Positions 1-64,000 of a DNA stretch of 64,000 bases are shown in pieces. How positions within the stretch are numbered: the stretch's first letter is position 1; every line of letters starts with the position of its first letter. This DNA comes from Squalus acanthias (lineage: Eukaryota), in the NCBI GenBank assembly GCA_030390025.1, contig CM059432.1, positions 95,296,001 through 95,360,000 on the forward strand. The letters run 5' to 3'. Position numbers and translations under genes: made by a program. The notes under the pieces were generated by a model. It was not told the DNA's origin. It saw nothing but the letters and a program-made list of their open reading frames with translations, and did no database searches.

Positions 1-91
1 TGACTCATCGCAATCACAAGTAACTACCAACTTCCCTTAAACTGGAACTGTCCTCTTCTTTCAGGAAAGAAAGTGTTTCTGTTGATATAGT

Positions 92-300
92 GGCCAGAAT
101 TTTCCTTACCTTAGCGGGTCCCGACCCCGCTGCTGGCTCCATCCCACTGTATAGAATGAACTTACCTTAAATGGGGCCTATTAAGCCCACCCAGCGTGTT
201 ACCTGGCCCAATTGGATGGAGCGGGTCTGGTGACATCATTCATGACGCGTTTTAAGCCGGGAGCCTTAAAGGGACCATGGCCACATTAAATTTTAAGTTC
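92..300. mobile_element. Truncated Harbinger-type MITE fragment
   Basis: Starts GGCCAGAATTTT, like the TIRs of other MITEs in the window, with a GC-rich body. No partner TIR found. Confidence 0.45.
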
Positions 301-453
301 AATCTAACATAGTGAGTGTTGAATCTTTACTGTACAATCAAATAATAAAAGTTATATATGAGTGACAAAGAAATATTTAAGTAAAATCATTAAGTAATAT
401 GACTCCATCTACAAATACGATCAGGAACATAATTAAAAATGTACATTAATCTG

Positions 454-1179
454 GGTGGCGCTAACGGGGCGCAAAGGACTTATCGCCCGGACGGGGCGCT
501 AATAGCGCTTGCCGAGAAATTTGGCGGGGCGCTACTGAGGCGCTAGCCGAGCGTCATCGGCGAGCGACGCGACCCGTAGTGCCCTGCCATGGCCCCTTAG
601 CGCCCCGCAGCTGAAATTTGGCTGTGTCCTGCGAGGCTGCCACGAGCAATGTCAGCAACAGCCTCACGGGTCGCGAGCCAGGCTGCACACTGCTGGCGGG
701 GCGCTAATTAAAGGGGCGGTCTGGCTGCGCGCCACCAGCCGACATTTTTTATTTTGGCCGACCTCCAGGTCGGCCCCACTTGATGGCCATTGGCGTGGTC
801 CGTGGCCGTCATCGCGCCATCCAGCACCACGTCTCGGTGCCGGGCTGCAGCCACGGCACCACGCGGATCTGGTGGGATAGTGGAGGCTGTCAAACGACCT
901 GCAGAGCTAGCAGTGGCCCTCCTCTTCAATGGAAGGGGAGGGGCGCTGAAATGCGTCAGCGCTACGTGGAGCGTCCCGCGTTGTGCTCTGGCGCTACCGC
1001 GCTTTGTGCCCCACGCACTGCCCCGAGAAGAAGTGGAGCGCCCGAGATAGTGCTCTGCTTCCTCGCTGGGGCGGTAAGCCCAGTTTAGCAGCTGGGGCTG
1101 TACTCCCGCCCCGGGTGCTAAATGTGAGCCGCTAATTCAGTTACCGCCCGCAAATGGGGCGTAAACAAATTTAACCCCC
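454..1179. mobile_element. Non-autonomous Harbinger-type element (GCGCTA-motif family), one end truncated
   Basis: CpG-rich island in AT-rich DNA. Many GGGCGCTA/TAGCGC motifs, as at the ends of the 44192-48258 element. Ends AAATTTAACCCCC (TIR-like). Confidence 0.65.
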
Positions 1180-1809
1180 ATAGACTTTCGTATCAGTAAC
1201 TGGCACAAATAAAAGATGTGTGTGTATAGGTAATACATAAAATTAAGCAGATTTTAAATGTAATTGTAATGGGGTGGATTTACAATCTTATGCAAGTTCA
1301 GCAGAACAGCTGCGGAATCCCTGACAAACAGTGTAAGTGGTGCTTACAATGTGTTTCTGGGATTTCTGCAGCTCTTCCATTGAAGTTAACAATGGACAAA
1401 TGAGAGAACCTCTGCAGAAATTCACCCTAAAGTCTTAGACTGAAAAATTAAATTGGTTATATTCAGGGACTGAAAGCAAATTGAACCAGTGGAATGAGTG
1501 ATGAGAATGAAATTGTTATAGTTGATGACTTGATTTAATGTGTAACTGGACAATCACAATATACTCTGAGAAAAACCTGACCAAAAACAACACAAACATT
1601 TATTCAAATGGTATATGTCTTTTTTTATATAGTGCAGATCAATTCACTGCAATTACTGTTCAGTTGGAAGGCAACAGCCGAGAATGGCCAGTGAAAAATT
1701 AACATTTACTTTCAAGTAGTACAGAATCTCCATCAATCTGTTAGCTGATATAATCAACATGTTTTTATTTTGGTTTGTTTTCCAAGCTGTCAAGTAATCA
1801 GCTGAAGCA

Positions 1810-2118
1810 ATGGCCACTGAACTCCCGCCTCAGGTTGACAGACATGGTTCCTGAGCTGCGTGAATCCCGTGGCCATGCAGGAAAATTTAAAAAGTAGGGG
1901 GAAAAAAGCTCTTAAGTGCCTGTAAAGTACTTCATAATGATTTCAATTGGGTCCCCTGCCACTGCAGGTCGGGTCAGCTTCATGCTGACAGATGCGCCTG
2001 GGGGAAAGCCGCGTGGGAGTGAGACGACAGTGGGTTCCTGACCCGCTGTCAAAAAAAACAACTTTCCCACCTGACCCACCACCAATCGCGCCTGCTACCA
2101 CCACGGAAAATTCAGCCC
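1810..2118. mobile_element. Harbinger-type MITE end fragment
   Basis: Ends GAAAATTCAGCCC, the reverse complement of a GGGCTGAATTTT-type TIR. Confidence 0.5.
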
Positions 2119-2347
2119 AGTGTCTTTCATGTCCTCAGAATACCTCAAAGTACTTCATAGCTAATCAATTACTTTTGACGTGTAGTTACTGTCATTTTGT
2201 AGGCAAATTATGCACATATAGGTCCCACAAACAACAAATGAGATAAATGACCAATTAAACAGTTTTGGGGAGGGATAACTGTTGTCTGGGAGACGAAGAG
2301 AACTACTCTGCTCTGCTCTTGAAATAGTGCCATGGGATCTTTAAAAA

Positions 2348-2820
2348 AAAGAAAGACTTACATTTATATAGCGCCTTTCACGACCACTGGACATCCCAAA
2401 GCGCTTTACAGCCAATGAAGTACTTTTGAAGTGTAGTCACTGTTGTAATGTAGGAAACGTGGCAGCCAATTTGTGCACAGCAAGCTCCCACAAACAGCAA
2501 TGTGATAATGACCAGATAATCTGTTTTTTTTAGTGATGTTGATTGAGGGATAAATATTGGCCAGGACACCGGGGCAAACTCCCCTGCTCTTCTTCAAAAT
2601 AGTGCCATAGGATCTTTTACATCCACCTGAGAGAGCAGACAGGGCTTCGGTTTAACACCTCATCCAAAAGACAGCACCTCTGACAGTGCAGCACTCCCTC
2701 AGTACTGCATTGGAATGTCAGCCTAGAATTTTTGTGCCCAAGTCTCTGGAGTGAGACTTGAACCCACAACCTTCTGACTCAGGGGCGAGGGTGCTACCAC
2801 TGAGACCATGGCTGACACAC
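2348..2820 (-). mobile_element. tRNA-derived Deu-domain SINE (SacSINE1-like), full length; older fragments flank it at about 2135-2345 and 2825-3020
   Basis: Reverse complement of 5124-5580: tRNA-like head, Deu-type core, tail AAAGGCGCTATATAAATG. Confidence 0.85.
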
Positions 2821-4396
2821 AACCAGACAGCCACCTGAACAGGCTGACAGGGTCCTGGTTTAACATTACATCTAAAAGATAGCACCTCTTACAAAGCAGC
2901 ACTCCCTTAGTGATGCAGTGGAGTGTCAATCCAGATTATATGCTCAAATGCTGGAGTACGCCTTAAACCCACAACCTTTCTAACTTGGAGGTGTGAGTGC
3001 TACCACTGAGGCAAGCAGACACTTGCCAAGGTCCTTTTAAAGGACTATATCAAATTCATACTCACCAAATGTCTCAGTAGTTTGTTGCAGAGGTCGATGA
3101 CTCTCCGTGGAAAGAAATACCTCCTGGCATCTAACCTAATTCTTTGCTTATGGATTGTATAGGGATGATCCCTAGTCCTACCATCCTTATTCATTTCAAA
3201 TACCCTACCTAAATGGACTGTATCTAATCCCTTCATCATTTTAAAAACTTTGAATCATATTCCCTCTAAACCGGTTTCTCCAAAGTAAATAACTCTAACT
3301 CATGAAGCCTACTTTCATAACCAAGAGCTCCAAGATTTGGCGTAATTCTGGTCTTCATCCGCTGCACCTTCTCTAAGAGCCTCAATATCCTTCACCATAT
3401 GTGGAGACCAAAACAGGAGATAAAAGTCCAAATACAGATATACTGGCTAAAACCCTATGTGATTTACCTATAGTCACCTCACACTGCTTATGCACCTTTA
3501 ATGAATAACTGACTACTACCCTGTTTATTACTACTGTACTACTGTTTGGAGTTTTCTTATCCCAAGTGCATGATGCTGCACTCCACATTAAATGCCATGT
3601 GGCATGATGGCGCATTTGCCTAACTTATCTAAATTAGCCTTTAACAAATTGAATTGGTCTGAATTACTGGCCCTTGCATATATTTTTGTATCATCCATGA
3701 ATTTAAGAATAGTGCTAGTTAAGTCCTCCTCTAGATCATTAATGAAAATGATGGAAAGCAATGGCCCCATTACAGTCCCTGTGGAACTCTGCTTGTACCT
3801 GTGCCCTAATCAGATTCACTCCCATTAATAATAATCCTCTGGTTACGTGATTTTAACCAGCTACTTACCCAACATAATCACTGTCTTATAACCCTTTGAA
3901 ATCTAATTTTTCCGAATAACCTATAAGATATATAATGTCAATAGGACTATCTTCATCCACCATTCTCGTTACTTCCCCAAAGAATTCAATCAAGGTAGTA
4001 AGGCTGTGTTTACGAAAGCCATATTTCATATCCCCAATAGCCAATGAATTCTCCAAGTAATCATATAATACATCTGTATAATGCTTTCCAACAGGTTCCT
4101 ACAACTGAAGTCAAACTCATGGGCCTATAATTTCCAATGTGAAATTTCTTCCCTTTCTTAAATTATGGGACCACACAGGCCACTCTCCAATTAATGAGTA
4201 GATGAACCAATAACTCACATATGACCTTCCCATTTTCTCTGAGTACTCTGGAAAAAGCATTGCTCCTGTAGCATTAATCTTAACTAAAATGTTGCTGTGG
4301 TTACTTCGAATGAAGCAACTTTAGCTACTTATTTATTTGATATACAGAGACCATGGCATTGTCTTCAAAACTGAAAACTGATGCACAGAAAAAAAA

Positions 4397-4503
4397 AGAA
4401 AGACTTGCATTTATATAGTACCTTTCATGACCACAGGACGTCGCAAAGCGCTTTACAGCCAATGAAGTACTTTTTGAAGTGTAGTCACTGTTGTAATGTA
4501 GGA
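4397..4503 (-). mobile_element. 3' tail fragment of Deu-domain SINE
   Basis: Matches 2348-2455. Confidence 0.8.
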
Positions 4504-5123
4504 ATAGTTTATCTCATCAATCATATCTTTGATCCACCCTGACAAACAGCTCAAAGGACCATCGTGGTCCTTGATTGGTCTCTGAATTCTAACAACTGAA
4601 ATAAGCTTTGCCATCACTATTGCAATTATCCACTATCCTTTTTTCTAATGCCATCTTAGCACTCCTAATACTGGCTTTGTCCTAACCTGTTTTTTTATGC
4701 ATTCCCTACTTTCTTGATAGTTGAACTGTTTTTATATATAGTGAAATCCTTTTTAGATGAATTTCTCTACAAACATCCCAACTTAGTCATTTAGGCTTCA
4801 CCTTACCCTGAACCCTCTTTTTTTTTCCTCTAGGGATATACAAAGTTTCCTTGCCCAGCATTGATTTAAGAATAATCCATGTTTCTTTTGTATAACAGTT
4901 ATAATTAACTCGGTGTAATTTTCCCAAGTCTTTCCTGATAGGTAGAAATTTAGCCCGCCTGAAATTAGGTACCATTAAGTTATCAGGAGTTTTAAGCTGT
5001 CTCTGCAACTGAAATCTAATAATACAATGATCACTATTGCCAAGATACTGTTCCACAGAGAGATCATATATAATCTCTGGATCACTACTAAGTACTAAAT
5101 CTAATATTTCTTTCCTTTATGTT

Positions 5124-5580
5124 GTGTCAGCTGTGGTTCAGTGGGTAGCACTCTCCTCTGAGTCAGAAGGTTGTGGGTTCAAGTCCCACTCCAGGGACTC
5201 GAGCACAAAAATCTAGGCTGACACTCCAGTGCAGTGCTAAGGGAATGCTGCACTGTTGGAGGTGCTGTCTTTTAGATGAGACGTTAAACCGATTCCCTGT
5301 CTGCTCTCTCAGGTGGATGTAAAAGATCCCATGGCACTTTTTTGAAGAAGAGCAGGGGAGTTATCCCTGGTGTTCTGGCCAATATTTATCCCTCAATCAA
5401 CATCATCTGGTCATTATCACATTGCTGTTTGTGGGAGCTTGCTGTGTGCAAATTGGCTGCCGTGTTTCCCACATTACAACAGTGACTACACTCCAAAAAT
5501 ACTTCATTGGCTGTAAAGCGCTTTGAGACATCCGGTGGTCGTGAAAGGCGCTATATAAATGCAAGTCTTTCATTCTTTCT
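5124..5580 (+). mobile_element. tRNA-derived Deu-domain SINE (SacSINE1-like), full length
   Basis: A-box-like TGGTTCAGTGG, B-box GGTTCAAGTCC, core GGAGGTGCTGTCTTTTAGATGAGACGTTAAACCG, L2-like tail ending in (TCTT)n. Confidence 0.88.
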
Positions 5581-6852
5581 CCCTAATATGTGGAATAAGG
5601 AATTAATCAATAACAGTATTAATAAAAAAGTCTTGTTTCTCTCTGCATTTGATTGCCTCATATTGGTCCCCTTAATGAACATATGAAAACGTCAGTCAGT
5701 AAAAGACTAGTTGGTGCATCTACCTTGTCACATACAGTTGTGATGTCTTATGCATCATGTCAAGAGGCTCCTTACCCTGCCATGTAGTTTCCTGGGAGAG
5801 ACGAAAAACCTGATCAAAAACGCAAGGCCAAATAGGGAAAAAAAATCCGGATAATTCCTCTCCAATCCCTATCGGCAATCAAAATTAGTCCAGGAGACCG
5901 AATTGATCCTGACTTATATTATTTGGCACCTACCTCTTGCATGATGCAACTCCACCCCAGCCAGGAACCAGTCCAGCTCCCCCTTGAAGGTATACAATGA
6001 ATCAGTACTCACTACACAAGCCAGCAATTTGTTCCACAAGTCTGCTAGTCTCTGGGAAAAGAATAACCGCCTAACATCTAACCTATTTCTTCCCTTGCGT
6101 AAATGACCCCTAGTTCTCCCCAACCTTTTAATAGAAGGATAGTTCAAATACCCCATGATAACCAATGGTACATTGTTCTCCTGATATTTTAATATGTTCA
6201 CTAAATTCAATTTCCTGCTCTACTAATTGCCCCAGAGGTCTATAACAGGTGTTATGTATAAACCTTGCACCAACCAATCAAATTATCTGGATGCTCTCAA
6301 ACCATTTCAATTACCTCTGTCATCCCAATATCCCTCCTCTCACTCTCAGTTATATTGGGCTAAAATTTTGGGGGCTTTACGCCATCCGTTACCGGTAAAA
6401 AAATGGTGAATAGAGGGCAGCCACCGCTCTTTCGCCAGCTGGTGGCAGGTCCCATGGCATTCTCCATTTTCCCAGGCCCTGGCAGCACTGCCGTTAAGAA
6501 GTATCACCCTTCAGATTTAAATGAGGGAGCTGTGCCGTCAGTCGGCGTGCAACAGCAACTTAACGTCACCACGGCGAACTTGGACCTTTGCGCTGAGTTC
6601 AGTGCTGGGTCCTAAGCACGCCAGGTAAACCCAGCTTGCAAGCAGACAGACAGAGGCACTGTCAGCACCTCTTAAAGGGACACACAAATCTTTCAGGTAA
6701 GTTTGCATTTTAAGCTTTTGAGCTGGGTTTTTTTGATTTTACTGAAGTAGTGGCTTGCTGCAATAGATGTTAATTATTTTTTCAGTGTGAAGGGAGTGCT
6801 GCTGGATGCTTGCAAGGCCTCGGATGGTAAAGGAAGGCCTCTGAGAAGTTAG

Positions 6853-6960
6853 AAAATGCTGCAAATACTCAGCAGGTCAGGCAACATCCGTGGAGAGAGA
6901 AACAGAGTTCACGTCTCAGGTCAAGATGCTGCCTGACCTGCTGAGTATTTCCAGCATTTT
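6853..6960. repeat. 36-bp inverted repeat (hairpin), probable Penelope-like element terminus
   Basis: 6853-6888 and 6925-6960 are reverse complements with 2 mismatches. The family assignment is from recall only. Confidence 0.6.
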
Positions 6961-7504
6961 ATGCTGTCATTTCAGATTTAAAGCATCCGCTCGCAGAGGA
7001 AAGAGGAAGACATAGAAGAGGAGGAAGCCAAAGAGGAGGAAGCCAAAGAGGAGGAAGCAGAAGGAATGATGCAACCCAGACAGCCCCTTTCTGGCCGGGA
7101 TATCCGGGATGGATTCATCCACCTGCGGTCCCAATGACCACAACCCCAATTCCCCTTTCAACATTAGTCCCACACCTTACCGTCCCTCTGTTAGTGACCA
7201 TCACAGCATCCTCTTGACCACGATGCTGAAATAAAAGCCACCACAAAGCAAACTTTCCAATCCAATTTATACATCTATCCATCCAATGTGACATCAAAAA
7301 ATCAACTCATCACCCTTATGCATTCTCTTAGTGACTGTCTTGCATGTGCATTTGCCTATCCTACTGATGTCACACAGTGCTACCCCAGTGGCTACAGCAT
7401 AGCTGGTGGAAGGCTGCTGACTTTCAGTGGGGGACACTGCAACTGGCTTTGCTGGTCGACCTTGAGGAGCTGGTGGCTGGGAGTGTCAAACCAAGTGACG
7501 ATGT

Positions 7505-7551
7505 TTCTTCTTCTTCTTCTTCTTCTTCTTCTTCTTCTTCTTCTTCTTCTT
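7505..7551. repeat. (CTT)n microsatellite
   Basis: About 15 CTT units. Confidence 0.97.
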
Positions 7552-9504
7552 TTTCTCTGTCTCCTTTCCCTCTTCTTGGCCAACCACTGGTTGAGCAGGC
7601 TGCATCTTTTGGATGTGTGAAATGAGGCAGGCACAAGGGTGGAGTTGTGGTGAGGGGAGGGCGGGAAAGCAAGAGGTGTGTGCCAGAAGGGGGATAACTT
7701 ATGAGGATACCAGCATCTTGTATTCTTTCTGCCCCACTGCTGGCCAAGGGCTCACCCATGTCCCTGCCAAAAATGGCCTGCACTGTCTCCCCCAAGGAGG
7801 TGAAGTGAGGCTAGGAATGGGAGCTGTGCCTCGTGATTGGTGCAGATTGTTGGTAGGTGAGTGATGGGGGGGATTGGGAAGTTGTGCATTAAGCAGTGTG
7901 TGAGGCTAGTGGTACAGTTGGTAGGAGATGGCTTTTGAAGATGCATTCTCTGACCTTGACCAGTGGTCTGAGGTCATGAAGCTTCTTTGGGCACTGGAGT
8001 CAGGTGGTGTGGTCCCACATCGTTCTTTCTGGAAGGCCTCCTGAGAAGACCTCTGTTGCAGTGTTGACCCCCTGCACAAAGTTTGAGTGCTGCGTGTGAG
8101 CCCCTGGGTGCCCCTTCCCTGGCTTGCTGAGCCATTTGTGTTGGTGCTGAAGCACTTTTCCCATTTTTTGAAGTTCGGAAGGGAATTCAGCTTTAAGTGC
8201 TGAAGTCTCCCATTTGGGACTTTTTATTGTTAATTTTTTTTAAAAGGCAGTAAGGGCTGAAAACTGCATTGTTTCACTTCATTTTAATTTTGATTATTTC
8301 TGAACACATTGCCCTTTTAAATCATAGCCCTTTTAACTACCCACAATTCCCTGTGCACTCCATAGCCTCGCTCCCAGAGGCTGTTAGAAGCTGGAGCGTC
8401 ACTTCAGGACAGGAACTTCGACTTCCATGCCTGCACTAACGCCACCAGGAGGGCGTTACACAGTAAGTTAGCGCTGGGCTAAAAATCTTTAGCCCCCAGT
8501 GCAAATTTTTCTCCGGTAACACTTCGTCCATTTTCAGCGCCCGTTAACCCGAGTTGCCGGTGACACCAGCAACTCTCGTTGCGGCCACAAAATTTCCCCC
8601 ATTATCTTTTACAAATGAATTTTATGGTCCAATCTATTTTTTGGAATTCCATGTAACTTTTCAGTTTCACTTCAGACTCCAGCACTATTATCTAACCAGA
8701 TTTCAGACATGCCAAGTAAATTTAAATTCTTCATGAAGCATACGCCTATAATTCCAGCATGTTGTTTCTAATACTTCTAATATTAGCATAAAAACATTTC
8801 AAGAAATTCCATTCATGTTTCATTTGGTTCACTCTGTCTAAATTACCTTGATCCCTGTAATTGAAATTCATTAAATTCTTACTACGACTGTCAGCTGCCC
8901 TGTCTTCCCCAGTCCAAGTGCAACTACACACACTGAGTTATCGTATCCTTGGTCCCAACTAAGTTAAATACTTCCCAATGGCACTTTCCACATTCTGAGC
9001 TAGTCCCTCAACCTATTCAAATGAACCCCATCCTTCCTAAAAATTTTACTGACCTCAGAAAATGCCCTCCACAAACACAAGCTGTTCTTTTTTACTCCTA
9101 TGTTTTGAACCAATCATTAAAACCAAAACCTCAACAACCAGCAACAATCCACAGATCACTAACTTTTCTCCTTTATCCTTAAATTTGCTTACCATTCACT
9201 GGTAATTGCCCTTTAAGAGAATAAACTTTCTACTTGATATATAATTTATACCAATGTATAAAGCAACTACAGTTCCCTTACCTTCTCCCTTCGACAAACT
9301 AGCCTTCTTTGTGCTTAACCCTCACCTCTGGAAAACGCATAACTGCCCTACTGAATGACTTCCCTCTGCACATCATACTATCAACATGTCTCACACATTT
9401 GAAACATTTGAAAGCGATGCCTTTTTTCAAACCCCTCCCTCTCAAATGGAACTTTAAAGGTATACATACCACAGTCACTGCACTTTTTGGTAGGCCTCAG
9501 AATT

Positions 9505-11246
9505 ACGGGGAAATGGCAGAGACTCTGAACAAATATTTTGTATCTGTCTTCACGGTAGAAGACACTAACAACATCCCAATAATGGATAATCAAGGGCCAC
9601 AGGGAGGGGGGAACTAAATACAATCACTATCACTAAGGAAAAGTACTTGGTAAAATAATGGGACTAAAAGACGACAAGTCTCCTGGACCAGATGGCCTGC
9701 ATCCCAGGGTCTTAAAAGAAGTGGCTGCAGAGATAGTGGTTGCAATATACCAAAATTCCCTGGACTCTGGAGAGGTCCCAGCGGATTGGAAAACCGCAAA
9801 TGTAACACCCCTATTTAAGAAAGGAGGGAGACAGAAAGCAGGAAACTATAGACCAGTTAGCCTAACATCTGTCATTGGGAAAATGCTGGAGTCCTTCATT
9901 AAGGAAGCGGTAGCAGGGCATTTGGAAAATCATAATGCAGTCAAGCAGAGTCAGCATAGTTTTATGAAAGGGAAATCATGTTTAACAAATTTGCTGGAGT
10001 TCTTTGAGGATGTAACGAGCAGGGTGGATAAAGGTGAGCCAGTGGATGTGGTGTATTTGGATTTTCAGAAGGCATTCGATAAGGTGCCACATAAAAGGTT
10101 ACTGCATAAGATAAGAGCTCACGGATTTGGGGGTAATATATTAGCATGGATAGAGGATTGGCTAACTAACAGAAAGCAGAGAGTCGGGATAAATGGGTAA
10201 TTTTCCGGTTGGCAAACGGTAACTAGTGGGGTGCCACAGGGATCGGTGTTGGGGCCTCAACTATTTACCATCTACATTAATAACTTGGATGAAGGGACCG
10301 AGTGTAATGTAGCCAAGTTTGCGGATGATACAAAGATGGGTGGGAAAGCAAGTTGTGCAGAGGACTCAAAGAATCTGCAAAGGGATATAGACAGGCTAAG
10401 TGAGTGGGCAAACATTTGGCAGATGGAGTATAATGTGGGAAAGTGTGAGGTTATCCACTTTGGCAGGAAGAATAAAAAAGCAAATTATTATTTAAATGGA
10501 GAGAGATTACAAAATGCTACAGTTCAGAGGGACCTGGGGGTACTTGTGCATGAAACACAAAAAGTTAGCATGCAGGTACAGCAAGTAATCAAAAAGGCAA
10601 ATGGAATGTTGGCCTTTATTTCAAAGGGGTTGGAGTATAAAAGCAGGGAAGTCCTGCTACAACTGTACAAGGTATTGGTGAGACCACACCTTGAGTACTG
10701 CGTACAGTTTTGGTCTCCTTATTTAAGGAAGGATATACTTGCATTGGAGGCAGTTCAGAGACGATTCACTAGGTTAATTCCAGAGATGAGGGGGTTGACT
10801 TATGAAGAAAGGTTGAGCAGGTTGGGCCTATACTCATTGGAATTTTGAAGAATGAGAGGTGATCTTATTGAAACATATAAGATACTGAGGGGGCTCGACA
10901 AGGTAGATGCAGAGAGGATGTTTCCCCTCGTGGGGAAATCTAGAACTCGGGGGCATAGTTTCAGAATAAAGGGTCGCCCTTTTAGAACTGAGATGAGGAG
11001 GAATTTCTTCTCTCAGAGGGTCGTAAATCTGTGGAATTCTCTGCCCCAGAGAACCGTGGAGGCTGGGTCATTAAATACATTTAAGGTGGAGATAGACAGA
11101 TTTTTGCAAGATAAGGGAGTGAAGGGTTATGGGGAGCGGGCAGGGACGTGGCTTTGAGCCCAAGATCAACCATGATCTTATTGAATGGCGGAGCAGGCTC
11201 GAGGGGCCAAGTGGCCTATTCCTGCTCCTATTTCTTATGTTCTTAC
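9505..11246 (+). mobile_element. Young 5'-truncated CR1 LINE (RT domain, 3' UTR, tail); pseudogene with two in-frame stops
   Basis: [46 protein letters not shown]. Stops at 10198-10200 and 10846-10848. Tail TTTCTTATGTTCTTA. Confidence 0.95.
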
Positions 11247-12744
11247 TATAATTGAGGAGTGAGACCAGACCCACCTTCTTTGCATTTGTCAATGCATCAC
11301 TCTGGCGTCAACTTGGTAACACCATTAACCAAAACCTCCCGCTCCCAGTCTCAGACCACCACCCCAACTGATTGTATTTTTGCTTTAAACCAAAATGTTT
11401 ACAAAAAACATTAATCAAAAGTCATCTGTAAACAAACAGTCGACTTTGCTCGCTTAGATGCATAAGACCCCAGATTTTCGGCTTACAAAAATCAATGTGA
11501 AGGAATGACTAATGCACTGGATTTACTCATACATCAACATCTAGGGCCATGTTGCACATGGTTGGAATGACAATCACTCCAGTGAGCAAGTCTTTATGTA
11601 TTGGAACAGTTTTTTATGATTAATTTTCAGTGCTTCATTGTATTGTAAAAAAATATAATAGAGCCACTTTTGAAATTGATTTCTGTATGAAGCTAGTGGG
11701 AAATAGTTTTTAGTTTGTTATGGATATGGTGTAGAAAATGGTGTCACAGAAATGGCTTTGTTAGTGGTGCCGGACTTATAAGTCAATTACAGCTTTCGAA
11801 CAGTAGTCTTATGTTACACCTAATCGCTGAAGGTCTGTCCTACCTGCTAATAGATCGCAAAATCATATGCTGTTAGGTAAACACCATTCACATTCATTAA
11901 CGGCTGAAAAGTGTCAGATTAAGGAGACCCTGTGGCCTCTCTGGCTTTTAGTAATGTAAGCAGAATTTTCCCATGGCTGAGAGACAGGTGTTTGCTTTCT
12001 CTTTTTTTCTCCTGTGTTGGTACCAGGCTGTTGAATAGCACAGAGCCAGATATTTCTGTAAAGCCACACCAAGTTACACCAATGTCAGTTTGACTTCTGC
12101 TATTCAGATACAACAACTAAAGTATGGTTTCTGATTTGTTCATTGAGTACATGTGAACAGTATCATTATTGCAATTCTACAAGGTGAACTCCCTCTCCTT
12201 GCTCCATTAAGGATTTTTGTTGCCTCCAATGCTTAACTTTTAACAATTTTTTTTGTAATGGACCCTATCTATATTTTGTTTTGCATAAACAATAATAACA
12301 TAGGTTGTTTGTAAATATGATTTAAGCATATTCAATTCAAAGACTGACATTACTCTTCAGACAAACTATACAGTATTTCATTATAGTTTCTTGGCTATTA
12401 ATGGCAAAGAACACATGGCAGAGGGCCATAAACATTCTTAAATAAAGTTCAAAGTCTAAGGCATAGAAATTTGATTGTCCAATGTACAATTTTTGGGCGT
12501 GAAACAGGAAGCTAGGGGTCCAATATGGCTGACAATATGACTCAATCTGCAGCCCATAGTCATCCAGGGCGCGCGCCGGAAACATGCTCAGAGGTCACTG
12601 TGATACATAAATAAGGCCCTTTTACGAAATTGGTATTCCCCAGCGCCTGAATTGACATTTCCTTAACTCACCCAGCAAATCATGGCACTAACAGGAAGGA
12701 CCCTGCAGGAGCATTAGTTAAAGGAATCATCAACTCCACTCAGG

Positions 12745-13580
12745 TCATTCCATACCAAGTCCAGCTACCTATCACTCCTGCGCTTACTGACCCCCCAATG
12801 CCTCACATTTAAAATTCTCATCCTTGTGTTTAAATCCCTCAATTGATTTGCAAGTCCCTATCTCTGTTATAGCCTCCAGCCCTACAACGCTATGAGAACT
12901 CTGCGTTCCTCTATCTCTGGCCTCTTGCTTATCCCTCACACCCTTTGCTTTACCATTGGCGGCACCCCTTCTGCCATCTAGGCTCTACAATCTGGAATTC
13001 CCTCCCTAAATCTCTCCCTATCTCATAAGAACATAAGAATTAGGAGCAGGAGTAGGTCATATGCCCCTCAAGCCTGCTCCACCATTCATTAAGATCATGG
13101 AAGATCTTCGACCTCAACTCCACTTTCCCGCCCGATCTCCATATCCCTTGATTCTCCTAGAGTCCAAAAATCTATCTATCTCAGCCTTGAATATACTCAA
13201 AGACTCTTTCACAACCCTTTGGGACAGAGAAGTCCAAAGAATCACAACCCTCTGAGTGAAGAAATTTCTCCTTGTCTCAGTCTTAACTGGCCTACCCCTT
13301 ATCCTGAGACTATGCCCCCTAGTTCAAGACTCTCCAGCCAGGGGAAACAACCTCTTAGCATCTACACTGTCAATCCCCCTCAGATCTGCGCCCCATAGTC
13401 ACCCAACTCCCTCTGCTCCTTTAAGACCCTCTTTAAAACCCATTCTGTTGACCAAGCTTTTAAGTTACCCTCCTAACATCTCCTTCTTTGGCTCAGCATC
13501 CAGTTTTGTCTGATTATGGTTCTGTGAAGTGCCTTGGCACAATTTTCTATATTAAAGCCTCTATATAAATTCAAGTAGTT
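12745..13580 (+). mobile_element. L2 LINE 3' fragment interrupted by a minus-strand CR1 3' end (about 13024-13385)
   Basis: TTTAAAATTCTCATCCTTG..CTGGAATTCCCTCCCTAAA matches other L2 copies. CR1 tail CATAAGAACATAAGAA. Confidence 0.8.
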
Positions 13581-14357
13581 ACTACCCCATTCCTGCCATT
13601 GCTGTGGCCGCCGGAATCTTTCCCTGAGCATGCCACTGGGCGGCTGGAGCACCTGTCTGAGTCAGGTGGTAGGCCCATTTAAACAGGGCCATGTAAATCG
13701 GGGTTCTATGATGTACATTCTGCCCACTATCAGCTGGTGGCCCAGCTGGAGGAGCCGACAGGTAAGTTTGTGTTTATTTTTGTGGGACCAGGAGAAACAG
13801 GTGCAATATTAGGACCATTTATGCCATCCCATCACATTGGCTTTTTGGACACCTGCAATGCGGAAAGCAGACCTGCCATAAAGCAAGGTAGACTAATTGG
13901 CATACTAATGCAGCACTTTTGGCAAACATAGGGGACTGAATTTCCTCAGCAGTTTCACCAGTAACTCTGGTGGGAGTCTGACTGAACTGCTCAGGGAAAA
14001 CCTTGGACCCAGATGATGACCTTTGTTGGGAAATCCTTATTGGCCCCGTAAGGGGCTTCATCCTTAATTTCAAAATCTCAGTTCCCCAGAGCGGATGTAT
14101 CTGTTGCGTGCCACATACGGAGTGATCAATGCTGTGATCTGTGAGGTGGTAGGCTACAGTATCCTCCATGAGTCTGACTGTACACCTATGGAAACACAAG
14201 GGCAACGGGCTCCTTCTAGCAAATCTGATGTGTCAGTACATGATATGCTATGATCGTGTAGTGCGTGCTAAGTTTGTGAATGATGGAGTGCCTTAGTATG
14301 TGAAAGATGTGCATGACCCTCTCCAATTGGCTCTACCGATTTTAGCTGACTTCTTGT

Positions 14358-14805
14358 AAAGAAAGAACTTCCATTTACATCACGCCTTATCATGTCCTAG
14401 GACATCCCAAAGCACCTTATATCTAATTAATTACTTTTTGAAATGCTGTTACTGCTGTTTTGTTGGCAAGTATGGCAGCTAGTTTGTGGACAGTAAAATC
14501 CCAGACAAACAACTGAGATGACCGACCATTTAATCTGTTTTTGATTATGTTGGTTCAGGAAGGAATGTTGGCCAAGACACTGAAAGAACTTTCTGCTTCA
14601 AATATTGTGGTGGGATCTTTTGCGTCCACTGGAACAGAAGGATGGGTCTCGGTTTAATATCTCATCCAAAGGACAGCAGTTCCAACAGTGAAGCACTCCC
14701 TCAGTATTGCACTAAAGTATTAAGCTATATTATGTGCTCAGGTCCTGGAGTGGGGCTTGAATCACAATCTTCTGACTCAGATGAGTGCTACCAATTGAGA
14801 CAATT
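14358..14805 (-). mobile_element. Diverged Deu-domain SINE
   Basis: Collinear similarity to 2348-2820. Confidence 0.75.
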
Positions 14806-16139
14806 TGATATAGAATAATTTCCTTGAGGCAGGATAGAGGCTTTGGATTGGGGGACCCAACACCCATTCTTCACTTCTCCCTTCCATTATATGTTTCTCT
14901 TTCTTGAAAGTATAAACAAATTGGTGAAGTGCTGGAAGTTTGAAGATTGCAACATAAATGGGAAGCCTGCCTCTGTATGTATATGTATAAGTCAATGAGC
15001 ATTCAGCAGAAAACTGGCTTTTGGTGCAAATTGCATTATTACGCCTAATGGAGCCACATTATTTGAAGGAGTCCCTGGTAGCTGGAAGGTGGGCCAAGTA
15101 TGGATATGGGCTGCTTTGTGAATGTACGAAAAAAGGCTAAAGGATTCCCAACTAATATTCATGCGTCTGGCACAGCTGGCTGAAGTGAAAGTCTTCATTC
15201 CAAGCATGCACTACTATTACACTTGAAGAAAGCTTAATACAGGATACACTTATCTTGGCAAACTTCCTCAGTGTGGAAAACTTTTTCCTCATTTGTGCCA
15301 CACAGACATCTGCACATGTGAAACTGTATTCATCTGCTCTGTCACTTTCTCCCAGGCAGCCTTCCCTCTTCGCTGGACCCTAACACTGCCCTCTGGCATC
15401 TGCTCAAGTGCACTCTGTGGAATTTCTTCTACTGCAAACTTGTGTGCCTGCCCTTATACGGATCTTAAAATTTGCTGCTGCACTGGGTATCTCATCCCAC
15501 AGCCTGCATGCTCGCCACACGGTGTGCAATCAAAGAGTACTGAATAAATATATATACTCAAGTGAGGGCCATTCAGTGCACTTGAAATGCAAGATGTGCT
15601 CGTAACTTTCTGGTCTGAGAGCAGTAGCTCAAAGCATAATCACAAATGAAAATAAGATTACAAATAACAATGGATCTAATGTGACTAAAACAAACATAGG
15701 TTCACACCCTGCCATTTATCCATTTCAATATAAATATCGGAAAAGGCCATTTATTGCTTAGAAACTGGCTGCTAAGTGTTTTCTTGGCACATAATTGATT
15801 TAATACATTCTGTAGCTCCCAGCAAAAAATAAAATAACAATATTGCAGGTGTACCAACGTAAGTGTGTTGTTGTATCTTAATGGGTCTCAATAATATTAT
15901 AATAGTGTAATCAATTTTAGAGACTGAAGGATTTTTGATAAATGTGTGATATAAGAACTGAAGATCAGCTTTTTTCGTTGATCATGTTAAAATTTCAATT
16001 GGGATGACTAGGTGAAATTGAGTCAGGCTGTTTCCAGAGTGGAGTTACTGCGCATGTTTTGTGACTGGCAGGATGAGACCTGCTGTCGTCACGGCAATAA
16101 ACTTTATACAATGGCTTGTAGAGTGCTGCTTTCACCATA

Positions 16140-17360
16140 AACTACAACAACAACTTGCATTTATATAGCGCCTTTAACACTGTAAAAGGTCCCAAGGCGC
16201 TTCACAGGATCGTAATCAGACATAAATTGACACTAAGCCAAAGAAGGAGACGTTAGGACAAGTGATCAAAAGCTTGGCCAAAGAGGCAGGTTTTAAGGAG
16301 CATCTTACAGGAGGAGAGAGAGGTGGCGAGTCAGAGAGGTTTAGGTCATTTTTTATTCATTCACAGGATGCGGGCATCGCTGGCAAGGCCAGCATTTATT
16401 GCCCATCCCTAATTGCCGTTGAGAAGGTGGTGGTGAGCCACCTTCTTGAACCGTTGCAGTCCTTGTGGTGGAGGTCATATTATAGTTTCTTGTAGCGGTT
16501 TGACACTGAGTGGCTTGCTAGGCCATTTCAGAGGGCAGTTAAGAGTCAACCACATTGCTGTGGGTCTGGAGTCACATCTAGGCCAGACCGGGTAAGGACA
16601 GCAGGTTTCCTTCCCTAAAGGACATTAGTGAACCAGATGTGTTTTTCCGACAATCTGGTAGTTTCATGGTCATCATTACTGACACTAGCTTTTTAGTCCA
16701 GATTTATTTAATGAAATTTAAATTCCCCTGCTGCCGTGGTGAGATTTGAACTCATGTCTGTGGATCATTAGTCCAGGCCTCTGGATTACTAGTCCAGTAA
16801 CATAACCACTATGCATACCATACCCCTACGGTAGGGGAATTAGGTAGGTAGGGAATTCCAGAGCTTAGGGCCTAGACAGCTGAAGGCAGGGCTGCCAATG
16901 GTGGGGCGATGGAAGTTGGGGATGTACATGAGGCCAGAATTGGAGGAACGCAGAGTTCTTGGAGGGTTGTAGGGCTGGAGGAGGTTACAGAGATAGGGAG
17001 GAGTGAGGCCAAAGAGCGATTTGAATACAAAGATGAGAATTCTAAATTCGAGGCATTGGTGGACTGGGAGCCAATGTAGGTCAGCGAGCACAGGGTTGAG
17101 GGGTGAACGGGACTTGATGTGTGTTAGGATACGGGTAGCAGAGTTTTGGATAAACTTAAGTTTATTGAGGGTGGAAGATGGGAAGATGGCCAGGAGAGCA
17201 TAGGAATAGTTGAGTCTGGAGGTAACAAAAGCATGGATGAGGATGTCAGGAGCAGATGGGCTGAGTTACTGGCGGAGACGGGCGTTATTACGAAGGTGGA
17301 AATTGACGGTCTTGGTGATGGAGCGGATATGTCGTCGGAAGTTCAGCTTGATTCTCTCAG
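16140..17360 (-). mobile_element. L2 LINE 3' fragment split by a SINE
   Basis: LADLHWLPVHQCLEFRILIFVFKSL..GPKLWNSLP, with (CAA)n tail at 16145. Confidence 0.88.
16347..16827 (-). mobile_element. tRNA-derived SINE with probable Meta-domain core and a tail shared with LINE family B
   Basis: On the minus strand: TAGTGG..GAGTTCAAATC boxes, core GGTTCACTAATGTCCTTTAGGGAAGGAAACCTG, tail GGGATGGGCAATAAATGCTGGCCTTGCCAGCG as at 52960-53010. Confidence 0.75.
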
Positions 17361-19047
17361 ATTTCAGTGATGGGTAATAAAAGACCTATAGAGGGCATCA
17401 ATTTCAAATGGCATTGTTCAAAATTACGTATTTGTTAAAAAAAAATTAAAATACTCAAGTTCTCCATGTAACTAATATAAGATCTTACAGCAGCTATCAC
17501 TGGATTGGCATAAACTATAGTTTCTGGTGTTCTTCCAGTTCAATTAACTGTTATAAGATTTAGCCAAATCATATTTGTAATTTACAGTAATGTTAAAAGA
17601 GCTGGAACCAACCTTTATTTTTATACACACTGCAGTAGCATTCCTTCAAGACATTAACCACAGAGTGAACTTGAGGAAAGCCAGCTTTCTAGCTGACTAT
17701 CAGACCCTGACATCACTGGCGCTGTGTAAATGGTCAACTCTAAAAATATTCTCTGAAATTAGCCGGCAAAAGAATTTGCCCGTCTGGTTAAGTGGAAAAT
17801 TTATTGTTGGTAATTTGTGGAGCAATTACTTGGAGACTTTCCTGTATCTGACTTGTTCTTTTGGCAGATTTACATATGAGTAAGTACAACATGCTTTTAT
17901 CAGAACCAGAAAAAAATATGAGAGGCCATTCTGTTCACAATTCAGACACTGGGGAGTTACATACTGAAATGGATTCATTAGGCAGCCCATTCATTCCTTA
18001 TTGTATGTATTTTAACACAGCTTTTACGCATTTCAGGATCTATTTTATTTATTTCTGCGTCCTTTATGAGTTCTGGCATGTAAATTATTAGTATCAGCAT
18101 CTTATTATTTGTGTATGTGTTTGATATATTTTACATGCACTTTATCTGTTTAATTGTATTCTAGCTATTTTTGTATGTTTTGTTAATTTCATTCCATCTT
18201 CATGCATTTCATTCTATTTGTTATGCATTTTACATTGAAATTGATAATCTTAAATTGGGCACCTCCTTCATAAAGGCTACACTCTGTTACACATACTCTG
18301 TGCGATTTCCCCCCCCCCCCGAGAAGAGCAGGATCTCAAAATTGTACACGATGGGAAAATGTGCACACTTCTGTTTCAACCTGACTGTGAACCTGAGCAG
18401 CTTGGTTGAAGAAAGTATTCTCAGTTCATTCCAGTCATTGTCAAATAAGGCAATGTCGTTGAATCCAGAATTAATTGTTACAAAAAACTTCTTAAAATAG
18501 GAAGAATGTTTTAAATGGAGAAAATGTGTTAGTTTATGATATTTGTACCATGAGTGAATCTGACCTGAAATTCACCCCACCATCATTGACATCACACTCA
18601 TTTGTGTAATTAAAGTGATGTCGTGGGAAGACAAGTATTGTAGCCAACCTAGGATTTCTCAGTTATATCATTTACCCATAATTCTTAACAGAAAAATCCA
18701 TGTTAATTCAATAAGTGAGTGTACTGATATAATGAAATGAGAGATAGCTATTAAAAAATCCTCAACCTTGAAATTATGCTGCATGATGCTAGTGTACGGA
18801 GTGTACGGTCACTTAGGGGGGAATTTTTCGGGGGGTCAGCGGTTTGGTGGCTAGTCGGCTGGGAATTATTTTGTTGACAGCGGGTAGGGAACCCGCTGTC
18901 AACCCGCCTCCACGCTAGTCTCCCAGATGTCGGGTCTGTCATCGCTGAACAGACCCGACACCAAGCGGTGAGGGAGGCAATTTAGATCATTACAGAGATT
19001 GTTAAGAGGCAATTAAATAGTATTATAAGCTTACCTTTAGATTTTTA

Positions 19048-19759
19048 GGGCTGGATTTTCATTGACCCGTGGTGGCGGGTTTGGAGGCATGTGGGGGGCT
19101 AAAATTGCGAAAACTGGCGGGCGGGCACAAGCCCGCCTCCATCCCACCTCCACGCAATTTTCATTAAATCGTGTCTGCTGGTCCCGACTCTGTCCCGCCT
19201 CTGAGAGGCGGGATAGGCTGTTAAGACCCTTAACAAGCACTAAATTGCCTCTATAATGCCATTTTGAAAGGCCTTTGTGATTTTAACCCTTCTTCTACGT
19301 GAAGCACGCCTGTTCTGAACCACAAATGTGAAACCTGGCGGGAGCACATTTGGATAGCTGGCTGGCTGGCTGGCTGGCTGGCTGGATGCATATATGGATG
19401 GCTATGTGGATATGTGGATGGATGCATATATGGATGGATGGGGAGGAGACATATCTGGATGTGGTGGTGTAAAATATCTGGGAGCAGACTTAGGGCTGCT
19501 GCTCATTTTGCATCCAGGTCCTCTCACAGCAAAGGCCAAGCAGTCTCTGAAGACCTTCAATGCAGCAGCAATGATGACATCATCAGAGGCAACTTTCAGA
19601 CTGAAAACACTAATTGGTTCATGGGTTCCCACATGCTGGAACTCAATTGCCCAATTAGGTGAAAATTGCATCAATCTCCCACATCCAATTGCAGTCGGGT
19701 GGATAACACGAAAAGTGGATGACACGACCCCAACCCGCCCCAGTATCAAAATCCAGCTC
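19048..19759. mobile_element. Harbinger-type MITE (intact copy of the family at 26313)
   Basis: TIRs GGGCTGGATTTT / AAAATCCAGCTC; TTA at 19045-19047 and 19760-19762; internal (GGCT)n/(GGAT)n tract. Confidence 0.9.
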
Positions 19760-20789
19760 TTAGAGTTCGCCAACGTCTTCCCTGCTCGGGGATCACGTCA
19801 GGTAAGGAGGTCGGGTGTTGTGTCAGCATGGGATGATTTCTAAACTTGACAGCTGAAAATGGTCTATAAAAGCTTCCATTTCATAGGTCTTCACTTTGCA
19901 AGGTTAGAAGCTGTTGCTTACTGCATTTGGAAGACAGATTAAGCTTTATGCAGGTTGCAAGTGTTTGGTACAAAATCTCTATCCAATGTCACCTCATTGG
20001 AACAACCTCTCTCACCATTGACAGATCGTGTCCGTCATCTCAACCTCACCTGCCATCTATTCCATCAGCATCGGTGCCCTTGAAACTATCTCACCTTGGT
20101 CCTCAGAATTCCACCACAATCAGCCCCAACACCAGCACCACCAGGCACACCAGCAGCACCAACAACAACACCAACCTTCTCCACAATCAGCTGGTGCTGC
20201 ACAGGACACAGGGCATCAGCACCTGACCACATTGTTGCCCAGGAGCCCAGGGATGGCCTCACCATGGCCAGATTTACTTCACTTGACGCTGCACACCCTG
20301 GCTGCCACATGATTCACCAGGTTGGCACCACTCCACATCAACACCATAAAGCATCCCTACAATATCCAAGCCATTCCTTTCACACTCATCAGCATTGTGG
20401 GGGGTGACGTTATGTCTCACCATTCACTGATACTCACTAAGCCACTACCAAAGGTGCGCACAAATCTGTCCAAGAACGCAAAGTGTTGAAAATAAAGGTT
20501 TCAATGTTTGACAGCACATTAACAGAAACTTCACATGATCATTGGCTAAAACACCCAAGTACCTACCCTTGTGTGTTGTTTGTTGGTATGATTGCACTAG
20601 GATGAGGGTGAGTGTGAGCGGTGGCTAGTGAGATGGGAAAGTGATAATGTAGATAGAGAGGGATGGGTGGAGGTGCAAGGTAAGCTGGTGTGAGTAAGGA
20701 TGTGCAGTAGTAGGGTAGGGAAGGCAGAGTGGTGGGGATGTGATGAGTGGCACAGCAGGATGAGGTTGATTGCGGCTTTGCAGTAACAT

Positions 20790-21020
20790 TTTGTGATCTA
20801 CTGAGATCATTGAAAGGTTTGTGCCACTGCAGCCTGGTCCTCCTGACCACATCCCTGCTTCTGTCCTCCTGTGCAATGTCCAACCAGGCTGCGTTGATCT
20901 CCTGGGGCGGTCTCTTCCGCCCATGGGAAGGGAAGAGGACCTCCCTGTTTTCTGTGACTCCCTCCCTAAGCATAGGGAGGGAGTCATGGGAGAGCCTGGG
21001 TGCAGCCGTGCACCTTTGTG
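20790..21020 (-). pseudogene. Harbinger Myb/SANT-like DNA-binding domain remnant
   Basis: PRLSHDSLPMLREGVTENREVLFP..AAWLDIAQE..RRTRLQWHKPFNDL aligns with the peptide encoded at 44531-44773. Confidence 0.8.
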
Positions 21021-24000
21021 CAGTGCTTGTCAGTGTTTGCAGCACCTCAATGCTGCAGAACACTGACAGCACAACTATCAAAAACAATTTGCGCATGGTC
21101 CCTTTAAGGAAACCGGCTGATGAAGCGTCATCAAATGACGTCATCAGACCCGCTTCCTTCAATTGGCCGGGAAACGTGCTGGGCGGGCTTAACGAGCCCA
21201 ATCAGCGTAAAATTCTTTTCACAGAGCGGGCTGGAGCCAGCAGCGCAGTCGCACCCCGCCACCGACCCCGGCCGCACCGGACCCGCCTCAGTAGGCGAAA
21301 GCACGGCCGTAATGCGATTGTATGAAACTCCGTTGTCCATCATTTTAATGGCGGTATTAGTCTGTTTCTTTGTGAGCTAATGCCTGCATTATGAGAGTGA
21401 ACAAAACAATTTCACACGAATGTATTAAGTGTTTGTATTCTAATACCACACAACATTATCTTAAAACTCCAGTAACTTAATTTCATTAAAGTAGTGATCC
21501 CATACTTTTCACTGGATCCTCTTTAATATAAAACTGCAACTCTTTACAATAAACTATAAGCACTATTGGTGAGGGAAAGGCAATATCTAGCTACTTTCTT
21601 ATTTGTTCTACTGTTAGTTCACGAGAATACTAAAGTTGTATCAAAAAGTGACATAATTTATTTTAAAGATAATTTTCTGCTTATTATAGCCTTCATTGTA
21701 TTTTCAATAAAAAAGTGAGGTCTCAATAAATATAAACACTGTACTACACATTCATGCCAAAGTTTTATATTTTGCTCCATAATGTAATCAAAATGAAAAC
21801 TCTTGTCAATAAATTTCTCATCTTAAAAAAACATTATAATCTTTGCAGTTATTATTCACATAGTCATTATGGAATGGTACTTCTAATCATTTATAGGGTG
21901 TGTAATACCGAGAAATGTTTTCAACTAGAAAATCCCCTGCTTTGGCTGGTATCCGTCTTCTGACTCCAAGTGGGCGGAATGAGCTGGAAGGTTATGTAGA
22001 ACCAGGCTCCCAGGGGTCAAGTACAGGTTGCTGAGTCTGGGCTTGGTCACTCCTCCTCTGTATAGTGTATGGAACATTGGGGCTACTCCATCTATGTGGT
22101 ATGTCTGTGTAAACATCATTAGCCTGTACAGGCCGACACACTGTAAATTTCATTTGAGGTTACAAATTACTGTTCTCAGTAACAAAAATAACATATTTTA
22201 AACACAACACATACTGCCAGAGGATGGATCTCTGATCTACAGCGCTTTGATGTCTAATCCTAACTCAGGGTTAGACCGACCATTGTTTGGATTCCTGCTA
22301 TTTAACCAATTAATTTTGGCCCAAAAATACTGAAGTAGTGAAAGAATTTAGGACAAGGAAAGATATTTTGCAGTTGAGCTGGGCTGAGTGTTATGTCAGT
22401 CTCATTTTTTAAACTGCAGTCTCATATGTTTTTAGTAAAAAGTTCAGGTTCTGAACATCATCATTATCAATTTTGGCAATTAATAGAAGAGGGAATGACA
22501 GAACTATTTTAATTTTAAATACATTTGGCTAGGCCTGTCTTGTTCTGTAAGTAAATGTCATGCTGTTATATCACATACATGAACAATCAAGCAAGTATAT
22601 ATTCTGGCAAAGTTGTACAGCACTAGCTGAGCAACATCCCTTCCAGACCTACGCTTCAGAGAAGTGTCTGGAGACAAGCACTGGCTCTCAGATTGTAGCA
22701 AAACAAGTCATTTACAGACAATTCAGAAACAGTCAGTGAGGCATCTACATAACATAGCTCTGTGATCAATGTTACTATAAAATGAAACATTTGCATCCCA
22801 TAAATTAATTTTATCGTTTATTGTCAAGTAAATTCGGGGTCAAGGGTTTATTAGGTATTTTTTTTCCATGCCTTATGAAAATCAGTGTTATAACCCACCT
22901 GTAAATTTGTCATTTGTTGCTTATAAGGTCAAGTCTATCAGAGGATAAATCTGATAAACCATTGTCATCCGTCATATACTGTTCTCATACTGGCAGAAAC
23001 AGTAACATTGAAAGATTGCCTCCTATGATCCTGTTTTCAAAGCCTTTGCTTTGAACAATAGAGGGTCAATTAATTTAAGCAACAGTTCTAAATTTCCTGT
23101 TTTATTATTCAATTAACTAATTACTGCTTCACTCTAAGGAGAGGAAATAACTAAAGTATAGCTCTCATTTTTATCACATTAACTTAATATGTGCTAGGAA
23201 TAGATTGTGTCAAGTTGTGGCAATGTGAAGTTGAGCACTTTGATCAGAAGGAAATTATGTCTGTCATTTTTTCCTGTTTGAGAAGCAGTAATGTGGGAAA
23301 TAAATCAAGCAAAAATCCTAAAGTGCCTGTCTCCGCACTCGTCTGTTAGCGCCTACGTGCATTTCAAAATGTTTCAGTCAGATGGAGAAAAGGGCATGAA
23401 TACCTTTAAAAAATGCACCAATGGACAGAATAACCAGAATGATTCAGTACACCAGTGAGACAACTGAACTGTTTCTTCAACTGAGTGTTGTATTTTAAAG
23501 TTTAATAGTTTAACACTTAGCCTTCCAAATAATCAGGAATTCAGTATGATCGGTATGATTGCAACTGGTACTTTAAATGAATAATAGGATTGGGTATAAG
23601 GTACTTACAGAAACTCATAGAATAATAAGTCTACTGTGGAAATAATATACCTGGATGAAGCATAAATATGATCCAGACATATTTACTGATTAATATTTGT
23701 ATTGCTCAATGTCTCACAAGCTATTTAAAATAAAAAAATGAATCTATTTCATTTCGGTTTAGATGCAGCAGGTGTGATTTAAATGGGCTGAAATACAACT
23801 ACCACAAATTTTCCTCTTAAATTAAAGTATTCCCAGCAGCATATTACTAGTCAAACTATGTAAGCATTCATTGGTACTCAGCTGTATCTTTTATGTTTTC
23901 ACATAGCTGGTAAAAGATGTTTACTGCACAAAAATATAACTGGCAACACAGATTATAAATGATATGTTTTGAGCATGTACTATTGCATAATTCCTGTACG

Positions 24001-24858
24001 ATCCAAGTCAAGCCACCGACTATAATTATAATTTATTACAAATACCTATAAAGCTTCTAAATTAGTCAGAAAAATACTTCTAAATGTTATTTTTTGCGAA
24101 GTAATGTCTGCCAGTGGGTGATGTTGAACATTTCCAAGTTATTGTTTACTTTCAGGCATGAGACTTTCAGAAAGTTTTGAACAAAACTCACTGCCGATTT
24201 AATTTTTACAAACTCTTCAATTAATACAGTGATTGGGTTAAGATTTTGGGTAAATGGACAGCAGGATGACACATTTTGATTGGAATTTATTATGAACCGA
24301 GCATTACTGCAGAGCAGTCTCATAACAGACTCAGGAGCCCTTTGCGTCTCTGTTGTTATCTTTCTTCCTTGGCCTATATTTACTTTCCTGCAGCCTGCCC
24401 ATGTTGGATGGCGCAGTGTATGACCTCTGTATTCCCTAAGTATGTAACATAAAACTGTTAGTTGGAAGAATTGCGGTTCATTCAAATATAATTTTTATCA
24501 CTGGGTGCAAAAGTAGGAAATTTTCTGTTGTTATTGTTGCTTTCGTCAATAAGCACGAAAAATAAATGATTTTCAAGGTACGCCCATCTTTGAGATGGCA
24601 AAATATTTTATCCAGTTTATTTAGGCTAACATAACCACACAGAATGTCTGTGCAGACTTTTACGATCTTTCTCAGCATTTCTAAGCAAACTTTTATGAAG
24701 TGCCATCACACCCAAATGAAGGGAATTAAAATATCTCAAAAAGGTAAGTGATGGTTATATAAACTTACACCTAGCTACATGTCCTCACAGGGAGGTTAAC
24801 TAGTGCGGTGGGGGAGGGTTTAAATTAATTTGGCTGGGGAGGGACACCAGGATGAAGT

Positions 24859-25572
24859 CTTCTCTTAGGCAGTCCCTCGGAACCGAGGATGACTTTCTTC
24901 ACATTAAAAATGAGTTCTCAGGTGACTGATGAGTCCAGTGCGGGACCTACAGTCTCTGTCACAGGTGGGGCAGACGGTTGTTGAAGGGGCGGGTGGGTGG
25001 GGTGCTTGGGTTGACGTGCGCTCCTTCCGCTGTTTGCGCTTGGCTTCTGCTTGCTCCCGGCGAAGAGACTCGAGGTGTTCGGCGCCTTCCCGGATGCTTC
25101 TCCTTCACTTTGTGCGGTCTTGGGCCAGGGATTCCCAGGTGTCGGTGGGGATATTGCACTTTTTCAAGAAGGCTTTGAGGGTGTCCTTGAAGTGTTTCCT
25201 CTGCCCACCTGGGGCTCTCTTGCCGTGTCGGAGCTCCGAGTGGAGCGCTTGTTTTGGGAGTCTCGTATCGGGCATGCGGACGATGTGACCCGTCCGTCGG
25301 AGCTGATCAAGCGTAGTCAAAGCTTCGATGCTGGGGATGTTGGCCTGAGCGAGAACACTGACGTTGGTGCGCCTATCCTGCCAATGGATTTGCAGGATCT
25401 TGCGGAGGCAAGTGGTCCACGCTGTCCAAGGCCTTGTCTTGGATTTTGATAATCGGGGGGCAGTACTGTGTGGCGGGGGCAGGTTGGTAGAGGACTTTTG
25501 TCTTACGGATGTTTAGTGTAAGGCCCATGCTCTCGTATGCTTCGGTGAAGGTGTTGATGATGGTTTGGAGTT
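24859..25572 (-). mobile_element. 5'-truncated RTE (BovB-like) LINE
   Basis: QLRRTGHIVRMPDTRLPKQALHSEL..GGQRKHFKDTLK and GLTLNIRKTKV. TGAAGT duplicated at 24853-24858 and 25573-25578. Confidence 0.9.
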
Positions 25573-28080
25573 TGAAGTAGTGGAGAGGAGATATAAGGTG
25601 CACAGAGGTCTGAGAGAGACAAACAGCACTAGAATTAAAGAGTAGTTCATAAATAGATGGGATCAGACAGGGGTAAATGCGAGGCAGACTAAGATGGGGT
25701 TAGAGTGCAAGTGTGTGAATGCCCGGAGTGTGGTAAATAAAGTTGGTGAACTGCAGGCGCAAAGGATTATGATAGAGTGGCAATAACGGAGACCAGGCTC
25801 AAACAAGGAGAGGAATGGGCACTTAATATTCCTGGCTACAATGTATTCAGGAAAGATAGGGAAGGAAAAAAAGGAGGGGGGACTGGCAGCATTGCTGATA
25901 CTGTGGCAGCAGTAGAAAGGGATGATGTACTTGAGGGCTCAAAGACAGCATCTATTTGGTTAGAATTAAGGAACAATAGAGGAGCTATTATGCTGCTGGG
26001 TATATACTATAGGTCACCAAATAGTGGGAAGGCAATAGAGGAACAAATTTGCAGGCAAATTGCAGAAAGTTGCAAGAAATTTAGAGTAGTGATAATGGAC
26101 GACTTCAATTATCCTAATATAGACTGGAAAAATAACAATGTAAAGGGCAAAGAGGGGGAGGAATTCCTGAAATATGTACAAGAGAACTTTTTTGATTAGT
26201 ATGTTTCCAGCCCAATGAGGAACGAAGTGGTGCTGGATCTAGTTCTGGAGAATGAAGTGGGGCAAGTGGAACAGACTGAGCAAGTAAACCTCTATTTATA
26301 AACAGAGGCATAGGGCTGGATTTTCATTGACCCGTGGAGGTGGGTTTGGAGGCGTGTGGGGGGTTAAAATTGCGAAAACTGGCGGGCGGGCACGAGCCCG
26401 CCTCCATCCCGCCTCCACGCAATTTTCATTAAATTGTGTCTGCTGGTCCCGCCTCTGTCCTGCCTCCAAGAGGCGGGATAGGTCGTTAAGGCCCTTAACA
26501 AGCACTAAATTGCCTCTATAATGCCATTTTGAAAGGCCTTTGTGATTTTAACCCTTTTTCTATGTGAAGCACGCCTGTTCTGAACCACGAATGTGAAGGC
26601 AGGCTGGCTGGCTGATCTGGGAGTGGTGGTGCAAGGGAGACATATCTGGGAGTGGTGGTGCAAGGGAGACATATCTGGGAGTGGTGGTGCAAAAATATCT
26701 GGGAGCAGACTTCGGGCTGCTGCTGCTCATTTTGCATCCAGGTCCTCTCACAGCAAAGGCCAGGCAGTCTTTGCAGAACTTCAATGCAGCAGCAATGATG
26801 ACATCATCAGAGGTGACTTTCAGACTGAAAACACTAATTGGGTCATGGGTTCCCACATGCTGGAACTCAATTGCCCAATTAGGTGAAAATCACATCAATC
26901 TCCCACATCCAATTGCAGTCGGGTGGATAACACGACCCCAACCCGCCCCAGTATCAAAATCCAGACTCACAGGTTGAATTGACTCCTCTACTCTTTGCAC
27001 GAGTGAGGCGTGGAGCAGTGGCTGTTGCCTGTGCATTCTCTGGCTGCAGAGCTCTGGAGCAGTCGCCCTTGGAGAGGAGCTGTTGGGGGACTTGTCTGTG
27101 TCTCTCTGCGAGGAGGAGGAGGAGCGCCTGCTACTACTGCTGCTGCTACAGAGGTGCCTGGAGAGGAGAGGAGAGGAGAGGAGAGGTCTCACTCTCTCTG
27201 TGCACAGGAGGAAGAGGAGAGAGTGGAGACCACATCCAGCACTGCTGTTGCTGCTGCTACTGAAGTGCCAGAAGAGAGAGAGGAGAGGAGAGGAGAGAGA
27301 AACCAACACCAGGGAAGCTAATCCCATCACTGCCTCCCCAACTGGTCTCCATTGCAAGAGAGGGAGAGAGGGAAGGAGAAGGAACAAGCCTTATTAACAT
27401 CTGCTTGGAAGGAGGGAGAGCCATCTGGAAAACAACTGCAGGTGGGTGTAAAGGTGCACTCTCCAGGAGACTTTGTATTTAGGTGGGGGGAGGAAAAGAA
27501 GGACAAAAACATCCTGGGGTGTGTGTGTGTGGCTCTTGCAAAAAACTAGGCCACACACACCACCAGTAAACACCCCTCCTCATTCCTTGACCTGGGATAG
27601 CTGGAGCTGCCCAGGCGAAGTCCTCAACTAATTATCTAATTTCAAACATCGTTAAGACTGAGCCTGGGCATCTCCAGCTTGCTTTTTTCCGAGGTGAAGA
27701 CATCTTCTCCCCCCACCAGAAGAGGAGACCATCAACAGAGACTTTTCTTTTACATTGGAGAGTGCACCCCCGCGAACACCCACCCACCATCTTGAGTGGA
27801 GACCCAACCCCTGTGACCTCCCTCCTTCCCACCCCCCTTTCTCTCTCTCTTTGTCTCTCTCTGCCTCTCTCTCCATAGAGGCACCTCTTTTAACTGTATC
27901 ACCTATTGAGCAGAGGGGAGAAGGCCCCTCTCCTAATTAAGTCACCAAGGGGAGGGGTGTGCCTTCACGTATTAAAAAGCTCCCTCTGCTTGGGAAAAAA
28001 CTTATAAAACCAAGGCCAATCAACCCCATCCGGCCTGTGACTAGGGGTGGGTGTAGCCCTTCTTAAAGATCAACCCCACG

Positions 28081-30137
28081 ATGGCGAGCCCATCAACGGC
28101 GGCGGCGGGGCCAGCTAGATCATGTGCAGGCGTGGCAGCCACAGCCACAGCGAATTCCACTGCTTCTGCTGCCCCGTCGCCGTTCCGGCTAATTACAAAA
28201 AAACACTCACCCCAACATGACGATAGAGTCGTGCGTAAAAGCCATGGCTGGGGTTGTCGGCCCTTCAGCCATCGTTGCCGCCTTGAAAATGTACGGGAAG
28301 GCTGTGTTCTTCCTGGGGTCGGAGCGGGCGGTGTCCCTGGCCATAACCAAGGGACTCACCGTGAGCGGGATCATCTTGCCGGTGGACCCTCTCGAGGCCA
28401 CCGCGCAGAGGGTCATAATTTCTAACATCCCGCCCTTTGTCACGGGTGAGCTCCTTCTCCCCCACCTACGTCAACTGGGGGAGGTGAGGTCGGAGATTAC
28501 ACCGATCCCGCTCGGCTGCAGGGAGGCCAGCCTCCGGCATGTCCTCTCCTTCCGGCGCCAAGTCTTTATCCAGCTGGCGCGGGAGGAGGAGACCGAGGAC
28601 GCCTTCGCGGTCCACCATGAGGGGACCGCCTACCGCGTCTTTTGGACATCGGACGGTGTGCGGTGCCACGCCTGTAAGGAGGTGGGGCACGTCCAGAAAA
28701 ACTGCCCCGCCTCCAGGGCCACCGGAACATCAAAGGCGGCCAAGGCTGGCGCCACCGCCACCCACCCACCCCCCTATCCTACCCGCACAGCCACAACAAC
28801 AGATGCGAGGGCAGCGCCGGAGGCTAATGCCATCACGGCCTCCAGCGGGGGGGCGGGAGAGCGTCCGGGTGGGGTGAAGAAGCGGCGCAAGACCAAACAC
28901 CTGAGGGCGGATCCCCTCGTGGAGCGAGAAGGCAATGATGTTTTGCCGGAACTCTCACCCGCGTACCTCGAAGAGCTGACCGCAAAATCAAAGAGTGGGG
29001 GGTGCCTCGTGCCCAGGCCCGCAGCCACGACCGCCGAGGCGGTAACACCAAGACCTGCGGCCGGGCTCGGGCCCGAGGGAACCACAGAAAAGCCCGCTCG
29101 GCGGGGGGGCGTGGGAGATAGTATGGAAATCTCCCAGACTCCGGGTCCCTCCAAACCAAAAAGGAGGCGTGACCACCTGGTGGAGGAGGAGGAGGACCAG
29201 GAAGAGCGGGGTCCCTCCCCGCAGGGGGAATCATCGCTCGCCGCGGGTAATGCGCCCCCTCCCACTGTCACTACCATCATCACTCGGCAGGAGTTGCCTG
29301 TCCCCCGGGAGGGCACGACAGATGAATCTGTCCTGCCTGTGCCTCCCGGGGATGGGGAAGGGACCCTGCTCGTGGGGGGGGCCGCGGAACTACCCGCGGC
29401 AGTCGCAGAACCGTCACCTCTCGCCATGTTGAGTGCCCTGGGGACTGGGGCGGGCGAGGCCGAAGAGGCCGAGCTCGCCCATGACAGTCAGGATATCTCC
29501 CAGGAGCTGCTCGACATGGTGGAAACCTTACATGAGGTTTCCCAGCCTGCTGGGTCGGTGGCTGATGGTGGTGAAGAGGGGGGCCCCCTGAATCCGTCGC
29601 TGGCGCCGGGGGACCTGGGATCAGATTTCTCCCCGGTGTCCCCGTGCGCCCCGGTGCCTGGGGCGGGGGGCGGGCCCTGAACCGCCGCCGCTTCCCGACC
29701 CGGCACCCCCAGAGGAGCCCAGGGAGAACTCCTCTGCTGCCGATCCTGGGGGTGGGATCGGGACAGAGGCGGGGCCGGCCGACGACGACCCCCCAGAGGA
29801 GGACGGGGACCCGGCGGAGGGCACTGAGGGCGAGTCGGACTCCGTCGCCAGTGAGGCGGCGGATACCCTCGTGCCCCTCGCCGAGTCCTCCCTCATCCCC
29901 ATTGCAGTGCTCCGGGACTTTGTGGCCACGTGCCAGGGTCGCCGTAACAAAATCAGGCTGGCCCTCGACAGGTGGTCAGATCCGGCGCTGCTCGTCGGCT
30001 CCGCCTGTGCCGCGGTCATAACCTTGGGCACGGACGAGGGCGTGAGTCCGTCTGAGCGACGCCGGATGAGTCAGTTCTTCGTTGGGCTGAAAAGGGAGTG
30101 GCGGTCGACTAGCGGCCGCTCTCCCTCCTCCCGTTAG
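28081..30137 (+). pseudogene. Tx1 ORF1 (gag-like zinc-knuckle protein), frameshifted
   Basis: ISNIPPFV, HVLSFRRQVFI, CHACKEVGHVQKNC (CX2CX4HX4C) and a long low-complexity C-terminus, spread over several frames. Confidence 0.88.
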
Positions 30138-30167
30138 GTTAAGTAGAGGTTGCACTATGCACTTGTC

Positions 30168-33100
30168 ATGAAGATAACCATAGCCAGCCTCAACATCAAC
30201 AGCAGCAGGGAGGCGCACCGCAGATTTAATAACTTCTCGGTCCTCCGGGACGGAAGGTATGCGGTGTGCTTCCTGCAGGAAACCCACACCGTTCCGGGAG
30301 ACGAGGCCACGTGGCTCCTGGAGTGGCAAGGAGGGGTCAGCATGAGTCGCCTCTCCAACAATTCCTGCGGGGTGGCCATCTTGCTGGCCCCACATTTTCA
30401 GCCGGAGATCTTGGGGGTCAAGGAGCACGTGCCGGGCCGCTTGCTCCAGGTCACTGTTCGCCTGGGGGATGTGCCGCTTCATCTAGTGAACGTGTACGCC
30501 CCCCAGGCCGGCGTGCAGCAAGCGCGCTTCTTTGAAGAAGTGTCCGCTCTTCTAAGCTCCATCGACGTTGGCGAGTGCATCGTCCTCGGGGGGGATTTTA
30601 ATTGTACCCTCGAGGTGCGGGACCGGTCGGGCCCCCCGCCGTGCCAGGCGGCGGTGGAGAAGTTGAGGGACCTGGTCGGGTCCCTCGACTTGGTGGACGT
30701 CTGGCGAAATCTCCATCCTGACTCCAGCGCCTTCACGAGCGTGAGGTCTGGAGGAGGAAGGTCCAGAATCGACCGCCTTTATATTTCCCGGGCGTACGTC
30801 TCCTGCATTCCGGCGGCCTCCATGCGGCCGGTGCCGTGCACGGACCACCACCTGGTGTGGGTGGAGCTCGCTCCGTTGCGTGCGCGGGGGGGTCCGCGTA
30901 CTGGCATTTTAACAACCTGCTGCTGGAGGACGAGTGGTTCCGGGATTCGTTTCGCCGGTTCTGGGCCGACTGGAGAAGGAAGCAGGGGGGGCTTCCCCTC
31001 CTTGAGGCTATGGTGGGACGTGGGCAAGGCTCACGTCCGTCTCTTCTGTCAGGAGTACGCGAGGGGGTCGACCAAGAGGCGGGAGGGCCGGGTCGGGCGA
31101 TTGGAGAAAGAAGTGCTCGACCTGGAGTCCCGTCTCGGTCAAGTTGTCGAAGACCCGGCCCTGCGGAAGGTGTACGAAGAGAAGAAGGGCGCGCTGAAGG
31201 ACCTGCAGCTGGTCGGGTCCCGAGGCGCGTACGTGAGGTCGCGGATCCAGTTCCTGCGGGACATGGACCGCGGCTCCCCCTTCTACTTGCTGGAAAAAAG
31301 ACGAGGGGTCCGTAAGCAGCTCTTGGGGCTGCTGGCTGACGATGGATCTCTGGTCTCGGATCCGGAGGGGATCAGCGCGGAGACCTGGGCCGATTACGGG
31401 GCTCTGTTCTCTCTGGATCTGTCCAGCGAGGATGCGTGCAGAGTTTTGTGGGAGGACCTGCCGAAGGTCAGCCCGGAGGGCGCTGAAAAACTGGATGCTC
31501 CGCTAAGCCTGGCGGAGCTGACCGGCGCCCTCGACCAGCTCTCAAGGGGAAAATCCCCGGGGCTGGACGGGCTGACCGCGGAGTTCCACAGGGCATTCTG
31601 GGATGTCTTGGGGGGGTGACTACGCGCGGGTCCTGGGGGAAGTCTGGCGACCGGGGAGATGCCCCTCTCTTGGCGCAGGGCGGTGATCGTCCTGCTGCCA
31701 AAGAAGGGCGATCTCCGCTTATTAAAAAACTGCCGCCCGGTCTCCCTCCTCAGCACGGACTATAAGATTTTTGCCAGGGCCATGTCTGCCCGCCTTGGCA
31801 CCGTGCTGGCCCACATGATCCACCCCGACCAGTCCCGGGCCGGAGCATCCATGACAACATCCATCTGGTCCGGGACCTGATCCACCATTCCCAGAGGGCT
31901 GGTCTGTCGTCCGCCTTCCTTTCCCTAGATCAGGAGAAGGCGTTCGACAGGGTGGATCACGAGTACCTTCTCGGAACTCTGCGCGCATTCGGGTTCGGGA
32001 CGCATTTCGTCGCCCGGATCCAACTTCTGTACGCCGCCGCGGAGTGTCTGATTAAAGATAACTGGTCTTTGACGGTGCCCCTTCGCTTCGGGAGGGGGCT
32101 ACGTCAGGGATGCCCCATGTCCGGTCAGTTATACACCGTTTGCGTGGAGCCTTTCCTGCGCCTCTTGCGGAAGAGGTTGACGGGACTGGCTCTGCAAGGG
32201 CCGGGCGTGGAGGTCGTCCTCTCGGCTTACGCCGATGACGTGCTCCTCGCGGTCACGGATTCCGTCGACTTGCGGAGGATGCGAGAATGCCAGCAGATTT
32301 AATCGGACGCATCCTCTGCCAGGATCAACTGGGAGAAATGTTCTGGACTCCTGCTGGGCCAGTGGCGGGTGGACTCCCTGCCGGAGGAGTTCAGGCCTTT
32401 CGCCTGGAGCACCACTCACCTCCTCTACCTGGGAGTCCACCTCCGCCCTGCCGAGGACGCCTGGCCGGCGAACTGGCAAGAGCTGGAGGCCAAAGTCACC
32501 GCTCGCCTAGGGCGCTGGACAGGACTGCTCCGAGTGTTGTCCTACAGGGGTCGAGCGCTGGTCATAAACCAGCTGGTGGCCGCCATGTTGTGGTGCTGGT
32601 TGGTCACTTTGATCCCTCCCCCTGCGTTTGTCGCCAAGATACAGAAGAGGCTCATCGACTTCTTCTGGGACAAAAGGAAGCACTGGGTCTCTGCCGCGGT
32701 TCGGAGTCTCCCGCTTAGGGAGGGCGGTCAGGCGCTGGTGTGCCTTCGCACCCAGGTGGCGACTTTCCGTCTTCAGACACTGCAGAGATACCTGTACGTA
32801 GAGAATCCTCCTCGATGGTGTGCGATGGCGACGTATTTCTTCCACCAGCTGCACGGCCTCAATTACGACACGCAGCTCCTGTTTGTGCTATTGGGCGGAA
32901 CGCGTGCCTACCTGTGGGAGCTGCCTGTCTTCTACCAGGAACTGCTATGGGTCTGGAATAAGGTTGCCTCCAGGCAGAGTTCTCCCTCGTCAGGAGTGGC
33001 GGCTCTCCTTTGGGAGCCGCTGCTCAGGAATCCGCACCTCCATGACCGCGGGTTCGGCTGGCTGGTGGAGGGCAGGGCTGTGCCTGGCAAGGTGACCAGA

Positions 33101-34053
33101 GTTGGGGACCTGCTCGATGGCGGAGGAGCGGGCTGGATGGTGCCGGAGGAGTTGGCGCGGTGCCTGTCCTGGGTCGACGTCTGGCGCGCGGCCAAAACCA
33201 TCGGGCCGCTGAAAGTGGCACTGGGCCCCGACTCCACTAGGTGTATCGAGGAGGCTCAGGCACGTGGGGCGATCCCGTCCGAACTGACCACCGTTCGGAC
33301 GGAATTCCTCATCGGCGCGCGGCCCCGAAACCCCTCTCGGGAACCGGCACCTCACAACTTGAGCCTTCTCGGGAAATGCCCTCCGTGCCCTTTAGCTCTG
33401 CGCGGAGGGGTTTCCTGTATGGGCTGCTCCTGCACACTCTCCACTTTGTCATCTTCGCCTACCGACCGGACACGCCTTGGCGTGCCATCCTGCCGTCCGG
33501 CGGAGGCGGAGGTCCCCAATGGAGGGCTCTCTACGCGGGAGTCCTCCCCTTTTCTATTGGGGACATGGCCTGTAGGGTGTTGCATGGAGCAGTCCCGTGC
33601 AATAAGTTTCTAAGTAGGTTCACGGACTCCCAGGCCGCCTGCCATTTCTGCGGCCTAGTGGAGTCCGTGTTCCATGTGTATATGGAGTGCGAGAGGTTGC
33701 AGCCCCTGTTTTATTATTTGAAGGGGCTGCTCCTTGATTTTTCGCTACACTTCAGTCCCACGCTCCTGATCTACGATCACCCGGTGTGGAGGGGAGCGGG
33801 CAGGTCGGAGGACCTCCTCGTAGGACTGCTCCTGGGCCTGGCCAAAGTGGCCATTAATAGGTCCAGGCAGCGGGCGGTCGAGGGGGTCGTCTGGCCCGAT
33901 TGCCTGCCTCTCTTCCGTGGCTATGTTCGCGGCCGGGTGGCCCTGGAGATGGAGCATGCGGTGTCCGCCAGCAAGCTCGAGGCCTTCTGGGACAGGTGGG
34001 CGCCGCGGGCACTGGAGTGCATCATCTCGCGGGCCGACGAAATTTTAATTTAA
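30168..34053 (+). pseudogene. Tx1 ORF2 (APE endonuclease, reverse transcriptase, zinc finger), disrupted
   Basis: SLNIN, FLQETH, VNVYAP, GGDFN, SRIDRLY, TDH, KSPGLDGL, RPVSLLSTDYK, RQGCPMSG, AYADD, CHFCG..HVYMEC. Several frameshifts and a TAA at 32300-32302. Confidence 0.93.
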
Positions 34054-34964
34054 TCTGATTTATTTGAAGGTCCCGTAAAGTGAATGGGTATGACAAAAGA
34101 TGTCAAAATCCAGCCCATAGAGTACAAAAGCAAGGAAGTTATGCTAAACCTTTATAAAACACTGGTTAGGCCCAGCTGGAGTATTGTGGCCAATTCTGGG
34201 CACCACACTGTAGGAAGATGTCAAGGCCTTAGAGAGAGTGCCGAGGAGATTTACTAGAATGGTATCAGGGATGAAAGACTTCAGTTACAGAGAAACTGGA
34301 GTTATTCTCCTTAGAGCAGAGAAGGTTAAGGAGAAATTTGATAGAGGTGTTCAAAATCTTGAAGGGTTTTGATAGAGTAAATAAGGAGAAACTGTTTCCA
34401 GTGGCAGAAGGATCGGAACCAGAGGACACAGATTTAAGGTAATTGGCAAAGGAACCAGAGGTGACATGAGGGGAAAAAAATTACACAACGAGTTGTTATG
34501 ATCTGGAATGCACTGCTTCTATGATTCTATAAATCGATGTAAAGTATTATATTACTTCTGTGTAGATCTAAAAAATAATGTAGACACTGCAATTTTTTTC
34601 AATTATAGAATCATAGAATAATACAGCACGGAAGGAGTCCATTCAGCCCATCGCGCCTGTGCTGGCTCTTTGAAAGAGCCATCAATTAGTCCCACTTATA
34701 ACTTGAATGTACTGTATTTTGCAAAAACCATAATGTTCCAAAATGTTAAGGGTAATTTGTAAAATATATGTGGTTTGTAAGACCATGTAATTTCTAAATC
34801 AATGGCATTTACAGAGTAAACAATAACCAAAATTCTGCTTCCATTCCACAATTACAAAGTCGCAGAGTGCCATCGGTTCTCTAACCTTGTCTTATTTCTA
34901 AATGTATACAAGCAGTGAAATGGTAGATTTGCATTATAGAAGTAATTTTCTGAGCATTTAATGG

Positions 34965-35320
34965 TTGTCCCTATCTCTGTAACCTTCTCCAGCCCAACAA
35001 CCCTCCAAGAACGCTGCGTATCTTCAAGTCTGGCCCCTTGTGCATCCTCAACTTCCTTCACCCCATCATTGGTGGCCGTGCCTTCAGTTGTCTAGGGCCT
35101 AAGCTCTGGAATTCCCTCCCTAAACCTCTCTGCATCTCCACCTCTCTCCTCCTTTAAGCCACTCCTTAAAACCTACCTCTGTGATCAAGCATTTGGTCAC
35201 CTGTTCTCTGGCTCAGTGTCAATTTGTTTGTCTGATTACGCTCCTGCGAAGTGGCTCGGGATGTTTTACTGAATTAAATGCGCTATATAATTGCAAGTTG
35301 CTGTTGTTGTTGTTGTTGTG
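34965..35320 (+). mobile_element. L2 LINE 3' end
   Basis: Matches 60590-60940; (TTG)n tail. Confidence 0.85.
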
Positions 35321-35377
35321 GTAAAATCGTACACACAGTATGGCCGAATTGCCAATTTGCATTGCCAATGGTCAAGT

Positions 35378-35689
35378 GGGCAACACGGTGGCATAGTGGT
35401 TAGCACTGTTGCCTCACAGCGCCAGGGACCCGGGTTCGAATCCGGCCTCGGGTGACTGTCTGTGTGGAATTTGCACATTCTCCCCGTGTCTGCATGGGTT
35501 TCCTCCGGGTGCTCCGGTTTCCTCCCACAGTCCAAAGATGTGCGGGTTAGGTTGATTTGGCTATGATAAATTGACCCTTCGTGTTAGGGGGATTAAATAC
35601 GTGGGGTTACGGGGATAGGGTGGGATATGTGTCGGTGCAGGCTCGATGGGCCGAAATGGCCTCTATCTGCACTGTGGGGATTCTGTGAC
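35378..35689 (+). mobile_element. V-SINE (HE1-like)
   Basis: tRNA head GGTGGCATAGTGG..GGTTCGAATCC, V-domain TTCTCCCCGTGTCTGCATGGGTTTCCTCCGGGTGCTCCGGTTTCCTCCCACAGTCCAAAGA, CR1-like tail GGGCCGAAATGGCCT. Confidence 0.92.
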
Positions 35690-36014
35690 TCCCCACCAGG
35701 AATGCAGAATCGGAAAATTACCCATCAAATGTGCCCTTTTTGTTAAAATAAAACATGGATAAATGTGTTGATTTTTTTCAATGCCTTTTTCTTTTTCTCG
35801 CTAATTTTCTCCCCTCCCCATAACTCATGAGCATAGAAATTCTGGTGGCACTGGTGCATTGCTGGAAGTTAAATGGCCCGGAACCTCCGCCTGCCAGTAT
35901 GAGCCCATCCCAAATCCCAAGGACAGGGTCTTCTACATGTTGTGGGTGGGTGGGGGGAACCCACAGGCTGGTGTGGCAAATATTTGGAAGCCTGTAATAG
36001 TTTTTGAGAGTCGG

Positions 36015-36269
36015 GCCATTTAGGAGTGAAATCAGGAAGCACTTTTCCACACACAGGGTAGTGGAAATCCAGAACTCTCTCCCCCAAAAGGATGCGGATG
36101 CTCGGTCAATTGAAATTTTCAGGACTGAGCTGCATAGCTTTCTGTTAGGTTAGGGTATCAAGGGATATGGAAAAAAGGCAGGTAAATGGAGTTGAGATAC
36201 AGATCAGCCATGAGCTATTTGAATGGTGGAACAGGCTTGAGGTGCTGAAAGGCCTCCTCCCGTTCCTAT
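36015..36269 (+). mobile_element. CR1 3' end
   Basis: Similar to 10975-11240. Confidence 0.85.
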
Positions 36270-36947
36270 GGCCTTGATTTTAACTCCCTCTGCCTGGCAG
36301 AAACCAGGCGGGGGGCAATGAAAATGGAGAGGCGGACTTACCCATTCCTTTCCCTCCCCGATCTGACTGACTGCAATTTTAAATTGCATGCGTCAAGGAC
36401 ATCCGCCACAAGCTGGTGGAGTCCTCTTTAAATATGCAGGTTGGGCTCCAATTACACCATTGGGGCCCGATCTGCGATTTGAACCAGAGGCCTGAGCGAG
36501 GTAGCAGTGATGGCTTCTCTGCCAGGTAAAACCTGCCAGGAGCTGGATCGTGGGCCAGAATAGGCCCAGCAAGGTAAGTTTAACATTTTCTTTTGTTTCC
36601 TTGTGGGCCAAGTGGGGCAGGAGTTCTTCTCCAGGCCCCACAATGAAACCTTAGGTCTCCCTTGCCCCGGGCTTCCCCCCCCCCCCGCCTCTCTCCTGAT
36701 CACGATCACCTCCAGACCCCTCCCCCTCACAACTTGCCCGACTGCCGGTGTCCATTCTCACGGGTCCCAGGCAGCGGTGTCCTGCCGCCCAAATTCCCGC
36801 TCCTGCCTGGTAGCCAGTAATTCCTGCCCGGTTCGGGCGGCAGTCCGAGCCTGAATACTTAAATGAGGTGCGGGCCTCGGTATGTAAGCCTGTCACTCGC
36901 CCAGGCCTCCTGCATGCACCGATCTCACCCGACTTAAAATTGAGGCC
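36270..36947. mobile_element. Harbinger-type MITE
   Basis: TIRs GGCCTTGATTTTAA / TTAAAATTGAGGCC; TAT at 36267-36269 and 36948-36950. Confidence 0.88.
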
Positions 36948-37699
36948 TATGTTCACAAAATCTGAATTATTGGCTACACTTTAAAGTGACATCAACAACA
37001 TAAATGTCTTTAAATGGCCTTGAGATCTCTGATGTGCCTTTTTCTCTCTCTCTCACTATGCTTCCCCCTCTCTCTTTCTAAAGGCTATTGTCTCGAGTAC
37101 ATGCAAATTGAATCATTTTTAAGATGTTCTGAAATGTATGTGTTTTTCTAAGTCTATCACATCCCACATTTTTCCATTTTTAAAGTGTTTTCATGCAAAT
37201 GATGACTCACTAATCTTTTGGGATGTGGTCTATGACCAGAAGTGATTCACCAGCTAGGCTCCTATCAAAATATGTGGGACAAGAGTGATCAGAAATGTTA
37301 TTGAAAAACTGTGGGACAACAGCAAGACCTCTAGGAAAAGAAACCGGGGTCCATTTTAACGGACCCTACCTGGCGGGAATAGGACAGGCCATTTAAAATC
37401 GATTGATTCGACTTACTGTCCCCTCCCCTTGTAATTGCGCTGGCCACTGTTTTAACTTCTGTCTTTATTTAGGTGGCTGAGAGGCCTGCCAGAATCGGGT
37501 GGGTGCTTCATGATTGCATGCAAATTGGGGTCCCATGATGTAATGAGCACCCCAAAACTATTTTAACTGGGTGGGATAAAAGCCCCACCGAGCAATCAAC
37601 CTACTGAGTTATACCTCAGTTGGAGGAAGAGGAGCAGCAGCTGCCTCAACAACCAGGACAAGCAGCAGTTGGGCTTGTTAGAAAACAGCAGGTGAGAAA

Positions 37700-38190
37700 G
37701 CCTGTTTGTAGAGGCCTTACCCAGCCCACGGGGTCTATAGGCTAGAAGTCACTTTCCTGGCTGTGACTGAGGAGCACTGCATCAGGAGGCTGTGCTTCAT
37801 GAGGAAGGCAGTCACTGATCTATGCAGCTTTCTGCAACAGGGGCCAGTTGCCTGCTGGTCCAAGGGACCATGCTTTTCAAGTGCCTGTCAAAGTAACCAC
37901 CGTCCTGAACCTCTTCGCTTCTGGCTCTTTCCAGGTGGTTACCCACACCACCCAGTCAGCAGTGCACAGCTGCATCAAGCAGGTCATCATTGCCCTATTT
38001 GTCAGGGCCAATCAATATATCACTTTTCCAACGGGTGCCAATATTCAAAATGGTAGAGCTCTGGGATTTGCAGCAGTGGCTAGCTTCCCTCATGTGCAGG
38101 GAGTTATAGACTGCACTCATGTAGCCATCAAGACACCAGAAACTGAGCCAGAAGCTTTCTTCAACAAGTAGGGCTCTCTCTCAATTTTTG
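37700..38190 (+). pseudogene. Harbinger (HARBI1-like) DDE transposase N-terminal fragment
   Basis: TEEHCIRRLCF, VKVTTVLNLFASGSFQ, FPHVQGVIDCTHVAIK. Confidence 0.88.
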
Positions 38191-38194
38191 TCCA

Positions 38195-38828
38195 GAATCC
38201 TAACTGGACCAGCCATATAAATATTGTGGCTACAAGAGCAGGTCAGAGGTTAGGTATTCTGCAGCGAGTGACTCACCTCGACTCCCCAAAGCCTTTCCAC
38301 ACTGCACAAGTCAGAAGTGTGATGGAATACTCTTCACTTGCCTGGATGAGTGCAGCTCCAACAACACTCAAGAAGCTCAACATCATCCAGGACAAAGCAG
38401 GCCGCTTGATTGGCACCACATCCACCACCTTAAACATTCATTTCCTCCACCCCTGGTGCACCGTGGCTGCAGTGTGTACCATCTACAAGATGCACTGCAG
38501 CAACTCGTCAAGGCTTCTTCGACAGCACCTCCCAAACCTGTGACCTCTACCATCTGGAAAGACAAGGGAAGCTGGCGCATGGGAACACCACCACCTCCAA
38601 GTTCCCCTCCAAGTCACACACCATCCAGACTTGAAAATATTTCTTCATTGTCGCTAGGCCAAAATCCTGGAACTCCCTCCCTAACAGCACGATGGGAGTA
38701 CCTTCACCAGATGGACTGCAGCAGTTCAGGAAGGTGGCTCACCACCACCTTCTCAAGGGCAATTAGGGATGGGCAATAAATGCTGGCCTTGCCAGTGCTG
38801 CCCACATCCCATAAATGAATTAAAAAAA
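38195..38828 (+). mobile_element. LINE family B (CR1 group) 3' fragment
   Basis: AQVRSVMEYSSLAWMSAAPTTLKKL and the same tail as 52960-53025. Confidence 0.88.
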
Positions 38829-39525
38829 CATGGTGAGTATTGGTCAAGAGGTGGTGAGGGAACAGATATACTGAAATTCTGAGAGCACAACATGTCTTAT
38901 CAGTCCCACTGATCTGTGAGAGAGCACACTGCAGGAGGTGAGTGATGCCTTGAAAGCCCCAATCTATTTGGTCCACCAGTCTCTCCAAGGTGGAACCATT
39001 TGAGCTTCCATCAAAGCTAGTAACATCGATTCCTGGTGTGAGGGCCCACAGTGCTCCTCCAAGCCATGTGCTCCAAGGCAGACTGCAGAGTGGTGATGTC
39101 GTGTGAGGTAACACAATGCAATTTGGAGGTGGACTCCTCCATACTTTCAGCAATGCAGCAGAAACTCATTGGCAGGTCTTCCAATACCTGGTAAATCTGC
39201 TTGTGACAAGCTAGTAGATTTCTTTTCATAGCTGGGCATCTCTGTCCTCCTCAACAGAAATGGGAGAGCAGCTCACCCTCTGATGAGGTATCTCCTGGGC
39301 TGTCCCTTCCACTACCTACTCCTGCTCACTCATGCTGGGCGCGCCATTGCATACGGGCGCCTGTAACTCACTCTCTAACCCATCTGGGGTGCTAATCTCT
39401 GTACTGGATGGAGCACATGATGGTGCATCCTCAGAACGATTGTCCTATTCCAAGGTGTCTTCTTCTGGAGGCCTTTCATAGAATCATAGAAATTTACGGC
39501 ACAGAAGGAGGCCATTTGGCCCATT

Positions 39526-40357
39526 GGGCTGGATTTTGTCAATGGGGACGTGATGGAGGTGGGACTCCCACTTTTTGGGTTGTAGTCCCGCCTCCATTGA
39601 CTTGTGGCCAACCCACTCGATTTTCCCTTGATTGACCTTGTTGAGCCCGCCCAGCGGGCTCAGCAGGCCAATTAAGAGCCACCGGCAACAGGTGACGTCA
39701 CAGATTGACATTTCATCTGTCAACAGCTTTTGACAGATGAAATATCAGCGTTTGACAGCTCCTTGAAGCTGTCAAACACTGACAATCTGTCCTCTAAGTT
39801 AATTCCTTCCTCTCAGGCTGATTTAGAGATCTCTGCAGAACAAAAAGCAGAGGCTGCAGCTTTTGACAGCTCAACGGCCATTCTGCTTTCTGTGCCGGTG
39901 AGATTTCTGACTCCCGAGACCTGAAGGGCTGACACCTGCAGGAGGAAGTTAAGGTAAGTAAAACTTTTTTCCACACTTTACACTTACCTTACACACTTAC
40001 CTCTACACACATGCACCCATCACTCACCTGCCCACCGGACATATCGACCCCTCCAACCCCTGCAGACCCACGGTCCGCCTCGCTAAAACAGTGTGGTTCG
40101 GAACTGTCGGGAAGCCCACACTTCAGGGCTAAAAATAGGGATTAGGCAAAAAACTGCCTGTTAACTACCTGTTAACAGGCAGTTTATTGGTGCTAATCCC
40201 CTTCCCACCTCAGGGAGGTGGGTCCCAGCACAGGTCGGGTACCCGCCTCCTGTGAAATTGGCATGGGGGCGGGATGGGTTCGGGACCCCCGAATCTGCAA
40301 TTTTAACCCCCCACACGCCTCCAAACCCGCCTCCACGGGTCAATGAAGATTCTGCCC
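39526..40357. mobile_element. Harbinger-type MITE
   Basis: TIRs GGGCTGGATTTT / AAGATTCTGCCC; ATT at 39523-39525 and 40358-40360. Body similar to 43174-43999. Confidence 0.88.
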
Positions 40358-40494
40358 ATTGTGTCTGTGCTGGCCAAAAAAGAGCTTTGCAGCTGAGAGG
40401 AACCTGGAGGGAAGAAAAATGGGACAAGAGTTAGCCTGCTACTGACGGCAGCTTGGTATTGTGAAGCTTGTTGAATGTGCATTTTTTGGAAGTG

Positions 40495-40765
40495 CGTGAA
40501 AGGGCAGCAGATGCATGGGAACACCATCATCTCCAAATTTCCCTCCAAGTCACATGCCAACCTGACTTGGACATATATGGCCATTCCTTCATTGTCATGG
40601 GTCAAAATCCTGGAATTCCCTACCCAACAGTGTTGTGGGAATACCTTCACTGCATGGACTGCAGCCGTTCAAGTAGAAGGCCCAACATAATTTTCTGAAG
40701 GGCAACTAGGGATGGTTAATAAATGCCGGCCTTGCAGCGATGCTCACATCCCAAGAAGGAATCAT
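40495..40765 (+). mobile_element. LINE family B 3' tail
   Basis: Similar to 52750-53020. Confidence 0.8.
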
Positions 40766-42546
40766 TTTGGAAAAACTCCACAATTGCCTCCTTTTTTTGG
40801 CATTGTTTGCCATGATGAATCACTTGCCTTAACTATGAAACAAGAACTATGGGACTAGTAATGTGATCTATGCAAAATGACAGTGATTCCCACGAGACTG
40901 GCAGTGAGAAAATGTGCGATTAAATAAACCTGATAAAACTAATAAAAATCACAGAGCAAATAACTTTAAAGGCAATGGAATGATGTAAAGTTCATGTACA
41001 GGGTAAAGTACACTACAGAGATACAGAAGGCCCCAAGAGGTCTCAAAGTTTATTTTGTTGCTGATGTCACCTCTGCTTTTGGCAGCAATCATGCCTTTCA
41101 CAAAGAGGAAGTGTGTATTCTTATCGTTTAATTCATATTTTTGGTGAAGTTTGTGCTCACCAATATGAAGGATCTCCATACTGGGAAATTGACCATTTTT
41201 TCAACTATTGTTATCTAGTATGCCCAGTTTGGGAATAGCATTAGCCAGATCCAGACGCTGTCATTGGAAAGGAAAATCAGGTGGGTGATCCGATATCACC
41301 TGTTCTACACCGCCACCTAAGTCAAAATTTCCACTCAGTGTAAAGTGCCCCCTAATCTGCTCTAATGAAGTGCATGAAGGCCAACCTTTTACTGCACCAG
41401 GGTGAATTTTTCCATTTCCTTGTGTCTCCTCTGAGTGAGATTGACAATTTGATGCCAAACTGGGTAACATCATGGGTGGTTTTATGCCCAAAGCCACTAG
41501 GAATTCGCTTCAGTTTGTCCAAGCTTATTTCACATTGGACCCCTGCTGTTAGTACAGAGGTGAGATTTTTACCTGTTAGACTGGCAGGAATGGAGCCAAG
41601 GTCGCAGAGGTGAAAAAAACAGCCCAGAACAATGAACCTTTAGCTGTTTATCATTTTAATGTTTGTTTTCAAAGCTACGTTTTCGAAGGCACTGTAGATG
41701 TAGTAACTTTGACCTTGATTTTAACGGAAGAGCGGGAACGGTGCCCACAAATTCCTGAAGCGAGAATGATGTCGAGAACCGACCCAAATCTACTTGCCGA
41801 CTTCCCGACAAGATTGGCTGGCAGGTCGGTGGGAAGCAGCTGTCTGTCCGTTAAGGTAAATGGATAGACAAGGAGGGGGGCAGGAGGAGATCCCAATCAG
41901 CGGGGGAGGGGGAGGGAATCCCGGAGTTGGGGAGGACTAAGCTTTCCTTGCTCCTCCTGGGCCACAAAATTTTTAAAAAAAAATTTAAACGTACCTTTCT
42001 GGACCTCCTCTGGCCCCGGCTGCTGTTCCCAGTAGGTTTCACATGGCTGAGAAGCTACCACTGTTCTCCTGCTTAGGCCTCAGATTAAAATAGCATCATC
42101 AGAACCCAATCAGAATATTTAAAGAGTATCCCGCCGCTTGAGGTGAGTGTCTTTGACAGATGAAAGGGGGCTACTCTGAGTGGGGAGGGAGGGGGGTGAG
42201 GCAGTGATCAGGAACATGAGAATATTTAGGCATAAGAATTCGGATCAGGGGTAGGCCATACGGCCCCTCGAGCCTATTCAATAAGGTCATGGCTGATCAT
42301 CGACCTCAACTCCACTTTCCCACCTGATCCCCATATCCCTTGATTCCCCTAGAGTCCAAAAATCTATCTATCTCAGCCTTGAATATACCCAACGACTCAG
42401 CATCCACAGCCCTTTGGGGTAGAGAATTCCAAAGATCCACAACCCTCTGATTGAAGAAATTCCTCCTCATCTCAGTCTTAAATGGCCGACCCCTTATCCT
42501 GAGACAATGCCTCCTAGTTCTAGACTCTCCAGCCAGGTGAAACAAT

Positions 42547-42704
42547 CTCTCAGCATCTACCTTGTCAACCCCCCTCAGAATTTTATATGTTTCAATGAGA
42601 TCACATCTCATTCTTATAAACTCCAGGGAGTTTATAAGAATGAGATGTGGTCTCATTGAAACATATAAAATTCTGAGGGGGGTTGACAAGGTAGATGCTG
42701 AGAG
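42547..42704. repeat. Near-perfect palindrome, 78-bp arms and 2-nt spacer
   Basis: 42547-42624 versus 42627-42704, one mismatch. Confidence 0.95.
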
Positions 42705-43173
42705 TATAGGCCCATTCTACTCAATCTCTCCTCATAGGACAACCCTCTGATCCCAGGGATCAATCTAGTGAACCTTCATTGCACCGCTTCTAAGGCAAGT
42801 ATGTTCTTCCTCAGATAAGGAGACCAAAACTGTGCACAATACTCCAGGTGTGGTCTCACCAAAGCCCTGTACAATTGTAGTAAGACTTCCTTACTTTTGT
42901 ACCCCAAACCCCTTGCAATAAAGGCCAACATGCCATTTGCCTTCCTAATTGCTTGCTGTACCTTCATGCTAACTTTCTGTGTTTCCTGTACGAGGACACC
43001 TAAATCTCTCTGAACACCAACATTTAATAGTTTCTCACCATTTAAAAAAAAAAAATTCTGTTTTTCTATTCTTCTTACCAAAGTAAATAACCTCACATTT
43101 CCCCACATTATACTCCATCTGCCAACTTATTGCCCACTCACTTAACCTGTCCATATCCCTTTGCAGTCTCTTT

Positions 43174-43999
43174 GGGGGTGATTTTATCAATGGGGGCGTG
43201 ATGGAGGCGGGAAAGCTGCTTGTCGGGTTTTAGTCCCATCTCCATCGACGTCCGGCCAACCCACGCTATTTTCCCTTGATTGACCTTGTTAAGCCCGCCC
43301 AGTGGGCTTAGCAGGCCACTTAAGAGAAAGCCGGTGACAGAGAACGTCAGCGTATGATGCTTCATCTGTCAAAAATTTTTGACGGATGAATTGTCATCAT
43401 TTGACAGCTTTGAGAAGCTGTCAAACACTGACAATCTCTGTTCTTTGGTGAGTCCTTGTACTCAAGACTCACCAAACCTCTTTTCTGAGCAGAAATCAGA
43501 TGGCTGTTGCATCGGAGAATGCAGCAGCCATTCTGTCATCTCTGCTGTGGAAATGAGGCACCTCCGCAGCCTAAAGGGATGAAGCTTGGAGGAAGAAGCA
43601 AAGGTAAGTAATCTTATTAAAACACTTTAGACTCACCTCACACACTTAGCTCACCACAATTGCACCCATCACTCACCTGCTCACGGGACATTTCGGCCCC
43701 TCCGACCCCCGCAGACCCACGGCTCGCCTCGCTGACCCTGGTGAGGTTCGGAGCTGTCGGGAAGCCCACACTTTAGGGCTCAAAATAGGGATTAGCCAAA
43801 AAACTGCCTGTTAACAGGCAGTTCATTGGCACTAATCCCCTTCCCGCCTCGAGGATACGGGACCCGGCGAGGGTCAGGTACCCCTCTCCTGGGAAGATGG
43901 CACGTTAGGGGCGGGATGGGTACCCGCTCCCAGATTCTGCCATTTTCCCGGCAGTCCCGCCTCCATACTCGTCTCCCCAGGGCTGGCAAAATCACCCCC
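43174..43999. mobile_element. Harbinger-type MITE
   Basis: Perfect 12-bp TIR GGGGGTGATTTT; TTT at 43171-43173 and 44000-44002. The CR1 resumes precisely. Confidence 0.92.
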
Positions 44000-44530
44000 T
44001 TTGTGTCCTCCTCACAGCTTACTTTCCCATCTAGCATTGCATCGTCAGCAAACTTGGATACATTACACTCGTCCCTTCATCTAAGTCATTAATATAGATT
44101 GTAAATAGCTGAGGCCCAAGCACGGATCCTTGCGGCACCCCACTAGTTTCAGCCTGCCAACTTGAAAATTACCTGTTTTTTCCTAGTCTCTGGGGGAGAA
44201 ATTCGGTATCGCCCCATTTGGGGCGCTAAATTTTGAAATCGTGAAAAATTAATGCCAGGCGCTAATGAGTCTGATGTTTCCCTAAATTGGCTGTTAGCGC
44301 TCCTGGAAAGAGCTGGAGTGCTAAATCAAACGCTAATGACCTTATCAGGGCACTATAGGGGCGCTGCCAGCAGAGCGATAATGAATTTCAGGTGATATGC
44401 TATCGGGAATGATCCTTCACACTGGCCACTTCCAGCTCTTAAAGGGGAGGTTGCATCATTGTGCAGATCCTCATTATCAGCAGTGCTGGCTGTGAAGGCG
44501 ACCTGCTAACAACTCAATCCCCTGATTGTG

Positions 44531-46456
44531 ATGGCTGATCCCACTCCCAGGGAGAGAGCTTGTCGTTTCACGGATGAGATATCGGAGGCATTGGTCACGG
44601 GATTAGAACAAAGGAGAGCAGTGCTGTTTCCGGACACTGGAAGGAGGCCATTGCCCCAGCTATTCAGGGCAATGTGGAGGGAAGTGGCCCAGGAGGTCTC
44701 GGCCAGTCATGTGGTCGTACGCAGCCTGACACAGTGCCGAAAGAAATTCAACGACCTCACACGGGTGGTCAAGGTAAGTACGTGCTTCCACAGGTCCTAC
44801 ATACCAGCATCTGAACCTCAGTCTGTACACACTGCACAAACCACCACACCCCCACCACTCACCCACCAAGCATCTGCACCTACTCAAACTCACATCCACA
44901 TCTCACGCCTTGCCTACAATCACAGCTATTCAACTACGGCAGGCATATCTCCCAAACGCATAGCTGGACTCTGACTCACACACATTAGTTTCTCTTGCAG
45001 GCCAAGATGGCCCACAATAGGAGGGAGCAGCAGAGAACAGGCAGGGGTGATGCGCAGCTCCAGCAGCTCTCAGACCTGAAGGAGCGAGTGCTATGACTCA
45101 TTGGGCAGCAGGTGTTGGGCGGTGTGACCGTCGGCAACGTTGATCCCCTTGCGGGCAACAACAGTATGTTCATCCCCTCTCCTTCTCTCATCCCACTTCC
45201 CCCTCACACCACAAGCCTTTCCCACTTTCCAGCTCCTGATACTGTCTGTATTCCTTGCTCCATTCCTGCCCCACTGCCCTCACCTTAACGCGAGTGTTGT
45301 GCCTTTATGCTTTCAGAGAATCAGCAACCAGATGACCAGCCTGTCCCTGAGCCCTCCACTAAGAGTGAGGAAGGAAAAGAGGAGGAGGAGCAAAGCACCG
45401 CATCACTGCACCTCTCACCCGCAGGCACCACCTCAGATACTGGCACGACGCGATCTTTAGAGGCGAGTTTAGTAGAAGGGTCTGCACTGGGTGATGCACC
45501 GGGGACGAGCGGGCTGCAGCAAGGCCAGGGGAAAATGGTAGCTTGGGAGCCAGCTCCCCGGAGGGCGAGTGTGCGCCCGAGTTCTGCTGCACAGGACTCG
45601 GATGAGGACCTCGATGGGGAGGCATTCACAAGAAGGGTGATGGCCATGCACAACGAGATGATAGGTGCAATGGCAAGGGTGCCTGAGAGCCTCTTGGCAA
45701 TGGTAAGGAGCGTGGAGGAGTCTGCCTCCAACATTGCACAGAGCTCTGCGCACACCATGGAGCCCATCATTTCCACTCTGCAGAAGATGGTGGATTCTCA
45801 GAGAGATCGTGCGGATCCAGACCTCATAACACGTGTGATGGGCGATGTGGCAGCTTCCATTGCAGCACAAGCGGAAGCGACACAACGTCTTAGTGCTGTA
45901 ATGCAGGCAATAGTTGCTGCCATCGAGTCTCAGACTGCTCTCATGCATTCTCAGCTTGATGCCATACAAGCTCTGACTGCTGCCATCATCGTTTGGTCCA
46001 CCAGAGTCCACCAGGGATCTCACGGTGTCACAGCAGCCCAGCAATCTGTGCTCCAGCAGATTGGTAGGGATGCTGAGGTGCTGACCCAGGGAGTGTCAGT
46101 GGAGCAGGAACCTGCTGTCCTCTCTCAGGATGACAGCATTCCTGATCCCACCACTGCCACTCCGCCATTGCACTTGTCTGCCTGTCATCCAGCCAGCCCA
46201 GACTGCCATCGCCCAGCCTGAGGTGGTGCAGTGTACAGCCGGGCCTTCCAGGCCCAGAGCTGGTCGAGAGCATCCTGCAAGGCCATCTGAAGTCTCTGGC
46301 ATGGACACTCAGCAGCCTTCCACCAGCCCTGCTGCAGCCACTGGGGAGACACTATGTAGGAGCAGTAGATTAGGGAAAGGCACTGTAAAAAGGGGAAGAA
46401 AGGATTTGCACAAGGGTGATGAGTTAATATTGTTGCTGTATATATGTGGTTGCTGA
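44531..46456 (+). pseudogene. Harbinger Myb/SANT-like (trihelix) DNA-binding protein gene, 3 exons (44531-44773, 45001-45163, 45317 onward)
   Basis: RFTDEISEALV..VLFP..WREVAQEV..RSLTQCRKKFNDL. GT-AG introns with compatible phases (0 and 1). TGA at 45094-45096 and a probable frameshift near 46170, so the 3' end is uncertain. Confidence 0.85.
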
Positions 46457-46588
46457 ATTTGGATAAATTTATTATTGGAATGTTGCAGATATGGGGCTGT
46501 GTCTCATTTCAGCTTTGGGGTGTGGTATGGAATGAGAAATTGATGGAATGATGGGGACATGCTGAGCAACCAGGAAGTGGCCTCCAAT

Positions 46589-47763
46589 TCATTGGAACTG
46601 AAGTCTGATGAGGCGGTCATGGATCGCCCTTCCACAAGGCCGATTGAGTGGCGGCCTCCTCCGTCGCTGATGTTCGTGCTCCTGTTCCTCCTCCTCCTCC
46701 TCCTCCTCGTCCTCATCCTCGTCCTCCTCATCTCCCTCTTCCTCCTCCTGAGGTGGTGTGGCTATGCTTGGTGGCAATGACTGGGCCCTCATGATGGCCA
46801 AGTTGTGCAGCATGCAGCAGACCATGTGAAAAGGAACACCCGCTTAGCTGAGTACTGGAGGGCTCCTCCCAAGCGGTCAAGGCAGTGGAACCATTGCTTG
46901 AGCACTCCGATGGTCTGCTCAATGATGTTCCTGGTGGCAGCATGGCTCTCAGTGTATGAGTGCTGGGCAGGAGTGTTGGGGTTGCAGAGGGGAGCCATGA
47001 GCCAGGTGGAGAGCAGATAGCCAGCCGCGAGCTTGATGTGGTGGCTGGAACAGAGCTGGCACACCGGTCTGGCACAGGATGAAGGCATCGTGGCTGCTGC
47101 CAGGATAGCGGGTATTGATGGTGAGAATTCACTGTGTGATGTCGCACACCAACTGCACATTGAGTGAGTGGTAGCCTTTGCGGTTACGGAATGCCTCCGG
47201 ATTGTTCCGGGTGCCCGCAGAGCGATGTGGGTGCAGTCAATGGCGCACTGTACCATGGGGAAGCCTGCTATCCTGGCAAAGCCACATGCACGCTCGCGCT
47301 GCTTCTCTCTGGTCATGGGGAATGAAATGTAATCCCTTCTCCTTCTGTAGAGAGCATCTGTGACCTTGCAGATGCAGCAATGGACGGCGAACTGCGAGAC
47401 GTTCGCTATATCTCCTGTTGCACACTGGAAGGATCCGCTGGCGTAGAAATTGAGGGCGATGGTGACCTTGACTGCCACTAAGAGAGCCGTGGTGCTCCTG
47501 ATGTGAGGCTCGAGGTGTGGTTGCAGGAGGTGGCAGAGTTCTGTGACCACATCCTTGGTGAAGCAGAGCCTTCTAATACACTGCTCCTCAGTGAAATTGG
47601 TGTAGGAGAAATGCTGCCGGAATATCCTGGGAGGGTAAGGCCTCCTGTTGAGAGCCCTGTTGGCCCTCCTCCCTCTGGCCACATTTTGCAATCTCTCTCT
47701 CTGTCTCCGCTGCCTCCAACGTTGACGCTGGTGTGTGAGGTCCAGTGCTAGCACAGCCCCCAT
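46589..47763 (-). pseudogene. Harbinger (HARBI1-like) DDE transposase, frameshifted
   Basis: ALNFYASGSFQ, FPMVQCAIDCTHI, HAATRNIIEQTIGVLK, CCMLHNL and an acidic C-terminal tract. At least three frame changes. Confidence 0.92.
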
Positions 47764-48538
47764 TGAAGTATGGAAATATTGCACTTTCAAATCTCACCTA
47801 AAATGAAAGTCAATAATTTTTCTGAGGCAGAAGACTCCTTCAACTGAAAAACATTGAAATTGCTCAAAACGCCCGTTTGCCTATTTCAAACTGACAAGGC
47901 AGCATTCTTTGCCGACTAAAGATAAACCGGATGTTGATGCCTTTTATATAGCGCTCCTCCAGCGCTCATCCGACTGCATACCGCCTCCTCTACCTGTCGT
48001 TGCTAATGGCAGCCACTCAGGCAGGGGGCGAGAGTGAATTTCTGAGCTAGGGCGCTACCGGGGCGCTGTGCAGCCAGATGACGTCATGATCTCCGGCCAC
48101 AGGAGAGTGTGGTGCTAGTGTGTACCGCCACCGCAAACCTCCACTTTAATTTCTCAGGCGTCGGTACTATCGCCGCTCCCGGTCGCTAAGCTGGTCGTGC
48201 TCTATTAGCACCCCCGGAGGTGCTAACTGGAGGCGCAAAGGTACCCAATTTCTCAACCTTTGTTTTCTGTCGGTTAACCAATCCTCTATCCATACTAATA
48301 CATTACCCCCAACTCCATCATGACCTCTTATCTTGCATAACAATCTTTTATGTGGTACCTTATCGAATGCCTTTTGGAAATTCAAATATACTACATCCAC
48401 TGGTTGCCCTTTATCTATCCTGCTAGTTACATCCTCAAAAAACTCTTAATAAATTTGTAAAATACGATTTCCCTTTCATAAAACCATGTTGACTCTGTCT
48501 AATCATATTATGATTTTCTAAGTGCCCTGTTACCACTT

Positions 48539-48580
48539 AAGTCATCCTCGGTTCCAAGGGACTGCCTAAGAAGAGAAGAA
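48539..48580 (+). mobile_element. 42-bp 3' tip of RTE LINE with 10-bp TSD
   Basis: Matches the reverse complement of about 24859-24895. GTTACCACTT at 48529-48538 and 48581-48590. Confidence 0.9.
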
Positions 48581-51373
48581 GTTACCACTTCCTTAATAAT
48601 GGATTCCAGCATTTTCCAGATGACTGATAGGCTAACTGGCCTGTAGTTCCCTGTTTTCTCTCTCCCTCCTTTCTTGAATAGCGGGGTTACATTTGCTGCC
48701 TTTCAATCCGTTGGGACCGTTCTAGAATCTAGGGAATTTTGGAAGATCACAACCAAAGCATCCACTATCTCTGCAGCCATCTCTTTTAGAACCCTAGGAT
48801 GTAGGCCATCAGGTCCAGGGGATTTGTCAGCTTTTAGTCCCATTAGTTTCTTAAGTACTTTTTCTCTACTGATCTTAATTAATTTAAGTTTCTAACTCTT
48901 ATTAACCCTTGTTACCCCACTATTTTTGGTATGCTTTTTATGTCTTCTACTGTGAAGACAGACACAAAATATTTTTTTAAAAAGCCTAAGCCATTTCCTT
49001 ATTCCCCATTATAATTTCACCGGTCTCAGCCTCTAAGGGACCAATGCTTAGTTTTGCTACTCTCTTCCTTTTTACATACTTGTAGAAGCTCTTACAATCT
49101 GTTTTTATATTTCTTGCTAGTTTACTCTCATTCTATTTTCTCCCTTTTTATCAATTTTTTTGGTCATCCTTTGCTGGTCTCTAAAGCTTTCCCAATCCTC
49201 AGGCTTACTACTATTATTTGCAACATTATAAGCCTCTTCTTTTAATCTAATATTATCCTTAACTTCTTTAGTTAGCCACGGAGGGATCACTTTTCCTGTG
49301 GAATTTTTATTTCTCAATGGAATGTATATTCGTTGTGATTTTTGGAATATTTCTTTAAATGTTTGCCACTGCTTATCTACCATCATACCTTTTAATCTAA
49401 TTTCCCAGTCTACCTTAGTCAACTCACCCCTCATATCTATGTAATTGGCTTCATTTAAGTTGAAGATTCTCATTTCGGACTTAAGTATTTCCCTCTCAAA
49501 TTCAATGTGTAATTCTTCATATTATGATCACTCTTCCCTAGAGGATCCTTTACTATGAGATTACTAATTAACCCTGTCTCATTACACAATACAAGATTTA
49601 AAATAACCTGTTCCCTGGTTGGTTCCATGATGTATTGCTCTAGGAATCTTGTCTTGAATGCATTCCATGAACTTGTCCTCCAGACTACCTTTGCCAATTT
49701 GATTTGCCCAGTCTATATGAAGATTAAAGTCTCCACGATTATTGTATTACCTTTGTTACAAGCTTGTATTATTTGTTGATTAATACTCTGTTCAACTGCA
49801 GAGCTACTGTTTGGGGGCCTATAAACTAATCCCACCAATGTTTTCTGCCCCATGTTATTTCTTATCTCCACCCATACTGATTCTACTTCCTGATCTTCTG
49901 AGCCAAAATCCTTTCTCACTACTGTCCTTATGTCATCCTTTATTATCAGGGCACCCCCCCACCCCCTTTTCCATTCTGCCTGTCTTTCCAAAATGTCAGT
50001 ACCCTGGAATATTTAGTTCCCAATCTTCGTCACTTTGCAACCATGACTCTGTAATGGCTGTTAGATCAACGCCATTTATCTCTATTTGTGCCACTAAATT
50101 GTCTATCTTATTATGACTGCTTCATGCATTCAGATAAAGAGCCTTTAATTTGAACCTTTTACCATTATTCCCTGCTTTCACCTCATTTGCTGATGCACTA
50201 TTACCATTAAACTCTCTGTCCCTTCCTGTCACACTCTGCTTATCTTTACCCAAATCGCTACACTGCTCTATTGCCTCGACCTTTCTCTTTAGATTTCTCA
50301 ATTGCCCCTCACCTGACCCCTCGCCCCCTTTTTAGTTTAAAGCCCTATCTACTGCTCTAGGTATTTGATTCGCCAGGACTCTGGTCTCAGACCTGTCCCA
50401 ACAGAACAGCTCCCGCTTTCCCCAGTACTTGTGCCAGTGCCCCATGAATCGAAACCCCTTCCTCCCAAACGACTCGTTGAGCCACACATTTAACTCTCTG
50501 ATCTGCTTGCCAATTTGCGTGTGGCTCAGGTAACAATCCAGAGATTATTACCTTGGAGGTTCTGCATTTTAATTTGGACCCTAGCTCCTCAAACGCTCTA
50601 GCAGAACCTCATTCCTTGTTCTCCCTATGTCGTTGGTTCCTACGTGGACCACGACAACTGGAGCCGCCCCATCCCACTCCAAATTCTTCTCCAGCCGTGA
50701 GGAGATATCCTTAACCCTGGCACCGAGCAGGCAACACAGCCTTCGGAACTCCCGGTCACAGCTCCTGATTATAGTGTCCCCTGCCACTACAACATTCCTT
50801 TTCAATCCCCCCACTTGAATGGTCTCCTGTACCATGGTGCTGTGGTCAGTTTGCTCATCCACCCTGCAGACTTTGCTCTCATCCACACAGGCAGCAAGAA
50901 ACTCAAACCTGTTGGATAAGGGCAAAGGCTGAGGCTTCTCCAGCACTGCACCTGGGGTCCCCTTACCTGCCTGAGTTGCAGTCACACTCTCCTGTCCCTG
51001 GCCACTGTACCACTACCTAACCACGTGCAAATTGGCATAGGGACAAGCAGATCAGATCAGACTGACTCCTGGTTCAACGTGTCCAGATAACTCTCCCCCT
51101 CCCTAATGCTCCGTAATGCCTGCACCTCGGAATCCATCTCATCAACTCTGAGCTGAAGTTCCTCGAGATACTTACAGCAGACGTGGTTGTCCAGGATCAT
51201 GATGTTCTCCACAAACTCCCATATGCTGCAGTTGCGGCACACCACCTGCACTGCCATCCCTGTATAATCTTGTTTTAGTTATTAATTAATTAAAGTTTAT
51301 GTATTTAATTAACTTAGCTGAAAGTTTAGTTTTTAACTAATTACTAGATCTAGTTTAAGTTTTAGGTTGATTA

Positions 51374-53025
51374 TCGGCCTCCTCCTGAGGTCCCCACCAT
51401 CACAGAAGCCAGTCTTCAGCCAATTCGATTCACTCCACGTGATATCAAGAAATGACTGAGCACACTGGATACATCAAAGGTTATGAGCCCCGACAACATC
51501 CTGGCTGTCGTGCTGAAGACTTGTGCTCCAGAACCAGCCGCGCCTCTAACCAAGCTGTTCCAGTACAGCTATAACACTGGCATCTATCCGACAATGTGGA
51601 AAACTGCCCAGGTATGTCCTGTCCACAAAAAGCAGAACAAATCCAATCTGGCCAATTACTGCCCCATCAGTCTACTCTCAATCATCAGCAAAGTGATGGA
51701 AGGTGTCATCGACAGTGTTATCAAGTGGCACTTACTCACCAATAACCTGCTCACTGATGCCCAGTTTGGTTCCGCCAAGACCACTCAGCTCCTGACCTCA
51801 TTACAGCCTTGGTCCAAACATGGACAAAGGAGCTGAATTCCAGAGGTGAGGTGAGAGTGACTGCGCTTGACATCAAGGCAGCATTTGACCGAGTGTGGCA
51901 TCAAGGAGCCCTAGTAAAACTGAAGTCAATGTGAATATGGGGGAAAACTCCACTGGCTGGAGTCATACCTAGCACAAAGGAAGATGGTTGTGGTGATTGA
52001 AGGTCAATCATCACAGCCCCAGGACATCGCTGCAGGAGTTCCTCAGGGCAGTGTCCTAGGCCCAACCATCTTCAGGTGATTCATCAATGACCTTCCCTCC
52101 AACATAAGGTCAGAAATGGGGATGTTTGCTGATGACTGCACAGTGTTCAGTGCCATTCACAACTACTCAGATAATGAAGCAGTCCATGCCCGCATGCAAC
52201 AAGACCTGGACGATGTTAAGGCTTGGGCTGATAAGTGGCAGATAACATTCGCGCCACACAAGTGCCAGGCAATGACTATCTCCAACAAACGAGAGTTAAC
52301 CCCTGCCCCTTGACATTCAATAGCATTACCATCACCGAATCCCCCACCATCAACCTCTTGGGGGTCACCATTGACCAGAAACTTAATTGGACCAACCACA
52401 TAAAAACTGTGGCAACAAGAGCAGGTCAGAGGCTAGGTATTCTGCGGAGAATGTCTCACTTGACTCCTCAAAGTTTTTCCACCAACTACAAGGCACAAGT
52501 AAGGAGTGTGATGGAATACTCTCCACTTGCCTGGATGAGTGCAGCTCCAACAACACTCAAGAAGCTTGACACCATCCAAGACAAAGCAGCCCGCTTGATT
52601 GGCATCCCATCCACCACCTTAAACATTCACTCCCTCCACCACTGGCGTACCGTGGCTGCAGTGTGTACTATCTACAAGATGCACTGCAGCAACTCACCAA
52701 GGCTTCTTCGGCAGCACCTCCCAAACCCGCGACCTCTTCCACCTAGAAGGACAAGGGCAGCAGGCGCATGGGAACACCAGCACCTCCAAGTTCCCCTCCA
52801 AGTCACACACCATCCTGACTTAGAAGTATATCGCCGATCCTTCATCGTCGCTGGGTCAAAATCCTGGAACTCCCTACCTAACAGCACTGTGGGAGTACCT
52901 TCACCACATGGACTGCAGCGGTTCAAGAAGACGGCTCACCACCACCTTCTCAAGGGCAATTAGGGATGGGCAATAAATGCTGGCCTTGCCAGCGACGCCC
53001 ACATCCCATTAATGAATTTTAAAAA
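51374..53025 (+). mobile_element. 5'-truncated LINE family B (CR1 group) with RT domain
   Basis: [56 protein letters not shown]. 3' UTR contains AATAAA. Confidence 0.9.
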
Positions 53026-53504
53026 ATTAAATATTTACCTGTAACACAAAGCACTCAAGTATTTGAGGCAAAACACAACACCTCCTTCCCCCTCTGCTCC
53101 GAATTCCCAATCTCTCCAAATTCCCAACTTGAATACACTGTTTTGAAGCATTCAGTGCAGACCACTGAGGGGTGAAGGGAGTGACTTAGAGAGGGGGAGG
53201 CAGCAATTGGGAGTGGGGGCGAGTTGTGGCTGGCAGCAGCCCATGGTTTTAATGTGGAACCAGGAGGAGCACTCCTGCCCTTCCTAGCTCCATATTCAGG
53301 GCATCAAACAGGCGTTTGGCCCCTTATTTGCATATGTAAAGAACCTAAAACCTGTTTCAGGCGCAGACCTTGGATGTCTCCTTTGACGCCTATATCAATA
53401 TGATGGGCGGCGCATGTCCAGCTCAGAATATGCGTGTGCATGCTGCCCGCCATATTGGACTCTTTTACGCCTGTAAAATAGGCAGAGCGTCATCGAATTT
53501 CTAG

Positions 53505-54330
53505 GCCCATGTTTCAATCTGTACAATCAGGTTTCAACCCCGGCTATATCACTGAAACAGCCCTAACCAAAGTCACAAATGATGCCGTCTGTGACAGTGA
53601 CCATGATGCATTATACCTCCTCATCCTCTTCGACCTCTCTGCTGCCGTGACATGGTTGACCATAATATTTTCCTCCAATGCATTTTCTCCATTGTCCAGT
53701 TCAATGGGATTGCTCTCATTTGGTTGCACTCTTCCCTATCCGATCGTAGCCAGAGCATCCCCAGCAATGGCTTCTCTTCCTGCCCCTGCTAAAGCCCTCA
53801 TCCATGCCTTTGTCATCTCCAGACTCATTTATTCAAATGCTCCACGGCAAGCCTCCCATTCCCCACCCTTCATAAACTGCAGTTTATCCAAAACTCTGCT
53901 GCTTGGATCCTGTCCCATCCTGCTCTCCCATCAGCACTGTCCTTGCTTTCCTACATTTGTTCCCAGTCCCCCAGTATCTCAAGTTTAAAATTCTCATCCT
54001 CATGTTTAAATTTCTTTAATGGCCTTGTCCCTCCCTATTTCTGTAACTTCCTCCAGCTCTACAACCCCCACCCCAAACTCTCCATTCCTCTGATGTTTGT
54101 GCATCCCCCCTCCCTTCGCCCCACCATTAGCAGCCATGTCGTTAGCTGTCTGGGGCACACTCTGGAATTCCTTTCCACATTCCACCTCCCTCTTCTTCTT
54201 TAAGACCTTTCTTAAAACCCACATCTTTCACCAAGCTTTTGGTCACCCTTCCTAATATCTCTTTCTTTGGCTTGGCATCTATTTTAGTCTGATTATGCCT
54301 TGGATTGTTTTTCGACATGAAAGACACTAT
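53505..54330 (+). mobile_element. Deleted L2 LINE fragment
   Basis: QSGFNPGYITETALTKVTND..DLSAA and ALIHAFVISRL. The tail continues after the MITE at 55075-55090. Confidence 0.85.
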
Positions 54331-55074
54331 GGGCCGAAAATTGATCCCGGGACGCGAGAGTACGCACTGCGTACTCTCGCGTATTCCCACTCCAATTGCC
54401 GGTTTTCTGCATGCCCTGCGCATGCGCTGAAAACCGGCAATTGCTCTTCTGAAAAGGGGGCGGGTCCTGGGTGCATCGCGTGCGCGCTACAGGCTGCGCG
54501 CACGCTGTGCACTTCATGCTTTGGACGCGCAGGTAAGTAGGGAAGATTTTGGAAATGTAAAAAGGAGGAGTAAGACCCGCTTTTAAGAAGGTAAGTAGTG
54601 AATTAAGTATTTTTTTGATTTTTTTTTTACAGGTATATCTTTTTTAGAGACTTTAAAGACAGGTAAGTTTATTTTTATAACTTTTTAAAAGATTTTAAAT
54701 TTTTTCAAAAATTTAATTTTTTATTTAAAATGGTTAATTTAATTAACTATACTTATTTTATTAATGTGATGGTTTTTAAAAATTTTTTAATTGAGGTTCA
54801 GCTGTTATTTTGGGGGGGTGTAAGATTCATAGATTTCACAGCAGGTCTGTGAAACTTATGAATGGAAGATGGTGTGCTGCCATTGGCTCTAACTGAGTCA
54901 CGTGATCCCACAGCTCGCACGAATTCACTACGCCGCTGGGAGACGCAAGCCCAGCACAGCTGATGTCTGGAACATCAAGTTCGTGCGAGCTGGATCTGAA
55001 AAAGCACAAGCGAGGTGAGACATCGCGGGGAAGGCTTACCCCCGCGGGAACAGAGCGAGATCAATTTCTGGGCC
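54331..55074. mobile_element. Harbinger-type MITE with internal hairpins
   Basis: TIRs GGGCCGAAAATTGATC / GATCAATTTCTGGGCC; TAT at 54328-54330 and 55075-55077. Confidence 0.88.
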
Positions 55075-55908
55075 TATATAAATGCAAGTTGGTAATGATA
55101 GGGCAGGAGTTGTAGAACTGTTTTTTGCACACACATCACCTTGTTCCACAGATTCCCCCAGCAGGGTAAAGAAACAATAGTATGTTTAACTGGGTGAAAA
55201 CACTTGTGTCTCTTTGAAGACGTTCAGCTCAGTCAGAGCCCAGCTATATACTTTGGGCATCTGCATTTAGCAACAAGCAACTGTACTGTATTATTTCTCT
55301 GCCTTTACCAATCTGTTCTTGGTAGCTCACCTCCTACTTCCCCATTTCCCACTGCCTCTCCTGTGAGTCTACCGAAGTGCTGTGATGCTTCCTTCTGTCA
55401 GTAGCACATTGTGGCTACAGTATGTACTATCTGTAGGATCTATTGCAGGAATTCACCAATCGTAGTTTAATAGCCCCTCCTAGCCCTGTGAGCCACCAAG
55501 AAGAATAAGAGTAGCAAGATCATGAGTACACTATCATCTCCACTTTCCCCTTCAAATCACACACTGTCTTGATATGGACATAGATCATCATCCTTTCATT
55601 GTCACTGGGTCGAAATCCAGGAATTTTCTATCTATTGCCATTGTGGGAGCACCATCACCATCTTCCTACCTTACAAACTACCAACTCCAACCTCCCATTC
55701 CTCTCCAAATCCTTGAACATGCTGTTGCCTCCCAAATCCGTGTCCATCTTTCCTGCAATTCTATGCTTGAACCCGTCCAATCAGGTTTCCGCCCCTGCCA
55801 CAGAACTGAAGCGGCCCGTTTCAAATGCACAAGTTACATTGCATGTGACTGTAACTGTAGTAAACTATCCATCCTCATCCTTCTCGACCTGTCTGCAGCC
55901 TTTGGTAT

Positions 55909-57511
55909 TGTAAGGGGTTCGGTTCGGGGTGCTTGTGCGGGGTTAGGCCTTCGTTGCCTAATACTATTGCTTGCTCTGGTCTCCGGCCAGCCTTGTTGCA
56001 ATAAGCACCTGTGAGTGGTTCGACCCACTCGCCCTTACGGTTCTAACACTGGACTTAGGTGCGAGAGCAGTAATGCAGAGAAAAACTCAAATAGACCCGG
56101 TTGAATAGTACGAAATGGAAATCTTTATTGCATAACGTCCAAAATCATGAAGTACGTGTCATAGGCACAAATTAATGACAGTACAAGTATACATACATTC
56201 ATAAAACTTGGTCTAGGGTAATGAGGAACACACGGCACATCGTAAAAAGGGGAACACATTATATTTATCCTTAATAAAACCACCCTCCCCTATCAATACC
56301 TACACTAATCTAGATTTGTAGGATCGAGGAAACATGCTCACCACTCGTGATACTTCGGAGAATTTTAAACGAGGCACTCGGCTTGTTTTGCTGCAACACC
56401 TGACTGTCACGTGTTGGAAGGGGTCTCTGTACCCCACTTGTTTATCTTCTCTGCTCCGGCTAGCAGGCTGGGCTCCCCGTTGTCATGAAGAAACTCGACA
56501 GTGCTCGGGCCCGGCTGTAGAACTCAAAGAAAAGTCTTTCTGGACCGACACCAGTTAGCCGGTAAAATTCAAAGAAGAGTCTTCCTGTATTGACACCGGT
56601 TGTCGATAGAATGCGAAAGAGAGTCTTCCACTGGTTCGGCAGCAACCTGATAGAGTTCAAAAATGGTCTTTATATTTACGGGCGCGGTCAGGGTTTACTG
56701 ATCGCGGCGGCACGTGGATTCTTCTTCTTCTCTTCTCATCTCGTCTCGTCGGGCCTTCGGGTCCAGAACACCGTTTACCGACCCTCGGGATGGTGCACCC
56801 GGTCACTGGCCTTCGTCGAGGTGACTTGTTCCAAGTTCAAACGAATAAGCCCCGGGAGGATCAGAGGAATAAGAGAGCGATGGACGTTTGTTCACTATAG
56901 TTATAGTGCTGTGTTCCCTTATCTCCCGCCCAAATCTTAATGTTCATCCTTTGTAAAATCTTGGCGTTCAAAATTCCCAGTATGGGGTGATTCTTTCCTT
57001 TAACGGGTTTCAGTAGCACCTTAAACTGGCCAACTATCCGTTAATGTTTTCCCCATTGTTGAACCGGTGAGGAGCCTCCCTGGCGGGGTTTTGGGGGCCT
57101 CCGAATACTTGTGTAAGTACCCGAGAATGGCTCTCTCATTGTAGAGCCGTGGGAAATTTGCGTATTGATGTATCTGGATGGGCCTTCGATTGCCCATTAC
57201 AATGGTCCTTACTTGTGCATGGAAAATGATTCCAGCACTTATATCTTTGCTATTGTGTCGAATGCAGACAGGTTGCATCCTGTCTTTATCAGTGTTTGCT
57301 ACGTATTAACCAATCTTATACTGAAATGTTTATTCGAACGCCATCTTGTCTGCCCACTGAAAATTCTGGAAGCTTCTGCCACGAGGCGCGGCGGCCATTT
57401 TACAGGCTTCTGTGTCCTGTTTAATCATGACAGCATTTCATTGAAATAAAACTGATGAAACGAATCTGCTTTATCTCGTTATTTCGAATCGCGATAATTG
57501 CGAATTTTACA
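55909..57511 (-). mobile_element. Solo LTR (1603 bp) of an LTR retroelement or endogenous retrovirus
   Basis: TGTAA...TTACA termini; GTAT at 55905-55908 and 57512-57515; L2 resumes. Minus-strand TATAAA near 56670 and AATAAA near 56124-56129 suggest the orientation. Confidence 0.8.
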
Positions 57512-58652
57512 GTATAATTGACCATGCCATCCTTCTCCAATGCCTCTTCTCCGTTTTCCAGCTGGGTGGGACTGCCCTCACCTGGTTCCATTCCTATCTA
57601 TCTAGTTGTAGCCAGAGAATCTCCTGCAATGGCTTCTCTTCCCACCCCTGCACTGTTACCTCTGGAATCCCCCAAGTATCTATCCTTGGCCCCCTCCTAT
57701 TTCTCATCTACAAGCTGCTCCTCGATTAACATCATCCAAAAATGCAACATCAGATTCCACATTTATGCTGACGACACCCAGCTCTACCTCACCAACACCT
57801 CTCTCGACTCCTCCACTGTCTCTGATTTGTCACGCTGCTTGCCTGGCATCCAGTATTGGATGAGTGTTTGCAACCATCTTCAGCCAGAAGTGCCGAGTGG
57901 ATGATTCATCTCGGCCTCCTCCTGAGGTCTCAACCATCACAGAAGCCAGTCTTCAGTCAATTTGATTCACTCCACATGATATAAAGAAATGGCTGAGCAC
58001 ACTGGATACAGCAAAGGCTATGGGCCCCGACAACATCCCGGCTGTCAGGCTGAAGACTTGTGCTCCAGAACTAGCCGCGCCTCTAGCCAAGCTGTTCCAG
58101 TACAGCTACAACACTGGCATCTACCCGACAATGTGGAAAATTGCCCAGGTATGCCCTGTCCACAAAAAGCAGGACAAATCCGAGCCGGCCAGTTACTGCC
58201 GCATCAGTCTACTCTCAATCATCAGCAAAGTGATGGAAGGTGTCATCGACAGTGCTATCAAGCAGCACTGACTCAGCAATAACCTGCTCACCAATGCTCA
58301 GTTTGGGTTCCGCCAGGACCACTCGGCTCCAGACCTGGACAAAAGAGGTGCATTCCAGAGGTGAAATGAGAGTGAATGCCCTTGACATCAAGGCAGCATT
58401 TGACCGAGTCTGGCATCAAGGAGCCCTAGTAAAATTGATGTCAGTGGGAATCGGGGGAAAACTCTCCACTGGCTGGAGTCATACCTAGTACAAAGGAAGA
58501 TAGTTGTGGTTGTTGGAGGTCAATCATCTCAGCCCCAGGACATCACTGCAGGAGTTCCTCAGGGCAGTGTCCTAAGCCCAACCATCTTCAGCTGCTTCAT
58601 CAATGACCTTCCCTCCATCATAAGTTCAGAAGTGGGGATGTTCGCTAATGAT

Positions 58653-58970
58653 AACGTCTTTCGGATGAGATGTTAAACCGAGGCCCCGTCTGCTTTCTCA
58701 GGTGGATGTAAAAGATCCCATGGCACTATTTCGAAAAAGAGCAGGGGAGTTATCCCCGGTGTCCTGGCCAATATTTATCCATCAACCAACATAACAAAAA
58801 CAGATTATCTGGTCATTATCACATTGCTGTTTGTGGGACCTTGCTGTGCGCAAATTGGCTGCCGTGTTTCCCACATTACAACAGTGACTCCACTTCAAAT
58901 AGTACTTCATTGGCTGTAAAGCGCTTTGAGACGTCCGGTGTAAAATGTAAGTCTTTCTTTCTTTCTTTCT
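58653..58970 (+). mobile_element. 5'-truncated Deu-domain SINE
   Basis: Matches 5265-5580. ATGAT flanks both ends. Confidence 0.85.
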
Positions 58971-59131
58971 ATGATTGCACAGTGTTCAGTTCCATTCGCA
59001 ACTCCTCAGATAATGAAGCAGTTCATGCCCGTATGCAACAAGAGCTGGACAACATTCAGGCTTGGGCTGATAAGTGGCAAGTAACAGTCACGCCACACAA
59101 GTGCCAGGCAATGACTACCTCCAAAAAGCAA

Positions 59132-59740
59132 GGGGGAAAAATTGGGTCGCGCCCCTTTTGGGGCGCTAACTTTGCCAGGGCGCTACTTTTAGTGCCCCGA
59201 AAAAATGAGCGCCCCGTGCCCAAAATTCACTGGTAGTGCCACAAGAGGGAGGCGGGGCGCTACTGGAAGTGCTCCACCTCCCTCTTGGGGCGCTGCGAGT
59301 GAATATCACGGCGCTACGTGCTGCAGTACTGCAGGCCTTCCTCCCCTTATTAAAGGGGAGGGGACTTGCGCAGCGCAACCCGGGGCCCAGCTAGGCCACC
59401 AGGGATCGCAGTGCCGGCCAAAGAGCCCGGCACTCAAGAGAAGTGCCGAGCTCACGGAGCGCAGCCGGCACCCCATGGGGGGCTGGTCAGGAGGCTGGGG
59501 ACAGCAACGGGGGCAGGTAGGCCCCCCTGACCCTGTCACACATAGCGTCTGGGGGTAAGTCGGGGTGCTACCGAAGATCGTGAGCGGGGCGCTGCGTACG
59601 GCGATGATGTCATCGCCAGCGACGCAGCGCTGCAGGGCGCTAACAGTTACCGCTGCCACTAACCTCCCGCTGAATTTCACGGGAGGCATTGGCGGCGCCG
59701 CGCCCAGGCACTAGTTGCTTTGCGCCCCATTAGCGCCCTC
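59132..59740. mobile_element. Harbinger-type non-autonomous element (GCGCTA-motif family), right end lost
   Basis: Starts GGGGGAAAAATTGGGTCGCGCCCCTTTTGGGGCGCTAA, similar to the 44192 left end. Confidence 0.78.
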
Positions 59741-61583
59741 CTTTAAGAAGGAGATAGATCGATTTCTAGACGCAAAAGTCATCAAGGGGTATGGGGAGAG
59801 AGCAGGAATATGGTATTGAGATAGAGGATCAGCCATGATCATATTGAATGCTGGAGCAGGCTCGAAGGGCCGAATGGCCTACTCCTGCTCCTATTTTTCT
59901 ATGTTCTATGTTTCTATTGCCGTTCCTTCATCGTCGCTGGGTCAAAATCCTGGAACTCCCTTCCTGACAGCGCTGTGGGAGTACCTTTACCACAAGGGCT
60001 GTAGCGGTTTAAGAAGGCGGCTCACCATCACCTTCTCAAGGGAAATTACGGATGGGCAATAAATGCTGGCCTTGCCAGCGACGCCCACATCCCATGAACG
60101 AATAAAAAGAAGCAGAAATTTCCTCAAGTTAAATATTGGGAAGACCGAAGCCACTATCTTCAGTCCCCGCCACAAACTCTGTTCTGTAGCCACCTCATTG
60201 GCCACTGCCTGGCGCTGAACCAGACTGTTCACAACCTCGGCATATTTGACCCTGAGCTGAGCTTCTGACTCCACATCCTCTCCATCACCAAGACTGCCTA
60301 TTTCCACCTCCACAACATCGCCCGTCCCCGCCCCATCTCAGCTCATCTGCTGCTGAAATCATCAGGTAATAATGCCATTGTTACCTCCAGACTCATATAT
60401 TCCAATGCTCTCCTGGCCGGCCTCCCACCTTCCACCATCTGTAAACCTAAGCTCATCCAAAATTCTGCTGCCCGTATCTTAACTCGCACCAAGTCCCGTT
60501 CACCCATCACCACTGTACTCGCTCTTGGTCCTGCAACGCCTTGATTTTAAAATTCTCATGCTTGTTTTCAAATCCCTCCATGGCCTCGTCCCTCCCTATC
60601 TCTGTAACCTCCTCCAGCCCTACAACCTTCCGAGGTATCTGCGATCCTCCAATTCTGGCCTCCTGTGCATCCCCGATTTTCATTGTTCCACCATTGGTGG
60701 CCGTGCCTTCAGCTGCCTGGGCCCTAAGCTCAGGAATTCCCTCCCTAAACCTCTCCGCTTCTCTACCTCTTTCTCCTTTTTTAAGTCGCTCCTTAAAACC
60801 TACCTTTTTGACCAAGCTTTTGGTCACCTGTCCTCTGATCTCTTGATGTGGCTCATTGTCAAATCTTGTCTGATAACCTCCTGTGAAGCACCTTGGGACA
60901 TTTTTACTATGTTAAAGGTGCTAAATAAATGTAAGTTGTTGTTGGAGTACTGTGTGCAGTTTTGGGTGTACCATATAAAGGATATGAAAGACAAAGAGAT
61001 GATACAACATATCACCAAGATGATACCAGGGATAAGAAACTTAAAATTGTGGAAGTATTTCAACCAGAGCACAGAAGGCTCAGAGGAGAATACTTATTTT
61101 CCACCCCCCTTCCAACCCCCCACAAGGTAAGTGGAGTGCACCTTAAGTGCACGCTGCCTGATCTGACCTGAACCTGCCTGTATTTGAGGAAAATGAGACA
61201 ACAGGTGGCATGGCCTCACTGTAATCTCATTTCCATTTGTATCTGTTGTAGCCACAAGCGCTCCATACTGCTCTGGGGAAGCCCTTGTGCACCATAAAAA
61301 AGGCAGAGATCCAGCAAAAATCCGTTTCCGCTCCTTTTTCCTCGGCTTTGTACCAGGGAAATAACAAATCTCCCAGACCTCATGCTGTGGAGGGCAAAAT
61401 GGTTTACCATCCAGCTCGACCTCTGCCCGCACATCTCCCGCCAGGAGTTACAATCGGCCCTCTTGTGTGTGAAGTTCTTCCATTTTGACCACTAGTTCTG
61501 GATTTTGTCTTTCAAGTGAATTGCTGAGTTTAAATGTAGTATTGATCGCATATGTAACAGCAATTGAGATTGGTAGACTCTAT

Positions 61584-62304
61584 GGCTAGAATTTTACGTC
61601 TGGACCCGCTAGGAGTGGGGCCCTGGTAGAGCGCGGGAGTTTCCCCGCACGCTGTGGAGTTTTAACTCCGCAACGTGAGTGTGACATCATGGACAGGTTC
61701 CCCACACAGAAGTCAGCCTGATTGACAGGCTGGCTTCCAGTCGGGCAAGGAAACACTTGAGAAGAGGCCGCAGCCCCAGGTAGGTGTGAGCCCCAACCCC
61801 GGGTGCAGGGTGGGGGCTGACCCCGGGGGGGACTGATCCCTAACCCCGGGGGGTGGGGGTCCGTTCCCTGATGGAGGTGTGTCCGATCCAAGGGGGAGTC
61901 CAATCCCCAACTGGGGTGAGGGGAGCGGTTTGTATGGGGGAGGTTTGTATGGGGGAGGTTGATGGTGGGGGGGAGCTTGGGGGCACGGGAGGAAGCACTC
62001 CTGCTCCTCCCGGCCCTCAAGGATTGCTCCCCAAGCCTGTCCTCGCCTCACTGCAGCTGCCGGGAATCCTGAGGCCCGGGATCCCCTGCCGGCCACAGGT
62101 TAAATCTGAGGCTTTCAGCCTCATTAACATATTTAAAGTGCCAACCCACCTCCTGGGAGCGGGTTGGCTGCCCACCCCATCCCACCTTCGTTAAAACTGG
62201 AAGTGGGCAGGTTGGAGGCGGGTTGGGGTTGGGATTCAGATTTTTAACACTTTAACTTCCCACCCGACCTCAACCCACCCATTTTTGGGGTTAAAATTCC
62301 CCCC
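61584..62304. mobile_element. Harbinger-type MITE
   Basis: TIRs GGCTAGAATTTTA / TAAAATTCCCCCC; TAT at 61581-61583 and 62305-62307. Confidence 0.82.
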
Positions 62305-62523
62305 TATGTAATTATGTAATTCTACGTAATTTTTGAAAAGTGGTGACTAATATTCTACAAATCTAACCATATCCCCAATAGAAAAGAAACAAAAAAGAAA
62401 TTGCTCCTCCTTTTGTTTCACCCTGACTTATAAAACAGTCAGTTAAAATATTCCTTTAATCCATCAGAACCCTGTTATCTTGAAATTGTCAGTTTAGATT
62501 CCAGCATGACGCAGCATTGCCGT

Positions 62524-62590
62524 AATCCAATCCCTGGAGACCCAATCCAATCCCTGGAGACCCAATCCAATCCCTGGAGACCCAATCAAT
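62524..62590. repeat. 20-bp tandem repeat, 3 copies
   Basis: AATCCAATCCCTGGAGACCC x3 plus a partial copy. Confidence 0.95.
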
Positions 62591-63421
62591 CCAAGACAGG
62601 AATCTTGACTAAAGAAATGAACTAACTTTTGATTATGTAGAGCGCACTGTCATTCGATGTCAAATCAGTTCAAAGTATTGAGAGAAACCTTTCTAAAAAA
62701 TAGTCATTCATTGATAGTGGTAAGGCGAGAGGCCTAATTATAAACAATGTAAAGACAGCCTTTACCTCAGTAAAGCAGAAATCTTGAAGAGAGTTAGATG
62801 GCTTAACCACATGAACTATTGTGTTAGGAGAGATACGTAGGCTAGTACAGATAATACAGATAATAATGGTTTGTGTGGGAACTGCAGGCATTCACATAAC
62901 TTGGCAATTCAATCACATTTTTATCTGATGATGTCATAGAAAATGATAATGGTAAAGTTTTGGATTAGCATCACACCTGATGCTGCTAAAATCAGCAATT
63001 GGTCCAGGCTCCAGAGAAAAGAACAAAACAGAATCAAAAGCAAATTAGCTGGAAGACAAAGAGGTGTTAATGGAAATAATTGCACTCTGTTGTAAATACT
63101 GATTTAAAATGCATTATTTCACTTAGGACTTTGACATATTACAAATTGTAATACAGAGGAACTTTTATGCATTTGCCAAGATTTGCTAGGCACTGAGCAT
63201 CACCCTCCTTTGCTGATACACTTTAAAAAAAATGTTGTTGGTATGATAAGTTACTCACATGTAAAAAGATTGACAGCTGATTAACTGACAACCGAACTAA
63301 AGGGTTACCTATAGATACTGGTGTTGCTTTTCCTTATGAAAAAATTAACATTGTGTACTGTCAACTGCTTGTTTTATATTTTATGTTACTGTAGCAGCAT
63401 ATAAAGACAGCACCACATATA

Positions 63422-64000
63422 CAGTGAAACCTGTAAATTACGGACACCTAAGGGACTGGCATCAGCTGTCCTTTTTTTGCAGGTGTCCTTATTTTCAAAA
63501 AGGTCATTGTATGTACTGTAAACACTTTCCCAACAATCTTGAAGAACCAGCTGAGATTATGATCAGCTGCAACAATGCTAAGAACTTAAGTTTGGAAGCA
63601 GATATAATAACAAAACTGATGCACCAAGCAATGTTCCCCCTAATTTTTTTTGGGTGCGCAGCCCATTCACAATTTCATGCATGCGCGAAATTTAACATGG
63701 GAAAAGCCAGTCCCGGGCTGCGGCCGCGCAGCTTAGAGGGAACGTTGGTGCCAAGTACAGTACCGGTACAGTGGAACCTGTTTCTAACGACACTCTCAGA
63801 TGATGGACAACCGTATCGCGTGGGGTTGGGTGCATGCACATTTTCTGGCTTGCGTTATCAACAAGGTTGCTTTTGGAAGCAGGGATAGCAGCTGCAGGGA
63901 TGATTCAAATCCCGATACCGGCATGGACAAAAAGGAATCCAGTAACAATCCATCGGTCATCACGATCTCAGACTTAGATACAGTACGTACTTTGAACATT
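63422..64000. mobile_element. Possible old Tc1/pogo (Tigger-like) remnants
   Basis: TA|CAGTGAAACCTG at about 63422 and TA|CAGTGGAACCTG at about 63769 resemble Tigger-type termini. No coding motif was confirmed. Confidence 0.4.
63629..63747. mobile_element. hAT-type MITE (119 bp)
   Basis: TIRs CAATGTTCCCCCTAA / TTAGAGGGAACGTTG; 8-bp flanks GCACCAAG / GTGCCAAG. Confidence 0.75.

Follow-up and report, generated by a model that had tools for sequence, protein, structure and literature searches.

We found three mobile elements nested one inside another in the window, a 64,000-nucleotide stretch of the Squalus acanthias genome: a CR1 element is interrupted by a Harbinger-like MITE, and the MITE by a Tx1-clade LINE. 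The LINE is 7,138 bp long, carries two ORFs and occupies positions 26965-34102, inside the right 12-bp terminal inverted repeat (TIR) of the MITE. A Tx1 subfamily may thus prefer the MITE TIR as its target, a reading to which we give a probability of about 45%. It is favoured by the clade's habit of preferring targets together with the rarity of TIR sites, and by an endonuclease that is 45% identical to that of Tx1L over 233 residues and groups near it. It is disfavoured because it rests on a single selected insertion, at a site that can also be read as an L1-like nick in a T-tract.

The earlier note had described an 11-bp duplication flanking the Tx1 element and overlapping the right TIR, with a complete outer TIR and an ATA rebuilt downstream, and all of this was borne out. 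The two copies of TCAAAATCCAG lie on the forward strand at 26954-26964 and 34103-34113 and match exactly, with no further matching base on either side; the computed chance that a specified 11-mer stands at a set junction is about 2e-7. Two lengths are possible for the duplication, 11 bp or, if the final TC is LINE sequence, 9 bp, the left copy being TCAAAATCCAG or, starting at 26956, AAAATCCAG. Measured from the right end of the MITE, the insertion lies 12-14 bp in. The left TIR, GGGCTGGATTTT (26313-26324), and the rebuilt outer right TIR, AAAATCCAGCCC (34105-34116), both on the forward strand, are perfectly complementary. The MITE body, on the same strand, runs from 26313 to its broken inner right end at 26964, where the terminal CCC is missing. 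The composite of MITE and LINE is bordered by ATA at 26310-26312, in a CR1 ORF2 remnant, and by ATA at 34117-34119, where the CR1 frame resumes. Removing the composite restores the CR1 frame (FINRGIEYKSKEVML), which across the junction shares 71% amino-acid identity with two further CR1 copies of the window, so the ATA duplication of the MITE is real. CR1 sequence uninterrupted at the insertion point was present in three of the four sequencing runs (129, 252 and 252 contigs).

The LINE copy is full-length but decayed. All its parts lie on the forward strand. The 5' UTR (26965-28080), bounded by the duplication and by the first ATG at 28081, contains GGAGA repeats and a 49-nt direct repeat. ORF1 (28081-30140) is in three frame pieces and has a CCHC zinc knuckle in its translation; its main piece had no Pfam match, and its look-alikes in Atlas gave zf-CCHC at a score of 0.94. 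ORF2 (30168-34053) encodes an N-terminal APE endonuclease (Exo_endo_phos, E 8e-11) followed by a reverse transcriptase (RVT_1, E 2e-23) and a weak zf-RVT match, and is collinear with residues 1-1290 of Xenopus Tx1L ORF2 at 44-48% identity. It is broken by four frame changes (near 30880, 30985, 31830 and 33370) and two in-frame stops (31617-31619 and 32300-32302). The 49-bp 3' UTR (34054-34102) lacks a poly(A) run; together with the first bases of the target it can form a short hairpin. Self-BLAST of the element found no long terminal repeat. A CCHC knuckle in the upstream ORF1 is a feature of the Tx1 clade, and the element combines it with an APE-RT ORF2, a target duplication of 9-11 bp, no LTRs and grouping with Tx1L. 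The domain hits, the identity to Tx1L and the endonuclease tree support its identification as a Tx1 LINE.

Placement of the endonuclease in a Tx1 phylogeny had also been proposed. In a tree of the window sequence and 39 of 120 matches, built with no L1 outgroup, it joined a skate, a horn-shark and one further sequence (support 100/100), followed by turtle, Tx1L and sturgeon rows (86-94 ultrafast bootstrap, not starred), and so groups near Tx1L. None of the endonuclease matches was labelled Tx1-9_AMi. The beta-hairpin loop has 8 residues here and 7-8 in the three nearest relatives, while it has 11 in 77 of the 87 matches (of 120) with a locatable loop. Loop length alone does not settle specificity, but as the Tx1L loop has 11 residues, the stringency of Tx1L is not transferable to this endonuclease.

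The host MITE has seven CCCGCC motifs in its body and a 29-bp tandem repeat at 26615-26692. Two other TIR elements in the window are related to it. The first, at 19048-19759 on the forward strand, is an empty member of the same family, about 5% diverged (mismatches at 17 of 285 and 10 of 270 aligned bases). The earlier note took it for the pre-insertion state; it does model the empty state, but its divergence, its different central repeat and its TTA duplication show it to be a paralogue and not an allele of this locus. It also has one TIR mismatch. The second, at 39526-40357, has an ATT duplication and belongs to a related family with one end in common, so the TIR is shared by more than one family. 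Short TIRs and a 3-bp duplication (ATA, TTA, ATT) were found in all three elements, as in PIF/Harbinger MITEs, and precise excision restores the host repeat for two of the three. The reported PIF/Harbinger duplication consensus, TWA (PMC13668399), is fitted by one element, ATA and ATT departing from it. The flanks of two elements agree at every position with the pattern A-N-N-Y / R-N-N-T, also present in the Harbinger3_DR consensus, and those of the remaining one at three positions out of four. Each of the three elements has the candidate motif CCCGCC at a distance of 17-26 bp from a right end. The MITE resembles described PIF/Harbinger elements that are non-autonomous, relatives of Harbinger3_DR among them, in its short TIRs, 3-bp duplication, palindromic flank preference and repeated subterminal motif (PMC3016246, PMC9710019, PMC13668399, PMC9179366), but differs from known PIF/Harbinger systems in that no autonomous partner was seen in the window.

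The arrangement shows three insertions nested in one another: a Harbinger-like MITE went into the CR1 ORF2 remnant, duplicating ATA, and a full-length Tx1-clade LINE, now decayed, lies in the right TIR of the MITE between copies of a 9-11 bp duplication. By the known LINE mechanism, the APE endonuclease would have nicked the bottom strand at 5'-CTGGATTTT/GA or 5'-CTGGATTTTGA/TA, the freed end would have primed reverse transcription, and a second nick would have followed CCAG. The copy may belong to a small Tx1 subfamily preferring a TIR sequence common to several abundant MITE families. More tentatively, a cartilaginous-fish Tx1 subfamily with a short glycine-rich loop might read a 12-bp TIR common to many Harbinger MITE families, disarming their ends, with pairing of the RNA tail possibly helping.

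Many Tx1 families prefer a target, and Tx1L, Tx1-Mar and Tx1-9_AMi prefer DNA transposons; a family is counted as target-specific when one target type makes up more than 20% of its flanks (PMC4494074). Here a single flanked copy was available, chosen because it was striking. The three elements' TIRs account for 0.11% of the window, and AAAATCCAG occurs at five of their six ends and once elsewhere, the copy after the LINE not being counted. A TIR could nevertheless have been hit by chance, through TTTT/GA, if the endonuclease nicks short T-rich sites in the manner of L1, or targets another repeat, with the stem-loop and a few A's pairing with TTTT; we regard this as quite conceivable, if short of even odds. 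On the 9-bp reading the nick falls at TTTT/GA, close to the L1 consensus 5'-TTTT/AA and in keeping with the human L1 nick at a T-tract/purine junction (PMC1950540), and A-tail priming at a T-tract needs no recognition of the TIR. About 1% of the L1-like TTTT[AG]A sites in the window (2 of 173) lie in TIRs, as do 2 of 69 TCAAAA sites. As ORF2 relatives at 85% or more are very abundant in all four runs, some chance TIR hits are expected genome-wide. The summed depth of the UTR places examined is far lower, so the endonuclease may be common to families with other targets or none, although summed depth in run contigs is not copy number. Against a chance hit, the probability per insertion is low (0.1-3%), many of the Tx1 families whose flanks have been studied show selectivity (PMC4494074) and the junction retains no poly(A) run. 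Human L1 is only distantly related, the best L1-derived structure match having an E value of 3e-21. The tail hairpin is weak evidence for a TIR preference. The last 19 tail bases fold better with the target than with 3,882 of 4,000 random 11-mers and 65 of 67 other TCAAAA sites; the inner stem requires only TCA of the target. With the whole UTR, 994 of 4,000 random flanks do as well, and the whole-region z is -1.5. The hairpin is a post hoc observation that fades with longer tails and is not significant over the whole region.

It is improbable that homing is due to the tail rather than to the protein, the family RNA having acquired, or reading through into, TCAAAATCCAG and finding TIRs by pairing with the nicked strand. 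Two near-copies of one 10-mer, overlapping the duplication, do close the tail, which can pair with the target, and R2 is said to gain specificity when it is co-transcribed with its target (PMC4494074); against this, the pairing is weak and post hoc, and no sequence elsewhere in the window matches more than 13 bases of the tail. The window gave no support either to an origin of the 49-bp tail from the end of another MITE. The earlier note had further suggested that the composite could move as cargo. The composite would then have formed elsewhere and been moved, perhaps multiplied, by the Harbinger transposase through its outer TIRs, which we consider about equally improbable. Neither those TIRs nor the ATA duplication shows a mismatch, the LINE copy is not truncated, and in run X1 the summed depth of the 5' UTR places (449-479) is close to that of the tail (625); in run X2, by contrast, 5' UTR depth is about a fifth to a third of tail depth. 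The Myb-like protein of Harbinger3_DR binds a subterminal 9-bp motif (PMC9710019), a binding worded elsewhere as at the TIR (PMC9179366). The insertion puts the outer TIR 7.1 kb from the subterminal motif, making cargo movement unlikely: just 14 MITE bases remain at the rebuilt outer end, and the final 300 bp of the composite contain no CCCGCC. A joint of the MITE end and CR1 with no LINE, at the same CR1 position, also weakens the idea, if only slightly (one contig in X1 and two in X2, where the short sides measure 23-25 letters). The motif is retained at the inner end, which has lost the terminal CCC, while the outer end has a TIR but no motif, so the LINE probably disabled the MITE end rather than creating cargo.

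Targeting of DNA transposons by Tx1 families is already published, and Harbingers are among the targets: Tx1-9_AMi prefers Harbinger and Tx1-Mar prefers Mariner (PMC4494074), so the novelty first claimed for this insertion was overstated. What would be new is only the TIR as target. In the literature consulted, the DNA-transposon targets of Tx1 are internal sites or are given without a position. No report of a TIR-targeting Tx1 was found in the literature searched, which excluded most subscription papers and Repbase entries. If the targeting is true, the Tx1 clade gains the TIR as a new class of target, and one LINE would use several MITE families at once, probably immobilising them. A subfamily reading a shared TIR would find a great many landing sites in different families, and would split the TIR from the subterminal binding motif. 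If the targeting fails, the locus is an ordinary triple nesting.

Among the nearest parallels is Tx1-9_AMi of crocodilians, a Tx1-clade LINE that prefers Harbinger transposons (three related families). It inserts about 300 bp from the Harbinger 5' end whereas the present element is in the TIR, and its preference rests on many copies whereas ours rests on one (PMC4494074). Tx1-Mar and SINEU, also of crocodilians, are a Tx1 group that, as the present element may do, prefers an abundant non-autonomous DNA transposon; the one preferred is Mariner-N4_AMi, in which SINEU copies lie near position 240, and the group falls with Keno (PMC4494074). Tx1L of Xenopus laevis targets Tx1D, a non-autonomous piggyBac (PMC4494074, PMC1950540, PMC6719617, PMC1635306). 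It shares with the present element two ORFs, an APE-RT organisation, residence in a non-autonomous DNA transposon and a collinear ORF2. They differ in host superfamily (piggyBac against Harbinger-like), in hairpin loop, and in the bases after the nick, AGTT for Tx1L and TACT or GATA here. Endonuclease stringency is biochemically demonstrated for Tx1L only.

A search of viral contigs, metagenome contigs and prokaryote genomes found no Tx1 copies (157 metagenome pattern matches, 0 confirmed), Rfam gave one chance-level match far under its gathering score, and no second Tx1 piece was found in the window. The short contigs of four runs did not resolve the flanks; 20 runs matched parts of the stretch, none matching half its words and none recorded as RNA. 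Loose ends in the run contigs, none of them at either LINE junction among the 24 rows listed (4,069 others), give no evidence either way. The 3' UTR was found in runs X1 and X2 and was missing at place 34075 in X6 and X7. A tail variant at 34075 is shared by 6 contigs in X1 and 8 in X2, so the LINE tail is not private to this locus.

The Tx1-clade LINE (26965-34102; 7,138 bp) lies in the right terminal inverted repeat (TIR) of a Harbinger-like MITE, which lies in turn inside a CR1 ORF2 remnant, and this triple nesting is real. Self-comparison of the window showed that the duplication flanking the LINE, TCAAAATCCAG (26954-26964 and 34103-34113), has no further matching bases on either side, while the outer 12-bp TIRs of the composite (26313-26324 and 34105-34116) match perfectly, with ATA beside both. 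The coordinates claimed for these features in the earlier note were correct when we rechecked the window sequence. Excising 26313-34119 in silico restored the CR1 ORF2 frame, with 71% amino-acid identity across the junction to the CR1 copies at 10615-10686 and 42922-42851, and three public sequencing runs (X1, X6 and X7) contained plain CR1 sequence at the MITE insertion point, with 129, 252 and 252 contigs ending there. The ATA duplication of the MITE is thus genuine. In the host CR1 (25750-26312), roughly 20 bp short of the MITE's left end, endonuclease-like coding jumps to late-ORF2 sequence; as the two adjoin almost directly, this implies a large internal deletion.

The MITE end was also joined directly to the same CR1 position (34115-34150) in X1 and a further run, X2, at depths of 106 and 87, which exceed those of most contigs listed. 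This is weak evidence because the sides of the joint are just 23-25 letters long. The joint could come from an empty allele or from further MITE insertions into this CR1 site, where Harbinger elements may land repeatedly; the flanks of the site match the palindromic Harbinger preference.

The sister MITE (19048-19759), proposed as the pre-insertion state, aligns end to end with the left part of the composite except in the central repeat region. It does model an empty right end, but it differs at 17/285 and 10/270 aligned bases, its duplication is TTA and one TIR base is mismatched, which makes it a paralogue rather than an earlier state of the composite locus. The central repeats are 2.7 perfect copies of a 29-mer in the composite (26615-26692) and a short-unit microsatellite stretch in the sister (about 19355-19445). 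A third TIR element (39526-40357; 832 bp) has an ATT duplication, and its in-silico excision restores a repeat, as at 34605-34666. One of its ends has 60-116 bp in common with the MITE left end and the opposite end is unrelated, which suggests end-swapping between families. The flanks of these elements fit a palindromic pattern also found in the Harbinger3_DR consensus. Given this pattern, the short TIRs and the 3-bp duplications, Harbinger-like seems the best label for the MITE, in line with its original identification, with only one of the three elements matching TWA, the PIF/Harbinger duplication consensus in PMC13668399. Further TIR-like ends occur at 1177, 1271, 2118, 4956, 8600, 18578, 18816 and 62304; those at 1271 and 2118 are convergent, span 848 bp and have 3-bp flanks with a one-base mismatch.

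On structure and sequence the insert is assigned to the Tx1 clade, as the earlier note had it. A 1.1-kb 5' UTR at its start is followed by a three-piece ORF1 that encodes a CCHC knuckle (translation and zf-CCHC look-alikes), ORF2 with profile matches to an APE endonuclease, a reverse transcriptase (RT) and, weakly, zf-RVT, and a 49-bp 3' UTR without a poly(A) run (34054-34102; the tail). Xenopus Tx1L ORF2 residues 1-1290 are collinear with its ORF2 at 44-48% identity. Two stops and four frame changes in ORF2 mean that this copy is dead. The 5' UTR carries GGAGA arrays and a 49-nt direct repeat (90%) at 27138-27297. Another RT-coding stretch (9664-10281) has 25-28% identity to Tx1 ORF2, with a CR1-like piece (10615-10773) downstream.

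No second LINE copy was found in the 64-kb window, and none was recovered from viral contigs, metagenome contigs or prokaryote genomes. In all four runs, ORF2 relatives of at least 85% identity were highly abundant: most bins reached summed depths in the tens to hundreds of thousands, whereas tail position 34075 had about 430-625. Summed depth is not copy number, but the disparity suggests a small subfamily inside a large group. A variant at 34075 in 6 and 8 contigs of the two runs from one organism (X1 and X2) shows that the tail is shared; the position was uncovered in the runs of two other organisms (X6 and X7). None of the 24 loose contig ends listed, with 4,069 more unlisted, fell at either LINE junction, which is uninformative either way.

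Is the TIR a target? We put the probability that the LINE's family prefers TIRs at roughly 45%; our odds for this and the three alternatives are judgements, not computations. Target selectivity occurs in many Tx1 families, some of which favour DNA transposons, as the earlier note stated and PMC4494074 confirms. TIRs make up 0.11% of the window and contain only 2 of its 173 TTTT[AG]A sites. Both the selectivity and this rarity count towards targeting. So, post hoc, does the pairing with the target of the tail's final 19 bases, which was stronger than that with 3,882 of 4,000 random flanks; the advantage is lost with the whole UTR (994/4,000). A relaxed or off-target insertion, in which the TIR was not recognised as such, is a serious though somewhat less probable competitor. 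A 9-bp duplication from an L1-like TTTT/GA nick with A-tail priming accounts for the junction equally well (L1 consensus in PMC1950540), the case is single and was selected for being striking, and with relatives so numerous some chance TIR insertions are expected; clade selectivity and the scarcity of nick sites in TIRs argue against it. That the LINE tail itself bore the TIR seems improbable.

Slightly less probable still is that the composite moved as a unit, the cargo of Harbinger machinery. The three elements, 2.2 kb in all, contain CCCGCC 20 times, against 31 times in the remaining 54.7 kb outside the LINE. A copy lies 17-26 bp from the right end of each element, and the motif is a candidate counterpart of the subterminal Myb-binding motif described for Harbinger3_DR (PMC9710019). 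The insertion left the outer end with the TIR and no CCCGCC within 300 bp, and the inner end with CCCGCC but without the terminal CCC. Neither end combines TIR and candidate motif, which speaks against the proposed cargo role; judged on these motifs, the insertion likelier disabled the MITE end.

If TIR targeting holds, the LINE would act like Tx1L, Tx1-Mar and Tx1-9_AMi, though the insertion position of Tx1-9_AMi is a different one. The literature searched, with Repbase and most subscription papers outside its scope, yielded no report of a TIR-targeting Tx1. A published criterion asks for one target in more than 20% of flanks (PMC4494074), and the window LINE is the one copy with known flanks. 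The TIR is a plausible candidate new target within a known Tx1 habit.

In an endonuclease tree of the window sequence and 39 of 120 matches, the LINE groups with skate, horn-shark and one further sequence (support 100/100; the horn-shark piece is 75% identical), followed with moderate support by turtle, Tx1L and sturgeon sequences. The host is probably a cartilaginous fish. Its hairpin loop (30735-30770), a region that contributes to target choice in L1 grafting experiments (PMC1950540), is glycine-rich and has 8 residues. The loop has 7-8 residues in the three nearest relatives, is mostly glycine-rich within this small clade and has 11 residues in 77 of 87 scored Tx1 matches. The short loop may be the sign of a cartilaginous-fish lineage in which target reading is altered.
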